Below, one piece after another: positions 1-64,000 of a stretch of 64,000 nucleotides of DNA; positions within the stretch are counted from its first letter, which is position 1; every line of letters starts with the position of its first letter. Source of the DNA: Nitrososphaerota archaeon. GTDB lineage: Archaea > Thermoproteota > EX4484-205 > JAAOZP01. The position numbers and the translations under genes were made by a program. The stretch is from contig JAAOZP010000009.1 in assembly GCA_011605725.1 (NCBI GenBank), forward strand, positions 64,001-128,000, given 5' to 3'. Under the pieces are notes generated by a model. It made no database searches. It was not told the DNA's origin and saw only the letters and a list, made by a program, of their open reading frames with translations.

Positions 1-28
1 AAAACCCTCTGGAAGCGAGAAAAAGTGA
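1..28 (+). CDS. 3' end of upstream gene, probably ribosomal protein uS13 (partial)
   Basis: Frame KPSGSEKK* ends at TGA 26-28; identity inferred only from the usual rps13-rps4 gene order. Confidence 0.4.
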
Positions 29-34
29 TGAGAA

Positions 35-526
35 ATGGGTGATCCCCGTAAGATTAGAAGCAAAATCCTGCATCCGAAGCATCCCTGGGTCAAGGAGCGT
101 CTGACAGAAGAGCTTGTACTCGTAGGGGAGTACGGGTTAAGAAACAAGAGAGAGCTTTGGAGAGCCGCATCCTTCCTGAGAGGCATAAGGGCTTCAGCCC
201 GTTCCTACTTGAGCCTGACGGGTGAGGAAAGGGTTAAGAGGGAGTCGGAACTCATTTCGAGACTACACAGGCTCGGCCTAGTAAGCAGGGACGCGAAGCT
301 TGACGATGTTCTCTCCCTGACTGTTTCAAACGTTCTTGAAAGAAGGCTTCAGACGATAGTTTACAGGAAGGGTTTTGCGAAGACTATTCACAGCGCTAGG
401 CAAGCGATAGTTCACGGCAAGATTATGATAGGTGATCAGGTTGTAAGGTCTCCCAGCTACTTTGTCACGAGAGACGAGGAGCCTCTTGTAAGGGTTAAGA
501 CAGTTGAGGAGAATAAGGCTGTGTAA
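35..526 (+). CDS. rps4: 30S ribosomal protein uS4
   Basis: MGDPRK...HPW, YGLRNKRELW, LERRLQTIV S4 motifs. Confidence 0.97.
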   Translation: MGDPRKIRSKILHPKHPWVKERLTEELVLVGEYGLRNKRELWRAASFLRGIRASARSYLSLTGEERVKRESELISRLHRLGLVSRDAKLDDVLSLTVSNVLERRLQTIVYRKGFAKTIHSARQAIVHGKIMIGDQVVRSPSYFVTRDEEPLVRVKTVEENKAV

Positions 527-745
527 GCCTTTTCTACCACAGGATTAACCGCTAAAAGCGGTGAATAAAAGGTCTCCAGAATGTTAACCCGGCTGAGGAG
601 GATGGTTTAAAGCGTATAAGGGGGCGTCACGGCCCTGAGGCGTCGAAAGCAAATCCGACTCAACCATGTCGTTCATAAAGCATTGTTTAAAGTTTTTAAA
701 CCTGGGGGGCAGGCTTTAAACTGACGAGCTCCTGTTTTCGAAAGT

Positions 746-1141
746 CTAGAACCTTCTGCCTCTTCTTCCTCCAGGTTTCCTCGTCCCGTCTGTTGGAATA
801 GGCGTAACGTCTTCTATCGCGATTATCCTTAACCCGGCTCTTGTTAATGCTCTTATAGCTGCCTGAGCCCCCTGCCCAGGGGTTCTCGACTTTATGCCTC
901 CTGGAGCCCTAACCCTCACCTTAATGCTTGTTATTCCAATCTTCTTCAAGGCTCCAGCCACAGTGTTCGCTGCCATCATGGCCCCGTATGGGCTTCCTCC
1001 TAAACGATCCGCCTTAACATGCTGGCCGGCTGTGGATACTGCAAGGGTTGACGAGCCGCTTGGATCCGTGGCATGCACTATAGTATTGTTGCTGGAGGAG
1101 TATATTCGTACGACTGCATACTTACCTTGCTCAGTGCTCAC
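746..1141 (-). CDS. rps11: 30S ribosomal protein uS11 (inverted relative to neighbours); GTG start at 1141
   Basis: [47 protein letters not shown]. Confidence 0.97.
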
Positions 1142-1255
1142 GCAGCAATCCTGCTTAAGGAGGTTAATAAGCGTTCTCCAAGCGGCTTCTTCAACAGTCC
1201 CAGCCTGTGGAAAGCTAACCCTTAAATACCTTCCCCGGAAAAATAGCACGTTAAC

Positions 1256-1942
1256 ATGGATGTAAAGATACTTAGGCTGAGCGACGAGTATCTAGAGGCT
1301 AGGCTGGAAGGATGCTCAGAGGCGCTTGTAAACGCGATTAGAAGAGCTATTCTTGAAGAGGTTCCTACGCTGGCGATTCACGAAGTATTCATATTTGAAA
1401 ACTCCAGCCCCATGTTCGACGAGGTTCTTTCCAACAGGCTTGGCCTAATACCCTTAAGAACCCCGCCTGGGAAATACCTGCCGATGGATTCTCAGGAATG
1501 CCTGCAGGGCTCTAGTGAGAAGTGTTTCACATCGCTTAGCATAGATGTTTCCGCCGGCGACTCTCCTTTGACGGTCTACTCTAAGCATCTCGTCTGCAGA
1601 GATGAAGAGGTCTACCCTGTCTACAGCAACATTCCTATAACCAGGCTTCCCCCAGGCGGGAAGCTTAGGCTGGAGGCAATAGCTAGGCTTGGAAGGGGTA
1701 AGATGCATGCTAAATGGCAGCCAGCCTCCCTGGCTACGTACAGCTTCACAGACTCCCCGGATACGTTCATTTTCAAGCTTGAATCAACGGGTTCTCTGCC
1801 ATCAATAGAGGTCTTCAGACAGGCTCTGGATATTCTGAGAGATAAGTTTAAAACGCTTCTGGATTCTCTCACGCTTCCTGAGGTTGAAGAGAAGCGTGGC
1901 GGCGAGGAGAGTGTTGCTTTCGGTGAGGAAGGCGGCAGGTGA
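1256..1942 (+). CDS. rpoD: RNA polymerase subunit Rpo3/D
   Basis: [45 protein letters not shown]. Confidence 0.96.
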
Positions 1943-2228
1943 CTCCAGGTTCTGGAAGAGGGTTGAAAGCCTTTTATCCAGACCTAGGAGCAGGCTGGCT
2001 GAGGTTAACGTGGGTAAGATTGCACGTTTAACCCAGAAGGGCGACCGTGTAGTTGTCCCTGGGAAAGTCTTAGGTAAGGGAGAGATTAACCATAGTGTCA
2101 CGATTGCTGCTCTCTCGTTCTCCTCGACCGCGCTAAGTAAGTTGAGGTCAGCCGGATGCAAGGTTATGCGGCTGGACGAGTTCACCATGGTTGAGCAGAA
2201 GGGTTCCGGGGTGAAAATAATTGTCTGA
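1884..2228 (+). CDS. rpl18e: 50S ribosomal protein eL18
   Basis: EVNVGKI, VVVPGKVLGKG; position after rpoD. Confidence 0.95.
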   Translation: MKRSVAARRVLLSVRKAAGDSRFWKRVESLLSRPRSRLAEVNVGKIARLTQKGDRVVVPGKVLGKGEINHSVTIAALSFSSTALSKLRSAGCKVMRLDEFTMVEQKGSGVKIIV

Positions 2229-2661
2229 GAAGACTCTTGTGGTTGACGCGACTGACCAGGTTCTCGGAAGAATGTGTTCAATCATAGCTAAGAGGCTTCT
2301 TGAAGGATACAGGGTGTACGTGGTTAACGTCGAGAAAACGAGAATATCTGGAAGCAAGGACCGCTTCATCAGAGAGTATACGGGCTTCCTCGAGGTGAAG
2401 AGTGTTAGAAACCCTAAGCATACGCCTAGACATCCGAGAAACCCGGTGACCTATGTTAGGAGCGTTATAAAAGGTATGCTTCCGATGGATAAGCCAAAAG
2501 GAGTGGAAGCGTTTAGAAGGCTCCGAGTCTACTGTGGCTGGCCGAGTAGTGTTAAGGGTGAAGTCGTAAAGTTTAAGCATGCTGATGCCTCTAGGCTTGG
2601 CAGAAGCTCCTTTACTCTTTCAGATTTAAAAGGGTTTTTCAGTGTTCCGGAGGCTGATTAG
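2221..2661 (+). CDS. rpl13: 50S ribosomal protein uL13
   Basis: VVDATDQVLGR, VIKGMLP, RLRVYCG. Confidence 0.95.
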   Translation: MSEKTLVVDATDQVLGRMCSIIAKRLLEGYRVYVVNVEKTRISGSKDRFIREYTGFLEVKSVRNPKHTPRHPRNPVTYVRSVIKGMLPMDKPKGVEAFRRLRVYCGWPSSVKGEVVKFKHADASRLGRSSFTLSDLKGFFSVPEAD

Positions 2662-2663
2662 GT

Positions 2664-3077
2664 TTGCCGACTCCTAGAAAACTACCTCTGATTGTAACGG
2701 GTTCTGTCAAGAGCTCAGTAGCTAGAGCTGTTATCAAACAGGGTTCTGGACGCATCATTATAAACGGCTACCCTGCTGAAAACTGGCTTTACAACCCTTA
2801 CAGGATGCTTGCCTTAACGCCTTTGAAACTTCTTCCTGAACAGTTTAAAGATGTTGATGTTGAGGTTAAGGTTGAAGGCGGAGGCCATGCTTCGCAGGCC
2901 AGGGCGGTTATGCAGGCTTTAGCCAGAGGTATTACGCAGTGGACGAGGAGCTCCAGCGTAAGAAATATTTTCAGAATGTTCGACAGGCATCTTCTCTCAG
3001 GAGACCCTCGTAGAAAGGAGCCTAAGAAGTTTGGAGGACCCGGTGCGAGAAGGAGGTTTCAAAAGTCTTACAGGTAG
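2664..3077 (+). CDS. rps9: 30S ribosomal protein uS9
   Basis: DPRRKEPKKFGGPGARRRFQKSYR. Confidence 0.97.
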   Translation: MPTPRKLPLIVTGSVKSSVARAVIKQGSGRIIINGYPAENWLYNPYRMLALTPLKLLPEQFKDVDVEVKVEGGGHASQARAVMQALARGITQWTRSSSVRNIFRMFDRHLLSGDPRRKEPKKFGGPGARRRFQKSYR

Positions 3078-3088
3078 GTGATCACGTT

Positions 3089-3313
3089 TTGATGTTTCCA
3101 GTCAGATGTTTCACGTGCGGCAAGGTAATAGGCCATTTATGGGAGGAGTATCAGAGGAGGGTAGCCTCAGGTGAAGACCCGAAGCACGTGCTCGACTCGC
3201 TCAACGTCACAAGGATCTGTTGCAGACGAATGTTTATTTCCCACGTGGATTATATTGACGAGCTGCTTTCATACTCGCGAGGATTATCTCTGGAGGGGGA
3301 CCATAGGCAATGA
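3089..3313 (+). CDS. rpoN: RNA polymerase subunit Rpo10/N
   Basis: FPVRCFTCGK...RICCRRM. Confidence 0.97.
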   Translation: MMFPVRCFTCGKVIGHLWEEYQRRVASGEDPKHVLDSLNVTRICCRRMFISHVDYIDELLSYSRGLSLEGDHRQ

Positions 3314-3948
3314 GCAGCAGTGAGAAAAGCGGGGAAGGATTATTGATTCTGAGAACAGAGTACATTGCCGCAGGCGTCCATATAGGAACCAAGGTTTGCA
3401 CCGTCTGCATGAGGCGTTTCGTAAGATTCACCAGGCCTGACGGGCTGAACCTGATCGAGATCTCCCAGACAGATGAGAAGATCAGGATTGCCGGCAAAGG
3501 GTTATCCAGATATGATCCGGGTGACGTTATAATCGTGTCCGGCAAAGAGTATGGGAGAACACCTGTTCTTAAAATGTGCGAGTACACTGGTTTTAAACCT
3601 ATTGTTGAAAGGTTTCCGCCAGGGATTTTCTCCAACCCGAAGTATGAAGGCTATATTTCTCCGAAGATAATTCTTGTTTCAGATCCTAAGGTTGACGAGA
3701 AGGCTATTCGAGAAGCAACGCTTATCGGAATACCTGTGATAGGTATATGTGACACTGACGATTCCTGTTCTTACATAGACCTCATCATTCCAGCTAACAA
3801 CAAGGGTCGCAGCTCCCTAGCCCTAGTCTTCTGGCTTCTCACTAGAGAAGTTCTTAGAAACAAGGGAGTGCTCTCTCCAACTGAAAGCATGAGCGAAAAC
3901 TTTCATGCTTTCGAAACTCAGATGGAAGAGGCTGCGGAGACAGTCTAA
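3310..3948 (+). CDS. rps2: 30S ribosomal protein uS2
   Basis: AAGVHIGT, RFPPGIFSNP, DLIIPANNKG. Confidence 0.96.
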   Translation: MSSSEKSGEGLLILRTEYIAAGVHIGTKVCTVCMRRFVRFTRPDGLNLIEISQTDEKIRIAGKGLSRYDPGDVIIVSGKEYGRTPVLKMCEYTGFKPIVERFPPGIFSNPKYEGYISPKIILVSDPKVDEKAIREATLIGIPVIGICDTDDSCSYIDLIIPANNKGRSSLALVFWLLTREVLRNKGVLSPTESMSENFHAFETQMEEAAETV

Positions 3949-3949
3949 C

Positions 3950-4795
3950 ATGGTTAGGGTTAGAAAGCCAGCATACGCTGGAAGCTGGTATGAGGGCACT
4001 AAGGAAAGTCTCTTAGCGCAGCTTCATGGTCTTTTCAAGGGTAGGCTAGGGTACGGAGGCCTCCCGGTTCTGGGGGAGTATGATCCACGGCTGCTTGGCC
4101 TGATGGTTCCGCATGCTGGCTACGTTTACTCAGGCATGGCCGCCACATGGGCCTATGGCGAGGCTGCTAAGCATGGTCCGAGAGACATTGTGGTGGTAAT
4201 GGGGCCTGACCACCATATGGCTTCCTCAGGCTTCGCTACAATGAGCGAGGGCGTGTGGCGTACTCCGCTTGGTGACGTTGAGGTTGACAGGCAGACGGTG
4301 AGCCTACTGCTCAGCTCCGCGCCATTCGTTGAGGATAGTTTTCACGCTCATGCTTTCGAACACTCTGTTGAAATACAGCTTCCGTTTCTCCAGCTTATTT
4401 ACGGCAGCTCGTTCAAGCTTATCCCGATAATAATACATGATTTCAACCTTGACAGGAACATTATGCTTGGAAAAGCGTTATACAAGGCTCTTGAAGGGAA
4501 AAAGGCTATCGTGCTTGCAAGCTCAGATATGAGCCATTATGTTCCAGCCAGAGAGGCTGAGGAGAATGATATGAAGACTATTAGAGCGATAGAGTCGCTG
4601 GATGAAAAGCTGGTTCATTCCGTCGCCGTCAACTATGAGTCGCTCTGCGGCCTAGGTCCAGTCATAGCTCTAGTCTCATGCGTGAAAGAGATGGGGTGCT
4701 CCAGAGCCACCTTGTTAAAATATTACTCTTCAGGAGAAATTACTGCTGACTACGGTGGTGTAGTGGGATACGCCTCAGTAGCCTTCTTTAAGTGA
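3950..4795 (+). CDS. MEMO1 family protein (AmmeMemoRadiSam protein B)
   Basis: RKPAYAGSWY, PHAGYVYSG, EHSVEIQLPFLQ, SSDMSHY. Confidence 0.93.
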   Translation: MVRVRKPAYAGSWYEGTKESLLAQLHGLFKGRLGYGGLPVLGEYDPRLLGLMVPHAGYVYSGMAATWAYGEAAKHGPRDIVVVMGPDHHMASSGFATMSEGVWRTPLGDVEVDRQTVSLLLSSAPFVEDSFHAHAFEHSVEIQLPFLQLIYGSSFKLIPIIIHDFNLDRNIMLGKALYKALEGKKAIVLASSDMSHYVPAREAEENDMKTIRAIESLDEKLVHSVAVNYESLCGLGPVIALVSCVKEMGCSRATLLKYYSSGEITADYGGVVGYASVAFFK

Positions 4796-4801
4796 ACAGG
4801 G

Positions 4802-5758
4802 TTGAAAATAGTTTGTAATGCTCCTGCTAAGGTAATAATTTCCGGAGAGCACGCTGTAGTATATGGCCACCCTGCCCTAGTGGCCGCGGTCAACGTTTAC
4901 TCTAAGGTTTCTGTCGAGGCGTTTGACGAGATCGGTGCCCACGAAATATTCTCCGAAAAGTATGGGTTTGCGAAGATGATAGGGAGGGCTTTCTCAGGGC
5001 CCAGCCAGCTGAAGCCCTTCGCTAGAATCATAGATGTTTTCAGGGATTCTGAAGGGTTTAAAGGCAGGCTCAGGGTTCGCATAAGCTCTGAGATTCCCCC
5101 CGCTTCAGGAATGGGTTCTTCAGCATCATTGTCCGTCGCGCTGGCTAATGCACTGCTTAAACTGGTTTACGATAAGCCTAGTGACGAGAAGGTGTTCAGC
5201 CTCGCCATGGAAGGGGAGAGGGTTGCTCATGTTAACCCGAGTGGCGTGGATGTGGCTGCAGCACTCTGGGGAGGTCTAATCCTGTTCGTTAAGGATAAGG
5301 GTGTTGAACGGCTTGAGGCTGGGCAGGGAGTATTCCTGCTAGCAGACTCAGGCTTGGAGCGGAATACTAAGGATATGATTATGAAGGTGGCTTCGCTCAA
5401 AGATAGGGAGCCGGATCTCTTCAACATAATAATGGCTTCCGTAAGCAATATCACGCTCAGGATAAGCCGCCTCCTTCAGACGGATATTGCTGAGGCAGGC
5501 AGGCTCATGACTCTGAACCATCTCCTCCTATCCCTAATGGGTGTTTCAAACAGTAGGCTGGACTCGCTGGTGTGGGCGAGCATATCTGCCGGCGCGTACG
5601 GCGCTAAGCTAACCGGCGGGGGCGGCGGTGGATGTGTCCTAGCCCTAGTCGACGAGAAATCCCTGGGCGCTGTTGAAGAGGCCCTACACAATCTGGATGC
5701 CCCCACAATGGTTTTAAGAATGGTTGAGAAAGGAGTTTACTCGGAGGAATTAGAATAG
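4802..5758 (+). CDS. mvk: mevalonate kinase
   Basis: PAKVIISGEHAVVYG, PPASGMGSSAS, GAKLTGGGGGG GHMP motifs; conserved context. Confidence 0.93.
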   Translation: MKIVCNAPAKVIISGEHAVVYGHPALVAAVNVYSKVSVEAFDEIGAHEIFSEKYGFAKMIGRAFSGPSQLKPFARIIDVFRDSEGFKGRLRVRISSEIPPASGMGSSASLSVALANALLKLVYDKPSDEKVFSLAMEGERVAHVNPSGVDVAAALWGGLILFVKDKGVERLEAGQGVFLLADSGLERNTKDMIMKVASLKDREPDLFNIIMASVSNITLRISRLLQTDIAEAGRLMTLNHLLLSLMGVSNSRLDSLVWASISAGAYGAKLTGGGGGGCVLALVDEKSLGAVEEALHNLDAPTMVLRMVEKGVYSEELE

Positions 5759-5906
5759 AAGACTTTTCTGAATCGCAAACCGCGTCTTAGGATTCCGCTT
5801 CCCTTCAAAATGCATGGGGTTTCGAATACCCGGCGATATGCAGTAACCAGTATAAATCAGGCTAGGCCTCAGCACCGCGTCCCGCACGATGCGTCACGAG
5901 TCTGGT

Positions 5907-8900
5907 TTATGAAGGTGGGGGAGGCGGCGGTGGAAGTGGTTTAGGCTTTCTTTCAAGCTTAAGTGCAACGAGAACCACTATGGCTGAAACCACTATGATT
6001 ATAATGCTCAAGATCAGGAACACCTGAGTGTAATTCTCGTCATAGAGTGCTGTGAGCGTTAAAACAGTCTGTTCACCCGTCATCTGAACAACCACCTCAC
6101 TATCCTTGGTTTCAACCGCTCCAGTCCAACGGTTAAACCGATACTTGCCTCCAAGCATTCCGAGAAAGCCTTTCATCGGCTCCTCCAGCGGTGCCCTAAC
6201 CCTTACCATGTCGCCCTCCTCGTATGTTCCCGACCCGTTGATCTTCAAACCTACGTTAGAATCAACCGTCATAGTATACGTCTTAATCTGCTCCGGTTTA
6301 ACGATCTGAACATGCACAATCTTAACAGCCGTGTTCACGCCATCCGTCGCCTTTATCTGTATTTCATAATCTCCCTCCGGAAACTCGCTTCCCCCAAGCC
6401 TTGCGCTAGAAGGATCCATGTATACGCGCTCTACGAATTCGTCCTCGCTTATCGTTGGGGCGCCCAAGGTTATCCTGTCCTTAGTTATCCTGTTGGCCAG
6501 CATCCTCCAGGTCTCCTCACCCCTCCTCCTTATGAGGACAGTATACCACAGTTGATCACCGTCTGCATCCGTGCCCCTCCAGATTATAGTGTAGTTACGA
6601 CCAGTACCCAACTTCTTTCCCTCGGGAGGATAAACGATCTCGAGGACTGGTGCATGGGTTGAAACACTCCTAGTGAACCATACTTTTCCATCAGGGCCAG
6701 TAAGCTCTATCCTCCCAAGATTGTCTAACCATGGTACTATTCTCACGAACGGGATCGCATCCGTAGGCTTATATCCTCCAGGGTCAGTAAAGTAGTAGAA
6801 AGACATGTTATAGGGATACCTTTTGAAAACAGTACCGTTCTTAAGGTATAGCGTCAGCGAGAAGTTCCCAGTCCCCTCGGGCTCTAGATACGTCCAGCTG
6901 TAGTTGTAAAGCCTCTGAAACGGCCTTCCCAACACCGTTCCGTTCCTGCATATTATCATTGAGATGAGAAGGGCCTCTGGGTCATCCCCGCTGACGCCGG
7001 CGACAATCCTCCAAGAGGACCAAGCCCAGTAACCATCTTTGGCTCCTCCAGCATGATCCATTATGTCGCGCGCTGCTACATAACTTGGGTTAGGCATTCT
7101 GATAAAGAATGGTCCAAGCGCGCTATAGATATCGGTGTTCGCACTGAACTCATAATACTTGAATATCTTTACTATTCCTCCTTTGAACTCGTCGAAATAA
7201 ACGCATTCCTCAGGCACAACAATAGCATACCCATCGTAGATATCGTAAAGCATACCGAAGGTGTGAGAAAGCTCGTGCGCAACCGTTGGGAAGTAGAGAT
7301 TTTTCGTATGCGTACTATTAACCGCCTCATCGTACTCTACGAACGCCACATGGAAGCCCTGGTCCCAAAAAGGGCGTGATTCCGCGCCTGGAGAAGCCCA
7401 CTGCGGCCAGGCATACACTATTCCGACATTGTTGCCGCCTATATCACCATTGGGAACTATGGCTACAACCCTTCCAAACCCTTCCTCCGCAGCCTCCTCA
7501 GCCGCAGTGTCAGCGTTCCACCACCCGATGTCGCCACTATAGTACAATTCGGTCACGGGGTATGTGCCGTAATAATCTTTAAAGATCCCGCTTAGATATA
7601 TCTGATAGCGATATACAGGGCGTTGTCCCCACGGCGTAGATATCCAGTATGCCGGCGTGGCGATTTCCCTAAGGTATTCTGAACGTTGGTCGTGTGTGAA
7701 CCTACGATCCTCCTCCCAAAGCACCACTTTTATACGACGAGCGTAATCATACTCTATCGGATAGATTCCAACCCGAAAGGTCTCGGATACGGTGGTGATG
7801 CTTCCCTCATCCCATGTTACTTTCCTATGCGGATCGAAGTCAACCCGTACTTGAACGTCTCCGACGGAACTCGGCCTGGGAAGGAAACCGCTCCCCTGGC
7901 CCACCTCCTCCATCAGGTAGAGGATGCCAGTCTCACCGGCTGCGGTAGGGTTGAGCGTTGCCCTACCGTAATAGACCCAATGCGGAGGGTCACCCTCCTT
8001 CCTAAGGCCAGCGTAATGCCAATACTCTACTCCGATGATTGCTGACTCCGCCGAGGGGTCCTTCCAACTGTTTACATTTCCGAGGTCAAGCCTGTATTCC
8101 ACGTCCATAGGGGAATTGTATTCAAGCCTGTATTCTAGCTTGAATATCGTCTGCTTACCGGCTATGAGTTTTGACCCGTGCTGCGTCAAAGGTTTCAGGC
8201 TGAGTATCTGAAGCTTCGGTATGTTGTAATAGAAACCTAAGTGGAGCGTGGTGGATTTCTCAACGCCGGACTGCGAGACGCCTCTCACCGTTATAATGTA
8301 AGCCTTCACCACGCCTCCGGGCATCGTAAGGCTTCTCCAATTGACGGTTGCATCCACGGTGAAGCCTAGGCTGAGAGTGAGCTCCGTTTCCAGCCACAGG
8401 TTCTCCCGAATCAGGCTTGTAGGGGCTCTGATACCTGTGCCCTCTACCCACATGGTGACGCCTTCGGGAAGACCACTCTGTTCAAGCCTTATCATCTCGC
8501 TGTCGCCGCTTATCTTCCTGAGCCTTATTTCATAGCCTGTTTTCGAGACAGTGCTCTCCCCTAGGGCTAGCGGAGTGAGATCGATTTGCAGAGGGAAGCG
8601 CCCGATAACTTCAAGAGTATAATCTATTTTTTGAGGGGGTGGCGGCGGGGTTGTTGAACCTTTAATCGTTAGCATGTAGTTCTTAGACACTGTCCCTAAT
8701 CCGTCAAGATAGCTGTCACGAGCCTCGACTGTGAAATAGTAGGTTATCGTGGTTCCTGGTTGAGCATTACGCGGGGTGCCAGACAGCGTGAGCGTAGGTC
8801 CTCTCATGCTTGAGGGTGATATACCCATCCCTGGAGGAGTATCCCCATATATTCTCCACTGCGTGTATGGCTTATGGTTATCAGGAAAATCTGTGCTGAA

Positions 8901-9092
8901 CACCACGGAGTAAGGTTTCCCCTCTTCCCCGTCTGGAAGCACGTAGTAAGTCTTACCGCCAATAAGTCTCGTCCCAACTGGCAAAGGGTTTGAGTATACG
9001 GCGTATGGGCTGCACAGGACTGTTGTGAAAGATGTTGAGACGATAAGTAGCAACAATAAGACGCCCTTATTCAAGTTAAGATTCAATCTCAT
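5907..9092 (-). CDS. large secreted, membrane-anchored zinc metalloprotease with Ig-like domains
   Basis: N-terminal signal peptide; Ig-like module (LPDGEEGKPY...LSGTP...FTVEARDS); VAHELSHTFGMLYDIYD (HExxH) and DIM Met-turn-like segment; C-terminal TM helix and poly-Pro tail. Confidence 0.8.
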   Translation of the reverse strand: MRLNLNLNKGVLLLLLIVSTSFTTVLCSPYAVYSNPLPVGTRLIGGKTYYVLPDGEEGKPYSVVFSTDFPDNHKPYTQWRIYGDTPPGMGISPSSMRGPTLTLSGTPRNAQPGTTITYYFTVEARDSYLDGLGTVSKNYMLTIKGSTTPPPPPQKIDYTLEVIGRFPLQIDLTPLALGESTVSKTGYEIRLRKISGDSEMIRLEQSGLPEGVTMWVEGTGIRAPTSLIRENLWLETELTLSLGFTVDATVNWRSLTMPGGVVKAYIITVRGVSQSGVEKSTTLHLGFYYNIPKLQILSLKPLTQHGSKLIAGKQTIFKLEYRLEYNSPMDVEYRLDLGNVNSWKDPSAESAIIGVEYWHYAGLRKEGDPPHWVYYGRATLNPTAAGETGILYLMEEVGQGSGFLPRPSSVGDVQVRVDFDPHRKVTWDEGSITTVSETFRVGIYPIEYDYARRIKVVLWEEDRRFTHDQRSEYLREIATPAYWISTPWGQRPVYRYQIYLSGIFKDYYGTYPVTELYYSGDIGWWNADTAAEEAAEEGFGRVVAIVPNGDIGGNNVGIVYAWPQWASPGAESRPFWDQGFHVAFVEYDEAVNSTHTKNLYFPTVAHELSHTFGMLYDIYDGYAIVVPEECVYFDEFKGGIVKIFKYYEFSANTDIYSALGPFFIRMPNPSYVAARDIMDHAGGAKDGYWAWSSWRIVAGVSGDDPEALLISMIICRNGTVLGRPFQRLYNYSWTYLEPEGTGNFSLTLYLKNGTVFKRYPYNMSFYYFTDPGGYKPTDAIPFVRIVPWLDNLGRIELTGPDGKVWFTRSVSTHAPVLEIVYPPEGKKLGTGRNYTIIWRGTDADGDQLWYTVLIRRRGEETWRMLANRITKDRITLGAPTISEDEFVERVYMDPSSARLGGSEFPEGDYEIQIKATDGVNTAVKIVHVQIVKPEQIKTYTMTVDSNVGLKINGSGTYEEGDMVRVRAPLEEPMKGFLGMLGGKYRFNRWTGAVETKDSEVVVQMTGEQTVLTLTALYDENYTQVFLILSIIIIVVSAIVVLVALKLERKPKPLPPPPPPPS

Positions 9093-9274
9093 TTAGTGCA
9101 TGTATCCACTAGGTGGTCCTATTTATTTTTTTGGTGATAACGAGTTATTTTAAGGTGTAGGCTTTCTTCCAGCTTTCTATCTAGTTGCTTCTTCCTGCTT
9201 AAGATGGGTATGGAGGGAAAAGCATCCAACCTTCTGAATCGTCTTCCAAAGCTTGGCAACACAGTTAAAAACTC

Positions 9275-10387
9275 TTGAAGAGTCTTCAAACCGTGGCAAC
9301 GGAGAGCAGGAAGGCTGAGCACATCCGGATAGCCCTTGAGAGAGACGTGTCCTCAAGGGTCTCCGCCGGGTTCGAGGACGTTGAGCTCATCCACAACGCT
9401 GTGTGCGAGATTGATCTTAGCGAAATCGATACTGGCGTGACGGTGATGGGTAAGAGGCTTAGGCTGCCGCTTATAATAGAGGCTTTAACCGGAGGAACCA
9501 GGGAGGCTAAAAGGGTAAACATGGGTTTGGCTGAGGTTGCTGAAACCGAGGGGATAGGGATCGGCGTCGGAAGCGTTAGGGCTGCTATGGAGGATCCCAG
9601 TCTTGCAGACACTTATTCGATAGTCAGGGACAGGGCTCCGAGAACACTGGTGGTTTCAAACATAGGTGCTGTCCAGGTTGCTAAACATGGTTCAGAGTAT
9701 GCTTTGAAAACGATGGAGATCGTTGGGGCTGACGCGCTGGCTATACATTTCAACAAGCTACAGGAGCTGATAATGCCTGAGGGGGAAACATGTTTCAAAG
9801 GGGTGGGCAATCATGTGGCGGAACTATCCAGGAGGCTTGGGGAGAAGCTTTGCCTCAAGGAGACTGGCGCAGGCTTCAGCGGGGAGGCTGCTAGGCTTGC
9901 AGAGTCCTGGGGTGTCAAATGGGTTGACGTTGCTGGTGTCGGCGGGACAAGCTGGTATGCTGTAGAATATTATCGTTCAGGAAAACACGACAGTAAGGCT
10001 TCTATGCTCGGCAAAAGCCTTTGGGACTGGGGAGTTCCCACAGCCGTTAGCATTGTTGAATCAAAAATGTTCACGCGTAGCCTGAGAGTGATAGCGAGCG
10101 GCGGCGTCAGGACCGGTGTTGACGCTGCTAAAGCCATTGCGCTCGGAGCCAGCTGCGTGGGTATCGCTAGACCATTCCTAGTTTCTTTCTCAAAAGGCGG
10201 TGTAAATGAGGCTAGGAGGCTGGTTAAATCCTTCGAGCTTGCCTTAAGATCCACAATGTTCCTAGTTGGTGCTAGGAGTGTTGAGGAGCTATGTTCAGTA
10301 CCGTTGGTGGTGAGAGGCAGGACGGCTGAATGGCTTGAGCAGCGGGGACTGTTGAAAAGACTTCTAAACGGGAGGAGGAGTCCATGA
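9275..10387 (+). CDS. fni: type 2 isopentenyl-diphosphate isomerase
   Basis: RKAEHI, ALTGG, LQELIMPEG, KETGAG, DVAGVGGTSW. Confidence 0.95.
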   Translation: MKSLQTVATESRKAEHIRIALERDVSSRVSAGFEDVELIHNAVCEIDLSEIDTGVTVMGKRLRLPLIIEALTGGTREAKRVNMGLAEVAETEGIGIGVGSVRAAMEDPSLADTYSIVRDRAPRTLVVSNIGAVQVAKHGSEYALKTMEIVGADALAIHFNKLQELIMPEGETCFKGVGNHVAELSRRLGEKLCLKETGAGFSGEAARLAESWGVKWVDVAGVGGTSWYAVEYYRSGKHDSKASMLGKSLWDWGVPTAVSIVESKMFTRSLRVIASGGVRTGVDAAKAIALGASCVGIARPFLVSFSKGGVNEARRLVKSFELALRSTMFLVGARSVEELCSVPLVVRGRTAEWLEQRGLLKRLLNGRRSP

Positions 10388-12108
10388 GCGAGGAGCTCCG
10401 CAACCTGATAGAGAGGCTTGCACTGGAGAACGCTTTAGCCTTTAACGGTGTAGCGAAGGCTGAGGCGGTACTGGGAAAACTTCTCGGGATGAATCCTGAC
10501 CTGAGGAGCAAGGTTAGAGAACTCATCCCTATTATTCAAGAGGTCACCGAGAAGGTTAACAGACTTACCGTGGCTGAGCAGGCTGAGATTCTCAAGAGGT
10601 TCGGAGGCATCCTGCGCGTCGAGAAGCCTTCAAAGCAGGAGCTCCCGCTTCTTCCCGAGGCAAGGGATTTCCCCCAAGTAGTATTAAGGTTCGCGCCAAA
10701 TCCTGATGGTCCCTTAACGCTGGGAAACGCGAGACCCGCAGTTCTCTGCGACTATTACGCTAGAAGGATGAATGGAAGGCTTATTCTGAGGTTTGAAGAC
10801 ACGTCTCCGTCGGTCAAGCCTCCTTTGAAAGAGGCTTACGACTGGATTATTGAAGACTTGGAGTGGCTGGGCATTCATCCGGATGAGGTATACTATCAGT
10901 CTGATAGGCTTCAAACATACTACAAGTATGCTGAAAAGTTTATTGAGAAGGGCTTCGCATACGTTTGCCTTTGTAAGCCTGAGGAATTCAGAAGTTTCGA
11001 AAAAAGGGGCGAGCCGTGTCCGCATAGGGATCAGGATCCAAGTTTAAGCCTAAGCCTCTGGGAGAAGATGCTGAACGGGGGTCTTAATCCTGGTGAGGCT
11101 GTTGTAAGGGTCAAGACTGATATGAAGCATCCTAATCCTGCGATTAGAGACTGGCCTGCATTAAGAATAGATGTTGCGAAGCATCCTAGGGTCGTGGGTT
11201 TCAGAGTCTGGCCGCTCTACAACTGGTCGTGCGCCATCGACGATTATGAGATGAGGGTTTCCCACGTGATAAGGGGTAAGGAGCATTTGACAAACGAGGT
11301 ACGCCAATCCTACGTTTTCAAATATTTGAACTCTCCGCAACCGGTTTCAATACATATAGGTAGGGTTAGGCTTGAGGGTAGTGTGTTAAGCAAGTCTAGG
11401 ATAATGAGGGGGCTGGCGGAGGGTGCTTACACTGGTCTGGATGATCCTAGGCTCGGCACGCTTAAGGCTTTGAGGAGGAGAGGATTCAAGCCTGAGGTGA
11501 TAAGGAGGGTTGTGCTTGAAATGGGTTTAAACATAACTGAGTCAACCGTTAAATGGGAGAACCTTTACGCTTACAACAGGGAGGCTGTAGACTGGGAGGC
11601 GGAGAGATACTATTTCGTGAAAAACCCGTTCACGATGATTGTCAGAAGCATTCCTCAGCAGGTTGAGGCGAGGCTTGTAAGACACCCGAGTAGGCCTGAG
11701 CTTGGATACAGGAACATTGTTTTAAAGCCTTTAAACGGAGAGGCTCAGCTCATTGTTTCCTCGAAAGACGTTGAAAACCTGGCGCCTGGTTCAAGGCTTA
11801 GGCTGATGTCGCTTTTCAACATTGAGGTTGAGCATGTCGATCCGCATAGTAAGACGGTTAAAGCGTTTTTCAAGAGTCTAGAGGTTCCTGAAAAGTCATC
11901 CGGGATAAAGCTTATCCACTGGGTTCTTCCCAGTGACGCTGTGAAAACAGTAGTCTTAATGCCTGACGCGAGTCTTGTCGAGGGCTTGGGCGAATCCCAT
12001 TTAACACGGCTTGAGCCGGGCAGAATTATTCAGCTGGTTCGATTCGGCTTCTGCAAGGTGGAGAAGGTTTCGAAGAACGTTGTCAACCTGGTTTTTTCAC
12101 ACCCTTAG
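10384..12108 (+). CDS. gltX: glutamyl-tRNA synthetase
   Basis: LRFAPNPDGPLTLGNAR, ILRFEDT, HVIRGKEH, LSKS. Confidence 0.96.
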   Translation: MSEELRNLIERLALENALAFNGVAKAEAVLGKLLGMNPDLRSKVRELIPIIQEVTEKVNRLTVAEQAEILKRFGGILRVEKPSKQELPLLPEARDFPQVVLRFAPNPDGPLTLGNARPAVLCDYYARRMNGRLILRFEDTSPSVKPPLKEAYDWIIEDLEWLGIHPDEVYYQSDRLQTYYKYAEKFIEKGFAYVCLCKPEEFRSFEKRGEPCPHRDQDPSLSLSLWEKMLNGGLNPGEAVVRVKTDMKHPNPAIRDWPALRIDVAKHPRVVGFRVWPLYNWSCAIDDYEMRVSHVIRGKEHLTNEVRQSYVFKYLNSPQPVSIHIGRVRLEGSVLSKSRIMRGLAEGAYTGLDDPRLGTLKALRRRGFKPEVIRRVVLEMGLNITESTVKWENLYAYNREAVDWEAERYYFVKNPFTMIVRSIPQQVEARLVRHPSRPELGYRNIVLKPLNGEAQLIVSSKDVENLAPGSRLRLMSLFNIEVEHVDPHSKTVKAFFKSLEVPEKSSGIKLIHWVLPSDAVKTVVLMPDASLVEGLGESHLTRLEPGRIIQLVRFGFCKVEKVSKNVVNLVFSHP

Positions 12109-12176
12109 AAGGTTCAAGTTTAAGTTTTTATACCCCTCTGTCCCCGTCTGTGGAAGGGTAGAGGTGCTTAACGGAA

Positions 12177-12569
12177 ATGGTTAGGGTTACAACGGCTGAC
12201 TACGAGCCGAGTAAAGAACTTGTTGAAGAGGCTTTAGAGCTGCTTAGAATCGCCTCCAAGACTGGTAAGGTTAAAAGAGGCACCAATGAAACCACGAAAG
12301 CCCTTGAAAGAGGAGTTGCTAAACTAGCGTACGTGGCTGATAACACTGACCCTGTTGAGGTGGTGCTCCACATACCTTTACTAAGCAGGGATAGGAAAAT
12401 CCCTTACATAGTTGTTCCGGATAAGAAACAGCTGGGTGAGGCTGCTGGGCTCTCTAACGTTTCAGCCGCGGCCGTGGCGATAATAGACCCGGGTGAAGCT
12501 GCTCCAATGCTTGAAAGCGTGGTTAAGAAGATAGAGTCTGCAAGGGCTAAGGCTGGGGGAAGCGGTTGA
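12177..12569 (+). CDS. rpl7ae: 50S ribosomal protein eL8/L7Ae
   Basis: [24 protein letters not shown]. Confidence 0.96.
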
Positions 12570-12772
12570 GCGAAGAAGCTACTCCGGCAGAGGTTGTCGA
12601 ACTGGTGGCGAGATCAGGCGCCTCGGGCGAGGTTACTCAAGTTAGGGTCAGGATTCTCTCGGGCAGGGATAGGGGCAGAGTTATTCTTAGAAACGTGCGG
12701 GGCCCGGTTAGGGTTGGAGACATACTTATGCTTAGGGAGACTGAGAGGGAGGCTAGAAGGTTCTCGGGGTGA
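12566..12772 (+). CDS. rps28e: 30S ribosomal protein eS28
   Basis: [24 protein letters not shown]. Confidence 0.97.
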
Positions 12773-12778
12773 TGAGCC

Positions 12779-12973
12779 ACGCCCACAGCCTTCAAGTGTA
12801 GCTTCTGCAACAGGACGTTCCTGATCGGGGAGGGCATACTTTATGTTAAGAAGGATGGAAGCATCTTAAGGTTTTGCAGCTCCAAGTGTTTCAGGAACTC
12901 TGTGAAACTAGGTAGGAATCCTAGAAAGGTTAAGTGGGTAACCAGTAAAACGCGGACTGGAGGCACGTCTTAA
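12779..12973 (+). CDS. rpl24e: 50S ribosomal protein eL24 (absent from the ORF track; apparent ACG start)
   Basis: Manual translation (M)[54 protein letters not shown]; in-frame TGA at 12773-12775 blocks upstream starts. Confidence 0.93.
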
Positions 12974-13629
12974 TGAGGCTTGTGATCTTCGGCCCGCCTG
13001 GCTCAGGCAAGGGAACGTATGCTTCAAGGCTTGCTCCGAGGCTCGGGGTACCGCATATTTCAACCGGGGACATTTTGAGGGATGAAGTGAAGAGCGGCTC
13101 AGAGCTGGGTAAAAACATATCGAGCTATGTTTCAAGCGGGAAACTTGTTCCAGACGAGGTTGTGAACAGGGTTATGGAGAAAAGGCTTTCACAGGAAGAC
13201 TGTAAGAGAGGCTTCATACTTGACGGTTACCCGAGGACACTGAAACAGGCTTTTTTCTTGGAAAAGATTTCGAAAATAGATTTCGTGGTAAACCTGAATG
13301 TTCCGGATGAGGTTATAGTCAGACGCTTGTCTTCAAGGCTTGTCTGCAGGAGATGTGGTGCAATATACAATAGGATAACGCTTCCGCCTAAGGTTGACGG
13401 TGTCTGCGACAAGTGTGGAGGAGAGCTTTATCAGAGGGATGACGATAAGCCTGAAGTAGTAAGAGAAAGGATAAGAGTGTATAAGAATGAGGCTGCTCCG
13501 CTGCTTGAACACTATCGTAAGTCCGGGGTGGCGGTAATTGATTTCTACTATGAACCTGATGAGACTGGTGGCGATGTTTCGCCAGACACCGTTGTAGACA
13601 GGATTATTAAGGCTCTTAAAGGCTCTTAA
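12973..13629 (+). CDS. adk: adenylate kinase, bacterial-type with zinc LID
   Basis: GPPGSGKGT, HISTGDILR, FILDGYPRT, CRRC...CDKC, QRDDD. Confidence 0.95.
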   Translation: MRLVIFGPPGSGKGTYASRLAPRLGVPHISTGDILRDEVKSGSELGKNISSYVSSGKLVPDEVVNRVMEKRLSQEDCKRGFILDGYPRTLKQAFFLEKISKIDFVVNLNVPDEVIVRRLSSRLVCRRCGAIYNRITLPPKVDGVCDKCGGELYQRDDDKPEVVRERIRVYKNEAAPLLEHYRKSGVAVIDFYYEPDETGGDVSPDTVVDRIIKALKGS

Positions 13630-13803
13630 AGCTGTTTTTCACTGTATCCTTTGAATGCTTCAAAAGCTTTAATCGCGGGGAGGACGCGTTTTAGGACTAG
13701 TATTCGTTTCGCAAAACCTCCTGCTTCCTTGCCTTATGCTAAAAAGAAGTAGATAGAGATTAATACTTCTGCTCCACCAATGTCTCCAGGGTGTGGTAAG
13801 CAG

Positions 13804-15573
13804 ATGGGCGTTAGGGAGCCTATTGTAGTTGTGCTGGGGCATGTTGACAGCGGCAAGACTTCTCTACTGGATAAGATACGGGGCACTTTCGTTGCGATGA
13901 GGGAGGCCGGTGGAATTACTCAACACGTCGGAGCAAGCCTGATTCCGGCTGAAGTCATAGTTAGAGTCGCGAAAACACTTAACATAAGGCTTGAAGAGAA
14001 GCTTAGGGTCCCCGGCATACTTTTCATCGACACTCCTGGGCACGAGGCTTTCGTAAACCTTAGGAGAAGAGGCGGGTCCATCGCGGACTTCGCCATTCTC
14101 GTGATAGACCTGGTTAAAGGGGTTGAGCCTCAAACCGTTGAGTCCCTGGACATCCTTAGGACTAGAAGAACCCCTTTTCTGATTGCAGCCAATAAGATTG
14201 ACCTTCTTCCAGGATGGAGGCCACAAGGGGTTTTAAGCGTGCTTCAATCCCTCTCGAAACAGGATGAGCGGGTTAGACGTAGCTTAGACGAGCATCTCTA
14301 CAGGATAATCGGAGACCTTTCAACAATGGGCTTCAGGTCTGACAGGTTCGACAGGCTGACGGATTTCAGAAGGAATGTTGCAATAGTGCCTGTCAGCGCG
14401 TTAACAGGGGAAGGAGTCTCGGAGCTTATAGCTGTCTTAATAGGGCTTGTCCAACAGTTTCTCATAAGTGGCCTCGAATACACGGAGGGTCCTGCCAGAG
14501 GTGTTGTACTGGAGGTTGTTGAAGAAATGGGGATGGGTATTACTGTCAACGCAATTATTTTCGACGGTGTGCTGAGAAGCGGTGACACAATTGTGCTGAT
14601 GGGTTTGAACAAGCCGATCGTCACAAAGGTAAGGGCCCTGCTTATGCCTAAGCCTCTTGACGAGATGAGGGATCCGAGAGACAGGTTCAACCAGGTTGAG
14701 GAGGTAAGGCCATCAGCTGGAGTTAAGATTGTTGCACCAAATCTTGAGGATGCTCTACCGGGCTCTCCGCTTACCGTAGCCTCCGGGAACATTGAGGAGG
14801 CTGTTGAAAAAATCAGGGCTGAGGTGGAGTCGATTAGGATTAGAAGTGGAGAGGAAGGTGTTGTGGTTAAGGCGGATACGCTAGGTTCTCTCGAAGCCAT
14901 AGTCGGGGAGCTTGAGAAAAAGAGTGTTCCTGTCAGGCTTGGAGACCTGGGTCCAGTTTCCGAGAGGGATGTGATTGAAGCCTCTATTTCCTCGAAGGAT
15001 CCGACGCTCAGGGTCCTGTTAGCGTTCAACGTTAGACTGATGCCTGAAGCAGTTGAGGAGGCTAGGAGGAGGAACGTCCCGGTTTTCCAGGGAAAGATTA
15101 TCTACAGGTTGATCGAAGAGTTTTTAGAATGGCGTAGGCTGGAGAAGCAGAGGGAGGCAAGCATGCAGCTTGAGCAAATCATACTTCCCGGCAGGATTAG
15201 AATCCTGCCTGCATACGTCTTCAGAAGGAGTAAGCCTGCGATAGTCGGCGTTAAGGTTGAAGCAGGCTGTATAAAGCCGGGCTACCCGTTGATCAATAGT
15301 AAGGGTGAGAAAATAGGTGTTATCGAGCAGATTCAGAAGGAGGGTAAGAGCATTCCTAAGGCTGAGGCTGGGGAGGAGGTTGCGATCTCTATACCTGAAG
15401 GAATAGTCGGTAGAAACCTGAGGGAGGATGATGTTCTACTCGTCGACGTGCCGAGTAAGGATGCTTCGCTGGTAAACAGAGTTTTCAAGGAGCAATTGGA
15501 GCCTCATTATTTTCAGGCGCTGGATGAAGTCACTAGGCTGAAAAAGAAGGAAAACCCGTTTTACGGGCTATAG
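13804..15573 (+). CDS. infB: translation initiation factor aIF5B/IF-2
   Basis: LGHVDSGKT, EAGGITQH, DTPGHEAF, NKID. Confidence 0.97.
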   Translation: MGVREPIVVVLGHVDSGKTSLLDKIRGTFVAMREAGGITQHVGASLIPAEVIVRVAKTLNIRLEEKLRVPGILFIDTPGHEAFVNLRRRGGSIADFAILVIDLVKGVEPQTVESLDILRTRRTPFLIAANKIDLLPGWRPQGVLSVLQSLSKQDERVRRSLDEHLYRIIGDLSTMGFRSDRFDRLTDFRRNVAIVPVSALTGEGVSELIAVLIGLVQQFLISGLEYTEGPARGVVLEVVEEMGMGITVNAIIFDGVLRSGDTIVLMGLNKPIVTKVRALLMPKPLDEMRDPRDRFNQVEEVRPSAGVKIVAPNLEDALPGSPLTVASGNIEEAVEKIRAEVESIRIRSGEEGVVVKADTLGSLEAIVGELEKKSVPVRLGDLGPVSERDVIEASISSKDPTLRVLLAFNVRLMPEAVEEARRRNVPVFQGKIIYRLIEEFLEWRRLEKQREASMQLEQIILPGRIRILPAYVFRRSKPAIVGVKVEAGCIKPGYPLINSKGEKIGVIEQIQKEGKSIPKAEAGEEVAISIPEGIVGRNLREDDVLLVDVPSKDASLVNRVFKEQLEPHYFQALDEVTRLKKKENPFYGL

Positions 15574-15684
15574 TGTTAAACGGGTGTAAATGGGTTTTTA
15601 GCACGAGCCATCTTAAGGTTTTAAACGCTGGTGAAGCCTTGCTTAGGTAATGTTTTAATACTGGTTTAATAGTCATAGTGCTGC

Positions 15685-16020
15685 ATGCCCCCCGAATTCA
15701 AACTATGCATATCTGACCCTAAGCGTGGTAAAACCGAGTCGGTTAAGCTCGAGGGAAGCAACGCTGTCCCTCTGCTTGGCTTAAAGATAGGGAGTATTGT
15801 AGACGGTTCTATCGTCGGTAAACCTGGGGTTAAGCTGATGATAACCGGTGGGTCAGACAGGTCTGGTATACCAATGGTTTCCTCCGTGCAGGGCGGTGTT
15901 AAAAAGGAGATCTGGGTTAGGAAGAAGAGTGTCGTAGGTGAAACAAGGAGGAAAATGCTGGTGAGAGGCAATCAGGTTTCTGAAGAGATCTACCAGATTA
16001 ACATGAAGATCGTCTCGTGA
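15685..16020 (+). CDS. rps6e: 30S ribosomal protein eS6
   Basis: FKLCISDPK, ITGGSDRSGIPM, QINMKI. Confidence 0.94.
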   Translation: MPPEFKLCISDPKRGKTESVKLEGSNAVPLLGLKIGSIVDGSIVGKPGVKLMITGGSDRSGIPMVSSVQGGVKKEIWVRKKSVVGETRRKMLVRGNQVSEEIYQINMKIVS

Positions 16021-16111
16021 ACGCTTGAAAACCAAGTTTGTATGAGCATCAAGTCCGTATAATCATCACATTTAAAGATTATAAATAGGCTCTGAGCTAT
16101 CGTGTCGGAGT

Positions 16112-17404
16112 ATGTCACAGTCAGACGAGTCCATGAAGACGATTGTTTCTTCTTCAGATAAAGAAATAGATAATTATAGATTTATTCAACCATGTTTAAA
16201 TTTAGGAACTTTGGGTCATGTCGACCATGGGAAGACCACTCTCGTCCAAGCTATTACAGGAGTTTGGACGAGCAAGCATAGTGATGAGTTGAAGAGAGGT
16301 ATTACGATTAAGCTCGGCTATGCGAACTTCGCTGTTTTCCAATGTCCGAAATGTCCTCCCCCGTACAACTTCACAACTTCTCCACGGTGCTCATGCGGGT
16401 CTGAGGCTGTCTTCCAGAGAAAGATAAGCATCGTGGATTCGCCTGGCCACGAGATACTTATGACGACCATGCTGAGCGGCGCTGCTGTTATGGATGCCGC
16501 AATACTTGTGATCGGTGCAGACGAGGTTTGCCCGCAGCCCCAGACATATGAGCACCTTTTAGCTGCTGAGATAATGGGGATTAAGAGGCTAATCGTTGTC
16601 CAGAACAAGATTGACATAGTTTCTAGGGAGCGGGCCTTGAAAAACCTGGAGGAGATTAAGAGCTTTCTTTCTGAGACAAGGTTCGCCGACGCCACTATAG
16701 TACCAATGTCTGCGCAACATAAGGTTAACGTAGACGTGTTGCTTTACGTTATTCAGAAAGAAGTTCCTACACCGGTTTTCGACCTAAACTCTCCGGCAAG
16801 AATGATTGTCATAAGGTCTTTCGACGTTAACAGGCCTGGTATTCCGGTCAGGGATATGCGTGGCGGTATACTGGGTGGTTCAATCATCAGGGGGGAGATA
16901 AGGGTTGGCGACGAGATTGAAATACTGCCTGGTCTAAGGGTTAAGAAGGATGATACTGTTGAAACAGTGCCGCTTGTTGCGGAAGTGGTTTCAGTGGGTT
17001 TCGACAATGTTTTTGTTGAAAGCGTTAGAAGCGGGGGTCTCGTTGGAATTGGAACAACTCTAGATCCTTCTCTAACTAAGAATGACCTGCTGGTTGGAAA
17101 CATGGCTGGGAAACCCGGTACGCTACCGCCTGTTACACGAAGCATCACTTTAGAGTACAGCATGTTTGAGAGGGTTGTCGGCGTCAGGGGTCTTGTGAAG
17201 ACGGAACCCATCCGAACCGGGGAGGTTTTGAACGTTAACGTCGGTTCAGCTTTGACACAGGCTGTTGTGAAAGATGTTAAGGATAACAGGATTAACCTAA
17301 GCCTTAAGATGCCTGTTTGCGCGGAGAAGGGTCAAAGAGTTGCGGTAAGCAGGCTTGTCGAGAGGCGCTGGAGGCTTATTGGACACGGTGTGCTTATCGG
17401 TTGA
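16112..17404 (+). CDS. eif2g: translation initiation factor aIF2 gamma
   Basis: GHVDHGKTT, RGITIKLGYA, DSPGHE, WRLIGHG. Confidence 0.97.
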   Translation: MSQSDESMKTIVSSSDKEIDNYRFIQPCLNLGTLGHVDHGKTTLVQAITGVWTSKHSDELKRGITIKLGYANFAVFQCPKCPPPYNFTTSPRCSCGSEAVFQRKISIVDSPGHEILMTTMLSGAAVMDAAILVIGADEVCPQPQTYEHLLAAEIMGIKRLIVVQNKIDIVSRERALKNLEEIKSFLSETRFADATIVPMSAQHKVNVDVLLYVIQKEVPTPVFDLNSPARMIVIRSFDVNRPGIPVRDMRGGILGGSIIRGEIRVGDEIEILPGLRVKKDDTVETVPLVAEVVSVGFDNVFVESVRSGGLVGIGTTLDPSLTKNDLLVGNMAGKPGTLPPVTRSITLEYSMFERVVGVRGLVKTEPIRTGEVLNVNVGSALTQAVVKDVKDNRINLSLKMPVCAEKGQRVAVSRLVERRWRLIGHGVLIG

Positions 17405-17790
17405 TGGTTCTCCTCGACTCTAGCGCTCTGCTGGCTCCATTCGAAACCGGGGTTGATTTCATAAACGGAATAACTGGGTTGACTCAAGGCAGAACATTGT
17501 TCCTAATACCTTTCGAAACGCTTATAGAGCTTAAGAGACTGAGCATTAATGGGCCTAGGCTTTCCGGTATGGCTAGGCTAGCCCTATCTGTTGCAAGCGG
17601 TTTCAGAACACTGCTTCCAACCGGTATGAGCTGTGACGATGCACTCGTTTACCTTGCAAAAACTTATAAGGCTGGTGTGGCAACAGCCGACAGGACGTTA
17701 AGCAGGAGGCTTAGAGCCTTGGGTATACCTGTTTTCTATCCTTCGGGGGGAAGAAGGATAGTTGGGAAAGGATGGTTCGAAAAGGGGTGA
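17404..17790 (+). CDS. Fcf1/Utp24-like PIN-domain protein
   Basis: VLLDSSAL, CDDAL, VATADRTL; conserved position between eif2g and rpoE1. Confidence 0.85.
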   Translation: MVLLDSSALLAPFETGVDFINGITGLTQGRTLFLIPFETLIELKRLSINGPRLSGMARLALSVASGFRTLLPTGMSCDDALVYLAKTYKAGVATADRTLSRRLRALGIPVFYPSGGRRIVGKGWFEKG

Positions 17791-17796
17791 TGAGGG

Positions 17797-18378
17797 TTAT
17801 TCAAGATAATCGAGCTTGAAGACGTGGTGAAGGTTCCGCCTTCCAGGCTCGGCGACCCTGTTGATGAAATTTTCAAAAACGTTCTTAAAGACAGGTATGA
17901 GGGTATGGTTATAGAGGGAATCGGATACATAATTCTGCTGGTGGATTACGACTTTAACCCAGTGGGTCAGATATCCCCTGGGGACGGTCACAGCTATCAC
18001 AAGGTTAGGGTGAAGGTGCTCTCCTATTATCCGGAGGTTAACGAGGTTGTTGAGGGGAGAGTTGTCGAAGTGGAGGAGTTCGGGGTTTTCGTGAGGCTCG
18101 TGACCACTGACGCTTTAATGCACGTGAGTCAGATTACTGACGATTACATGGATTACAATAGTTCCCAGGGCATTCTCGTCGGGAGACAGACTAAGAGGAT
18201 AATTCAGAAGAACGATTGGGTTAGGGCTAGGGTGGCTGCAGTATCTATAGGCAGGGGAGCCATGACTGACAAGATTGGGTTAACCGCTAGACAGCCCTTC
18301 CTGGGGAAGATCGAGTGGATTGAAGAGGACATTAGGAGGCTGGCTGGTGAGAAGCCTAAGCAGGAGGCTAAGGCTTAA
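17797..18378 (+). CDS. rpoE1: RNA polymerase subunit Rpo7/E' (apparent TTA start)
   Basis: (M)FKIIELEDVVKVPP, EVVEGRV, MHVSQI, GLTARQPFLGKIEW; in-frame TGA at 17791-17793. Confidence 0.95.
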   Translation, partial: LFKIIELEDVVKVPPSRLGDPVDEIFKNVLKDRYEGMVIEGIGYIILLVDYDFNPVGQISPGDGHSYHKVRVKVLSYYPEVNEVVEGRVVEVEEFGVFVRLVTTDALMHVSQITDDYMDYNSSQGILVGRQTKRIIQKNDWVRARVAAVSIGRGAMTDKIGLTARQPFLGKIEWIEEDIRRLAGEKPKQEAKA

Positions 18379-18563
18379 TGCCTCTCAAAGCATGTTTAAA
18401 CTGTAAAATGATAAGCGACTCACCTAAGTGTCCAAACTGCGGTGGAGAAGAGTTTACGCAAGAGTGGAGTGGCGAGGTTCTTGTTTTCAACCCTGAAGCT
18501 TCTTCAATAGCTAAACTCATTGGGGCAAGGGTTCCGGGAAGATACGCAGTGAGGCTGAAATAA
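18378..18563 (+). CDS. spt4: transcription elongation factor Spt4 (RpoE2)
   Basis: KACLNC...CPNCG...WSG...PGRYAVR. Confidence 0.95.
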   Translation: MPLKACLNCKMISDSPKCPNCGGEEFTQEWSGEVLVFNPEASSIAKLIGARVPGRYAVRLK

Positions 18564-18565
18564 GT

Positions 18566-19063
18566 GTGTTAAAAGCTTCTGAGGAAACCAGGAGGATAGT
18601 TAGAAAACCACTGGGAGTTCTGCTTGATACGGAGGAGTTGAGAAGGAGGCTTAAAGGGTTCAACGGGATCGTTATCTCTGTTGGCGACGTTGTTTCCCAA
18701 AGCCTTTTAGAAATGGGCTTTAAACCAAGTGTCTGCGTGGTTGACGGGAAAACTCTGCGGACATGTGCTCATAGTGTTGAACGCTTCCAGCAGGGAAGAA
18801 TTGTCTTGAAGCTTGTTAACCCTCCTGGAACAATATCCGAGGAGTCTTGGAGCATCTTTAAACAGGCTCTCGACTCACAGCCATCGACGATACTGGTTGA
18901 AGGCGAGGAGGATCTTCTTACGCTTGTAGCTGTTGAAACAGCACCCTATGGTTCCCTAGTGGTATACGGGCAGCCGGGAGAGGGTGTGGTGCTGATAGAG
19001 GTTAACGAGTCTTCTAAAAAAATGGTCCTGGAAATCGTTGGAACTATGGAGGCATGCGGCTAG
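18566..19063 (+). CDS. DUF359 family GTP-dependent dephospho-CoA kinase
   Basis: SVGDVVS, VVDGKTLR, NPPGTI, EGEEDL, YGQPGEG. Confidence 0.9.
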   Translation: MLKASEETRRIVRKPLGVLLDTEELRRRLKGFNGIVISVGDVVSQSLLEMGFKPSVCVVDGKTLRTCAHSVERFQQGRIVLKLVNPPGTISEESWSIFKQALDSQPSTILVEGEEDLLTLVAVETAPYGSLVVYGQPGEGVVLIEVNESSKKMVLEIVGTMEACG

Positions 19064-19196
19064 CTGCTGCCGTCAGGCTTCCCACCAATCCGTATCAAGC
19101 ATTCCCCATGCTTCTTGTAGATTTCCCCTTACGGCGGCTTCCTGCATCATCTACAGTAATGTTTAAAGCCTGACTAGTGGGGGGAAGCATAGCCAC

Positions 19197-19556
19197 ATGA
19201 TGGAGATCAGAATAATTAAGGAAACCGAGAACCCTCTTTTAAAAAGGAGGGAAATAGTGTTTGAGATCCAGCATCCCAAGGGTAGGACGCCCACTATTGC
19301 TGAAGCAAGGGAGGCGGTTTCAGCTTTAAAAAAGACTCCCGTCGAAGCAGTATACGTGAGAAATCTTAAAAGCGTTTCAGGCAGACAATCGTCAATCGGA
19401 GAGGCGCATGTCTATTTTTCAACGGAGGACGCTAGGATCGAGCCCATGCACGTTAGGGTTGCTAACCTGCCTCCTGACGAGAAGAAGCGTAGGAAAGAGG
19501 AGCTTAAGAAGATGAGGATGGAGATGAAGGCTAAGGCAGCTGGTGGTAAGAAATGA
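19197..19556 (+). CDS. rps24e: 30S ribosomal protein eS24
   Basis: [16 protein letters not shown]. Confidence 0.94.
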
Positions 19557-19714
19557 AGGACACCTTAAAATACTACGAGGTTGACGTAAGTAAATCCTCT
19601 GTAAGGCTTAGGAACAGGAAATGCCCACGGTGCGGCAGGGTTATGGCATTCCATAGAGAGGGCAAGCCGAGATGGCACTGCGGCGCATGCAACTATACTG
19701 AGTTCCAGAGGTAA
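19553..19714 (+). CDS. rps27ae: 30S ribosomal protein eS31/S27ae (below ORF-track cutoff)
   Basis: Manual translation [53 protein letters not shown]; ATGA overlap with rps24e. Confidence 0.93.
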
Positions 19715-19731
19715 GGAGGAGCGTCTAGCCT

Positions 19732-20733
19732 GTGGGGGAGCGTCTCACATGCATCGGGGTTGAATCTACTGCCCACACTTTCGGAATAGGTGTTGTGAGA
19801 CATTCTCCCTTCGAGATTCTCTGCGATATCCGCCGTGTTTACAGGCCTTCTTCAGGCGGAATCCATCCGAGTGAGGCTGCGAAGCATCATCTTCAGAACG
19901 CGTCTAACGCTCTTAAGGAAACACTGTCTAAAATCAGAGTTGAAGACATAGATCTGGTTGCGTTTTCACGCGGCCCGGGTCTGGGGCCATGTCTAAGGGT
20001 TGGAGCAGCCTTGGCGAGAATGATCGCTATAAAACTTGGAAAACCACTGGTAGGGGTTAACCATGCTGCTGCACACGTGGAGATCGCGAGGGTTCTAACC
20101 AGGGCTGCCAACCCGGTTGTGCTCTATGTTTCCGGTGGTAACACACAGGTGATTCATCCTTCTGAGGGGAGATACGTGGTTCTGGGAGAGACGGAGGATA
20201 TTGCCGTCGGAAACCTTATCGATGCTTTCGCTAGGAAAGCTGGTCTCGAATTCCCAGGGGGTCCGAGAGTCATGGAGCTGGCTTCAAAGTCAAGCAGGCT
20301 GATAAGGCTGCCCTATAGTGTTAAGGGCATGAACGTGTCTTTCTCAGGGATGCTCACCATGCTTGAAAGCCTCGTTGGGAAGGAACCGATTGAAGACCTT
20401 TGTTTTTCATTGCAGGAAACTGCTTTCTCAATGCTGATCGAGGTTTCGGAGAGAGCTATGGCGATGCTTGGGGTTGACGAGTTCATAATAGCTGGCGGCG
20501 TAGGCGCCAACCGGAGGCTCAGGGAGATGGCTGGGGAAATGTGTAGGGATAGGAAAGCCTTCTTCCTCGATTATCCGGTTGAGTATTATGCTGACAACGG
20601 TGTCATGATCGCTTGGGAGGGAATCGTGCAATACAGGTTGGGAGAGTCGCTTAGAGTTGAAGAGTCTATTGTTAAGCCAAGGTGGAGGCTGAGTGATGTC
20701 AAGTCTCCTCCCTCAGGGTTGTACTCGAATTAA
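19732..20733 (+). CDS. kae1: KEOPS t6A threonylcarbamoyltransferase Kae1
   Basis: GVESTAHT, GPGLGPCL, VNHAAAHVE, YVSGGNTQ, DNGVMIA. Confidence 0.96.
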   Translation: MGERLTCIGVESTAHTFGIGVVRHSPFEILCDIRRVYRPSSGGIHPSEAAKHHLQNASNALKETLSKIRVEDIDLVAFSRGPGLGPCLRVGAALARMIAIKLGKPLVGVNHAAAHVEIARVLTRAANPVVLYVSGGNTQVIHPSEGRYVVLGETEDIAVGNLIDAFARKAGLEFPGGPRVMELASKSSRLIRLPYSVKGMNVSFSGMLTMLESLVGKEPIEDLCFSLQETAFSMLIEVSERAMAMLGVDEFIIAGGVGANRRLREMAGEMCRDRKAFFLDYPVEYYADNGVMIAWEGIVQYRLGESLRVEESIVKPRWRLSDVKSPPSGLYSN

Positions 20734-21361
20734 AACCCTCTACCAGGGTGCGGAGGCAATCGTAGACCTGTGCGAATGGCTGGGCAGAGAGGTTGTTGTG
20801 AAAACCAGGATCGCTAAGAGCTACAGGGTTAGGGAGCTCGATGACTTGATAAGGCGTTCCAGAACAATTAGGGAAGCATCTCTCTTGAGCTCAGCTAAGA
20901 AGGCTGGTGTCGAAACCCCTTTCATCTACCATGTAAACCCGGTTGAAGGATGGATATTGATGAGCTATGTTAAAGGAGAGAGCCTTAGAAGCATGCAGGG
21001 CTCAAGCATGTTCCCAAGCCTTGTTAACAGGCTTGGAAGCATAGTCGGCAAGCTTCACGCAGCAGGCATAGTGCATGGCGACCTTACTCCGGCGAACGTG
21101 ATCATATCTGGCGGAAGACTTGTGCTCATAGACTTCGGCCTAGGCGAATACTCTAACGAGGTGGAGAAGAAGGCTGAGGACATATACATGCTGGTTTCAA
21201 GCCTGGCGCCGCTTCCAGACCACGAGGTTCTCGCAAAAATGTTTCTAGAAGGATACAGGTCTTCAGCCGGGGAGTCGGCTGGCAGGGTTGAAGAAAGGCT
21301 TAGAGAGATCAGTGTGAGAGGCAGATACGTGGAGAAGGAGCTGAGGCGGCGAACAGGTTAG
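20693..21361 (+). CDS. bud32: KEOPS kinase Bud32
   Basis: QGAEA, HGDLT, IDFGL, RGRY. Confidence 0.95.
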   Translation: MMSSLLPQGCTRIKTLYQGAEAIVDLCEWLGREVVVKTRIAKSYRVRELDDLIRRSRTIREASLLSSAKKAGVETPFIYHVNPVEGWILMSYVKGESLRSMQGSSMFPSLVNRLGSIVGKLHAAGIVHGDLTPANVIISGGRLVLIDFGLGEYSNEVEKKAEDIYMLVSSLAPLPDHEVLAKMFLEGYRSSAGESAGRVEERLREISVRGRYVEKELRRRTG

Positions 21362-21440
21362 CTATTCTCTTAACGCCTTCTTATTCGCCGGTTTTAAGAC
21401 TCAGATAAAAATAATTTGGGGAAGCTTAATTGGCGTGCTG

Positions 21441-22793
21441 TTAAACACTTAGAATAACCTTTTCATGAACCGCCTTAACAGCTTTCTCCGCATCCTCCAT
21501 CAGCACTACGAAGGATATGCTTGTCTCAGACGAGCCTTGAGCTATGGCTAGAACGTTAACACCTGCTTCAGCAACAGCGGAGAATATTCTTGCTGCAACA
21601 CCCTTAGTCCCCCTCATGCCCTCCCCAACGGCGGATATTACTGCAACACCCCTCTGTATCCTGATTCTTTTAATAAGCCTCTGTCTGCTAAATCCTTCTC
21701 TCAACCCTTTCAAAGCCATGTCTAAATCCCTATCTTTAACAAGCAGGGTTATTCCGATTTCTGAAGCATCCTGACTTATCATGGAGATGCTCACCCCTCT
21801 CTTCGCAACCTCGCCGAGTATGGCGGAAGCCACGCCCGGCGTACCTGCCATAGCAGCCCCCTCAACGGTTAAAATACTCATGTCAGGTATCATCGCTACA
21901 GCTTTAACTATTTGCTTCTCAACAGCTTTTTCAAAGCCTATTGTGGTGCATTCTTTAAAGGGTTCCTGGATGCTTGAAACTATGATTCTTACCCCCAGCT
22001 CTTCAGCAAGCTCCACTGCCTGAGGGCTCATAACCCATTCTCCAAGCCTTGAAAGCTCCAGCGCCTCCGAGTATGATAAACTAGGTATGGTTCTCGCCTT
22101 ATCGGTAATCCAGGGGTCGGCTGTGTAAATGCCGCCGTTAGCCTTTGGAACATAGACCTCGTCTACTCTCAACTCGCTTGCAGCAAGTATTGCCACTACG
22201 CTGCCCATCCCCTTTTTAAGAAAGGCTTCACTACCCTCATGGTCAACGCAGGACCTGCCGGATACTACAAGAACTTCTTTTGAAACATTTTTCAACCTAT
22301 CCGGCTTAACAAGGCTCACGTGATGACTCCACGGCGGCTCATAATCTTCTATGAGCATGAATCCTGCTTGTCCGGCTGTAACCCATTTAGTGTCAACACC
22401 GATTGCGTTCAAATGGCTGGAAAAAACTCTAGCAACAGTGTTTCCAAGCAGGTTAAGCATTACAGGCAGCCCTCTGGGTGTTGCACCGCCAGCCTTCTTC
22501 TCAGCGTGCAAATACTCAATGATCTTGTTTAAGCTTTCAACAATCTCGGCTTCAACACTCTTCCTCAGATCCTCCGGGATCCCCTTCGCAAGACTGTTAA
22601 GCTCACCGGCCAGCTTTGCTAAAGCTTCCTCCTCGCTTACACGTGAGGCAGCAGCCTCGGTCAGAGCCTTCAAGATCTCTTCACGCGGCTCAACTATTAT
22701 CACTAACCCGCCGGAGGCTTTTTCAGCAAGCTTCTCGCAAAGCCCTCTCAATTCAAGCCCTGTGTTCTCAAGGTTAATGTTTACAATCCTCAA
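21441..22793 (-). CDS. aspartokinase-like protein with degenerate kinase motifs and two ACT domains
   Basis: GIYTADP...LSYSEALEL retained; KFGG, GRGGSD and TDV motifs absent; well-conserved ACT repeats. Confidence 0.85.
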   Translation of the reverse strand: MRIVNINLENTGLELRGLCEKLAEKASGGLVIIVEPREEILKALTEAAASRVSEEEALAKLAGELNSLAKGIPEDLRKSVEAEIVESLNKIIEYLHAEKKAGGATPRGLPVMLNLLGNTVARVFSSHLNAIGVDTKWVTAGQAGFMLIEDYEPPWSHHVSLVKPDRLKNVSKEVLVVSGRSCVDHEGSEAFLKKGMGSVVAILAASELRVDEVYVPKANGGIYTADPWITDKARTIPSLSYSEALELSRLGEWVMSPQAVELAEELGVRIIVSSIQEPFKECTTIGFEKAVEKQIVKAVAMIPDMSILTVEGAAMAGTPGVASAILGEVAKRGVSISMISQDASEIGITLLVKDRDLDMALKGLREGFSRQRLIKRIRIQRGVAVISAVGEGMRGTKGVAARIFSAVAEAGVNVLAIAQGSSETSISFVVLMEDAEKAVKAVHEKVILSV

Positions 22794-23800
22794 CGCTTCT
22801 CTTCCTCCAATATTTCAAAAATATCTCTAATTATTGCGGCTGCTGTTTCGAACGGTCCAGCTCCCCTCCCAAGCAGGTAAACCGGTCCAGCTCTCTTCAT
22901 TCTGAACTCCACCGCGTTCAGTGTCCCATTCACGTCAAGCATACTCCCCTTCTTAAGCTTTGAAGGACCGACCCTGAGCCTACCTTGCTCAGTGAATTCT
23001 CCAACAAGCCTGATCGAGTACCCGTTTAAAGCAGCTTCAAGCAGGTCATTAGGCTTAACTTCTTCTATTCCTTTCAACTCGACTTCATCAGCCCTATGAC
23101 CGCCTTCAATAGTGTTAGCTATTATGGTTATCTTATAAGCAGTATCCATCCCCGATACGTCCATAGTCGGGTCGGCTTCAGCAATACCTATTTCACGTGC
23201 AAGCCTCAAAGCTTCATCATAGCTTCTTCCCTCCTCCATTAATGTGAGGATATAGTTTGAAGTAGCGTTTAAAACTCCACGGATGCTTTCAACAACATCT
23301 CCAATCATGAGGGTTCTGAGTGTTTTCAAAACAGGCAGCCCACCTCCAACTGTTGCACTGTACTTCACTATCCTACCATGGGACAAAGCTGTCCTCATAA
23401 TCAGGTCATAATCATATGCGAAAGGAGCCTTGTTGGCTGAGACAACGTGGGAACCATGCTCTAGAGCCTTAAGAATATGTCTTAAAGCAGGTCCTGACCC
23501 GCCTCTGCTCGTCGGAGTTACTTCAACAGTCACATTAGGCTGTGCAATCCCTATGGCTTCAGCCGCGTCCATGCTCGGGAAACCACCCTGCTCAGAATAG
23601 GCTACGGAGCCCTTCTCAAGCTTGGTTGTTAAAAGACTACTAACCTTAACACCGTTCTCAGAGAGCGTCGCGCCCCCTCTATCCACTATTCCAACGATCC
23701 TCGGCTCTGCTCCAAGCCTCCTGAACCTCCGCCTCTCTTCCTCCATGAGCTGTAGGAAGGCTCTTCCAACGTTTCCAAAGCCGATTAGAAGAATCCTCAT
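22790..23800 (-). CDS. hom: homoserine dehydrogenase
   Basis: IGFGNVG, VVSANKAP, ATVGGGLP, AEADPTMDVSG, GRGAG. Confidence 0.95.
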   Translation of the reverse strand: MRILLIGFGNVGRAFLQLMEEERRRFRRLGAEPRIVGIVDRGGATLSENGVKVSSLLTTKLEKGSVAYSEQGGFPSMDAAEAIGIAQPNVTVEVTPTSRGGSGPALRHILKALEHGSHVVSANKAPFAYDYDLIMRTALSHGRIVKYSATVGGGLPVLKTLRTLMIGDVVESIRGVLNATSNYILTLMEEGRSYDEALRLAREIGIAEADPTMDVSGMDTAYKITIIANTIEGGHRADEVELKGIEEVKPNDLLEAALNGYSIRLVGEFTEQGRLRVGPSKLKKGSMLDVNGTLNAVEFRMKRAGPVYLLGRGAGPFETAAAIIRDIFEILEEEKR

Positions 23801-25014
23801 GAAAGCTTCCTCAAAGCCTCCGCAGGGTTTTCACCCGGATGAATTACGAGCTCAGCATAAGGCTCTATGTTTATACTCGGATCTTTCAAACCATGTCCCG
23901 TAACTACGGCGACGACTGTTTCATCACCCTTGAAGAATCCTTCTTTAGAAAGTTTTTCTAAACCTGCCACTGAGGCTGCTCCAGCAGGCTCTGCGAACAA
24001 GCCCTCCATCCTAGCAAGGTCTACCTGCGCCTTCAATATTTCCCTGTCGCTGACAGCAACCGCTGTTCCCCGAGAATCCCTTATCGCCCTCAACGCTTTC
24101 TTCCAAGATAATGGTTTCCCGATCCTTATCGCTGTAGCAACAGTCTCCGGCTTTTCAACAGGCTCTATGGTTTCCCTATTTTGAAGACAGGCTTTCACTA
24201 TTGGAGCAGCTCCCTCAGCCTGAACCCCGATCATCCGCGGTTTAGACTCAGCCAGACCAGCTTCAACCAGCTCTTTAAAACCTTTCCAGCCTGAAGAAAT
24301 GTTTGCAGCGTTTCCCACGGGGTATACAGTGAAATCTGGCACACTTTTAAGGCTCTCCCATATTTCGAAAGCGATTGTCTTCTGCCCTTCAATCCTATAC
24401 GGGTTTACAGAATTCAAAACATAAACCCCAAGCTCCTCCCTGTGCATGAGAAGTGTTTTCAAAGCGTCGTCGAAATTTCCCCTGACCCTGACTATCGTGG
24501 CGCCATGGGCAACAGCCTGCAGAAGCTTCCCTGGCGCAACATAGCCGTCTGGAAGAAAGACGAGGCTTCTTAAGCCAGCCCTAGCCGCGTAGGCTGACAT
24601 CGATGCTGAAGTATTTCCAGTTGAAGCACACGCTACGCTTTTAGCATTAAACTTGAGGGCGATGCTTACAGCCACAGTCATACCCCTGTCTTTAAAAGAA
24701 CCGGTTGGATTAGCTCCTTCAAACTTCACGTAGAGGTTTTTCAAGCCTAAGTATTTCCCAAGCCTTTCAGCCTTAACCAGCGGAGTGTCTCCTTCACTCA
24801 GAGTGACAATTCTCTCAACCTTTGGAAGGAGGCTCCTATACCTCCAAACACCCCTACCGTTAAACGAGACGCTTCTGAAAACGCTCCTGGGGTAAGCAAC
24901 CTCTAAGAGCCCTCCGCATTTCACGCAGACAAGCATGTTTCCCCCGGGCTCATGGGTTGCGCCGCAATCTATGCATTCCAGAGCCTCGCCGTCCCGATAC
25001 TCCATTACCCGCAT
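23797..25014 (-). CDS. thrC: threonine synthase
   Basis: NPTGSFKDRG, ASTGNTSAS, RIEGQKT, TGHGLKD. Confidence 0.96.
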   Translation of the reverse strand: MRVMEYRDGEALECIDCGATHEPGGNMLVCVKCGGLLEVAYPRSVFRSVSFNGRGVWRYRSLLPKVERIVTLSEGDTPLVKAERLGKYLGLKNLYVKFEGANPTGSFKDRGMTVAVSIALKFNAKSVACASTGNTSASMSAYAARAGLRSLVFLPDGYVAPGKLLQAVAHGATIVRVRGNFDDALKTLLMHREELGVYVLNSVNPYRIEGQKTIAFEIWESLKSVPDFTVYPVGNAANISSGWKGFKELVEAGLAESKPRMIGVQAEGAAPIVKACLQNRETIEPVEKPETVATAIRIGKPLSWKKALRAIRDSRGTAVAVSDREILKAQVDLARMEGLFAEPAGAASVAGLEKLSKEGFFKGDETVVAVVTGHGLKDPSINIEPYAELVIHPGENPAEALRKLS

Positions 25015-25070
25015 ACTCGCCTCATGAGAAGTTTTAAGCTTTAATATCTCTCAACCGTGAGAAATGGCTG

Positions 25071-25637
25071 ATGAAGCTACTGTTCATAACTGGGAACCCT
25101 GGGAAATTCATAGAGGCGCAGAAGCTGCTCGGAGAATTCGGGATAACGCTTGAACAAGCTGATATTGAAATAATCGAACCCCAGTCGGAAACCCTGGAAG
25201 AAGTCGCTGAGAGATGCGCTCAGGAAGCTTTGAAAAAAATAGGGGAACGCTTCATAATCGAGGACTCAGGGCTGTTCGTAAACTCTCTAAACGGCTTCCC
25301 AGGAGTATACTCCTCCTACGTCTACAGGAAGATAGGGTGCGAAGGAATACTTAGGCTTCTAGAAGGCTCCTCAGACAGATCAGCATACTTCATGACCGCA
25401 CTAGCATACGGCGAGCCACAGGGAGAAATCAGAATATTCACAGGCAGGGTGGACGGCACAATATCCAAAGAGCCGCGTGGAAAAAGCGGGTTTGGTTATG
25501 ACCCCGTCTTCATACCTTTCGGCTCCAACCTGACTTTCGCGGAGATGAGCGTTGAGGAGAAGAATAAGTTTTCTCACAGGGCTAGGGCGTTGAGGAGCTT
25601 TGCATCATGGTTCGTGAAGAGACATGGGGAAAAGTAA
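25071..25637 (+). CDS. rdgB: non-canonical purine NTP pyrophosphatase (RdgB/HAM1)
   Basis: TGNPGK, EDSGL, GFPGVYS, GFGYDPVF, SHR. Confidence 0.96.
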   Translation: MKLLFITGNPGKFIEAQKLLGEFGITLEQADIEIIEPQSETLEEVAERCAQEALKKIGERFIIEDSGLFVNSLNGFPGVYSSYVYRKIGCEGILRLLEGSSDRSAYFMTALAYGEPQGEIRIFTGRVDGTISKEPRGKSGFGYDPVFIPFGSNLTFAEMSVEEKNKFSHRARALRSFASWFVKRHGEK

Positions 25638-25835
25638 ACGTGGTGTCTAGCGCGCGAGGCTCATCTGGATAGGACTTATGGGGCACATTATTTGGAGATA
25701 TATGCTCAAGATCGGATAAGGTTCATCGAAGAAATAGGGAGCTACAACCCTGCACATGTAGAGAAATTCGAAGAATTCTTAAAGGCATATGAGGAGGGTA
25801 AATTAAGGGGAGGAAGACCAAAAAAGGGAGGATAA
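25638..25835 (+). pseudogene. 5'-truncated remnant resembling the C-terminal part of a LAGLIDADG-like domain
   Basis: Open frame ...AHYLEIYAQDRIRFIEEIGSYNPAHVEKFEEF...KKGG*; no start at its 5' end; family call by eye. Confidence 0.5.
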
Positions 25836-25838
25836 TAG

Positions 25839-26600
25839 ATGAGTAGGATCACTGTTTGGGGATGGGGTGATAAATACGAGGCGGCAAGAGTTAATAGCGA
25901 AGCATGCGTCGAAAAGTTTTGGAGAGAAGCGACTAGAGAGTGTCATATAGCTTTAGTGGGTAAAGATAGGCGTGAGGGTATGATTTTTGGGATTGATGTT
26001 TACACAGATGATCCGAAGAGCGTCGGATTTTTAGTGGAAAGATTGCTCAACCTAGTCCTTATGAGGAAAAATAAGGTTTACGAAATTACGATGGAATTTC
26101 TTATTGAGGAAGCCTCGTATAAGGAACGCTTTAAGACGCTTGAGGAGGTTGAGAAGCAGTACGAAACCCTTGCAGATATGTGTATTGAGAAGGTTAAAGA
26201 CGATCCACGGGTGAAACCATTAACGGATGGAAGGAAAATATTGGTCTTCCCGGATATGAGCTTGTTCGTCAAGCTTGAACCCGAGTACGGATTAAGGATG
26301 TCGGTAGGGGCCTCACATTTCAACTTCAATGAGGTGCTTGGATTCATCCAATCCCTATCGGAGGATTTAATTAAAAGCAAGCTGGCTAAAAGCATTCTAG
26401 GCTATAAACTCTTGTTGGACGTAGATAGGCTTGAGATTTCTGATGTTGATGTTACCGAGGATGAGGTTCTGGTAGACCTTGCAGTATTTGAGCCTAAAAA
26501 TCTGGAATCTAATACTTATTGGTTTCATCGTTATTGCAACGAGTTATGTCCCCCGGTTGTGCCATCGGGTTTTCCGCTGGCTGCCGTTTTAACCAGGTAA
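25839..26600 (+). CDS. hypothetical acidic protein (ORFan)
   Basis: 253-aa ORF with GGAGG upstream, AT-richer than flanking genes; no family recognised. Confidence 0.75.
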   Translation: MSRITVWGWGDKYEAARVNSEACVEKFWREATRECHIALVGKDRREGMIFGIDVYTDDPKSVGFLVERLLNLVLMRKNKVYEITMEFLIEEASYKERFKTLEEVEKQYETLADMCIEKVKDDPRVKPLTDGRKILVFPDMSLFVKLEPEYGLRMSVGASHFNFNEVLGFIQSLSEDLIKSKLAKSILGYKLLLDVDRLEISDVDVTEDEVLVDLAVFEPKNLESNTYWFHRYCNELCPPVVPSGFPLAAVLTR

Positions 26601-26716
26601 TCCTCCTTCTGCTTCTTCCCTTAGTGTTTAAAATAAGTGCTGCCTATGCCATAGGCTTGGTAACGCTGTCAGAGAAGCTTATATAGGGGTTTGCTGGAAG
26701 GAATTTGGCTTAAAAA

Positions 26717-27157
26717 TTGGCTAGGATGCATAGTCATAAGAGGGGTAAGTCGGGTTCGCGTAGAGTAGTGTATAGCGGGGCTCCGCCATGGTTATCGTTA
26801 AAGCCTGAGGAGGTTGAGGGGCTCGTGGTTAAGCTGGCTTCAGAAGGGTATGGTCCTTCTCAAATCGGGCTGATACTGAGAGACTCGTATGGGGTTCCCT
26901 CCGTCAGGAACATAACGGGTAAGAAGATTTCGAGAATACTTCTTGAAAAAGGTGTGAAGTTCTCTAGGACGGAGGATCTCGATAGGCTTGTGGCTAAGGC
27001 TGAGAGGATGGTTACTCATTTAACCAGGAATAAGTCCGACCGTTTTAACGTTCATAATCTTCAACTGGTGGAGTCTAAGATTAGGAGGCTTGCCCGTTAC
27101 TATTCTAGGAGGAAAGTGCCTCTTCCCGACCTGAAGGTTCTTGAAGCCAAGATATGA
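26717..27157 (+). CDS. rps15: 30S ribosomal protein uS15
   Basis: MARMHSHKRGKSGS, IGLILRDSYG, ESKIRRLARYY. Confidence 0.97.
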   Translation: MARMHSHKRGKSGSRRVVYSGAPPWLSLKPEEVEGLVVKLASEGYGPSQIGLILRDSYGVPSVRNITGKKISRILLEKGVKFSRTEDLDRLVAKAERMVTHLTRNKSDRFNVHNLQLVESKIRRLARYYSRRKVPLPDLKVLEAKI

Positions 27158-28593
27158 GCAATGCGTCGGAGACTCAGAGGAGATTCATTTTTGAAGCAAG
27201 GGATTTCGCGAGCAAACTTGGTTCTTTCGACTGGAATGATACTCTAATAGTTTTTCACGCTGATGCAGATGGGACTGCTGCTGCAGCAATAGCCTGCCTC
27301 GCTTTGAGAAGCATGGGTGTCTCCTTCTCCGCCGTGTCCGTGACGCAGATAGACAGGGTTTTTCTGGAGAGCATTGCATTCCCGTCGAGGCCGGTGCTTT
27401 TCCTAGATATTGGGGCAGGATACTTAAACGAGATAACGAGTGTTCTTGAACCTTCGAGAGTCGTTATACTTGACCATCATGAGGTTGAAGGGAATTCTGG
27501 TAATATTCTTATGTTAAACCCTAACGAGCATGGTTTAAACGGTGGTTCAGATGTCTCCGGCTCAGGTGTCTCATACCTGGTTTTCAAGAACCTTGTTGAA
27601 GATTTTTCCAGGATGAATGAGCTGGCGATAGTGGGCGCCTTGGCAGACATGCAGGACGTGGGTGCTAACAGGTCGCTCACAGGATTAAACTCGACGATAG
27701 TTCTTGAAGGGGAAGAGATGAACATAGTAAGGGTCGAGGAGGACTTCGTGTTCTTCGGCAGGGAAACCCTGCCGATACATGTTTCAATCTCTTCCTCATC
27801 GAACTTCATAATACCGGGACTAAGCGGCGATGAGAACGTTGCTCTAAACCTTTTAAGAAGTCTAGGAATAGAGGTTAAGACGGATGATAAGTGGAGGACT
27901 TTCAACGATCTCTCGCAAGCCGAGAGGTCGAGGCTTCTCACAGGGTTGATGCAGTATACTGCTGACTTAGGCTTCTCGCCTGAGAGTGCTCAAAACCTGT
28001 TCGGCACCATATATGTTTTCGAAAAGGAGCCTAGAGGCACTGTTTTAAGAGATGGAAGGGAGTTCTCAGCCCTGTTGAACTCCTGCGCAAGAATGGGGCG
28101 TTCCGCGATAGGCTTGGCGGTTGCAATGGGTGAAAGAGGTAGAATGTTCGAAGAAGCTCAACAAGTTAGCCGAGAATACAGGTCAGCCATCTCCAAGTCT
28201 CTATCAAACCTTATAAGCGTACCCGGGGCCAAGGTTGAATCTGAGAAAATACTGCTTTACAATGGTGAAGGAATCATTGATCAGAGAGTATTAAGCCCAG
28301 TTGCCTCAATAATATTCTCCAGTCTCCCTAAGGATTTTCAAAAGATCCTAATCGTAACGGCTGATGATGATGATTCGTTAAAGGTTTCAATAAGGGTTCC
28401 GAGGATCCTTGTTGAGAAGGGCATCAGGGGGAGCCTGCTGGCTTCAAATGCTGCCAGGGAAGCCGGGGGATTCGGGGGAGGACATGATGTTGCAGCAGGG
28501 GCAACTGTACCTAGGAGAAGATTCCACTCTTTCATGGAGGCTTTTGAAAGAAATGCTACAGAACAATTCGGCAGAATGCTTCGCAATTCTTGA
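27154..28593 (+). CDS. RecJ-like DHH phosphoesterase
   Basis: HADADG, LDHH, VGALADMQD, GGGHDVAAG; conserved position after rps15. Confidence 0.93.
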   Translation: MSNASETQRRFIFEARDFASKLGSFDWNDTLIVFHADADGTAAAAIACLALRSMGVSFSAVSVTQIDRVFLESIAFPSRPVLFLDIGAGYLNEITSVLEPSRVVILDHHEVEGNSGNILMLNPNEHGLNGGSDVSGSGVSYLVFKNLVEDFSRMNELAIVGALADMQDVGANRSLTGLNSTIVLEGEEMNIVRVEEDFVFFGRETLPIHVSISSSSNFIIPGLSGDENVALNLLRSLGIEVKTDDKWRTFNDLSQAERSRLLTGLMQYTADLGFSPESAQNLFGTIYVFEKEPRGTVLRDGREFSALLNSCARMGRSAIGLAVAMGERGRMFEEAQQVSREYRSAISKSLSNLISVPGAKVESEKILLYNGEGIIDQRVLSPVASIIFSSLPKDFQKILIVTADDDDSLKVSIRVPRILVEKGIRGSLLASNAAREAGGFGGGHDVAAGATVPRRRFHSFMEAFERNATEQFGRMLRNS

Positions 28594-28843
28594 GGCGGTT
28601 TTCAAAAGCGAGTTTGAAGCGAGGCTTGCATACTTAGCGTTAAAGCCGGATGAGGCTTTAAAGGTTAAGGGGTTAAGAGTATCATCCAGTTTAAGAGGCC
28701 GGAGGATACTTCTCAAAGTCGCGTGTAGAAGAGGATTAATGTCTCTCGCGTACACTTTGCTCGACTACCTGAATCATCTTAAGATGATTCAGGAGGCTTC
28801 TTTAAGGCTCGAGGAGGCCAAGTGTCCATGGTCACAGGCTTAA
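28553..28843 (+). CDS. pcc1: KEOPS subunit Pcc1
   Basis: ARLAYLALKPD pattern; size and position between the DHH gene and rps3ae. Confidence 0.75.
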   Translation: MLQNNSAECFAILEAVFKSEFEARLAYLALKPDEALKVKGLRVSSSLRGRRILLKVACRRGLMSLAYTLLDYLNHLKMIQEASLRLEEAKCPWSQA

Positions 28844-30350
28844 AGTTTGGCCATAGCCTCTTCACCTCTACAGGCCAGTCTTCAGCGTTGAAACCGTGTC
28901 TAGCTAGGAAGGCGTAAACCCATCTTTCAAGACCATTGCCTGAGCAACCTGTCCAGACTTCTCTTCCTTTCCTCTCTTTAATGTTAAACCAATCAACATA
29001 CTTATCGTAGTGGACTGATGCGTTAGCTATTTCAAGCCACTCGCTTCCCCTGTATCCCCTGAACGGGAGATAGGCTTCAATATCGAAGGTTGCAACTATT
29101 TTTCTAGAAACATCCTCGACAACACCTGCGTGAGCCATCCAGACGGGAGTTACTTCCGCGGACCTGACCTCTATGTCAAGCGTCTTGTCAAGCAGGCTCA
29201 GATAGTTATCCACCAACCTATCCCTAATCTCAGCAACTTCTTCAGGTTTCCCCAGATAGACTATCTCTATCCGTGTGAAAGCCGTAAGCCTCTCCAGGCT
29301 TCTCAACCCCCCAGCTTCATGCCTGAAGCTGAACCCTGACCTGTCGTAGAGTCTGATAGGCGGATTGTCAAGGTTCACGGTTTCTCCGGCGAAAAGCTCG
29401 TAGAAAGGTTCGCACTGTGCGTAGGGAAGGGTGAACGCGGGCTCCTTCAAAAACTTTTGCAAGACTTCAGGCCTAGGCTCGTTGAAAACCTTCACTAAAT
29501 CGGTGTATTCTTCAAAGTAGGACAGCTCTCTGGATCCGGGTTCACAGACGTAAAGCATCTCGCTAGGGATCCCGGAGAGATGACCCTTCTTCCTCGCGAC
29601 TTCAAGTGGTATGAGCTTAGGTAGGACAACCTCTTGGAAGCCCAGTGGCTTAGCCACCTTCTCAATTATCATTTCCTCAAGTATTCTGAGAAGACTGGTG
29701 TAGGGTTGGAGATAGTACCATATGCCTGGGTGGAATCTTTTAACCCAGCCCTCCTCCTCCAGCAGCGGCCCCGGGTCCAAAGCGTACTTAACAGGCTTCG
29801 CAGGACTGCACCAGACAACTCTGTGAACCTCTCTACCTGTTACACGTTCCTCCTGCTTCTCCATGAAAAGACTTATAATCCTATCCGGAACCTGGGCATA
29901 GAGATCAGACTCGTTGAGTTCAAGCCAGTATTTCAAGCCTTCTTCCGTCTTCTCAACCTTTCTGGCGAACGGTAGCCTCACCTCCCTCAGGTTTTCACCT
30001 ATGAAAGTTACTTCGAAAAACTTGACGCTGATTCCTCTGACCCCCAGCCCCATTTTAGGCCCCAGTTCTTCACCCAGCGCTTTCCTAGCCCTTTTAACGG
30101 CTTCATGCGCTCTGACTCTTCTCCCAGACTCCACTGTGATGCTCAGCTTCTCCCTAGTGACGGTTAGCTCAACTATCTTAGGCTCCTCACCCTTAACCGC
30201 TCCCCGCGCGAATACTGTTGGAAAGCTTGAAACAGCATACTCTGCAACCTTTTCAAGCTCGTCTCCACGCAGCTCCCGACTCAAGTAAAGGTCTGCCGCC
30301 ACCCTCAGCCTTAAATCTTTGACCGCTGTCTGCTTCTCCTCCAATTTCAC
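28779..30350 (-). CDS. serS: seryl-tRNA synthetase, methanogen-type (type 2)
   Basis: SGRRVRAHEA N-domain, PKLIP, YAQCEPFY, FRHEAGG...LERL, RIEIVY, WTGCSGNGLERW. Confidence 0.92.
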   Translation of the reverse strand: MKLEEKQTAVKDLRLRVAADLYLSRELRGDELEKVAEYAVSSFPTVFARGAVKGEEPKIVELTVTREKLSITVESGRRVRAHEAVKRARKALGEELGPKMGLGVRGISVKFFEVTFIGENLREVRLPFARKVEKTEEGLKYWLELNESDLYAQVPDRIISLFMEKQEERVTGREVHRVVWCSPAKPVKYALDPGPLLEEEGWVKRFHPGIWYYLQPYTSLLRILEEMIIEKVAKPLGFQEVVLPKLIPLEVARKKGHLSGIPSEMLYVCEPGSRELSYFEEYTDLVKVFNEPRPEVLQKFLKEPAFTLPYAQCEPFYELFAGETVNLDNPPIRLYDRSGFSFRHEAGGLRSLERLTAFTRIEIVYLGKPEEVAEIRDRLVDNYLSLLDKTLDIEVRSAEVTPVWMAHAGVVEDVSRKIVATFDIEAYLPFRGYRGSEWLEIANASVHYDKYVDWFNIKERKGREVWTGCSGNGLERWVYAFLARHGFNAEDWPVEVKRLWPNFKPVTMDTWPPRALKKPPESS

Positions 30351-30468
30351 GACGACAATTCTGCTTAAAAATAGGTTTTTATAGGTTATGATGCTGGCAA
30401 AAACCACGTAGATACGGTGCTTCTTAAAGAGCATAGTTTAAATACGCTGTCCACAAGCCTCTTCCAGA

Positions 30469-31071
30469 TTGGTGAAGCAGAAAAAGGCTAAAAAATGGTT
30501 TCCAGTGGTTGCCCCGGATTACCTCGGGGGCAAGCCGTTATGCAGCGTCTTGGCTTCGGAGCCAAGCGGCCTAATAGGCAGGACTATAAGCGTTCTTCTA
30601 AGCGAGCTTACTGACGATCCTTCTCATACGACGGTTAAAATAAAGTTCAAAATCACTGGTGTAAAAGGGGAGACTGCTTTCACAGAACTATGGGGCTACG
30701 AGCTTGACAGGGATTTCGTGAGAAGTCTTCTTAGGAAAGGCTCTTCAAGGGTTGACATTATTTTCAACGCTAGCACGAAAGATGGTTACCGGATGCGTGT
30801 CTCAGCGATCGCCGTTACCCGTTACCGTGCTTCGCAATCTCAGAAGAAGAAGATGAGGAAAGCGATGATGAACATAGTGCTGGATAAGTGCAGTAGGCTG
30901 AACTATTCTCAACTGGTTCAGGAACTCGTCTTCGGAAAGATTGAGTCTGACCTTTATAATGAGGCTAAGAAGTTTCACAGGATAAAGCTCGCAGGCGTTA
31001 AGAAGATGAAGGTTCTCGAGTCGCCGCTTAAACTCGAAGAGGTTAAGGCAAGCCTGGCTGAGGCTGTTTAA
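30469..31071 (+). CDS. rps3ae: 30S ribosomal protein eS1/S3Ae
   Basis: KKWFPVVAP, LIGRTI, RSLLRKGSSRVD. Confidence 0.95.
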   Translation: MVKQKKAKKWFPVVAPDYLGGKPLCSVLASEPSGLIGRTISVLLSELTDDPSHTTVKIKFKITGVKGETAFTELWGYELDRDFVRSLLRKGSSRVDIIFNASTKDGYRMRVSAIAVTRYRASQSQKKKMRKAMMNIVLDKCSRLNYSQLVQELVFGKIESDLYNEAKKFHRIKLAGVKKMKVLESPLKLEEVKASLAEAV

Positions 31072-31072
31072 A

Positions 31073-31357
31073 ATGTCTGCAAGCCTAAGTGAGGAAGAGT
31101 TGATGAAGATAGCGGTGGAGGGATATTCTGAGAGCCTTGAGCCTAAGACTCTTAAAGGGTATGTTCCGAACGTTTTCGACTATATTAGGAGGTGCGACAG
31201 TGCGGAGGAGGCTTTCCAAATAATTGACTTTCTAGTCTCTAGGAAAGAGCTTTCTGAGAATGTTGCTCGCGTCATAAAAAGAAGGATAATGGAGAAAGGT
31301 GTCAGGTTCTACGGTCCTAAGAAGCAGATTGGCTACTACGTTGAAAAATATAGATAA
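31073..31357 (+). CDS. DUF2095-like conserved archaeal protein
   Basis: GYVPNVFDYIRRC...GVRFYGPKKQIGYY. Confidence 0.75.
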   Translation: MSASLSEEELMKIAVEGYSESLEPKTLKGYVPNVFDYIRRCDSAEEAFQIIDFLVSRKELSENVARVIKRRIMEKGVRFYGPKKQIGYYVEKYR

Positions 31358-31370
31358 AGATTTTAAATAG

Positions 31371-32582
31371 TTAGCTTTTCTGTCTGCCAATTGCCACGAT
31401 GCTCACGACATCATCATCCTTCAAAACATAATCCTCACTCAGCCTGATCTTACGCTTAGCGTCAATGGCGTAGAGAAAATTATTCATAAGGTCGCTGTGT
31501 ATGAGACCAGCAAACTCTCTAACACTCATCCCTGTTGGAACAAGGTAAACATCGGGAAGAACATTACCCTTCTTATCGGTGAGCTTGCTCGGATCCTCAA
31601 CAGGGTAGACAGTTATCATTTTAAGAGCCTTGAAATACACGCTGTTCAAAAGCTCCTGGACACCCGTTGAGCCCCAGGGCTTCAAAACCTTCTCCCTAAC
31701 CATTTCAAGAGCCTCTTTCTGCTTTTCTCTAAGAGCCTCAGGCCTAATAATCTTGAAGTCACTATCTCCAGGGAAATATTCTACAAGCCCTGCTTCAGCA
31801 GCTCTCCTGAGGACAAGCTCAGCCTCAGCGCTGATCGGAATAGGATCATAACCAGCCTTCCTAATCTGTCTAACCCCCTCCTCCGCACCCTTCCTGTCAA
31901 CCTTGTTCGCAGCTATAACCATCGGCTTAGCAATAATCCTGACGGTCCTAGCCAGCTCAACTATTGTCTCCCTGCTCCACTTTAAGAAATCGTCAGGCGG
32001 ATTAACTTTCTCAACGGCCTTCTCAACATCCCCCCTGCCTATAGCCAGGCCGCTTAAAACTTGGCTTAGAGCCTCTTCAACACTTCTCCTGTTTAGCCTC
32101 GCCTTAGAAAACTTCTGGAGGCCTCTTTCAATAATCCCGGCAAGCCAATGATCATACTCGTCCTCCAGAAACCTTATGTCCCTTATAGTGTTCTCAGGGT
32201 TCGGATCAGTCGGCCTACCCTCAGCATCCAGGCTTCCCGAGGCGTCGACAACATGTATCAAAGCATCCGCCATACTTATCTCAGAGAGAAACTGGTTGCC
32301 AAGACCCCTGCCTTCATGCGCACCTGGAACAATACCCGGAAGGTCAACGAGCTCAACCGGGATGAACCTGAAGCCGTTGACACATCTGGAATTCACAGGA
32401 TTATCAGTGACGCCAAGACTCTTGCAGACGCACTTCTTCCTCACGTAGCCAACACCCCTGTTGGGAGTCAAGGTGGTGAAAGGATAATCGGCAATCTTAA
32501 CAATATTCATGGTTAGAGCTGAGTATAAAGTTGATTTCCCAACGTTAGGCTTACCGGTTAGGCCAACCAGCCTCGTAACCAT
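31371..32582 (-). CDS. ychF: YchF/Obg-family ATPase with TGS domain
   Basis: GKPNVGKST, YPFTT, GRGLGNQFL, ANKVD. Confidence 0.93.
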   Translation of the reverse strand: MVTRLVGLTGKPNVGKSTLYSALTMNIVKIADYPFTTLTPNRGVGYVRKKCVCKSLGVTDNPVNSRCVNGFRFIPVELVDLPGIVPGAHEGRGLGNQFLSEISMADALIHVVDASGSLDAEGRPTDPNPENTIRDIRFLEDEYDHWLAGIIERGLQKFSKARLNRRSVEEALSQVLSGLAIGRGDVEKAVEKVNPPDDFLKWSRETIVELARTVRIIAKPMVIAANKVDRKGAEEGVRQIRKAGYDPIPISAEAELVLRRAAEAGLVEYFPGDSDFKIIRPEALREKQKEALEMVREKVLKPWGSTGVQELLNSVYFKALKMITVYPVEDPSKLTDKKGNVLPDVYLVPTGMSVREFAGLIHSDLMNNFLYAIDAKRKIRLSEDYVLKDDDVVSIVAIGRQKS

Positions 32583-32762
32583 TGTGAGTAACCACTACGC
32601 CACTGGGATTTAAACAGTATTCTCCACCCTCTCTTTTGAATACTAGAAACATGGCTAGCGTGCTGAGCGAACGATCCTGAGGATTATTCTTCTCCTCGCC
32701 GGCGGGAGCCATAATAATCCGTTCCTCCACGCTTTTAAATAGGGTTGTTTCCAGAAACATAC

Positions 32763-32912
32763 GGGTGGCGTAGCCGACTGAATAGCTTATATACAGGTGG
32801 GTTGGGTGAGATAGCTGCGCTATGCCGAGTCTAAGGTGCGGAACGCTGGTGGTCGACGATAGTCTAGCCCAGGGGTTTGAGTTATACTCGTCTCCCTGCG
32901 GCACATGCTTTT
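32763..32912 (+). ncRNA. candidate structured RNA or long 5' leader of rpl15e
   Basis: TATA-like TTTTAAAT 32733-32740; several G-U-containing helices by eye; ACA-NNN-TTTT at the 3' end. Confidence 0.3.
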
Positions 32913-32931
32913 CTAAGGGTGGTGACGCGGC

Positions 32932-33387
32932 TTGAAGAGGATTAGGCTTTCAAAGGAGTCTGAAAGCCTTCTACTGGCTTCTGTTGAAGAGGTCCGTAGG
33001 AAGAGGCTGATAGAGTGGAGGCGTCAGCCGGCTGTAATCAGGGTTGAGAACCCTACTGACGTGAATGCTGCGAGAAGGCTTGGCTACAGGGCTAAGCCTG
33101 GCTTCATAATAGTCAGGTCGAGGGTTAGGAAGGGTGGTAGGAGGAAGCCTAGGCCAAGGTCAGGGAGGAGGCCTAAGCACCTGGGGGTCGTCCTGTTTAA
33201 ACCCGGTAAGAGTAGGCAGAAGATGGCTGAGGAGAGGGCTGCCCGTAAATATCCTAACATGAGGGTTCTGGGCTCCTACTGGGTTGGGGAGGACGGGGTC
33301 TACAAGTGGTTTGAAGTCGTGATGGTGGATCCCAATCATCCGGCTGTCGCCGGCGACCCGAGGTTGAAATGGCTTAGGAAAGATTAA
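32932..33387 (+). CDS. rpl15e: 50S ribosomal protein eL15 (short C-terminus)
   Basis: [37 protein letters not shown]. Confidence 0.96.
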
Positions 33388-33389
33388 CC

Positions 33390-34955
33390 TTGGAGGACAG
33401 TAAGATCCTTATTTTCGACACGACTCTCAGGGATGGTAACCAGGCTGTTGGCATAAACTTTTCGCTTGAGGACAAGATTAAGATTGCTCTAAAGCTTGAC
33501 GACCTTGGGGTGAACTATATTGAGGGTGGATGGCCTAACGAGACTAACCCGGTTGACGTTTCTTTCTTCAAGCAGATACTGAAATACAGGCTGAGGGCTA
33601 GGGTTTCAACATTCGGAAGGACTCGTAAGCCATGGGTCAGGGTTGAGGAGGATCCTGATTTAAAATACCTCATTCAGCCCAATATTCCTACTGCAACGAT
33701 TTTCGGAAAATCTTGGATCCTACACGTTAAGGATGTTTTGAACACGACGCTCGAAGAAAACTTAAGCATGATTTACGATAGTGTTAAGTATTTGAAGGAA
33801 TCTGGTAGAGAAGTAGTTTTCGATGCTGAGCATTTCTTCGACGGCTACAGGGATAATCCGGACTATGCCCTAGAGGTTTTAAAGACTGCTGAGAAAGCAG
33901 GCGCGTCCTTCCTAGTTTTAGCTGACACACGAGGGGCCTCAGACCCTTTAGAGGTTTATGAAGTTGTCAGGAAGATTAAAGAGGTTTTTGAAACCCCATT
34001 GGGTATTCACGCTCACAACGATACCGGTATGGCTGTTGCTAACACTATTGCTGCTGTTAAGGCTGGAGCCACGATGGTGCAGGGAACGATAAACGGAATA
34101 GGGGAGAGATGTGGTAACGCTGATCTTGTTCAAGTCATAGGAGTACTGGCTGTGAAGTTCAACTATAAGATGGACGTTAACCTGAGAATGCTCTCCATGG
34201 TTTCACGGTATCTGCGCGACATTGCTTCGCTAGAGGAGAACCCTAGACAACCTTTTGTAGGAAAGTATGCTTTCTCCCATAAGGGGGGTGTGCACGGCGA
34301 CGCTGTGTTGAAGAATAGGGAGGCGTACGAGTTTACTGATCCAGCTATCTTCGGCAGCACAAGCGCCATAGTCGTCTCCTCACAGTCGGGTACTGCAAAC
34401 CTTGCGGCAAAAGCTTGTGAAATGGGTTTTGAAGTAGACAGGAGGGATCCAAGGATCATGGAGGCCCTGAAAAAGATTAAGGATCTGGAGTCGAAAGGAT
34501 ATGTTTTCGAGGATGCTGACGGAAGCCTTTTCCTGCTTCTCCATGAGGCTCTTCACGGTCCTACGCAGCTTTTCGAGCTTGAACACTGGACCTCTATTGT
34601 AACATGGCTTGGAGACAGGCAGATTGTTGAATGCGTTGTTAAAGTGAGGGTCGGCGGGGTCAGCATGTCTGCTTCAGCAGAGGGAAACGGGCCTGTGAAT
34701 GCTTTCGACAGTGCTTTGAAAAAGGCTCTAAGCCCCATATATCCTGGAATCGCCTACGTCTCCCTGACGGGTTTCAGGGTTAGGGAGATAGACGCCCCAT
34801 CCGGAACCGCGGCCTCGGTGAGAATACTTGCTGAGTTTGAATCCAACGGCAGCAGGTGGACGACGATAGGTGTTTCAACAAACATTTTGAAGGCTGCTGA
34901 GGAGGCTCTTGTAACAGGCTACAAGTATTTCCTTCTGAAGCATAATAAAAAGTGA
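33390..34955 (+). CDS. cimA: citramalate synthase (DRE-TIM, LeuA/CimA family)
   Basis: DTTLRDGNQ, EGGWP, FDAEHFFDG, HAHND, HKGGVH, GNGPVNA. Confidence 0.85.
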   Translation: MEDSKILIFDTTLRDGNQAVGINFSLEDKIKIALKLDDLGVNYIEGGWPNETNPVDVSFFKQILKYRLRARVSTFGRTRKPWVRVEEDPDLKYLIQPNIPTATIFGKSWILHVKDVLNTTLEENLSMIYDSVKYLKESGREVVFDAEHFFDGYRDNPDYALEVLKTAEKAGASFLVLADTRGASDPLEVYEVVRKIKEVFETPLGIHAHNDTGMAVANTIAAVKAGATMVQGTINGIGERCGNADLVQVIGVLAVKFNYKMDVNLRMLSMVSRYLRDIASLEENPRQPFVGKYAFSHKGGVHGDAVLKNREAYEFTDPAIFGSTSAIVVSSQSGTANLAAKACEMGFEVDRRDPRIMEALKKIKDLESKGYVFEDADGSLFLLLHEALHGPTQLFELEHWTSIVTWLGDRQIVECVVKVRVGGVSMSASAEGNGPVNAFDSALKKALSPIYPGIAYVSLTGFRVREIDAPSGTAASVRILAEFESNGSRWTTIGVSTNILKAAEEALVTGYKYFLLKHNKK

Positions 34956-35175
34956 TGCTTTGCTTAACCAATATTTACCATCTTTAGAATCAGCATGGAA
35001 TTATAAACGGCAGTAATAGGCAGCAAGCCTCGTAAGTAAAATTTTTAAACAGCCCGACCCGTGCGGCTCTATGCTTAAATTCCAGAAACCAGTTGAAAAA
35101 CCTCCTGAAGTCCTTGAGATTTCAGGAGGAAGCTTTTCCAGCATGTTTCAATATTATTAAAAACCCTAGGAGGTT

Positions 35176-36405
35176 TTGGAGAAAATGGGTTGCAACGGAA
35201 TTTTCGTTGTCAAGTTTGGGGGTGCTGCTCTCTCGACGAAGGAGAGGGTTGAGCATGCTGCTGAGCTGGTCGCCCAAGAGGTTAAGGGGGGGAATAAGGT
35301 TGTGGTTGTCGTTTCAGCAATGGGTTCAACCACAGACACTCTCCTCCAGCTTTTCAAGGATGCTGGAGACCCCCGGTTCATGGATGAGGTTTTATCAATG
35401 GGTGAAAGGACGAGCGCCAGGGTTTTCTCAACCATCCTTCGCCAGAAGGGTGTTAAAACCACTTTTCTAGACCCGTCTCAAGACGATTGGCCCATTCTGA
35501 CGGACAGCAACTATGGTAATGCAAGAATAATCGTCCAAGAGTCTTGCAGGAGAATCAAACAGGTTGTAGGGGGTCTGCTGGAGGAGTTCGACGTTGTTGT
35601 TGTGCCTGGCTTCGTAGGCAAGGATCCTGCTGGAAATGTTACGACGCTCGGCAGGGGTGGGAGTGACTCTACTGCCTTCATACTTGCCTCAGCCCTAAAC
35701 CCTAAGGACACTATTCTGGTTACAAGCGTCTCCGGAATAATGTCTGCTGATCCTCGTTTAGTGAAGTCTGCCAAGAGGCTTGAGGAGCTTACGACAGAGG
35801 AGCTCGCAGCCTTGGCTGACGTCGGGGTCAAGTTCATACACAAGTCATCCTTAAAGTATATTCCGCCATCGCTTAAAGTCAGGGTTATAAGCTATGATTC
35901 TAAAAGTTTAAGCGGCGGCGGCACGCTTATACTTGCCTCAACCTCCCCGTTAAGCATGGAGATTATTAACAGTAGTGTGTCTGCAGTCATGTTCGTCGGA
36001 AGAAGCATTAAGGCTGTTAGCAGAGCAATGGATGTTCTGAAGAATGTTAACACGGGTGAGCCTAGGCTCCTCGGCATTGTTTCCAACAACAAGGAGGTAC
36101 TCGCATATTTCTCAGGCGGTCTTCAGGACGAGGCTGTTCAAAGAATGCATGACGAGTTCCTGTTGGAGAAGGATGCTGTCGGCCTCGCGGTGAGGCAGGG
36201 TCTGCGTGGAATAATCATCAGGGGGACGGATCTGCATGAGACTCCCGGCGTCCTATACAGGATTTCTGCCCCCATGGCTAAGGAGGGCATAAACATACAT
36301 GGCATTCTTACACTCGGCTCCTACTTTATAGTGCTTATTCCTGAGGAGCATGTGGAGAAGGCTTTTAAGCTTCTTGAGGAGGCTTTCAGGATTGAGGAGG
36401 ACTAG
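35176..36405 (+). CDS. lysC: aspartokinase
   Basis: VVKFGG, VVSAMG, TTLGRGGSDSTA, GIMSADP. Confidence 0.93.
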   Translation: MEKMGCNGIFVVKFGGAALSTKERVEHAAELVAQEVKGGNKVVVVVSAMGSTTDTLLQLFKDAGDPRFMDEVLSMGERTSARVFSTILRQKGVKTTFLDPSQDDWPILTDSNYGNARIIVQESCRRIKQVVGGLLEEFDVVVVPGFVGKDPAGNVTTLGRGGSDSTAFILASALNPKDTILVTSVSGIMSADPRLVKSAKRLEELTTEELAALADVGVKFIHKSSLKYIPPSLKVRVISYDSKSLSGGGTLILASTSPLSMEIINSSVSAVMFVGRSIKAVSRAMDVLKNVNTGEPRLLGIVSNNKEVLAYFSGGLQDEAVQRMHDEFLLEKDAVGLAVRQGLRGIIIRGTDLHETPGVLYRISAPMAKEGINIHGILTLGSYFIVLIPEEHVEKAFKLLEEAFRIEED

Positions 36406-37432
36406 TGTAGCTGTCCTCGGAGCCACGGGCCTAGTTGGCCAAAGGTTCGTAAAGCTTCTCTCCAACCACCCGTTTTTCGAACTAAAGGTTTTAACGGCTT
36501 CAGAAAGGTCTGCCGGAAAGAAGTATAGGGAGGCTGTGCACTGGCTCCTAGGAGGCGACCCGCCTGAACCCACTTCGGAAATGATTGTTCAAGAAACCAG
36601 GGTCGAAGTGTTGAACGATGTTGAGCTTGTGTTTTCAAGCCTGCCGAGTGAAGCCGCTTTTAAATTGGAGCCTATGCTTGCAGAGCAGGGTTTTAAAATC
36701 ATCTCCACCGCGAGTGCATTCAGAATGGATCCGCTAGTGCCAATGATAATCCCAGAGGTTAATCCTAGCCACGTAAGCATGATAGAGAGGCAGCGTGAGG
36801 AGAAGCGGTGGAAAGGGTTCCTCGTCACTAAGTCAAACTGCACAACGATGCCTCTAGTAATATCGTTGAAACCAATTCTAGACGCGTTCGGCTTGAAAAG
36901 AGTTGTAACCGTTTCGCTGCAAGCCTTGAGCGGAGCAGGCTACCCGGGTGTTCAATCGCTAGACATCATTGACAACGTAATACCCTTCATAAAGGGTGAG
37001 GAGGAAAAACTTCAGTCTGAAACAGTTAAGATACTGGGTGAACCAGGCAGGCCGCTTAACATACCGGTTTTAGCAAGCGTGAACAGGGTTCCGACTCTAG
37101 ATGGCCATCTGCTACACGTATTCGCTGAACTCGAGCATGATTTTGAAACCGAGGATGTTAAGAGGGTTTTAAGAGAGTTTAAACCTTTGCCGCAGAGAAT
37201 GGGGCTATACTCGGCGCCAGACCCAGTTATACAGGTTAGGGAGGAGGAGGACAGGCCCCAGCCTAGGCTTGACAGGGATTACAAGGGTGGGATGGGGGTT
37301 GTCGTGGGGAGAGTTGGGAAATGCGACTCTTCAACAGTTAAGTATACTGTTCTCTCGCATAATACTGTGAGGGGTGCTGCAGGAGGATCAATACTTGTGG
37401 CAGAGCTCCTTAGGGAGATGAGGCTTATTTGA
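36392..37432 (+). CDS. asd: aspartate-semialdehyde dehydrogenase
   Basis: LGATGLVGQ, SNCTT, QALSGAG, SHNTVRGAAG. Confidence 0.96.
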   Translation: MRRTSVAVLGATGLVGQRFVKLLSNHPFFELKVLTASERSAGKKYREAVHWLLGGDPPEPTSEMIVQETRVEVLNDVELVFSSLPSEAAFKLEPMLAEQGFKIISTASAFRMDPLVPMIIPEVNPSHVSMIERQREEKRWKGFLVTKSNCTTMPLVISLKPILDAFGLKRVVTVSLQALSGAGYPGVQSLDIIDNVIPFIKGEEEKLQSETVKILGEPGRPLNIPVLASVNRVPTLDGHLLHVFAELEHDFETEDVKRVLREFKPLPQRMGLYSAPDPVIQVREEEDRPQPRLDRDYKGGMGVVVGRVGKCDSSTVKYTVLSHNTVRGAAGGSILVAELLREMRLI

Positions 37433-38232
37433 GCATGCTGGATGTTCAGGAGCCAGGTAAAAGGAGGAGGCTTAGGCGGATTTTCAAGGATGATGGGAGA
37501 AGCGTCATAGTGCCGATGGATCACGGCGTCTCAATAGGGCCTGTGAAAGGCTTGGAGAACATGGCGCAGCTGGTTTATGAGCTTGCTAAGGGTGGTGTTG
37601 ACGCGATAGTTATCCACAAGGGTTGGGCTAGGATGATTGACACAGCTGGGCTTGGCCTCATTGTACACGGCTCAGCCGGGACAGACTTGAGTTCAGACAG
37701 GCTTAGAAAGACCCGTTGCGCAACGCCTCTCGAAGCACTTTCACTCGGTGCAGACGGCTTCTCGCTGCATGTTAACGTTGGCTCTGAAACAGACTTTGAA
37801 CAACTGGCTTTCCTGGCTGAGTCCGCAAGAGTCTGCAGGATTCTAGGCATGCCTCTTCTGGCGATGATGTACCCGAGGGGTCCGAAGATTACTGACGAGC
37901 ATTCTCTAAAGGAGGTTGCTCACGCTGCGAGGATAGGAGTGGAGCTTGGTGCTGACGTTGTTAAGACTAACTACACAGGCTCACCTGAGTCGTTCAGAAT
38001 CGTTGTAGAGTCTACGCGCATACCGGTGGTTATAGCTGGCGGCCCAAAAACCTATTCGACAAGAGATTTCCTCAAGATGGTTAGCGATGCTATTTCAGCT
38101 GGCGCCGCAGGCGTCTCGATAGGCAGGAATGTTTTTCAACACGAGAATCCGAGAAAGATGGCTGAGGCTCTGAAGGCGATTGTTCATGAAAATGCTTCAG
38201 TCGGGTACGCGCTGGAGGTTGCTGAGTCTTGA
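37429..38232 (+). CDS. 2-amino-3,7-dideoxy-D-threo-hept-6-ulosonate synthase (AroA', MJ0400 family)
   Basis: IVPMDHGVSIGP, AMMYPRG, ELGADVVKT, IAGGPK; adjacent to DHQ synthase II. Confidence 0.9.
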   Translation: MSMLDVQEPGKRRRLRRIFKDDGRSVIVPMDHGVSIGPVKGLENMAQLVYELAKGGVDAIVIHKGWARMIDTAGLGLIVHGSAGTDLSSDRLRKTRCATPLEALSLGADGFSLHVNVGSETDFEQLAFLAESARVCRILGMPLLAMMYPRGPKITDEHSLKEVAHAARIGVELGADVVKTNYTGSPESFRIVVESTRIPVVIAGGPKTYSTRDFLKMVSDAISAGAAGVSIGRNVFQHENPRKMAEALKAIVHENASVGYALEVAES

Positions 38233-39224
38233 AGGAAATATGGATTGTCGCTGAGGATGTTAGCCGGGCTCCAGGAGTGGACAGGGTTGTTTCCAGAAGC
38301 CGGGGGACAGTGGAGGGTAAGGGTGAAAGCCTTAAGCTGGTGAAATGGTCTTCAGAACCCTATGAGTATGCTGACCCCGGTTCAGCAGTGCTTGAGCTTG
38401 AAGTCAGGAGCTCTAGAGATGAGGAGAATGCTTTGAAGGCTGTGGAGAAAGGCTTTAGAAAAATACTTGTGAAAACATCCGACTGGAAGGTTATTCCTTG
38501 GGAAAACCTAGTCGCTAAGCTGAGGGGCAGGGCTATGATTATTGCTGAGGCTTCCAGCGTGGAGGAGGCTAAGCTCGCCCTCAGGGCTCTTGAGCTTGGG
38601 GTTGACGGTGTGGCTCTGAACATGCCTGTCCGAGACGCTTCAAGAGCTGTGGAGGAGCTTAAGAGTATTGAAGCCATACTGAGTCTCCGGGAGGCTACTG
38701 TAGAGAAGGTTTCTGAGGCTGGTGTCGGGCTCAGAGCATGCATAGATGCCTGCGACACCATGAATCCTGGGGAAGGCATGCTGATAGGAGCGTTTTCTTC
38801 AATACTTGTGCTTGTGGAAGCGGAGGTTGCTGAATCCGGGTTTACGAAGCCGAGGCCCTTCAGGGTTAACGCAGGAGCAGTATCCCAATATGTTCTGTCA
38901 ACTAAGGGTCTTTCACCCTACATCAGCGATCTTAAGTCTGGGGATATTGTACTGGCTGTTTCACGAACAGGTGAGGCTAGGCCTCTCACAATATGCAGGA
39001 TGAAGGTTGAGAGGAGGCCTCTCAGGATGATTGAGGTCTGTTTAAACGGTTCAACCGGGAAAGTGTTTCTGCAGGATGCTGAAACTATAAGGGTGGTGGC
39101 TCCAGAGGGCTCAACGAGCGTTAGAGACCTTAAACCCGGCGACAGGATTCTTGCCTATGCTCAGGCAAGGGTTGGAAGACACTTCGGAACCCCTGTGGAA
39201 GGAGAGCTGATGCTCGAGTTTTGA
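38229..39224 (+). CDS. 3-dehydroquinate synthase II (AroB', MJ1249 family)
   Basis: DWKVIPWENL, RPFRVNAGAV, KVERRPL, LQDAETIR, GRHFG. Confidence 0.93.
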   Translation: MKEIWIVAEDVSRAPGVDRVVSRSRGTVEGKGESLKLVKWSSEPYEYADPGSAVLELEVRSSRDEENALKAVEKGFRKILVKTSDWKVIPWENLVAKLRGRAMIIAEASSVEEAKLALRALELGVDGVALNMPVRDASRAVEELKSIEAILSLREATVEKVSEAGVGLRACIDACDTMNPGEGMLIGAFSSILVLVEAEVAESGFTKPRPFRVNAGAVSQYVLSTKGLSPYISDLKSGDIVLAVSRTGEARPLTICRMKVERRPLRMIEVCLNGSTGKVFLQDAETIRVVAPEGSTSVRDLKPGDRILAYAQARVGRHFGTPVEGELMLEF

Positions 39225-39901
39225 GGCCTAGAATATGTGTTTCAGTGAAGGCAGATAATGCTTCAAGGGTTTCGAGAGCCATCATGGTTGCCGAGAGGCT
39301 TGGCGCCAGCCTTGTTGAGCTCAGGCTTGACCATGCCGGTGAGAAGCAGTATGAGGCTGTTTTGAAAACAGTAGAGTCGTCGCATGTCGGCTGCGTAGCC
39401 ACGATAAGACCCAGCTGGGATGGCGGTGCTTATCATGGTGATGAAAGCAGGAGGTTAAGGCTTTTCGAAAAAGCTTTGGAAGCCCCCTTCAAATATGTGG
39501 ATGTTGAGCAGAAATCCAAGATTGCCAGTATTGTTTCGAGACTCGCCTCAGAAAGGAGTATTGGCCTGATTCTTTCACGCCACGAGTGGGCCGGGACTCC
39601 GGGTGTGAAGACCCTTAGCAAAATTCTTTCAGAGATGAGGAAGAAGGATGCAGATATGTATAAGATTGTCACGAGGGTTAGGAGCCCATTGGACGAGGCG
39701 AACATACTGTTCTTCATCAGCAGTATCCGGGGAAGCAGGGTTGTTTGCTTCGGAATGGGGGAGGAAGGCTTAGTCACGAGAATACTTGCACCCTTGCTCG
39801 GAGGCTTCATGACTTATGCTTCCTACGGGGAGCCTCTTGCACCCGGTCAGCTGAACCTGAGGAGAATGGTCTCAATATACAGGAGAATGGGCGTATGGTA
39901 G
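39221..39901 (+). CDS. aroD: type I 3-dehydroquinate dehydratase
   Basis: VELRLD, ATIR...GG, LSRHE, YKIV, MGEEG, APGQL. Confidence 0.92.
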   Translation: MRPRICVSVKADNASRVSRAIMVAERLGASLVELRLDHAGEKQYEAVLKTVESSHVGCVATIRPSWDGGAYHGDESRRLRLFEKALEAPFKYVDVEQKSKIASIVSRLASERSIGLILSRHEWAGTPGVKTLSKILSEMRKKDADMYKIVTRVRSPLDEANILFFISSIRGSRVVCFGMGEEGLVTRILAPLLGGFMTYASYGEPLAPGQLNLRRMVSIYRRMGVW

Positions 39902-40752
39902 GGTGGCTTCCAACCTCGGAGTCAAGACTCCTCTTCGTGATAGGAGACCCGGTTTCACATTCAGTGAGCCCGGCGATGCATAACAGGGCTATAAGAAGAC
40001 TTGGCATAGACGCTGTCTACCTTGCTCTAAGAGTAACCGGCGAAATGCTCGGGTTCTTCGTCTCCCTTTGCAGGCTTAACAGGGTGCTGGGTTTCAACGT
40101 AACCATACCGCATAAGATTGCTGTAGCAAGCCTCGTCGACAGGCTGGACGACTCTGCAGAGCTAACCGGCTGCGTCAACACGGTTAGGGTAAGAGAAGGG
40201 TTTCTCGAGGGTTTTAACACGGATGTGGCTGGGGTTGAGAAATCCTTGAGAAACGCTGGCTTCAAGGGTGGTGGTGTTGCGGCAGTCGTAGGCGCCGGCG
40301 GGGGTGCTAGGGCCGCTGTCTTAGCGTTGCTTTCAATGGGGTGCAGGGTGGTTGTGTTGAACAGGAGTCGTGCGAGGGCGCTTGAGCTGGAGAAACACTT
40401 CTCCGGAAAAGGCTTTAAGGTTGAGACGCTTGGTTTAGAGAATGCTCAACGAGTGTTTAAGGAGGCTGACCTTATCGTTAACGCGACGCCAGTAGGCATG
40501 GGGAACAGTGTTGAAACGCCTTTCCCCGTAGAGTTCCTCAGAAGGGGTCAGACTCTTCTAGACATGGTTTATACCCCGCATCCTACAAGGCTCGTCAAGG
40601 AGGCTTCTGAAAAAGGGTTGAACGCTGTGCCCGGTGTCGAAATGCTTATTCACCAGGCTGCTGAAAGCTTCGAAATATGGTTTGGAATGAAGCCGCCCAT
40701 GGAGGAGATGAGGGATGAAGCCTTAAGGAGGCTCAGGATTGAGCAGGGCTAG
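39895..40752 (+). CDS. aroE: shikimate dehydrogenase
   Basis: HSVSPAMHN, NVTIPHK, NTD, GAGGGARA, MLIHQA. Confidence 0.95.
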   Translation: MVGWLPTSESRLLFVIGDPVSHSVSPAMHNRAIRRLGIDAVYLALRVTGEMLGFFVSLCRLNRVLGFNVTIPHKIAVASLVDRLDDSAELTGCVNTVRVREGFLEGFNTDVAGVEKSLRNAGFKGGGVAAVVGAGGGARAAVLALLSMGCRVVVLNRSRARALELEKHFSGKGFKVETLGLENAQRVFKEADLIVNATPVGMGNSVETPFPVEFLRRGQTLLDMVYTPHPTRLVKEASEKGLNAVPGVEMLIHQAAESFEIWFGMKPPMEEMRDEALRRLRIEQG

Positions 40753-41587
40753 GGTTCACGGTGCAGTAAGCATTGTCAACGCGATGGCGAATGGTCTTGG
40801 CGCAGCCCTAGGGGTTGGGCTTAGGGTTGAAGCAAGCTGCCGGCTGGTTGAGAAACCCGTGTTCAGAATACGCTCGGGAGGGAGGCTTCTCAAATCGGGC
40901 AGCCTGCCTGAGAAGGTTTGCAGACTAATACTCAGGGACTACGGTTTGCAGAAGGGCTGTGAGGTAAACGTTTACTCTGAAATACCTGCAAGGAAAGGGT
41001 TGAAGTCGAGCAGCGCCGTTTCCTCAGCAGTTGCCCTCGCATGCCTTAAAGAGGTTACTGGAGAAGCTGAACTCATGGAAGCAGTCAAGTACTCTGTTGA
41101 GGCAAGTATTCAGACAGGAGTGTCGGCGACGGGGGCTTTCGACGATGCTTCAGCATGCCTCCTAGGCGGGATGGTGGTGACGAATAATTTCGAGAGGAAG
41201 CTTATTGCGAGGAGAATTGTCGACAATAGTCTTAGGGTCATCATACTGATACCTCCAGGCGGAATGCTCAGCGGGAGGGTTGACACTAGTCTGTTCAAGC
41301 CTGTTGAACCCTTAATGAGGCTTGCCCACAGGCTGGCTTTAAACGGTGAGGAGTGGCTGGCGATGACTTTAAACGGGCTTGCTGTTTCAACAGCCCTCAG
41401 CCTAGATGCGAAGCCAGCCTTAGAAGCGTTGAAGAACGGTGCTATTGCCGCGGGTGTTTCCGGAAAAGGGCCTGCTGTGGCTGCCGTAGTAAGGCCTCAG
41501 GATGTTGAAGAAGTTGGTAAAGCCCTCTCAAGGTTCGGCAGGATTGTTGAAACAGGTGTGTGCAACGAGAATGCAAGCGTCGAGTAA
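40739..41587 (+). CDS. aroK: archaeal (GHMP-type) shikimate kinase
   Basis: GAVSIVNA, GLKSSSA, TGAFDDA, SGKGPA. Confidence 0.93.
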   Translation: MSRARVHGAVSIVNAMANGLGAALGVGLRVEASCRLVEKPVFRIRSGGRLLKSGSLPEKVCRLILRDYGLQKGCEVNVYSEIPARKGLKSSSAVSSAVALACLKEVTGEAELMEAVKYSVEASIQTGVSATGAFDDASACLLGGMVVTNNFERKLIARRIVDNSLRVIILIPPGGMLSGRVDTSLFKPVEPLMRLAHRLALNGEEWLAMTLNGLAVSTALSLDAKPALEALKNGAIAAGVSGKGPAVAAVVRPQDVEEVGKALSRFGRIVETGVCNENASVE

Positions 41588-42854
41588 CGTGTTAAAAGTT
41601 AAGGGTGGGCTGACTGGAAGCATCAGCTATATGGCTCCACCGTCGAAATCCTATTCTCACAGGAGCCTCCTGATATCAGCCGTCTCCAAAGGAGTTTCAA
41701 GAATAACCGGGGTCTCAAAATGTGACGATGTGGAAGCAACTCTGAGAGCACTAAGCCTAATGGGCATACCTGTCTCAACACGCGGCGGGGAAATGCTTGT
41801 TGAAGGCGGGGAGCTCCAGAGTCCGGCGGGGGAAGTCTACTGCGGCGGCTCAGCCTCAACACTCAGAATGCTCGCGCCGGTTTTAGCAGCTAAATCCTCT
41901 TACGCTGTTTACACTGGTGACGAGAGCCTTAGGAGAAGGCCTGTCAGAATGCTTGAGGAAGCATTCACCATGCTAGGTGTTGAAGCGAGCTCGGTGAACG
42001 GGAAGCCTCCTTTAAAAGTTAGGAGCAGCGGCTTCAAGAGTAACACTGTTCTCTTAGATGCTTCAGAATCCAGCCAGCATGTTTCAGGCTTCCTGATCGC
42101 CGGAGCCAGGCTTGAAAACGGGTTCCGCATTGTTTTGAAAAACAAGGTGCTCGTCTCAAAGCCTTACGTGGACCTTACTCTGAGAATGCTTCGTATGCAC
42201 GGGGTTGAAACACGCGTATGCGAAGATTCTATAACGGTTGAACCCGGATCGCTTAAGCCTTTTAACCATACTGTTCCAGGCGACTATTCTCTTTCAGCAA
42301 TACCATTAGTCATGGCGGCGGTTTCAGGCATTACTGTTAAGATTCATGGGCTGGTGGATGAGCCTCAGCCAGATAGAGAGGTTGTTGAAATACTCAGGCG
42401 CATGGGGCTTAAAATATGCTGGTCGGGCAATACGCTTATAGCTGAGAACACTGGCCTCCTAAAAGCATGCGTAATAGACTGCTCGGGAAACCCGGATCTT
42501 GTTCCGGCTCTAGCGCTTGCCGCGACAGCGGCGGAGGGTGAGACGGTTCTGAGTAACGTTGGCAGGCTTGAGGCGAAGGAGTCGGCGAGGGCGACACTGA
42601 TCACTAGGGCTCTTTCAAAAATGGGTGTGAAAATTTTTTTCAACGGCAACAATATTCTGGTTAAGGGACCCTGCAGGTTGAGGGGTGCAACTGTTGACGC
42701 TGGCAGCGACCACAGGATAGAAATGATGCTCATAATGGCTGGGGCTGCGGCTGAGGGTGAGACAACCATACTCAACGCGGGCTCAGTCTCAAAGTCTAAC
42801 CCTGGTTTTTACAGCTGGGTCTTAGAGACGGGAGTTGACCTTAAATGGGTTTAA
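41571..42854 (+). CDS. aroA: EPSP synthase
   Basis: PPSKSYSHR, SSQHVS, KES, DHR. Confidence 0.93.
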   Translation: MQASSNVLKVKGGLTGSISYMAPPSKSYSHRSLLISAVSKGVSRITGVSKCDDVEATLRALSLMGIPVSTRGGEMLVEGGELQSPAGEVYCGGSASTLRMLAPVLAAKSSYAVYTGDESLRRRPVRMLEEAFTMLGVEASSVNGKPPLKVRSSGFKSNTVLLDASESSQHVSGFLIAGARLENGFRIVLKNKVLVSKPYVDLTLRMLRMHGVETRVCEDSITVEPGSLKPFNHTVPGDYSLSAIPLVMAAVSGITVKIHGLVDEPQPDREVVEILRRMGLKICWSGNTLIAENTGLLKACVIDCSGNPDLVPALALAATAAEGETVLSNVGRLEAKESARATLITRALSKMGVKIFFNGNNILVKGPCRLRGATVDAGSDHRIEMMLIMAGAAAEGETTILNAGSVSKSNPGFYSWVLETGVDLKWV

Positions 42855-43939
42855 ACACTCTAGGCCGGCTGGTCGTGTTCAGCTTCTTCGGGGAAAGCCA
42901 TGGGCAGCTCGTAGGCTCGCTTATACAGGGTTTTCCAGCTGGCTTAAGGGTTGACGAGGACAGGATTAGACTCAACCTTTCCCGCAGAAGAGCCGGATAC
43001 GGCTCAACAACGAGGATTGAGGAGGATTCTTTTGAAATCCTCAGCGGAGTTTTCAAAGGCTTCACTACCGGGGCTCCACTGCTCATAGTTGTTTGGAACA
43101 CTGAGGCTGACCAGGGTTTCTACGAGAGGGTCAAGACCACTCCCAGGCCGAGTCACGTCGACTATCCTTACAGGGTGAGGTATGGAGGCTTCAACGACTA
43201 TAGGGGAGGAGGCTTCTCCTCCGGAAGGTTTACTGCAGGCTGGGTTGCAGCAGGCTCGCTCGCAGCCCAGCTTCTAGAGAGAAAAGGAGTTAAAATATAT
43301 GCGCACGTAACCAGGATAGGTGGGGCCAGCTATAGGGGTGAGCCGAGCGAGGAGGATTTGAAAAAGGTTTACGAGTCCCCAGTAAGGTGCGTAGACCCTG
43401 ATGCTTCAAGGATGATGATGAGGGAGATAGACGAGGCTTTACGTGAAAGAGATAGTGTAGGAGGAGTTGTGGAATGCAGGATATACGGTGTGCCACCGGG
43501 AATTGGAGACCCGCTTTTTGAAGGGCTCGACGTGGAGCTTGCGAGAGCAGTGATGTCCATCCCTGGTGTTAAGGGAGTGGAGTTCGGCAGGGGTTTTGAA
43601 GCCTCCTGCATGAGGGGAAGCGTGTTCAACGATGAGCTTACCGTCAGGGATGGGAGGATTGAGGTTGCGGGTGTCAGCGACGGCGGTGTTGTCGGCGGTG
43701 TTTCAACGGGAAGCATGATAGTTTTCAGAGCAGCTTTTAAGCCTACCCCATCCATAACGAGGGTTCAGCGCACGGTTAACCTTGAGGAGATGAGGAGTGT
43801 CAACCTGGATCTCTCGGGAGGAAGGTTCGACGTCTGCATCGCTCCCAGGGCTGTTCCAGTGGTTGAAGCAGTCTCCGCAATGGTTCTCATAGACCATTAC
43901 GCTAGAGCCGGCCTAATCGGAAGGGTGGTTAAGGATTGA
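42845..43939 (+). CDS. aroC: chorismate synthase
   Basis: FGESHG, RPSHVD, DSVGG, FKPTPSI. Confidence 0.95.
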   Translation: MGLNTLGRLVVFSFFGESHGQLVGSLIQGFPAGLRVDEDRIRLNLSRRRAGYGSTTRIEEDSFEILSGVFKGFTTGAPLLIVVWNTEADQGFYERVKTTPRPSHVDYPYRVRYGGFNDYRGGGFSSGRFTAGWVAAGSLAAQLLERKGVKIYAHVTRIGGASYRGEPSEEDLKKVYESPVRCVDPDASRMMMREIDEALRERDSVGGVVECRIYGVPPGIGDPLFEGLDVELARAVMSIPGVKGVEFGRGFEASCMRGSVFNDELTVRDGRIEVAGVSDGGVVGGVSTGSMIVFRAAFKPTPSITRVQRTVNLEEMRSVNLDLSGGRFDVCIAPRAVPVVEAVSAMVLIDHYARAGLIGRVVKD

Positions 43940-45012
43940 GCATTGAGGAGCTGAGAAGAATGATGGATAAGGTTGACGAGAAAATTGTCGACGCTATTGC
44001 TGAAAGAATAAGGGTTGCGAGAATGATAGGTGTAGAGAAGAAGAGACGGGGGCTTCGCGTGGTTGACGAGAAGAGGGAGAAAGAGGTTTACAAGCATGTT
44101 CTCGAAAAAGCCTCTGCGAAACGTTTAGACCCAAAGCTGGTTGAAAAGGTTTTCAGCATTCTCATAGACTACAGCAGGAGGATCCAGGGATTTTTTAAAG
44201 TCGCCTACCTGGGGCCGGGAGGCTCGTTCACGATGGAGGCTGCTGAGAAATATTTCTCAGGGAAGCCTTACGCTCTCCAGCCCTACCCTACGATTAGAAG
44301 CGTGTTTAAAAGCGTTGAGGAGGATGAGGCAGACTACGGGGTTGTGCCTGTTGAAAACAGCCTGGAGGGCCCTGTTTCCGAGACTCTTGACTGCCTAGCC
44401 TCCTCCAGCCTCAGCATCGTTGGCGAGGAGGTTTTGAAAATAGCGTTCCACCTTTCATCAAAGGAGAGGAGGCTTGAAGACGTTAAGATTGTTTTCTCCA
44501 ATCCTCACGCGCTCGCACAGGTCAGGATGTTTCTAGACAGGGTTATGCCCGACGCAAGGATAAGGGAGGTTTCAAGCACTTCTAAAGCTGCCTTGATGGC
44601 TGCTAAAACCAGGGGTGGGGCTGCAGTGTGTTCCGAGGCTGCTGCAAGAGAATACGGCTTAAGAATCTTAGCTAGAAATATTCAAGACGAGCGGGAGAAC
44701 TATACTCGCTTCCTAGTCCTCTCCAGAGAAGCCTCTGAAAGGTTTAAGGGTGCTGCGAGAACAATGCTGATAATGATTCTTGAGCATAAGCCCGGTTCAC
44801 TCTACAGGGCTCTCGGAGTGTTCGCGAAGCATGGTTTAAACCTGACTAGAATAGAGTCTAGGCCTGTCAGGGGAAAACCATGGGAATACATGTTTCTAGT
44901 AGAGTTTGAAGGCGCTTCTTGGGACCCTGGTGTGCGCAGGGCGCTGGAGAAGCTTAAGCGTAAGGCTGTGGAGACCAGGCTACTCGGCTCCTACAGGCCT
45001 GCTGGACACTAG
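43936..45012 (+). CDS. pheA: bifunctional chorismate mutase / prephenate dehydratase
   Basis: N-terminal AroQ helices; YLGPGGSF, PVENSLEG, NYTRF, LTRIESRP. Confidence 0.95.
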   Translation: MSIEELRRMMDKVDEKIVDAIAERIRVARMIGVEKKRRGLRVVDEKREKEVYKHVLEKASAKRLDPKLVEKVFSILIDYSRRIQGFFKVAYLGPGGSFTMEAAEKYFSGKPYALQPYPTIRSVFKSVEEDEADYGVVPVENSLEGPVSETLDCLASSSLSIVGEEVLKIAFHLSSKERRLEDVKIVFSNPHALAQVRMFLDRVMPDARIREVSSTSKAALMAAKTRGGAAVCSEAAAREYGLRILARNIQDERENYTRFLVLSREASERFKGAARTMLIMILEHKPGSLYRALGVFAKHGLNLTRIESRPVRGKPWEYMFLVEFEGASWDPGVRRALEKLKRKAVETRLLGSYRPAGH

Positions 45013-45092
45013 GCTTCACAGGGTTTAGAAGACTGTCAACACGTCTTTTCCAAACCGTCTGAAGACTTTAGACACGATGTTTTTATATTCCT

Positions 45093-45875
45093 ATGGCTGG
45101 TTTAAAGCTCGTGGCGGAGGACGGCCTTGAGAAGGTTATACTGGCCCTCTCATACGGTAAGAGGAGAGCCCTGCTGATGAAGCTAGGGGAATCCGGTCCG
45201 ATGAGCATTAAGGATCTTAAAAGGGAGCTGGGCCTGAGCACGGGCAGCCTCTACCATAATCTTCTCGCCCTCGGAGAGCTCGTTGAGCAGACCAGCGATA
45301 AGAAGTATGTTTTAAGCGAGCAGGGCATGAGAGTCTACTCGGCTTTGAAATCAGGATTATTACCGCCTCCAACATCCGGGGAGCTTCCAAGGGTTTTTGA
45401 AACACTCGTGCCAGTATGGTTCTTCACAGGAATGCCGAGCAGAATGATGACGCCGATGGCTACGTTAATAGTGCTCAGCCTCTCAGCGTCAAGCCTCTAC
45501 ACTAAGATGGGCATCGCCCTCCTGATCCCGGTTGCCAACGTAAGCTTCTCGTCAACACTGGGCAGCGTCGCCCTAAGCCTATTATTAGCCTACCTTATCC
45601 CGAGAACGGTTTTCCAGAAGAGGACTGTTGAAACAGGCTTCCTGACAGCCCTACCGTTCTGCTTTCTTCCTCAACTTTTTTTCAGCCTGATCCTGGTGGT
45701 TTCAAACCCGCCCAGCATAGTAACAGGGCTTATTCAAATAGTCTCCGGAGGCTTAAGCGCCCTCCTGCTTTCAGCAGCAATAGTATGCTGGTTTAAGGCA
45801 AGCCCCCAGGCAGCGATGCTCTCCTCATTCCTAATGCTGTATTTAGGAGCAGCTATTCAACAATTCATGGCTTAG
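45093..45875 (+). CDS. winged-helix (ArsR-like) protein fused to a multi-pass membrane domain
   Basis: RRALL...LGLSTGSLYHNL...KYVLSEQG followed by about 5 hydrophobic segments. Confidence 0.8.
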   Translation: MAGLKLVAEDGLEKVILALSYGKRRALLMKLGESGPMSIKDLKRELGLSTGSLYHNLLALGELVEQTSDKKYVLSEQGMRVYSALKSGLLPPPTSGELPRVFETLVPVWFFTGMPSRMMTPMATLIVLSLSASSLYTKMGIALLIPVANVSFSSTLGSVALSLLLAYLIPRTVFQKRTVETGFLTALPFCFLPQLFFSLILVVSNPPSIVTGLIQIVSGGLSALLLSAAIVCWFKASPQAAMLSSFLMLYLGAAIQQFMA

Positions 45876-45992
45876 CCTACATTTGTAAAGGAATATCTAA
45901 AAACCTTTGGAGCATGTTAATCCGCGCCAGTTAAGCGTGTCGCCATACTTCTTAACGCTGCTCGACAAAAGCATGTGAAGCAGCTTACACGC

Positions 45993-46811
45993 CTACTCCT
46001 TAAGCTTCTTAACATACTCGTGAAGAGGCTCCAGAATAACTATTCCCTCCAGAGGCTTAATCTCATACACGTAAGGCGTTAAATCAACCCTAGTCCACCT
46101 TAGCTTCCTAACCATGAGAGTCCTCAAATTCCTGTTTTCAACACTGGTTATCGACAGCTTAATGATTCCTGAGGAGAGGAACTCTTCCACTCCAAACCTG
46201 CTTAGAAGCCCACTGCCAGTAGGAACCTCGCTGGTTATGATAGTGGTGCATCCGAGAAACTTTTCCACGGCAGTGACGAAACCCCTTATGAAGTCCCTCG
46301 TCCAGGAAACGTCGACAACCTCTCCGACGAGCGGTGCAACAGGATCTATGACGAGCCTCTTAGCCCCTATTTCTGAAACATGCCTCTTAAGCTCCTTAAC
46401 GATCTCCCTCACAACCTCAGCCATAAACTTCTCCCTCGTAACCTCGGCGAAGAAGGGCCTAGCATCCAGTATTCTAAGCATGTTTCTCCTCATCGGCGTC
46501 TCAAGATCCCAGCCGAGCGTCAAAGCTCCCTCAACAGTGCCCTCAACAGTCTCGTCGAAAGGAACGTAGACACACGGCTCACCTATTTCAATACCCTTCA
46601 GAATGAACCTGAGGCTGAAAATAGTTTTACCCGTGCCGGTTTCACCGGCAACCAGGTACGTCTTACCCCTCAACAGGCCCCCGTCAATAATCTTGTCTAA
46701 ACCAGTTATGCCGGTCGGGGTTCTCAAAGAGTATTCTTGAGCATGCTCCTCTTCAGCCTCCTCGACCGGCGGCGGAGGCAGATTCTCATCCTCCTTCCTT
46801 CTTATGAGCAT
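45993..46811 (-). CDS. KaiC/RAD55-family RecA-superfamily ATPase
   Basis: TGITGLD, GETGTGKT, RLVIDP, VEEFLSSG, VRKLR. Confidence 0.92.
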   Translation of the reverse strand: MLIRRKEDENLPPPPVEEAEEEHAQEYSLRTPTGITGLDKIIDGGLLRGKTYLVAGETGTGKTIFSLRFILKGIEIGEPCVYVPFDETVEGTVEGALTLGWDLETPMRRNMLRILDARPFFAEVTREKFMAEVVREIVKELKRHVSEIGAKRLVIDPVAPLVGEVVDVSWTRDFIRGFVTAVEKFLGCTTIITSEVPTGSGLLSRFGVEEFLSSGIIKLSITSVENRNLRTLMVRKLRWTRVDLTPYVYEIKPLEGIVILEPLHEYVKKLKE

Positions 46812-47232
46812 GCTTCAGCCTAATAGGAGAACGTTTAAATGTCTTTTTCAACCTCCGTTACCCGGTGTAAACATGCTATTTCTCCAAAGACTCGGTGAAG
46901 CGAAACTTTCTCTGGACTTTAAAGGCCTTTCTTGAGTTGCTGAAAGCGATACTCAAAAATATTTCTGGAAACATTCGCGGGCTGCTGAGAAACGTTTTCC
47001 TAGAACGCGTGGAGCTCCGTTTAGAAACCTGTTAAGCAGGAAGCTGAAAGCATAGCTAGAGAAACATGGCTTATCTAACGGATACTGGGTTAACAAAAAT
47101 CTACGGCTCGCTTGAGTGTGCGTTAAGCAGGTTGATAGGGATCACGCGCCCTTAGCGACCCTCAGCACCATCCTTATCTTTTCAATCATAAAACATCTAC
47201 GCTTAAATAGCTAAGCGAGCATTATCGGGCAG

Positions 47233-48075
47233 ATGAATAATCTGAGGGAGGAGTTCATAGAGCTTCTGGAGAAAGATAAGGAGTTCCGTTACGCAGTTGC
47301 AGGCTACTTAGGATTATCTGAGATTTTGAAGAGGCTGGACAGGCTGGAGGAGGGTCAGAAAGGGCTTTGGGAGAGCCAGAACAGGCTTTGGGAGAACCAG
47401 AACAGGCTTTGGGAAGAGGTTAAGGCCCTTAGAGAGGGCCAGGAGAAGCTGTGGGAAAGCCAGAATAAGCTTTGGGAGGAGGTTAAAGCCCTTAGGGATG
47501 GCCAGAACAAGCTGTGGGAGGAAGTTAAGAGTTTGAGAGAAGGCCAGAACAAGCTGTGGGAGGAAGTTAAGAGTTTGAGAGAAGGCCAGAACAAGCTGTG
47601 GGAGAACCAGAACAGGCTTTGGGAAGAGGTTAAGGCTTTAAGGATTAACTATAGGCGGTTGGATAGGACGGTGGAGTCCTTAAGGGACTCGATGGTACAC
47701 GGGTTCGGCGAGTTAAGCAGGTTCGCCGGCTTGACTTTCGAGGAGTTCGCCAGAAGATTCCTATCTCAATACTTGAGGAGTATGAACGTTATTCCAAAGG
47801 ATGCGGAGTTGAAGAAGGCGGTTATCGACGGTGAGGAGATAAACATGTTTTTCGAAAACCCTCTCATCGTCGGGGAGGTAACATCCCATGCTGAAAGCCT
47901 TGAAGAAGTCGATAAGCTTATGAGGAAAGCCGAGGCTGCTAGAAGCAAGTATAAGAGGGAGCCGTTGAAATACCTAGTAGTCTTAACGGCTGGAAGAGAA
48001 ATCGCGAAGGAAATAAGGAAAAAGGCAGAGGAGAGCATGATTGAACTGATAATTGGGAAAGAGATAGAAGATTAA
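47233..48075 (+). CDS. DUF3782-like coiled-coil repeat protein with possible PD-(D/E)xK-like C-terminal domain
   Basis: LLEKDKEFRYAVAGYLG N-terminus, heptad repeats EGQNKLWEEVKSLR, EIN...VGEVT. Confidence 0.8.
   Translation: MNNLREEFIELLEKDKEFRYAVAGYLGLSEILKRLDRLEEGQKGLWESQNRLWENQNRLWEEVKALREGQEKLWESQNKLWEEVKALRDGQNKLWEEVKSLREGQNKLWEEVKSLREGQNKLWENQNRLWEEVKALRINYRRLDRTVESLRDSMVHGFGELSRFAGLTFEEFARRFLSQYLRSMNVIPKDAELKKAVIDGEEINMFFENPLIVGEVTSHAESLEEVDKLMRKAEAARSKYKREPLKYLVVLTAGREIAKEIRKKAEESMIELIIGKEIED
47350..47640 (+). repeat. intragenic 21/42-bp tandem repeats
   Basis: Exact 42-bp units start at 47500 and 47542, partial at 47584; further degenerate 21-bp units. Confidence 0.9.
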
Positions 48076-48479
48076 ACATTCACTCCGTATTTATTTTCAT
48101 CATGGAATGAGAAACACGTCGGCTTTTTTCTAAGGTTCTTCCAAAGTATGTTTGCGCGAGGCCTCTTCGCGAAGCATGGAGGATGTCTAATTTTGATGCA
48201 CGGGTTTGTTTCTCATCGTGGAAAACTTGTTTGAAGCATTTAAGTCTTGGCGCAATATCTTTTTTAAGGCGTGCTGATTGAAATCGCTTCCAATGTGAAA
48301 GACTTACGTTTCCACGTTTAAAAGAAAGACCCGGTTTTTGCGCATGCACAGGTGGTGCAGGCCAAACCCGGAAACTAAGCGGTTCTACTCTTGCAGGCGC
48401 TCCATGGTGAATGGAGGTGAAGCGTGCTAATAAGGACTTGTTGAGAAAAGGTTAAATAGTAATATGGTCTTTTTCCCAC

Positions 48480-48755
48480 ATGCCTGGTCTCAGGATTCAA
48501 ATAAGGAGAGATTTAGAGGCTAGGTTCAGAGAAGCTGCGATGCGCAGGTTCGGCTATTCAAAGGGGGCTCTAAGCCGTGCTGCTGAAGAAGCTATTGAAA
48601 AATGGCTCTCCAGCATTGAGGAGGTTGTTTTTGAAGAGGATCCTGTCGAGGCTATAAAAGGACTGCTTTCAGACGTCAAGGTTAGCTCCGTCGAACTTCA
48701 GCACTCGGCTGCAAAGTCATGGTTCGAAGCTGCTTCTGAAAATGTACCTCGTTGA
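48480..48755 (+). CDS. antitoxin-like RHH protein
   Basis: RFREAAMRRFGYSKGALSRAAEEAIEKWL; overlaps the downstream PIN gene. Confidence 0.8.
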   Translation: MPGLRIQIRRDLEARFREAAMRRFGYSKGALSRAAEEAIEKWLSSIEEVVFEEDPVEAIKGLLSDVKVSSVELQHSAAKSWFEAASENVPR

Positions 48756-49146
48756 CACGAATATTTTTCTAGAAGTCATGCTTTCTCAAGCCAGAAGCAA
48801 AGAGTGCGAAGTCTTTCTGAAAAGCGTTAAGGAGGGTGTTTCAAAGGCGTTCGTAACAGATTTCTCAATATACTCCGTCATGATTATAATGTCAAGCCTT
48901 TCCAAGACGGATGAATTGAGAGTTTTCCTTTCAAGCCTTTCAGCGTATAAGGGACTTGCGATACACCGTAACGGGCTTAAAGACTTGTTGAGAGCAATAG
49001 GTATAATGATGGAGAAGCGCTTAGATTTGGATGACGCCATACAGTACTCGGCAGCTGTGTCGCTCGGGGTGAAAGCCATAGTTTCTTTCGACAAGCATTT
49101 CGACGGCCTGGAGGTTCCGAGGGCGGAACCCGCTCAGCTGATTTAA
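48742..49146 (+). CDS. vapC: VapC-family PIN toxin
   Basis: YLVDTNIFLE, LDLDDAIQY, SFDKHFD. Confidence 0.88.
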   Translation: MYLVDTNIFLEVMLSQARSKECEVFLKSVKEGVSKAFVTDFSIYSVMIIMSSLSKTDELRVFLSSLSAYKGLAIHRNGLKDLLRAIGIMMEKRLDLDDAIQYSAAVSLGVKAIVSFDKHFDGLEVPRAEPAQLI

Positions 49147-49602
49147 GGAGAAACCAGTTTTGCCTTCACCCCTTGAAGAAATCAGTATCACGCACCACAC
49201 CACTATACTGCTTCCCACTGATTCGTCACGCGTGTAGCTTTTTCAAGCAGGCTGCTTGTCTACTAACCAGCATGGCGCCAGCTTACGGTTTAGGGAAAGA
49301 CTGCAAGCCTGGAAAATGGTCCTGAATACTCTCAGATAACGTGTCTGAGCCTATGCTTTTTACAGCTTAATTGGCTATGGTGTGAAAGACCTGTGGGGAC
49401 CTGGGGGGGTGGGCGAAAACTTTTGGATACGGCTAATATCGAATGAGCGGCTCCAGTGGAAGCTGAGGTTGAGTTAATGGGTTAAAACAGCCTGAAAACA
49501 GTGTTCTACTCCACTAGAACTTTCTAAGCAATGTTACGCTGAGCTGGAACAAGTAAACATTTAAAACATGCCTAGAGAGGCGAAACCGAAGGTGAAACGG
49601 AT

Positions 49603-52600
49603 TTGAATCACCCGAGTTTGAAGAAAACATGCTCGATCGCAGCAATACTCGCGTTAATCCTGGTGGTTACGCCGCTAGCCGTAACGGCTCAGCAGGCGTA
49701 CCCGCCTGGAGAATGGAAGTTCCAAATAGTCGACGACTGGGGAAAACCTGTTTCAAGCGCGGTAGCATACCTCTATAATAGCACTGTGCCAGTATCTTGG
49801 AGTACTCCGTGGAGCTTTGAAAACTGGCCCCTTATTAAATGGGGTGAGGCAGACGCCGATGGATGGGTAACAATACCTGAGCTTCCAGGAGACGCTTGGG
49901 ACAGGTGCACAATATCAGGCAGAGAGATAAACTACACTCTCGTAATAAAGCTGAAGATAGGGACTGAAATAACTCCAATAACCATATTCAACGCGACAGT
50001 CCTCAGAATAGGCTATGCTTCAGGCACGCCGACGGCGATGGGCCTCTACACCCTTCTAAACGCAACGACGATCCAAGGAACGTATCCGGGTAAAACATGG
50101 GTAACCAGCCCGGCTCAAGTGAACTTCACGAAAACCGTTGGAGGAAAGGTTTACGGAGGATACAAGGTTTGGCTATACTACGTTGCCCTCCAACCCCTGG
50201 ATGAGCTAGGCTTCCCAATAACAGGCGCGACGCTCGAAGTAAGATATACTTCAGACTATAACGGCAAAACCTACATTGAGAACAAGCCTGTCAGCGCTTG
50301 GAAGAACAAGCTCTACGGAACCTACACTACCAACGGAACACTTGGAAGCGAGCTCGTCGTAGACCCCACATACATATACCATGCTAACTACCAGGTTGGA
50401 TGGGTAGTCCTGAGAATACCCATGATAAACAGCACCACCGCATCCGACTTAGAATACAGGTCCTCGCTGGTAAGCAACCTGACTTTCATATGGAGGTTTA
50501 AGACCGGGACAGTCATAAACGTGACGAAATACTATGCTTTAGCCCCCATTGACTTCACTCCAACCTCCCCATGGGGACACCTTGTCGATGCTAATCAGCC
50601 TGCGGTCGGAAAATACTCTGACTACCTTGGAAACCTGATGGTCAACTCAACGCACCAGGTTAACGCAACCGTGAGGTGGGTACCTATAGACCTGCTCGAC
50701 TGCAACCGCAACAACTGGTTCACGATGAAGGCTGAGGTCTATGCTTTCGACACTGCAGACAAGAACCAGTACATGCTCGCAGGCGTTAGAGTCGGCCCAG
50801 GCTCCTATGTTTTAAGGTATCCTGTTCCAGTTCCGCCCTATGGGAACATTACTCTAGCGCTGGCTGTCGAATGGTACTACAGCGTAGTCAACGTTTCAAA
50901 GTGGAAAGTAGGATACACAGTATCGCCATACGAGATATACGATGAGCTTTCAGACAACTCGTGGAGCAAAGACGTATACGGAGTCCTCTATACTCCCTTG
51001 TACTCCTCTCCGGGTTTCACGCCTACGGGGATTAAGAACAACATGACCTGGGTGGACGTGAACTTCTGGAGCGCCGCAGAGCTTCCTCAGCAGCCAGCTG
51101 ACTTCGCAGCAAAAATATGGCTTCCAGCAACAATAGGATACAGGAAGGCTGAGCCACTAACTGTGTGGTGGAACGGCAAGAATGGCTTTGTAGTACTGCC
51201 CGACATGGAGTACTATGCTGGTCCCAATCATGCCACGATAGATGAACTTGACCCGTGGAGAATTGCATCCAATAAAGGATTCTGGGACTTTCACAGGCAA
51301 ATGTCAATGGGCTGGGCTTACCCAGGATTCGCCGGTAGCGGCTGGCTTCCCACGAGGGAAGTAGGCTGGGTGGACTTCGAAGCATACTACGAGGGAGTTA
51401 AAGTCTTGGACACCTATGCTGAAGGAAAGAGCCTTAAGCTGGACTGCTGCGAAACCGATTTATCACCTTTCCCACCAAGCCCAGATACTGTTTGCCACTT
51501 CAACTTCACGCTGAAAATCTACGAGCTAGGGTTCCGCATAGTCTTCGAGTCATGCGGGCTGAAGATGGATGCTCCGACAGGGGTACCGTTCTTCTTCACG
51601 CATCCCAATCCTGAGATAGGGCTAGTTGGGCCGAAGGCTGTTAGCGAAGGAAAGGTTGATATTGTTAAGGCGCCGACTGGAAACTACAGTAACTTCGCAA
51701 TAGTCTGGCAGATGAGCCTCCTGAGGCCCTATAAGATTCTCTACCTGCTTGACAACGGGACCACTGTAGAGCTGAAAGAGCCGATTAAGCTGACTGCGAA
51801 CATGAGGAATATTCAGCTATACTTCAAGCTTTACAACCTTACTGTAGACACTTGGAGCCAAGACCCGTTCAGAATAGTCAACGTGAACGTCACACTGTTC
51901 TCAGTTAGCGACTTCGGAATAGCTCCTGGAATAGGCATAACGAAGAGGATGCTCGACCAGATAACTGATTCTAAAAGCATTTACTACAAGTATGTTCTCC
52001 CACCAGGCTGGAAGATCTATAAGACTGAGACGGATGCATACGGCTACCCGGTGGTTTACTACCATACTGACACTCAGACCAACTACTGGAATAAGCACCC
52101 GTCTTGGACATACCTGCCTGAGAAAGACTACTGGATATACGTGAGGGTTCCAGGTGGTAAATGGTACGATATTCCGGCCGACTCGCAGAAGGCTGTGAAC
52201 GCCGGCTTTAGAGCCGTGGATGCTAACGCAACCCTGTACTGGAGCGGAGACCCGTGGAACAAGCCGCTCCACCTGAGCGCCTGCTACGGCAACGACAACC
52301 CGTACATAGTTTACACCTACGTGTACAACCCGAAGATAGCGCTGAAGACGGCTTGCGGAGCACCATTAGTGTTCGACGAAACAATGAACTCCGCGTTAAT
52401 ACTGGCTGAGCCATGGGACAGTGGCAACCTGCTCTACTTCATGCAGCAGATAGACCCGAATTCGCGGGTGACAATAGGTACGCCGAGCGGAGTAATAGCC
52501 GCACCGTACAACGCATACCTGGTTAGGAAGAACGCTACCGACAGTAATGGCGTCGTAACCCTCAGCTCGGTTAACGCTACGAGCGTCTCGCCGCCGAACG

Positions 52601-55572
52601 ACCCAGACCTTTGGAACCCGACCACAGGATGGGTAGCTAAATACTACCCGAATCAGAGCAGGTACCTGATTGGGCAGAGCCCAGGCTCAGGCCCGATTAA
52701 GAAGACCACGCCGAAATACAGGTTCATGGTGTATTACAAGGGTGTCCTAGTCTACAACGAGTCCACGGTTTTGAGAAACCCGTACGATGGTAAGGAGCAT
52801 ACTCTAACGACTTCAGTCTATCCATACGTGTTCAGGGTTACGAACGACCCGCTTAAAGGCGGGACAGTCTTCGGAATAGCCAACATTAAGGTGACAGTGT
52901 TCTGGGCAGGGTTAAACGTCACATGGTGGCCTACGAAACACTTGACCTACGAGACTGCGCCCATAGAGTTCTCACTGCTGAACGCCAGCAAGCTTAACAA
53001 GGGCTTCAACATGAGCGTAGTCAAAAGGCTCTGGGGTCCGAAACAGGTTGTGACAAGATACTTGGAGAACATACCTTACCAGCCTGTGCCACCCTACTTC
53101 AGTAGTATGGTTGTCGTAGAGTCAGCGTTAACCGACTCCAACGGGAAGGCAACCTTCCTAATACCAGTCTGGAACTACAGCATAACCCCGAAGATATACA
53201 CGTATGTTGACGGCGATGACGGTGTAATCGGTGGAACCTACAAGGGAGGTCCAAGCAACCCGTGGAACAAGGCTCTTGGACCATTGTCGATAAACCTGAT
53301 GACTGCTGGTGCAGCGGGTAGGACTGGAGCGCTCTTCGGAACACCCGTCTACGCGAACTTCACAACCGTGCCGGGAGTGACGAACAACATTCCTGCCGGC
53401 GACGTTCCGAGGCTGGTTGGAGTGTTAACTGCCTCCGCTTACGGCAGATGGATACAGCACTCTATGAACGCGACAGGCCTGGTTAACACTGCCACGAAAA
53501 CATGGGAGAACACTAGGGTTAAACTAACCTACTCAGATGGTTCAAGCGTCTACAAGGATGGTGTCTCGCTGAACACGACGTACCGTTCCGGCACCATTTA
53601 CGGGACAAGCTGGGAGGCTGCAGTAGGCATGCTCAGCGGAGGAGCATACCAGCACAGGACTCCTGACAGCGAGACTGGGACAACAGTTTCTCCGCCTCAG
53701 CCGGCTGCAAACTGCTACGCTAAGGCTGAGGAAAGAATCATGGCTAACGACATCGGCGTAGTCGTGAGAAACCTGGATAAGGTTGGGCTTCCAAACCAGA
53801 AGGTGACGATAACGAGGGAAGCAATATACGTGGACTCAACTAAGGTTGCCGACAAGGCTGTGCTGATGGAGGACTATACGCCGACGAAGCCTAACGCGGA
53901 TCCGAGCGACTATTACATACTCTACCTAAGGTCGACGCCGAGCAACATCCTATGGGGCATCTACGACTTCACAGTTAAGACTGAGAACCTGACCAAGGGC
54001 ATGACGAATACTCTGCTTAAGCTGAACGACCCGCAGTTCCTCGTTAAGAAGCTGGTAGGCGGAGCTGTAGACTGGAAGTCGGGCATAGTCTACCTAAACT
54101 GGACTGCAAGGCTGAGGGTGACGATACTGACTGAGGACGGCAGACCATTGGAGAAAGCATGGGTTTACGTCGTAGACGCTTACACGAGGGGCAACGTCAC
54201 CGCTGCGATAACCGACACTTATGGGCATGCTGGGACACTGTTCGTCGGAACAGGAAACGCTGTCCCACCGCTGATGATCGAGCCTGGAGACAGGGTTGAC
54301 ATAGGATTCAACCTGCTAAGAGGATGGTACTGGGTCGACGCGGACAAGAGGCTTACAGGAATAGCTGTAAATGAGGAGTGGGACATAACACCATATACTA
54401 AAGAGGTTCCGGCGCAGCCGACCGGAGCTGAATGGATCCAGAGCATAACGTATGGTGACAAAACTGGATGGGCAAGGTTCTACGGCAAGTACTACATCTA
54501 CGTCTACTATAAGCCTGCTGGCTGCAGCGAAGTTCAGGGACCAGTGTTCTCAGAAGTAGTGTTCGACAGCTACACTGCTGAAGGCCAGTACCAGTACATA
54601 TACCTTGGAATACATCCCGAGGCTGTTGCCCCGACAGCTGAGTATGCTGCAAGCCAGGCGAAGGACTATCGTGCGAGCGTGAGAGACCTTAGGATAAGCT
54701 TCATAGACTCCGCTGGAAGGCCTGTGACCGGTGTCACAGTGAAGGCTAGACACCCAGTATACGGCTGGGAGAGCGAGCTCGCTAAAGCCCTCAGTGTTGA
54801 GACGAACACCGCGACGCTGAACAAGGTTCCGATGAAAACAGGTACAAGCTACATGATAGAGGCTGAGTGGACAAGCAGGTACGGTACGAAGGCCACGGCA
54901 AAGGCCTCAGTAACACAGACTGAGACAACGATCTCGCTACCAATATACGATGTTACTCTGAGGCTCCTAACCCCGAGGGGAGCACCATTAGTAGGTGTTC
55001 CAGTGAAGGTTGCCGGTGTTGACGTTGGAGCAACATCCGCAACCGGAGAAGTGGTGGTGCCTCAGATACCTCCAGCAACATATACGGTGGCAGCATCATG
55101 GCTGGATACTGCTTTAAGCCTGCCCTCGCTAACAGTGTCTGGACCAGGTGCAGTAACGTTGACGCCGAGCAACGTGCATGCTCTGACTGTCAGAGTGATA
55201 GGTGCTCAGGGACAGTCGCTTGAAGGCGCTACGGTGAAAGTGACGAAGGGCACTGTGACGGTTACGAGGCTGACTGATAAGGATGGTAAAGCTGAGATAG
55301 AGCTTCCTGACGCAAGCTACAACATTGAAGTCACGTACGGACAGTTCGGAAAGACTGACTCAGTATCCATGACTGCTGACACTCTTAAGACCGTTAACCT
55401 AGACGTGTTCGTAGAGTTCCTAGGCGTAGGCATGAGCATGTCCCAGTTCCTGCTGTTCATAGTGATGATCATAATCATCGTAATAGTGCTCGCCATCGTG
55501 GTGCACGAGTACCACATCTACAGGCGTAAGAGGCTTCCGCAGCTCTTCGGAGCACCGGCAGGACCAAAGTAG
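49603..55572 (+). CDS. very large cell-surface (S-layer-like) glycoprotein
   Basis: Signal peptide, many N-x-S/T sequons, repeated beta-sandwich modules (G-P-L-x-G...T-D-x-x-G), C-terminal TM helix and basic tail; GGTGA upstream. Confidence 0.8.
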   Translation: MNHPSLKKTCSIAAILALILVVTPLAVTAQQAYPPGEWKFQIVDDWGKPVSSAVAYLYNSTVPVSWSTPWSFENWPLIKWGEADADGWVTIPELPGDAWDRCTISGREINYTLVIKLKIGTEITPITIFNATVLRIGYASGTPTAMGLYTLLNATTIQGTYPGKTWVTSPAQVNFTKTVGGKVYGGYKVWLYYVALQPLDELGFPITGATLEVRYTSDYNGKTYIENKPVSAWKNKLYGTYTTNGTLGSELVVDPTYIYHANYQVGWVVLRIPMINSTTASDLEYRSSLVSNLTFIWRFKTGTVINVTKYYALAPIDFTPTSPWGHLVDANQPAVGKYSDYLGNLMVNSTHQVNATVRWVPIDLLDCNRNNWFTMKAEVYAFDTADKNQYMLAGVRVGPGSYVLRYPVPVPPYGNITLALAVEWYYSVVNVSKWKVGYTVSPYEIYDELSDNSWSKDVYGVLYTPLYSSPGFTPTGIKNNMTWVDVNFWSAAELPQQPADFAAKIWLPATIGYRKAEPLTVWWNGKNGFVVLPDMEYYAGPNHATIDELDPWRIASNKGFWDFHRQMSMGWAYPGFAGSGWLPTREVGWVDFEAYYEGVKVLDTYAEGKSLKLDCCETDLSPFPPSPDTVCHFNFTLKIYELGFRIVFESCGLKMDAPTGVPFFFTHPNPEIGLVGPKAVSEGKVDIVKAPTGNYSNFAIVWQMSLLRPYKILYLLDNGTTVELKEPIKLTANMRNIQLYFKLYNLTVDTWSQDPFRIVNVNVTLFSVSDFGIAPGIGITKRMLDQITDSKSIYYKYVLPPGWKIYKTETDAYGYPVVYYHTDTQTNYWNKHPSWTYLPEKDYWIYVRVPGGKWYDIPADSQKAVNAGFRAVDANATLYWSGDPWNKPLHLSACYGNDNPYIVYTYVYNPKIALKTACGAPLVFDETMNSALILAEPWDSGNLLYFMQQIDPNSRVTIGTPSGVIAAPYNAYLVRKNATDSNGVVTLSSVNATSVSPPNDPDLWNPTTGWVAKYYPNQSRYLIGQSPGSGPIKKTTPKYRFMVYYKGVLVYNESTVLRNPYDGKEHTLTTSVYPYVFRVTNDPLKGGTVFGIANIKVTVFWAGLNVTWWPTKHLTYETAPIEFSLLNASKLNKGFNMSVVKRLWGPKQVVTRYLENIPYQPVPPYFSSMVVVESALTDSNGKATFLIPVWNYSITPKIYTYVDGDDGVIGGTYKGGPSNPWNKALGPLSINLMTAGAAGRTGALFGTPVYANFTTVPGVTNNIPAGDVPRLVGVLTASAYGRWIQHSMNATGLVNTATKTWENTRVKLTYSDGSSVYKDGVSLNTTYRSGTIYGTSWEAAVGMLSGGAYQHRTPDSETGTTVSPPQPAANCYAKAEERIMANDIGVVVRNLDKVGLPNQKVTITREAIYVDSTKVADKAVLMEDYTPTKPNADPSDYYILYLRSTPSNILWGIYDFTVKTENLTKGMTNTLLKLNDPQFLVKKLVGGAVDWKSGIVYLNWTARLRVTILTEDGRPLEKAWVYVVDAYTRGNVTAAITDTYGHAGTLFVGTGNAVPPLMIEPGDRVDIGFNLLRGWYWVDADKRLTGIAVNEEWDITPYTKEVPAQPTGAEWIQSITYGDKTGWARFYGKYYIYVYYKPAGCSEVQGPVFSEVVFDSYTAEGQYQYIYLGIHPEAVAPTAEYAASQAKDYRASVRDLRISFIDSAGRPVTGVTVKARHPVYGWESELAKALSVETNTATLNKVPMKTGTSYMIEAEWTSRYGTKATAKASVTQTETTISLPIYDVTLRLLTPRGAPLVGVPVKVAGVDVGATSATGEVVVPQIPPATYTVAASWLDTALSLPSLTVSGPGAVTLTPSNVHALTVRVIGAQGQSLEGATVKVTKGTVTVTRLTDKDGKAEIELPDASYNIEVTYGQFGKTDSVSMTADTLKTVNLDVFVEFLGVGMSMSQFLLFIVMIIIIVIVLAIVVHEYHIYRRKRLPQLFGAPAGPK

Positions 55573-55586
55573 AACACTCTAACCCT

Positions 55587-55615
55587 ATTTCCTTTTTTTT
55601 CTTTTCTCCTTTTTT
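55587..55615 (+). terminator. oligo-T archaeal terminator
   Basis: Pyrimidine tract with several T runs right after the stop of the surface protein gene. Confidence 0.7.
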
Positions 55616-55694
55616 AAGCAGTCCGCCATGTCTTTTTACCGCTGATTAATAGTCTAGAAACCTTTTTTAACAAGGCAGCGTTGAAACAAACGTC

Positions 55695-56528
55695 TTGAGT
55701 CAAGGAAGAACATGCCCGAGGTGCGGTGCTGCAGTAAGCGTAGACGACGAGTTCTGCAGCCTGTGCGGCCTCCGCCTCCCGAAACCGGGTTCAGAGGAGG
55801 TTTTTGAAGAAACTGTTGAAAACAGGTCGGACTTGACGGAAGAGTATGCTCCTGAAAAGCCTCCTGTTAAAAAACCTGTGAAAACCATTAAGCCTGTTCA
55901 ACGCAAGCCAGCCGCGGTTAAAGCCGTGCCGCCCAAGACTCTGGTTTTGAAAAAGTGTCCAAACTGCAACACTCCCGTCAGGGAGGACTTGAAGTTCTGC
56001 CCTAACTGTGGTTTCAACCTTGAGGTTGCAAGGATGAGGCTAAGAATGAGGCAGCAGGGCGTCCAGCAGAAATACTCGAGGAGAGAGTTCTTCAGCTTCG
56101 AAGGCTACCAGCTTGAAGGAGTCCCCATGACCGCGTTAATGCTGATAATATGGGCTGTCTGGAACTTCGGGGTCGCGGTTGTTTCCTCAATGGGCTTCAT
56201 CCAGCCGCAGCTTCCACCATTGCTCTCAATAGTTCCACCAGCCGTCTTCACCACGCTCATAGGAGTTCTCTCCATACTCTCAGCCATAGGCCTCCTAATG
56301 GTTATACGCCCACTGTTCTACATTGTGCTTGCGCTCGTGCTTCTGGAGATACCTGTGTCAATAATGCAGATAATCTATGCTGCCTCCCCGCCCCCAACAT
56401 CCCCCTCGCCGAGAGGTACATCGGTTTTCGAAAACTTCGCCGCCGGCCTAGTCGGCCTAGTCATAGTCATAGGCTTGACGATCCAGCTTCTAAGGGTCCA
56501 CAAGTATTTCACGGGAGTGACTGTTTAA
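55695..56528 (+). CDS. double zinc-ribbon membrane protein
   Basis: CPRC...CSLC and CPNC...CPNC, then about 4 TM segments. Confidence 0.82.
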   Translation: MSQGRTCPRCGAAVSVDDEFCSLCGLRLPKPGSEEVFEETVENRSDLTEEYAPEKPPVKKPVKTIKPVQRKPAAVKAVPPKTLVLKKCPNCNTPVREDLKFCPNCGFNLEVARMRLRMRQQGVQQKYSRREFFSFEGYQLEGVPMTALMLIIWAVWNFGVAVVSSMGFIQPQLPPLLSIVPPAVFTTLIGVLSILSAIGLLMVIRPLFYIVLALVLLEIPVSIMQIIYAASPPPTSPSPRGTSVFENFAAGLVGLVIVIGLTIQLLRVHKYFTGVTV

Positions 56529-56615
56529 ATGAACAGGAAGGTCGTGGCGATAATCCTCCTACTCCTCTTCCTTATGAGCATGGTTGCAGGCATTATTCTA
56601 AGCATTTTTAAATGA
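56529..56615 (+). CDS. 28-aa single-pass membrane microprotein
   Basis: MNRKVVAIILLLLFLMSMVAGIILSIFK*; ATG directly follows the upstream TAA. Confidence 0.55.
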   Translation: MNRKVVAIILLLLFLMSMVAGIILSIFK

Positions 56616-56854
56616 CTCCGCATCCCTAGGAAGCGATTCGCCGCTGTTTCTTCCATAGTCCCAGCTATAAATAACCAGGTTTTTTCTCATTACGCGGAAA
56701 ACCGGATGAAGGATTTTTCGGAAGATGCTTGGATAACTTGCTAGTGTTGTTTCCTTAGGGTTTGTCTCTAACTGTTAGAAGCCGGTTCAACGCTGTCTGC
56801 TTTGCTTTAAAGGTGATGGGTGTTTAAACAGGAGGCTATTCTGGGAAAAACGTT

Positions 56855-56880
56855 TATAAGGATTCCCGTTAATCCTTATA
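56855..56880. promoter_or_regulatory. perfect 10-bp inverted repeat (probable operator) overlapping a TATA box
   Basis: TATAAGGATT-cccgtt-AATCCTTATA, ending 10 bp before the RHH gene. Confidence 0.75.
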
Positions 56881-56890
56881 TGCGGTAACT

Positions 56891-57301
56891 ATGGTTAAGA
56901 CAACCATTGAGGTCGACGAAGACCTTTGGAGGCGTTTCAGCCTGCTTGTGCTACGAGAAAGGGGTGACCGGAAAAAGAACGAGGTTATTGTCGAGATCCT
57001 CAGGGATTATGTTGAGCAGAAAGGCTTATTTGTTGACGACCAACAGCTAGAATCCATTCTTCGAATTGAAGAGGAGCGGGAGGTTTTTCTTAAAATCTGG
57101 GACAAGCTTATTCACGACCCTTTTTACAACGGGAAGTACGTCGCCGTTTTCCGGGGGTCGGTTGTAGGGTGCGATGAGGAAAAGGGGAGGCTGGCGGAAA
57201 CAGTATATAAGAAGTATGGGTATGTCCCGATTTACATCGACAAGGTGGCTCCCGGCGAAAGAAGTGTGGAGGTGCCTTCACCCGAGTTGGCTGTCCCATG
57301 A
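56891..57301 (+). CDS. RHH DNA-binding domain fused to a DUF5678-like domain
   Basis: KTTIEVDEDLWRRF (RHH) plus YNGKYVAVFRGSVVGCDE...PIYIDKV. Confidence 0.8.
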   Translation: MVKTTIEVDEDLWRRFSLLVLRERGDRKKNEVIVEILRDYVEQKGLFVDDQQLESILRIEEEREVFLKIWDKLIHDPFYNGKYVAVFRGSVVGCDEEKGRLAETVYKKYGYVPIYIDKVAPGERSVEVPSPELAVP

Positions 57302-57669
57302 ACTATAGTTTCGAGTATTCTCCTCCAGCACCGTCTTTAAAGGTTAGGCTCACCAGACCCTTCTCCGACCGTTCGCTGGAGCTCCAGGCCAAGCTGGATA
57401 CGGGTGCCGACATGACTGTGCTTCCACAGCAGACTGTAGGTGAACTCGGGCTCATCCCAGCGAGCCGCGTATCCGTTTTATCGTTCGACGGACGGAGAGC
57501 TTGGAGATACACCTATTTTGTAAACCTTTCCTTCAACGGCTTCGAGTACAAGATGGTTGAAGTAATCGACGCCAAGCGTCACGACGCACTTCTAGGCCGA
57601 GACGTTCTCAACAGGTTGAAAATTTCCCTAGACGGTAAATCGTTAAGCTTCAGCCTCCTAGACCCGTAA
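57298..57669 (+). CDS. retropepsin-like (clan AA) aspartyl protease
   Basis: AKLDTGADMT and ALLGRDVL; ATGA overlap with the upstream gene. Confidence 0.9.
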   Translation: MNYSFEYSPPAPSLKVRLTRPFSDRSLELQAKLDTGADMTVLPQQTVGELGLIPASRVSVLSFDGRRAWRYTYFVNLSFNGFEYKMVEVIDAKRHDALLGRDVLNRLKISLDGKSLSFSLLDP

Positions 57670-57771
57670 AGACGGTCCACGCGAGGAAATAACAACTATT
57701 GCGCAGGCATTATATGCCAAAGCTATATTATTAAGCAGACCCGCTAGCTCCCCATCGGCACGAGACTATTC

Positions 57772-58030
57772 TCATGCTAGATGTGTGCTTCTCAAAATTA
57801 AGAGGTCTTGTTCGAAATCTCCAGAATCATCTTCATGACTTTTACTTGAAAGACCCTTTGGATCAAATTTCTCTGCTATCACGTATGCTTCTTTAAGCCT
57901 GTCTTCATAAAATTCTCTTGAAACTAGCGCGCGCTCATATTTTTCAACAATGCGATAAGCCTTTGAGCTTCTTCCCGATATAATAATCGTGAATAGAACA
58001 CTACTATTGACTACTAAAGCAGTCCCTTCC
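57772..58030 (-). pseudogene. internally deleted PIN toxin remnant
   Basis: LVVNSSVLF...KAYRIVEKYE joined directly to VSREFYEDRLKEAY...FDPK; central helix and C-terminal acidic motif missing. Confidence 0.65.
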
Positions 58031-58250
58031 TTTCGTACTCTTTCTCGACCTCTTTCCATGCCTCATCTCTCGTTTCCTCAAATTTTCTAATTGCTTCATC
58101 CAAGTCTACACTTAATCCTTTTTCAAGGCTCTTTAGAATCAGCTTCTTAGCCATTTTGCGAGCTAGCCCTTCAGCAACCCAGCGAACAATATCGTCTTCA
58201 GACACATCCTCTGGTACCTTGATGCTGATAACTTTAGCCAAACTTTTCAC
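58014..58250 (-). CDS. putative antitoxin
   Basis: 78 aa, KVISIKVPEDVSE..., overlapping the PIN remnant. Confidence 0.7.
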   Translation of the reverse strand: MKSLAKVISIKVPEDVSEDDIVRWVAEGLARKMAKKLILKSLEKGLSVDLDEAIRKFEETRDEAWKEVEKEYERKGLL

Positions 58251-58464
58251 CAGGATTTATTGTTCTGTTGAACTTCTCCTCAAGGCAACCGGGCTCGAGA
58301 TTACCTAGGGGCCCGTCCCCTTTCCGAAGCCTTTAACTTTGACGTTCTTCATGACTAAATTCCGGGGAAATCTAGGTTTTCAGCCCAATTGCTTCTCACG
58401 GGTTCAGTCATACGCGCATTAACTCTAAATAAGGGTGCCGACGTGACTGGGTGCGCGCAAACTT

Positions 58465-60393
58465 TTAGGCATACTGCTGGCTCCTCATCGGCACGAAGAC
58501 TATTCTCTTGCTCAACTCTCGGGGGACGTAGAGTGGTCTAGTCGGCATGCCCTCAACCCTTCTCCGGAAGTATTCTGCAAACTCCTCCAGACTCATCTCC
58601 TCAACACGATCCCTCTCAAGAGTAGACTCCTCCCTCACGACGATCCTCAGGGTCCCGCTCTGCTCCTCCCTCTCGCCATAGACTATTATGAAAGGTATCC
58701 AGCGGGTCTTAGCTTCAGCAACCCTTTTAGAAACCGTCAGGCTCCTGTCGTCAACACCAACTCTAGCACCCTCCTTCTCAAGCCTTTCAGCAATCCTAAT
58801 GCTCTGCTCAAGATGTCTCTCAACATCCACAGGTATTATCCTAACCTGCTCCGGTGAAAGCCAAACCGGAAGCATCGGGGGCTTACCCTCTGAAACCCTG
58901 CCGGCAGCGTTCTCAAGCATAGCTGCAACAGCCCTTTCAACACTTCCGAACGAAGAAGCATGTATAATGACTCCAACAGGCTTCTTAACACCGTCAGCAT
59001 CATAATAGCAAATGTTGAACCTCTCCCCATTCTTCACATCCCACTGAACCGTTGAAATCTGGAGGTTCTCACCGTTCGGGAATATTGCTTGAAACTCGTT
59101 TTTGAAAGCATAGTAGTGAGTCATCTCCCTCATAAGCTTAAAGAAAGCCGGAACCCTCAGCGTCTCAACAATCCTTTTAAAAAGCCACCTGTACTTCTCG
59201 TAATACTCCTCAACAACCTCGAAGCCCAGAACCCAGTTTCCACCAGCAATAACATTATCCATAAGCCCGCCGAAAAGAACGCTCAGCCTCAAATACTCCT
59301 CAGAAGCCTGCTCCCCATCCCTGCAGAACGCATGCATGTCCGTCATCCAGAAGTTCCTAACTCTCATAAGCCCGGTGAGCTCGCCCTTCTGCTCCTTCCT
59401 GAAGCATATTGCCTCTTCATAAACCTTGACAGGCATATTCCTGTATGTGAACACGGTTTTCTGGATGAATGGGAACGCGCCTGGGTCGCTTGCAAACCTT
59501 AAAACCAGTCCATCCTCAACCCTGTAATCCCTCTCGTGGAACTCGCCCTGAAGCTGCCTTATCGCCTCGACGTCAGTCCTGTAGAGAAGCGGGTTCTGCA
59601 TCTTCATAGCCCCCCAGGGTAGGGCAATATTCTTGAAAGCGTAATCCATAATAAGGTCTTTCAAGAGAATCCCGCTTGGATACCATTTAAGGTTTCCAGC
59701 GTCGCTCTCAGGACAATAGTCGACGAGCTCGAGCTTCCTCATGTTGACGATGTGGCTGGGCTCCTCTCCTCTTCCAGCCTTCTCCTCAAGCTCGTTCTCC
59801 ACGAATTGTTTAAGCATCATTCCCCTCCTGCTCTTTAAGAATGCTTCGCAGCTCCTCCAGTTCTCCTTAGCGACCTCGTACTCCACCCCGTCCTCATCCA
59901 TAACTATGAACCTGTGGAACTTCTCCTTCTTCTCAACATGCTTCTCAACAGTCCCCGGCTTAATGCTGCGCGAAAGCTCCGCTAAAGCATGTCCCTTATT
60001 GACGAGGGTGAAGCTCTTATACCAGCCGAAAGCAGCCCTATGCGTTTCAACACCCTTCTCGCTAAGCTTCTCGTGAACCCTCTTAAGAATGCTTATTGCA
60101 CTCACTGCATCAGCCAGCTCGCTTGAAAGATGAGCGTAGGGATATAGTAGAACGCGCTCCGCCTTAACAGTTTTGAAGACGTTGAGTATCTCCTGTCCGG
60201 CTTGCTCTGCAACGCCTTCAGGATTCTTCACATCCTCTTTCTCGACGCTCGTAAAAACCACTAGAACGTTCTCAAACCTCCCTGCCCTATTAGACTCATC
60301 CAAATCCTCAGCTTTCTCAACAGCTTTTTCTCTAGCATTATACTCGAACTTCTCGCAGTGGATGAGGAGTATTCTCAAGCCCTCATATTCCAC
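58465..60393 (-). CDS. thrS: archaeal-type threonyl-tRNA synthetase with N-terminal editing domain
   Basis: ILLIHC, LYPYAHLSS, FGWYKSF...KGHALAELSR, FRKEQKGEL, GSVER, LPVWLSPEQVR. Confidence 0.95.
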   Translation of the reverse strand: MEYEGLRILLIHCEKFEYNAREKAVEKAEDLDESNRAGRFENVLVVFTSVEKEDVKNPEGVAEQAGQEILNVFKTVKAERVLLYPYAHLSSELADAVSAISILKRVHEKLSEKGVETHRAAFGWYKSFTLVNKGHALAELSRSIKPGTVEKHVEKKEKFHRFIVMDEDGVEYEVAKENWRSCEAFLKSRRGMMLKQFVENELEEKAGRGEEPSHIVNMRKLELVDYCPESDAGNLKWYPSGILLKDLIMDYAFKNIALPWGAMKMQNPLLYRTDVEAIRQLQGEFHERDYRVEDGLVLRFASDPGAFPFIQKTVFTYRNMPVKVYEEAICFRKEQKGELTGLMRVRNFWMTDMHAFCRDGEQASEEYLRLSVLFGGLMDNVIAGGNWVLGFEVVEEYYEKYRWLFKRIVETLRVPAFFKLMREMTHYYAFKNEFQAIFPNGENLQISTVQWDVKNGERFNICYYDADGVKKPVGVIIHASSFGSVERAVAAMLENAAGRVSEGKPPMLPVWLSPEQVRIIPVDVERHLEQSIRIAERLEKEGARVGVDDRSLTVSKRVAEAKTRWIPFIIVYGEREEQSGTLRIVVREESTLERDRVEEMSLEEFAEYFRRRVEGMPTRPLYVPRELSKRIVFVPMRSQQYA

Positions 60394-60427
60394 AGGCCTC
60401 GTCTATAAAAACCTTCGTTTCAGGCAA

Positions 60428-61024
60428 CTAAACCTTAAACCCGTACATGTGTTTCTCGTAGAGCCGTCTCTCTGTGTATAGCTTCCCAAGTCTCCTGCAC
60501 TCCAGCTCCCGGGCCCTATCCTCCGGCGGTATTAGCTCATAAACCCAACCCCTCTTCGTGAAGGGATAGGAGGACAGTATGCAGTCCCTCTCCGCCTCGA
60601 GAAGCGCCCGCTCCGCCTCCTCCGCAGAAAGCCCCTTGCTGGTTAGAATCTCCTTCAGCTCATCCTCGGAGAGCTCCTCCACACCCTTCTCCATGAAGAC
60701 CTCTTCGACGAGCTTTTCGAGTTCTCTAGTCCTCTGTTTCTCCATCTCCCTCCTCCCTGGAGGGATCCAGAGATACGTGAACCATGTTCCATAGTTGATT
60801 GTAATCACTTTTTCCCTCCCAGCCTCATTGATCACGTCCTCCGTGTCATCATAGGATACGCCCCTTTCCTTCAGTTTATCAAGAAGCTCTTTTCTCGTCA
60901 TTGCCTTTATTTTTCCGTCCTCGAATATGGAACTGATTAGCGAAGGAGCCTGCCGGATGGCCTCGCGCCACTTCTTAATCACCTTCTCCTCGTCTAAGTC
61001 GTCTGGGTATTCCATTTCTCTCAT
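60428..61024 (-). CDS. hypothetical protein with two tandem winged-helix-like repeats
   Basis: Internal duplication visible by eye; no family recognised. Confidence 0.7.
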   Translation of the reverse strand: MREMEYPDDLDEEKVIKKWREAIRQAPSLISSIFEDGKIKAMTRKELLDKLKERGVSYDDTEDVINEAGREKVITINYGTWFTYLWIPPGRREMEKQRTRELEKLVEEVFMEKGVEELSEDELKEILTSKGLSAEEAERALLEAERDCILSSYPFTKRGWVYELIPPEDRARELECRRLGKLYTERRLYEKHMYGFKV

Positions 61025-61257
61025 TCCTCATGACGATGTTTATCCTTCGGCAACCTAAGCCCTTCAATCACTCTGTTGCGCTCCTCCTTCTGGGTGATGT
61101 TCACGCACCACGTTATTCGATACTCGCCTTTCGCTGTGATATACATATCCTTGGGTTTGGGCTCGGGCTTCACACCGCATGTCTCCTCCGACATTTTCAT
61201 TTCCTCTTCTAAGAAGGGAGGTTTCGATTTCTCTATAATCTCCCATATTTCGGCGCG
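61021..61257 (-). pseudogene. 5'-truncated gene remnant (possibly LAGLIDADG-like C-terminus), stop overlapping the next ATG
   Basis: Open frame RAEIWEIIEK...MYITAKGEYRITWCVNITQKEERNRVIEGLRLPKDKHRHEE*; internal ATG at 61200 would give a 59-aa ORF. Confidence 0.45.
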
Positions 61258-61474
61258 CTACCGCCTTTGGGAAGTCGATGTAAACAGGCATGTCCCAGCC
61301 GGCGACACCGTCAAAGCCTCCTTTTTTAATGAGCTTCAAGGTTGTTTTAAAAGTCTGGATATTCAGAGGCGGATCTACAGAAGGCTTTCACTGGGTCTTG
61401 AAGTGTAGCGTGCGCTTCACGATTAAACTCCCAGCTGTTTTCCTTATTCTGTACTTATTTTTCGCATCGAAAAC

Positions 61475-61684
61475 TTAAGGCTTCCACCTCATCCTCTCAA
61501 CTTTATCAACGCTTCTCCTCGCCTTCTTAAACTCCTTGTAATGCGCCTCGCACAAGTATGCTCTCCTAGACTCGCCTCTAAGCCTAAGCCCTGCTTCACT
61601 AACCCTTTTAAACGCTATCGACCTTACAGCGTCAGCCTCGCATCCGGCTACGCTGCACTTAACACCCTTCTCCACCCTGCCCAA
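61475..61684 (-). CDS. small conserved archaeal zinc-binding protein
   Basis: MGRVEKGVKCSVAGC...YLCEAHYKEFKK. Confidence 0.8.
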   Translation of the reverse strand: MGRVEKGVKCSVAGCEADAVRSIAFKRVSEAGLRLRGESRRAYLCEAHYKEFKKARRSVDKVERMRWKP

Positions 61685-61729
61685 ACCCAGTCAACCCCTG
61701 CCAGCCACTTATAAAAACATTATTTTTTC

Positions 61730-62338
61730 TCAAACGACTGCCTGAACACCAGTCCTCTTAGAAGCCCAGAACTTCCAGGTCGCGTAAAGCCTCTGAAGCA
61801 CAGTAATCTGGCCGAGCACAATCATAAGTATCATGGAGAACCATATCACCCCGTCTACCAGAGGATTCAGAAAAGTAGCTGCAGATATTATAAGTATCTT
61901 CTCAACCCTCTCAAGCACGCCGACCGAAGCATCCTTCATGCCGCCGACACTCTCAGCCCTAGCCCTAACATAGCTCGACGCAATAATGCTGAACATGGTT
62001 ACGAAAGCAAGAGGCCAATCCACATACCCGCCTAAAGCCGGGCCGAGAACATAAAAAAACTCAGTATATCTATCCACTAAAGCGTCCAGGGTTCCGCCGA
62101 ACCCAGTGGCCCTGTTGCTGACCCTGGCGACAACACCGTCAAGAACATCGAACAATCCTGAGAAAAGAATTGCCACACCAGCCAGGAAAAGATGCCTGTA
62201 TGAATAGAAGAGGGTTGCGACAACCGAGGACAATAATCCTAGAATAGTCAGCCCAGTGGGAGTAATGACTGGAGCCAGGATTCTTCCAATTCTGGAGAAG
62301 AACTTCTCACTCTTTTTCCTCAGGCTTCCCAGAACCAC
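61730..62338 (-). CDS. CDP-alcohol phosphatidyltransferase (archaetidylinositol-phosphate synthase-like)
   Basis: DVLDGVVAR...GGTLDALVDR signature, SYVRARAE. Confidence 0.92.
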   Translation of the reverse strand: MVLGSLRKKSEKFFSRIGRILAPVITPTGLTILGLLSSVVATLFYSYRHLFLAGVAILFSGLFDVLDGVVARVSNRATGFGGTLDALVDRYTEFFYVLGPALGGYVDWPLAFVTMFSIIASSYVRARAESVGGMKDASVGVLERVEKILIISAATFLNPLVDGVIWFSMILMIVLGQITVLQRLYATWKFWASKRTGVQAVV

Positions 62339-62675
62339 TCTGCCCCGCCCCCTCTAGGAGCTGGAGCCTACTCTTAAGATACTCAATACCCTTCTCAAGC
62401 GTCTCCCTACCCTTATCCGTCTCCCTGTAGTAGACTTTTCTAATATTAACCCTACCGCCTTCAACTTGAGAAGGCTCCATCCTCTCCACGAGACCCTCCC
62501 TCTCCATCTTGTAAAGAACAACGTAAGCCGTTATCGTAGCAATAGGAATCTTAAAATCACTCTTAAGCCGTGAAGCAATCTCGTAGCCGTACATGGGTCC
62601 GTTTTTGAGTATTGTTAGTATGTATAGCCATAGGTTTTCCTTGGTGAGTTTTTCTACGAGTCTCTCGTATGCCAT
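62307..62675 (-). CDS. PadR-family transcriptional regulator
   Basis: PMYGYEI, YVVLYKMEREGLV, RKVYY...KG. Confidence 0.9.
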   Translation of the reverse strand: MAYERLVEKLTKENLWLYILTILKNGPMYGYEIASRLKSDFKIPIATITAYVVLYKMEREGLVERMEPSQVEGGRVNIRKVYYRETDKGRETLEKGIEYLKSRLQLLEGAGQSGSGKPEEKE

Positions 62676-62678
62676 TTT

Positions 62679-62957
62679 TTATTCTGCCCCCAGTCTTTCT
62701 TCTCTGGATCTTACTCTTACTATTCCGGCGTGGACGGCGCATGAGACGCAGTAGTATTTTGTGACGCTGACTTTTGGCAGGAAGGTTCCTGATTTTTTAA
62801 GTTCTCTGGCTAGGACTGGGTCGACGTATGAGACTCTTTTCGTTGTCTTTATTGCTTTGTCAACTGGGATTCTGCTTCCGCAATTGGTACAGCTGACGTA
62901 TTCGGACCTTCCCTTCCCGCCTTTCGACCGTCCCCTAGACTTTCTTTTCTTACCCAT
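62679..62957 (-). CDS. rps26e: 30S ribosomal protein eS26
   Basis: KKRKSRGRSKG, CTNCG...PVDKA, YCVSCAVH. Confidence 0.95.
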   Translation of the reverse strand: MGKKRKSRGRSKGGKGRSEYVSCTNCGSRIPVDKAIKTTKRVSYVDPVLARELKKSGTFLPKVSVTKYYCVSCAVHAGIVRVRSREERLGAE

Positions 62958-63018
62958 TTTTCCCATTTTACACTTGTACAAGCCCCGTATTTAGCTTTTT
63001 CATGCCACAATGTTTTAA

Positions 63019-64000
<982 letters not shown>

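Follow-up and report, generated by a model that had tools for sequence, protein, structure and literature searches.

A conserved ACG at the proposed initiator position of rpl24e in a genus of Brockarchaeota

Introduction

From which codon is rpl24e translated when its reading frame offers no ATG, GTG or TTG ahead of the first zinc cysteines? The question is raised by a ribosomal protein gene cluster in the window, the whole 64,000-nucleotide stretch of DNA analysed here, which comes from a genome of a Brockarchaeota genus, archaea of hot springs that have not been cultured. Reviews give AUG, GUG and UUG as the codons on which archaea initiate (PMC4705826, PMC6237735), and the aIF1 of Sulfolobus rejects the non-canonical start AUU (PMC4705826). 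All 64 codons have been quantified as starts in E. coli, where initiation on ACG reaches about 0.1-1% of that on AUG (10.1101/063800). The limited set of literature searched yielded no account of an archaeal gene that naturally starts with ACG.

A preliminary description of the window proposed that an ACG occupies the initiator slot behind a Shine-Dalgarno (SD) element. It named a +1 slip from an overlapping ATG, C-to-U editing and an assembly error as alternatives. These readings, together with a restart with Thr-tRNA or with no initiator, were weighed against the junctions of related genomes and the initiation signals of the genome itself.

Methods

All coordinates are window coordinates unless a genome and contig are given. 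The order comprises 26 genomes, nine of which belong to three sister families; the genus is represented by the species of the window and 16 others. A further 30 archaeal rpl24e loci included Thermofilaceae, Desulfurococcales, Sulfolobales, Nitrososphaeria, DPANN and others. Three close relatives (L130, L131 and L134) are metagenome contigs with 74-92% protein identity. The metagenome contigs used at the junction itself span 12734-12795 and 12766-12980.

For the spacing census, ORFs of at least 150 codons were taken with their first canonical start, and the distance was counted from the T of GGTGAT (the SD register) to that start. A spacing scan over all positions returned codon periodicity alone, and the census at ORF edges was used. 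Further start slots were sought in a genome scan of ORF 5' edges lying behind GGTGA plus 5-7 nt with no canonical start nearby. The fourfold test comprised 43 degenerate sites with an invariant amino acid in rps28e and rpl24e of the 17 species.

Results

The features discussed are listed in Table 1. The end of rpl7ae overlaps the start of rps28e by 4 nt. rps28e and rpl24e share one reading frame with TGA TGA between them, a point absent from the preliminary description. Beyond the two stops the sequence reads GCC (12776-12778), ACG (12779-12781), CCC ACA GCC TTC AAG TGT. The open eL24 frame, 12776-12973, encodes 65 aa and scores 62.7 bits against Pfam Ribosomal_L24e (PF01246; cut-off 27, E 3.9e-17, residues 7-56). 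Its zinc motif, C-x2-C ... C-x3-C, is present, and the cysteines are kept across 17 aligned species. The Pfam profile, the zinc motif and the L7Ae-S28e-L24e synteny all identify the product as eL24. One rpl24e copy is present in the 2.23-Mb, 93%-complete assembly, of which the window forms contig 19; the second copy that would have overturned the preliminary description was not found there.

Table 1. Features of the rpl24e locus and of other genes discussed (entries beginning with G000 lie elsewhere in the same genome)
Feature	Coordinates	Strand	Remarks
rpl7ae	12177..12569	+	ORF; Pfam Ribosomal_L7Ae, 1e-24; opens the conserved L7Ae-S28e-L24e cluster
rps28e	12566..12772	+	TTG start; TGA stop at 12770-12772; Pfam Ribosomal_S28e, 6e-30
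SD element GGGGTGAT	12766..12773	+	All 17 species keep its GGG Gly codon and TGAT
Out-of-frame ATG	12772..12774	+	Overlaps the rps28e stop; within the SD duplex, spacing -2
Intergenic spacer TGAGCC, 6 nt	12773..12778	+	Second in-frame TGA and a variable triplet
ACG, proposed rpl24e initiation codon	12779..12781	+	Invariant in 17 of 17 species; 5 nt past GGTGAT
rpl24e CDS as proposed	12779..12973	+	64 codons plus TAA; zinc Cys at codons 7, 10, 33 and 37
adk, bacterial-type adenylate kinase	12973..13629	+	ATG overlaps the rpl24e TAA (TAATG, 12971-12975)
rpoE1 (Rpo7), initiator slot	17797..17799	+	TTA at the slot after GGGGTGATGAG; junction as in rpl24e
aIF1	G000:C17:65477-65689 (L242)		Own genome; loop 1 TRWNKQ
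atpA (A/V-type ATPase subunit A)	G000:C7:99783-101558 (L059 784-2559)	-	ACG at the start slot
iscU/NifU_N-like gene	G000:C7:60274-60648 (L253 375-749)		ACG at an SD-defined slot
Pol-beta-type nucleotidyltransferase	G000:C3:27111-27560 (L060 1112-1558)		ACG TCG AGA behind AGGAGGTGA

The preliminary description had the eL24 frame closed upstream and devoid of a canonical start before the zinc cysteines, and both statements held. TGA TGA stands directly 5' of the frame (12770-12775), and the first in-frame canonical codon is a GTG at codon 42, past all four cysteines. The ATG at 12772 is out of frame, as claimed, and by itself encodes only the nine codons MSHAHSLQV before a stop. The position of the ACG, 6 nt past GGGGTGA and thus 5 nt past GGTGAT, was likewise confirmed, as were the two comparators that had been cited for this spacing: GTGA-TGAGAA-ATG of rps4 at 25-37 and GGTGA-CGCGGC-TTG of rpl15e at 32921-32934.

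Translation of adk is probably coupled to that of rpl24e because the adk ATG overlaps the rpl24e stop. The adenylate kinase has a zinc lid, and its gene occupies the place where ndk usually follows rpl24e.

The junction was re-checked in contigs of three hot-spring runs, independent of one another and from different studies, with zero substitutions or indels. Across all 17 species of the genus it reads GGG TGA TG[A/G] NNN ACG CCN. The triplet 5' of the ACG varies non-synonymously (GCC, GAC, GTC, GCA or ACC), and the codon 3' of it is always Pro, with synonymous changes alone (CCC, CCT, CCA). The alignment of orthologous junctions, which had been suggested as a check, has ACG throughout the genus and, in the same column, ATG or TTG in nine of nine sister-family genomes, followed by the same Pro (ATG CCC, TTG CCT). 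At the other archaeal rpl24e loci the aligned codon is ATG, GTG or TTG without exception (30/30). Judged by this alignment, the ACG is the codon at the initiator position of rpl24e.

The three close relatives carry a canonical codon in the slot. The junction is GGG TGA TGA AAA ATG CCA in L134, GGG TGA TAA GCA GTG CCG in L130 and GGGTGATTAGCCA TTG CCC in L131. Predicted proteins in a large protein collection (MPASFKC.., MPSSFQC.., LPTAFKC..) agree with a canonical slot in relatives. A maximum-likelihood tree of 570 nt splits the clade from the sister families at 100/99 support and nests the three sequences among ACG-bearing ones with moderate support (83-91). The simplest history would be that ATG gave way to ACG once, in the founder of the clade, and that a few reversions came later, a reading not forced by strongly supported branches.

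Over codons 2-41 of rpl24e the median dN/dS among the 17 species was 0.06, at a dS of about 1.2 that leaves synonymous sites saturated. It follows that the codons just 3' of the ACG, among them those of the first Cys pair, are translated and under constraint. In the fourfold test the third base was invariant at 3 of 43 sites, namely the ACG, the GGG Gly codon of the SD element and one Thr codon; apart from the ACG and the SD Gly codon this is one site in 41. The pattern is read as an ACG start because the 5' triplet changes non-synonymously, the 3' codon changes synonymously and the third base of the ACG is frozen. It is the pattern that would be expected of translation from the ACG, with its G serving beyond the coding of Thr.

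The 3' end of the 16S rRNA, GGGATCACCTCCT, is a normal anti-SD. It can pair with GGGGTGAT in an 8-bp duplex that has one G-U pair and takes in the rps28e stop. Genome-wide, the spacing from GGTGAT to the start has a sharp maximum at 5 nt, where 82 of about 390 starts with an SD of at least 5 nt fall. The ACG of rpl24e stands at this mode. A spacing of -2, that of the out-of-frame ATG, is rare (6 of about 390).

The initiator tRNA is ordinary, with a CAU anticodon, A1:U72 and the GGG/CCC stem. A special initiator tRNA reading ACG was considered and rejected, as the sole initiator-type tRNA carries CAU. tRNA-Thr(CGU) has no initiator features: its terminal pair is G1:C72 and the GGG/CCC stem is absent. 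An apparent A1:U72 in tRNA-Thr(CGU/UGU) arose because the ARAGORN boundaries were one base off.

Loss of aIF1 was also rejected, since the factor is encoded in the genome itself and in 13 of 16 congeners. Its loop 1 reads TRWNKQ in the genus, in contrast to RKFNKP in the sister families. The genus aIF1 lacks the N-terminal zinc knuckle that is found in one sister family (G017). In P. abyssi aIF1, R31, the aromatic residue 32 and K34 are important (PMC6237735), and the residues aligned to them are kept in the genus. A link between the altered loop 1 and a relaxed choice of start codon is possible, and is taken as a lead only because these key residues are kept.

The genome scan for start slots behind an SD returned ATG 41 times, TTG 16 times, ACG and GTG 7 times each, and every other codon at most 5 times. 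The seven ACG slots compare with 1.6 expected (Poisson P 0.0014, or 0.006 without rpl24e; both P values are rough). Three of the genes concerned can be compared with relatives. At atpA the junction is AGGAGGTGA-AAACACA-ACG AGA GAA GGA, with the atpF stop a TGA inside the SD and a gap of 7 nt between the two genes. The slot is ACG in two congeners and ATG, in the context ATG AGR GAR GG, in a third congener and in a sister genus. The first ATG is not reached until residue 24, and the Pfam beta-barrel domain sets in at residue 6. The slot of the iscU-like gene is ACG in three species of the genus, with ATG or GTG within one codon in relatives. The ACG TCG AGA of the nucleotidyltransferase aligns with ATG TCG AGA of congener paralogues.

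With this atpA as query, the ATPase was found in only 5 of 16 congeners, and two of these five (G009 and G015) carry a type 49-53% identical, with a normal ATG. An ORF of 62 codons, predicted to encode a membrane peptide (P0010; G000:C4:215673-215861, L061 1074-1259), also opens with ACG, preceded by a perfect 10-nt SD, AGGAGGTGAT, and 5 nt. No Pfam match was obtained for this 62-aa ORF or for the ACG candidates L254 and L255. An ATC start for a MinD-like gene (C12) was discarded, the true ATG lying 11 codons downstream according to relatives.

A different codon fills the slot at rpoE1. In the window, GGGG TGA TGA GGG precedes TTA (17784-17799), and an 11-mer is common to this junction and that of rpl24e. 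The slot is TTA in 13 species of the genus, CTG in two and TTG in one; it is TTG or ATG in the sister families.

A Brockarchaeota L24e annotated at NCBI is a protein of 51 aa that starts MIGEGILY at an internal CTG, codon 15, and lacks the first Cys pair. Only six clusters of matching length were found in a collection of 5.8 billion proteins.

Discussion

SD-driven initiation on ACG, as put forward in the preliminary description, gave the best fit to the comparative tests, that is, to the homologous slot, the toggling of the slot codon, the modal spacing and the third-base constraint. Four features by which near-cognate initiation is recognised were found: no canonical start upstream, a homologous slot, selection at the level of the codon and an SD at working distance. 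On these comparisons rpl24e of this Brockarchaeota genus is probably translated from the near-cognate ACG at 12779-12781. The out-of-frame TGATG counts against this start, as none of the 17 species departs from it; SD pairing accounts for its A and T but leaves its G unexplained.

In the mechanism proposed, the 3' end of 16S rRNA would pair with the SD element at 12766-12773 and so bring the ACG, 5 nt downstream, into the P site. The ordinary initiator Met-tRNA (CAU) would be accepted there with one central C-A mismatch. Ribosomes ending rps28e would be held at the junction and restart on rpl24e, and such termination-reinitiation would lift the yield of a weak start codon. The predicted product is Met-Pro-Thr-Ala-Phe-Lys-Cys..., with PTAFKC as the mature N-terminus once Met has been removed. 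The use of Met-tRNAi, the share of reinitiation and the efficiency at the ACG are points that we infer only. Termination-reinitiation probably contributes, because the rps28e stop lies inside the SD and 6 nt ahead of the ACG. The two genes are on the same strand with a gap of 6 nt, where an overlap or a gap of no more than about 10 nt is taken to indicate coupling. Short gaps, 6 nt among them, lie within the range of termination-reinitiation in Haloferax and E. coli (PMC10666635). A high output from the ACG, such as a ribosomal protein requires, would nonetheless need an unusually permissive context, given the weakness of this codon in E. coli and the presence of aIF1 here.

An artefact or a dead gene, that is, an assembly or sequencing error or an untranslated rpl24e pseudogene, would account for the absent canonical start, and the 51-aa truncated protein annotated in a relative could be taken the same way. 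The chance of this is nevertheless negligible. The junction is identical in the 17 species and in contigs of the three independent runs, which also removes the assembly error named in the preliminary description; moreover rpl24e is single-copy, with a dN/dS of 0.06, four zinc cysteines kept and a stop to which adk is probably coupled. A fusion of S28e and L24e by readthrough was rejected as well: two stops intervene, and L131 has the two genes in different frames. A further reading is a start at the ATG of 12772-12774 with a +1 shift inside the two opening codons (ATG AGC C to GCC/ACG), which would give M-(S/A)-T-P-T-A-F-K.... The invariance of TGATG in the 17 GTDB species speaks for it, and the distance of 7 nt from ATG to slot recurs at the rpoE1 junction of the same genome. 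The ATG, however, sits in the SD duplex at its spacing of -2 and is missing in L130 (TGATAA) and L131 (TGATTAG), as it is from the rpoE1 junction in 5 of 16 species. The next codon differs among species (AGC, AGA, AGT, GGC, GGA, AAC), so no slippery or hungry codon is in place, and local RNA structure is not significant (MFE z -1.42, 12750-12850). No ATG lies near the ACG sites of atpA, the iscU-like gene and the nucleotidyltransferase, and a shift would leave the third-base invariance of the ACG unexplained. L134 and the rps4 of the window both keep TGATGA, yet a normal ATG fills the slot. The rps4 junction (GTGATGAGAA ATG, 25-37) has the same geometry as rpl24e, TGATGA plus 3 nt, and in that arrangement the first ATG of TGATGA is therefore not the start. 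A shift from this ATG, already offered as an alternative in the preliminary description, is thus disfavoured and strikes us as very improbable; the ATG itself most likely arises incidentally from TGA TGA rather than serving as a start.

C-to-U editing would turn the ACG into AUG in the mRNA and leave initiation itself canonical. A single deamination is enough for this, the C is invariant, and recurrent ACG slots fit the editing of a class of sites as well as they fit relaxed initiation. The TTA slot of rpoE1 in the same genus is, however, beyond repair by C-to-U editing, and C-to-U editing of archaeal mRNA was not found in the limited set of literature searched. For these two reasons editing is held to be improbable. 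In plant chloroplast and mitochondrial mRNAs, ACG starts are restored to AUG by C-to-U editing, and the likeness to rpl24e is a genomic ACG at the initiator Met position of a conserved gene; we know of no editing machinery or edited transcripts for archaeal mRNAs. Finally, translation might resume after rps28e termination with no initiator, or with Thr-tRNA(CGU) on the ACG, leaving Thr at the N-terminus. The stop only 6 nt upstream, inside the SD, would suit such a restart, and ACG-started GFP in E. coli carried N-terminal Met, with some Thr peptides, in trace amount, beside it in one culture (10.1101/063800). Against this, tRNA-Thr(CGU) has the non-initiator features given above, and the ACG alternates in this slot with ATG, GTG and TTG, all three read by the initiator tRNA. 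No initiator-free restart in archaea is known to us. We regard this reading as highly improbable, and initiation by Met-tRNAi on the ACG stays the preferred account.

Near-cognate initiation is a known kind of event, and the archaeal ACG case would be new relative to the literature searched. AAV VP2 and the Sendai virus C' protein are examples of near-cognate ACG or CUG starts. Eukaryotic and viral near-cognate initiation (PMC4705826) resembles the present case in that the codon is one mismatch from AUG, use depends on context, eIF1 and aIF1 are homologous, and the ordinary initiator tRNA presumably decodes the codon in both. It differs in relying on scanning and the Kozak context, whereas here an SD duplex and an upstream stop would act on a polycistronic archaeal mRNA; and it yields an alternative isoform, whereas here the ACG would be the sole start of a core ribosomal protein gene.

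Conserved AUU starts are present in E. coli infC and pcnB, and to our knowledge ACG is not a natural bacterial start. A conserved GTC start is given for Streptomyces sigR in PMC5472188. These bacterial cases share with rpl24e a natural, conserved weak codon behind an SD. They differ in that IF3, not aIF1, is the fidelity factor and in that the weak start is regulatory, a role not evident at rpl24e. Termination-reinitiation between genes with a short overlap or gap, described in archaea and bacteria (Huber et al. 2019, cited in PMC10666635), has its parallel here in two genes of one strand that lie 6 nt apart, the SD falling within the end of the first, an arrangement also seen at atpF-atpA. 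The cases described in that account restart on ATG or GTG, unlike the present one, and no report of a restart on ACG was found in the literature searched.

Whether ACG is a regular fourth start of Brockarchaeota, used where a ribosome, terminating or pre-initiation, is kept by an SD at the distance required, is in our judgement evenly poised. If it is, Met-tRNAi would be used on ACG efficiently enough for a stoichiometric ribosomal protein and for the catalytic subunit of an ATPase. It would work despite aIF1, and the archaeal rule of AUG, GUG and UUG would be incomplete. Core genes of these lineages would then be missed or cut short by gene callers as a rule. As rpl24e is already mis-called, the proteomes of these metagenome-assembled genomes are affected, and possibly also completeness estimates based on markers.

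An ACG that is the sole possible start over at least 17 species would by itself show the archaeal start rule to be incomplete, and the argument extends to atpA and two other ACG genes of the genome. The rpl24e junction would thus be a natural substrate for asking how SD pairing and reinitiation relax proofreading in a system of the eIF1/eIF2 type.

Follow-up and report, generated by a model that had tools for sequence, protein, structure and literature searches.

Archaea are held to initiate translation on AUG, GUG or UUG, a rule on which gene callers and the NCBI pipeline depend. Near-cognate initiation is exemplified by AUU at bacterial infC and by CUG and ACG in eukaryotes and viruses. Near-cognate sites have been detected by ribosome profiling in Haloferax (PMC7261190), and archaea initiate with a machinery (aIF1, aIF1A, aIF2) similar to that of eukaryotes (PMC6237735). 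Furthermore, archaea and bacteria are known to couple translation by termination-reinitiation at junctions containing a Shine-Dalgarno (SD) sequence (Huber et al. 2019, PMC6728339). Here, we explored two gene junctions, PIN-like gene/rpoE and rps28e/rpl24e (Table 1), located in the window, i.e., the whole stretch of 64,000 nucleotides that was analysed. Both resemble coupled junctions in that a stop lies inside or beside the SD in the 3′ end of the upstream gene, with the restart codon a few nucleotides off, and in that the operons code for ribosomal and complex subunits. However, unlike the described cases of termination-reinitiation, which restart on ATG, GTG or TTG, the restart position here is ACG or TTA. 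With near-cognate initiation, the junctions share a conserved start differing from AUG, ACG being the classic one-mismatch near-cognate. By contrast to the known examples, the codon would be the only start available to genes that are essential and highly expressed, would be placed by an SD rather than by scanning or Kozak context, and serves no evident regulatory role, unlike in infC autoregulation; moreover, UUA, with two mismatches, is not a recognised near-cognate.

Table 1. Features of the two junctions and of the uS4 junction, in window coordinates
Feature	Coordinates	Strand	Details
uS4 junction GTGATGAgaaATG	25..37	+	equal SD/stop layout, corresponding in-frame slot taken by a normal ATG
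rps28e	12566..12772	+	Pfam Ribosomal_S28e, E 6e-30; stop TGA 12770-12772
Second GGGGTGATGAG copy (SD and TGA TGA)	12766..12776	+	SD score 19, spacing 5
rpl24e, Met-1 position occupied by its first codon, ACG 12779-12781	12779..12973	+	64 codons + TAA; Pfam Ribosomal_L24e, E 3.7e-17
Upstream PIN-like gene	17404..17790	+	Pfam PIN_9, E 2.7e-12; stop TGA 17788-17790
SD site GGGGTGAT	17784..17791	+	encloses the stop of the upstream gene; SD score 19, spacing 5
Tandem in-frame stops TGA TGA, PIN-like gene to rpoE	17788..17793	+	second TGA 17791-17793
Out-of-frame ATG with 9-codon ORF, candidate for +1 recoding	17790..17819	+	ATG 17790-17792, one base off frame
rpoE (Rpo7, RNA polymerase subunit E′)	17797..18378	+	193 codons + TAA stop
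TTA at the conserved Rpo7 Met-1 position, proposed initiation codon	17797..17799	+	comparison across genomes
ATA ATC (rpoE codons 4-5), rival near-cognate starts	17806..17811	+	chosen in NCBI annotation: 190 and 189 aa models
GTG, earliest canonical in-frame rpoE start	17824..17826	+	codon 10, nine codons after TTA
spt4/rpoE″	18378..18563	+	Pfam Spt4 PF06093, E 3.2e-14; TAATG overlap with rpoE stop

Read from TTA, the rpoE product displays the domain order of Rpo7, with an N-terminal SHS2 domain of the Rpb7 type (Pfam SHS2_Rpb7-N, PF03876, residues 8-64, E 1.7e-10) followed by an S1 domain (PF00575, residues 78-141, E 6.2e-11), and spt4/rpoE″ lies directly downstream, the conserved archaeal neighbourhood of Rpo7. 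The ATG of the PIN-like gene overlaps the aIF2-gamma stop (TGATG, 17402-17406), and the neighbouring junctions are classic TGATG, TAATG and TTGA overlaps. In the rpoE frame, the junction reads TGA TGA GGG TTA TTC AAG, where GGG (17794-17796) separates the second TGA from TTA; the codons after TTA are TTC AAG ATA ATC GAG, the protein reads (x)FKIIELEDVVKVPP, and no ATG, GTG or TTG occurs in this frame ahead of GTG 17824. The rpl24e junction has the order TGA 12770, TGA 12773, GCC and ACG 12779, followed by the CSFC zinc motif of L24e. The observations on which the initial annotation was built all hold in the sequence: the Met-1 position of rpoE is TTA, after GGG and an in-frame TGA; the earliest canonical start is GTG, nine codons beyond; an ATG lies one base out of frame at both junctions (17790 and 12772); and the junctions share an identical 11-mer, GGGGTGATGAG (17784-17794 and 12766-12776). 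Only 0.01 exact copies of the 11-mer are expected in the shuffled window, and the 2.23 Mb genome contains the 2 copies at these junctions and no third. Within each pair, the two genes share one reading frame, as the geometry dictates once the SD contains the upstream TGA stop. Readthrough fusion of the paired genes was considered and rejected, given that the stops are tandem and that S28e is part of one ribosomal subunit and L24e of the other.

The rpoE and rpl24e junctions are real DNA, error being excluded. Contigs from three independent metagenome studies (runs X1, X2 and X5, depth 9-74, with the genus at about 74x in X2) span both junctions and show no substitutions or indels at either, including at the GGG and TTA for which a sequence check had been called; 15 runs are listed as holding the sequence, no RNA run among them. 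The agreement of these contigs and the conservation of the feature in 16-17 genomes of the same genus greatly strengthen the earlier argument that random error is unlikely. A pseudogene, a sequencing or assembly error, or a true start at GTG 17824 would be the most prosaic account of rpoE, and it is true that GGG is a short homopolymer and that gene callers chose this GTG (184 aa models). Nevertheless, the identity of the sequence across three studies and its conservation in 16-17 species-level genomes speak against this account. Three of the 16 congeners (L002, L008 and L015) have GTT or ATT in place of GTG 17824, which thus is not conserved as a start. Initiation there would forfeit conserved residues, among them those at the first two positions of the SHS2_Rpb7-N profile. 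For practical purposes, this account is refuted.

At the start position of rpoE, 13 of the 16 same-genus genomes have TTA, one has TTG and two have CTG, whereas the aligned codon in sister genera is TTG (4 genomes). TTA is found in both main clades of the genus, and the TTG and CTG genomes represent three separate lineages. At rpl24e, ACG is present in all 17 same-genus genomes, as against ATG in six and TTG in two of the eight same-order genomes from sister genera; the Thr codon two positions past this ACG varies, whereas ACG itself does not. Codon-like conservation sets in exactly at TTA 17797: positions -2 and -1 have an entropy of 1.3-1.4 bits, and from position 0 on there is third-codon-position variation, plus the Leu-synonymous T/C at position 0 itself. 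The tandem-stop site of rpoE reads TGA TGA, TGG TGA or TGA AGA in congeners, so that the start-position codon is preceded by an in-frame stop at a distance of 3 nt, or of 6 nt in G003. These patterns bear on the possibility that the true rpoE start is ATA 17806 or ATC 17809, with TTA TTC AAG being an untranslated leader. ATA, ATC and ATT all count as starts in table 11 and carry one mismatch, at the third position; the NCBI annotators picked the first two here, and ATA is present in 15 of the 16 congeners, with ATT in the remaining one. However, these codons lie 14 and 17 nt past the SD, beyond the 4-7 nt peak. Furthermore, codons 2-3 (TTY AAG) vary purely synonymously in 16 genomes, whereas the 2-3 nt just 5′ vary freely, and sister genera keep F-K right after their TTG start. 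Such a start would also leave rpl24e unexplained, there being no ATH codon ahead of its zinc motif. Thus, we consider a start at ATA or ATC unlikely.

The position of TTA and ACG relative to the SD is, by contrast, the common one. The genome's own 16S 3′ end (...GGGAUCACCUCCU) is complementary to GGGGTGAT, with which it forms an 8-bp duplex including one G-U pair. The core of the motif is GGTGAT, enclosing the upstream TGA stop, and TTA and ACG follow 5 nt beyond; for strong SDs ahead of canonical starts, the spacing mode is likewise 5 nt after GGTGAT (81 cases), followed by 6 nt (53 cases). An SD score of at least 19 is reached at 16 of 1870 first canonical starts, placing the rpoE and rpl24e SDs (19 each) in the top 1% of the genome; atpA scores 23. 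The codon after GGTGA-N6 is ATG in 33 cases, TTG in 14 and GTG in 4, and ACG (6) and TTA (4) rank among the commonest non-canonical codons in this slot. The uS4 junction (GTGATGAgaa-ATG) has the same layout, its start column being ATG in 4 of the 5 compared genomes (G000 included) and TTG in G016. As for coupling, the two tandem stops end 6 and 3 nt ahead of TTA, and likewise of ACG, and the first TGA falls within the SD at the 3′ end of the upstream gene. What departs from an SD-led archaeal start is the codon itself, which is TTA 17797 at rpoE and ACG 12779 at rpl24e instead of ATG, GTG or TTG.

Hence our preferred reading, to which we give a somewhat better than even chance: initiation on non-standard codons, with the ribosome-binding site setting the position and with probable coupling to termination on the upstream gene. 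Under this scenario, canonical starts were lost in this genus of Candidatus Brockarchaeota (rpoE TTG to TTA, rpl24e ATG to ACG), while both genes would still be translated from the ancestral start position. A small ribosomal subunit fresh from upstream termination would be kept on the mRNA by the SD duplex, which would set the TTA or ACG triplet into the P site, where Met-tRNAi would start although ACG has one mismatch and UUA two. The weakness of the codon would be offset by the strength of the SD and by terminating ribosomes being supplied locally. The suggestion in the initial annotation that a strong SD positions initiation is supported by the 16S complementarity, the modal spacing, the alignment with TTG and ATG starts of sister genera, the uS4 junction and four further ACG or TTA gene/genome cases (see below). 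Its description of the codons as near-cognate, however, fits only ACG, which differs from AUG at position 2 alone (in rpl24e, atpA and an IscU-like gene), and not UUA. TTA is the weakest part of our reading: two positions of UUA, 1 and 3, fail to match the CAU anticodon, and near-cognate ATA and ATC sit only 3-4 codons downstream. To our knowledge, no organism has UUA as an accepted start codon. In addition, the codons at rpoE (TTA, TTG and CTG) are all leucine codons, as decoding by an elongator Leu-tRNA predicts too.

The initial annotation offered a second option, a reinitiation-coupled +1 recoding signal, in which translation would start by TGATG reinitiation at the out-of-frame ATG or GTG in GTGATGAG and shift +1 within two codons. 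Indeed, an ATG or GTG occurs in that frame at -7 and/or -10 in 33 of 33 junctions, and the same 11-mer is confined to these two junctions genome-wide. There is also a likeness to the programmed, SD-stimulated +1 frameshift of bacterial prfB, namely an SD-like element near the stop and a productive frame that is +1 from a nearby ATG. Yet, the shift site of prfB, CUU UGA, is conserved and lies 3 nt past the SD, and its zero-frame ORF is long, whereas no shift site is conserved at the junctions studied here and zero-frame upstream coding amounts to 1-2 codons. The bases at the putative shift site take six forms at each junction: AGGG, AGAG, AGTC, AGAA, AGAC and AGGA at rpoE, and AGCC, AGAC, AGTC, GGCA, GACC and AACC at rpl24e. 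Four congeners have GTG in place of the -7 ATG of rpoE, and G003 has AAG; neither junction shows RNA structure beyond shuffled controls (fold z 0.48 and -0.58). In analogous genes the spacer varies (8, 6 and 7 nt in atpA, 7 or 8 nt in the IscU-like gene), which speaks against a stimulator at fixed distance, and the needed shift would differ in size and direction. In the aIF2-gamma gene of congener G014, the 21 nt ahead of the TTA contain no ATG, GTG or TTG, whatever the frame. Moreover, uS4 carries the same GTGATGAG yet uses an in-frame ATG, and the out-of-frame GTG/ATG belongs to the SD core and stop, such that its presence requires no separate explanation. Taken together, the unconserved spacer bases, the loss of the ATG in congeners, the missing structure and the variable atpA spacer make recoding decidedly improbable. 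Ribosome hopping from GGG to GGG over the stops was rejected as well because the landing codon is GAG, GTC, GAA, GAC or GGA in other species.

The start codon is replaced independently in further genes. In atpA, the codon is ACG in G000, G006 and G007, with a GGTG-to-ACG spacer of 8, 6 and 7 nt in the three species, versus ATG in G016 and three sister-genus genomes. The IscU-like gene has ACG in G000 and G010, and the aIF2-gamma gene of a sister family (G017) has ACG at GGTGA+6. A second TTA case, known from one metagenome-assembled genome, is the aIF2-gamma gene of G014, in which TTA stands where six close relatives have TTG; no in-frame ATG, GTG or TTG occurs ahead of the P-loop, and the nearest such codon upstream in any frame is an internal Met codon of rps6e, 24 nt away. 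Several other candidates were less clear: uL11 was rejected as a clean case because TTG occurs in frame six codons upstream, close to a likely promoter, and eL39 because GTG occurs in frame two codons upstream; the TTA candidate C9:14912 is followed by GTG and ATG at a distance of 12-13 codons, and its N-terminus is poorly conserved; and the relatives of the ACG candidate C3:27111, at just 34-50% identity, are too diverged for judgement.

These cases help to evaluate an alternative in which no initiator tRNA is involved, i.e., an SD-clamped post-termination ribosome simply resumes elongation, yielding Leu-Rpo7 and Thr-L24e, with the start 'codon' set by position rather than identity. We know of no such elongator-tRNA restart in archaea. 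It would fit with the occurrence of only leucine codons (TTA, TTG and CTG) at rpoE over at least three independent changes, and with all cases lying within 9 nt of the upstream stop. However, TTG to TTA and TTG to CTG are transitions available from TTG in any event, and the four ACG gene families (rpl24e, atpA, IscU-like and aIF2-gamma) always have ACG and never ACA, ACC or ACT. The invariance of ACG in 17 genomes, against the variation of the Thr codon in the adjacent region, together with this exclusive use of ACG, indicates pairing with a CAU anticodon. Codon identity matters, and we regard elongator restart as improbable.

Strict conservation of ACG in DNA could also be accounted for by RNA editing, with C-to-U conversion turning ACG into AUG and A-to-I conversion turning UUA into UUI, read as UUG. 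Plant organelles are known to edit ACG to AUG, a situation that the conserved genomic ACG at the start of an essential gene resembles, and both changes would be deaminations. Two different deaminase activities would be required, however, and we know of no mRNA editing in archaea; we therefore deem this explanation highly improbable.

In terms of initiation at TTA and ACG, as we propose, the genome does not seem to be generally permissive. Genome-wide, non-canonical codons as a class are not enriched behind SD-like motifs (0.8% versus a background of 1.1%), and genome-wide relaxed initiation was rejected on account of this background rate; ACG alone is modestly enriched (5 of 200 versus 1%). 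The initiator tRNA is ordinary (A1:U72, GGG/CCC anticodon stem, CAT anticodon). The aIF1 of the genus, which is present, has Thr at the position of yeast eIF1 R33. In yeast, the R33A substitution raises UUG initiation 7.7-fold (PMC4513230). Pyrococcus aIF1, however, has Ala at this position, so that the Thr is uninformative. Thus, with an ordinary-looking tRNA and aIF1, nothing in this machinery accounts for relaxed codon selection.

From the comparative evidence, TTA and ACG, codons not known as archaeal starts, are most likely used as such here. If ACG and especially UUA are indeed the sole starts of these genes, which code for subunits of RNA polymerase, the ribosome, the ATPase and aIF2, SD strength and coupling can override start-codon stringency of the aIF1/aIF2 type. 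The junctions would then provide a compact natural test case, of about 20 nt, for the trade-off between SD anchoring and codon-anticodon checking, and annotation of uncultured archaea would systematically truncate or miss such genes. The genus belongs to uncultured hot-spring archaea, and the length of its annotated Rpo7 models differs between genomes, at 184, 189, 190 or 193 residues.

At the Met-1 position of rpoE (Rpo7) and rpl24e, the source genome has TTA and ACG, respectively, and the two junctions upstream, PIN-like gene/rpoE and rps28e/rpl24e, are arranged alike, sharing the 11-mer GGGGTGATGAG, which occurs nowhere else in the 2.23-Mb genome (0.01 exact copies expected from shuffles of the window). 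The layout agrees with the initial annotation on the in-frame TGA and GGG preceding the TTA, on the first canonical start (ATG, GTG or TTG) of rpoE, whose use would remove nine codons, and on the TGATG-overlapping ATG that lies one base off frame at both junctions. Given the classic overlaps at neighboring junctions, namely TTGA at 12566-12569 (rpl7ae/rps28e), TAATG at 12971-12975 (rpl24e/adk), TGATG at 17402-17406 (aIF2-gamma/PIN) and TAATG at 18376-18380 (rpoE/spt4), the genes of the surrounding operons seem to be translationally coupled as a rule.

Features of the two junctions and of other genes with a non-standard codon at the start. Bare coordinates refer to the window; G000, source genome; G014, same-genus relative; G017, sister-family genome; C, contig; L, extracted locus; SD, Shine-Dalgarno site.
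Feature	Position	Strand	Locus	Details
PIN-like gene	17404-17790			Pfam PIN_9; stop TGA 17788
Second TGA, in frame after PIN-like gene	17791			followed by GGG
TTA at Rpo7 Met-1 position	17797			followed by TTC AAG ATA ATC GAG (Rpo7 N-terminus)
First in-frame canonical start of rpoE, GTG	17824			nine codons past TTA
Out-of-frame ATG, rpoE junction	17790			off by one base; ORF of just 9 codons
rps28e/rpl24e junction	TGA 12770, TGA 12773, GCC, ACG 12779			L24e CSFC zinc motif downstream of ACG
atpA (A-type ATPase subunit A)	G000 C7:99783-101558	minus	L048/L054	outside window; ACG after GGAGGAGGTGA
IscU-like gene	G000 C7:60274-60651		L052	ACG at SD-defined start
aIF2-gamma, G017	G017:C28		L139	aaggaggggTGA-gcccca-ACG
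aIF2-gamma, G014	G014:C7		L134	TTA vs TTG in six close relatives
ACG candidate, 62-residue predicted membrane protein	G000 C4:215673-215861		L051	SD score 25
ACG candidate, 149-residue protein	G000 C3:27111-27560		L049	SD score 23; first canonical start 33 codons in

Judging by protein names in public records, the source genome is a metagenome-assembled genome of Candidatus Brockarchaeota (Thermoproteota). The stretch is present in 15 runs from 13 studies, mainly of hot-spring metagenomes, with two of sediment. Both junctions are spanned by contigs of three sequencing runs (X1, X2 and X5) from three studies, at depths of 9-74, with 0 substitutions or indels, and the same open rpoE frame is found in 15 other species-level genomes of the genus; the earlier case against random error is thus upheld. 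Among the 16 same-genus genomes, which, like every genome compared, are metagenome-assembled and, being related, are non-independent samples, the rpoE Met-1 codon is TTA in 13, CTG in 2 and TTG in 1. It is TTG in 4 genomes of two sister genera, in one of which this TTG is the sole canonical codon after the in-frame stop. The rpl24e start codon is ACG in all 17 same-genus genomes examined, and the aligned codon in eight sister-genus genomes of the same order is ATG (6) or TTG (2), within M/L-P-x-x-x-x-C-S-F-C. In a tree built from the DNA of rpoE and aIF2-gamma, the genus has two main clades, each of which includes TTA genomes; the one genome with TTG (G004) and the two with CTG (G003, G005) represent three separate lineages. 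TTA at rpoE is hence either ancient and persistent or of repeated origin, and under either history its presence is compatible with an essential gene remaining functional.

In the 16 rpoE junctions, the bases at positions -2 and -1 vary almost at random (1.3-1.4 bits), whereas from position 0 onward changes are confined to third codon positions (TTA/TTG, TTC/TTT, ATA/ATT, ATC/ATT/ATA), the sole exception being the Leu-synonymous T/C at position 0 (TTA/TTG vs CTG), and the AAG codon is invariant. By this pattern, rpoE codons 1-3 behave as coding sequence, which, together with a distance of 14-17 nt from the SD, makes a start at ATA (17806) or ATC (17809), as in the NCBI models of 190 and 189 aa, improbable. 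The first canonical GTG is also very unlikely as the start, given the coding behavior upstream and given that three of the 16 congeners have GTT or ATT instead.

The 16S rRNA of this genome ends in ...GGGAUCACCUCCU, so that the ideal SD is AGGAGGTGATCC, with eight bases of which GGGGTGAT pairs. Where the first canonical start of a long ORF has a strong SD, the start codon most often follows the T of GGTGAT at a spacing of 5 nt (81 cases) or 6 nt (53 cases); both TTA and ACG lie at exactly 5 nt. The strong SD surmised initially is therefore present at both junctions, 16S-complementary, at preferred spacing and with a score of 19, a level that just 16 of 1870 first canonical starts reach or exceed. 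With 23 for atpA and equally high or higher scores for two more ACG candidates (table), the non-standard starts are accompanied by exceptional SDs; in every clear case the upstream stop is no more than 9 nt away. Because GGTGA includes TGA, a gene that stops within the SD necessarily has the frame of a start 6 nt on, which explains the shared frame of both gene pairs. Genome-wide, the codon after GGTGA-N6 is ATG (33), TTG (14) or GTG (4), and, among other codons, ACG (6) and TTA (4) rank with the commonest. Strong SDs at preferred spacing (score at least 15) precede only ~7% of first canonical starts (123/1870), so that most genes are probably either leaderless or independent of an SD, and SDs would be concentrated at junctions within operons.

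The atpA start is ACG also in G006 and G007, and the aligned codon is ATG in G016, another congener, and in three sister-genus genomes, with R-E-G-K/R following alike; if translation began at the first canonical ATG, the N-terminal beta-barrel domain would lack 18 of its positions. With the source-genome sequence as query, this type of subunit A has matches in only 3 of 16 same-genus genomes (73-80% identity), and two further congeners carry a version of only 42% identity, which suggests that the operon was lost or exchanged within the genus. The IscU-like gene has ACG in the source genome and G010, GTG one codon later in G007 and G016, and ATG one codon before the ACG position in G003 and G014. 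In the sister-family aIF2-gamma, ACG lies 6 nt past GGTGA, with no canonical start ahead of the conserved core. In G014, the aIF2-gamma TTA shares bases with the stop of rps6e (TTAA, where the relatives have TTGA), and no in-frame ATG, GTG or TTG precedes the P-loop. Counting all frames, the nearest canonical codon lies 24 nt upstream and encodes an internal Met of rps6e; this single genome would thus provide a second, independent TTA case. The L049 and L051 candidates sit behind the strongest SDs of the genome, although relatives of L049 are too diverged for judging its start codon.

Restart with an elongator tRNA is an unlikely explanation: at rpl24e all 17 genomes keep ACG, whereas the second codon after it, likewise a Thr codon, varies, and in all four ACG gene families no other Thr codon is ever used. 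These observations count against elongator Thr-tRNA and favor recognition of ACG by the CAU anticodon of the initiator tRNA, which in the source genome is ordinary. RNA editing appears very unlikely.

CTG start candidates were also noted on two contigs of the source genome, C7 (0-based index 113883 on the reverse complement, minus strand) and C4 (plus strand, index 246224); one reads aaggaggagTAGgctg-CTG and the other is a CTGA stop/start overlap opening a 783-codon ORF with its first canonical start 34 codons in. At the position aligned with Met, CTG is also found in the genes for uL11 and eL39 (source-genome contig C19, 39773-40264 and 43559-43714, minus strand; outside the window), but both genes are ambiguous because in-frame canonical codons lie close upstream (TTG by six codons and GTG by two, respectively).

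The undescribed reinitiation-coupled recoding signal proposed initially, a +1 shift from the GTG/ATG of the SD into the downstream frame, is not supported and is unlikely. The four bases from the out-of-frame ATG to the in-frame codon take six forms per junction, at rpoE four congeners have GTG and one has AAG in place of this ATG, and folding is no better than shuffled at either junction (z 0.48 and -0.58). Furthermore, the GGTG-to-ACG spacer of atpA is 8, 6 and 7 nt in three species and that of the IscU-like gene 7 or 8 nt, so that a shift would differ in size and direction between orthologs; an SD tolerates such changes. At the window start, uS4 reads GTGATGAgaa-ATG: the eight bases recur, and a normal ATG, in frame, occupies the slot of TTA and ACG. 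The out-of-frame ATG of the motif is hence a by-product of the SD plus a second TGA.

The other initial proposal, SD-positioned non-standard initiation, is established as regards the anatomy and conservation of both junctions, including SD and spacing; acceptance of Met-tRNAi at these codons is what we infer from them. The SD duplex would keep the terminating small subunit on the mRNA and place the triplet 5 nt downstream in the P site, where Met-tRNAi would be accepted at TTA or ACG despite mismatches; the weak pairing could be offset by the great stability of the SD and by a high supply of ribosomes nearby. Acceptance on UUA, with two mismatches, would be the weakest link. Termination-reinitiation coupling has been described in archaea (PMC6728339), which fits the short stop distances and the classic overlaps, and in Pyrococcus aIF1 controls the sampling of triplets by the initiator tRNA in a complex pre-positioned by the SD (PMC6237735). 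In Haloferax ribosome profiling, ~30% of putative alternative initiation sites were near-cognate and were set aside by the authors (PMC7261190), and the description of Brockarchaeota used default Prodigal, with start codons unmentioned (PMC8065059). In the literature covered, which is incomplete, we came across no core archaeal gene for which ACG or UUA is reported as the only and conserved start.

Genome-wide relaxation of starts was not seen: non-canonical codons occur behind SD-like motifs at background rate, with ACG alone mildly enriched. In the syntenic region of the window, the starts of ~35 genes are canonical in every genome compared, and three genes (rpoE, rpl24e and aIF2-gamma) show a non-standard codon in one genome or more. 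Finally, the N-terminal zinc knuckle (CxxC...CxC) that aIF1 has in other lineages of the phylum is missing in this family (L081 on C17 of the source genome; L069-L095) and in some sister families, and loop 1 of aIF1 reads RLEvTRWNKQ in the genus vs RLExRKFNKP in sister genera.
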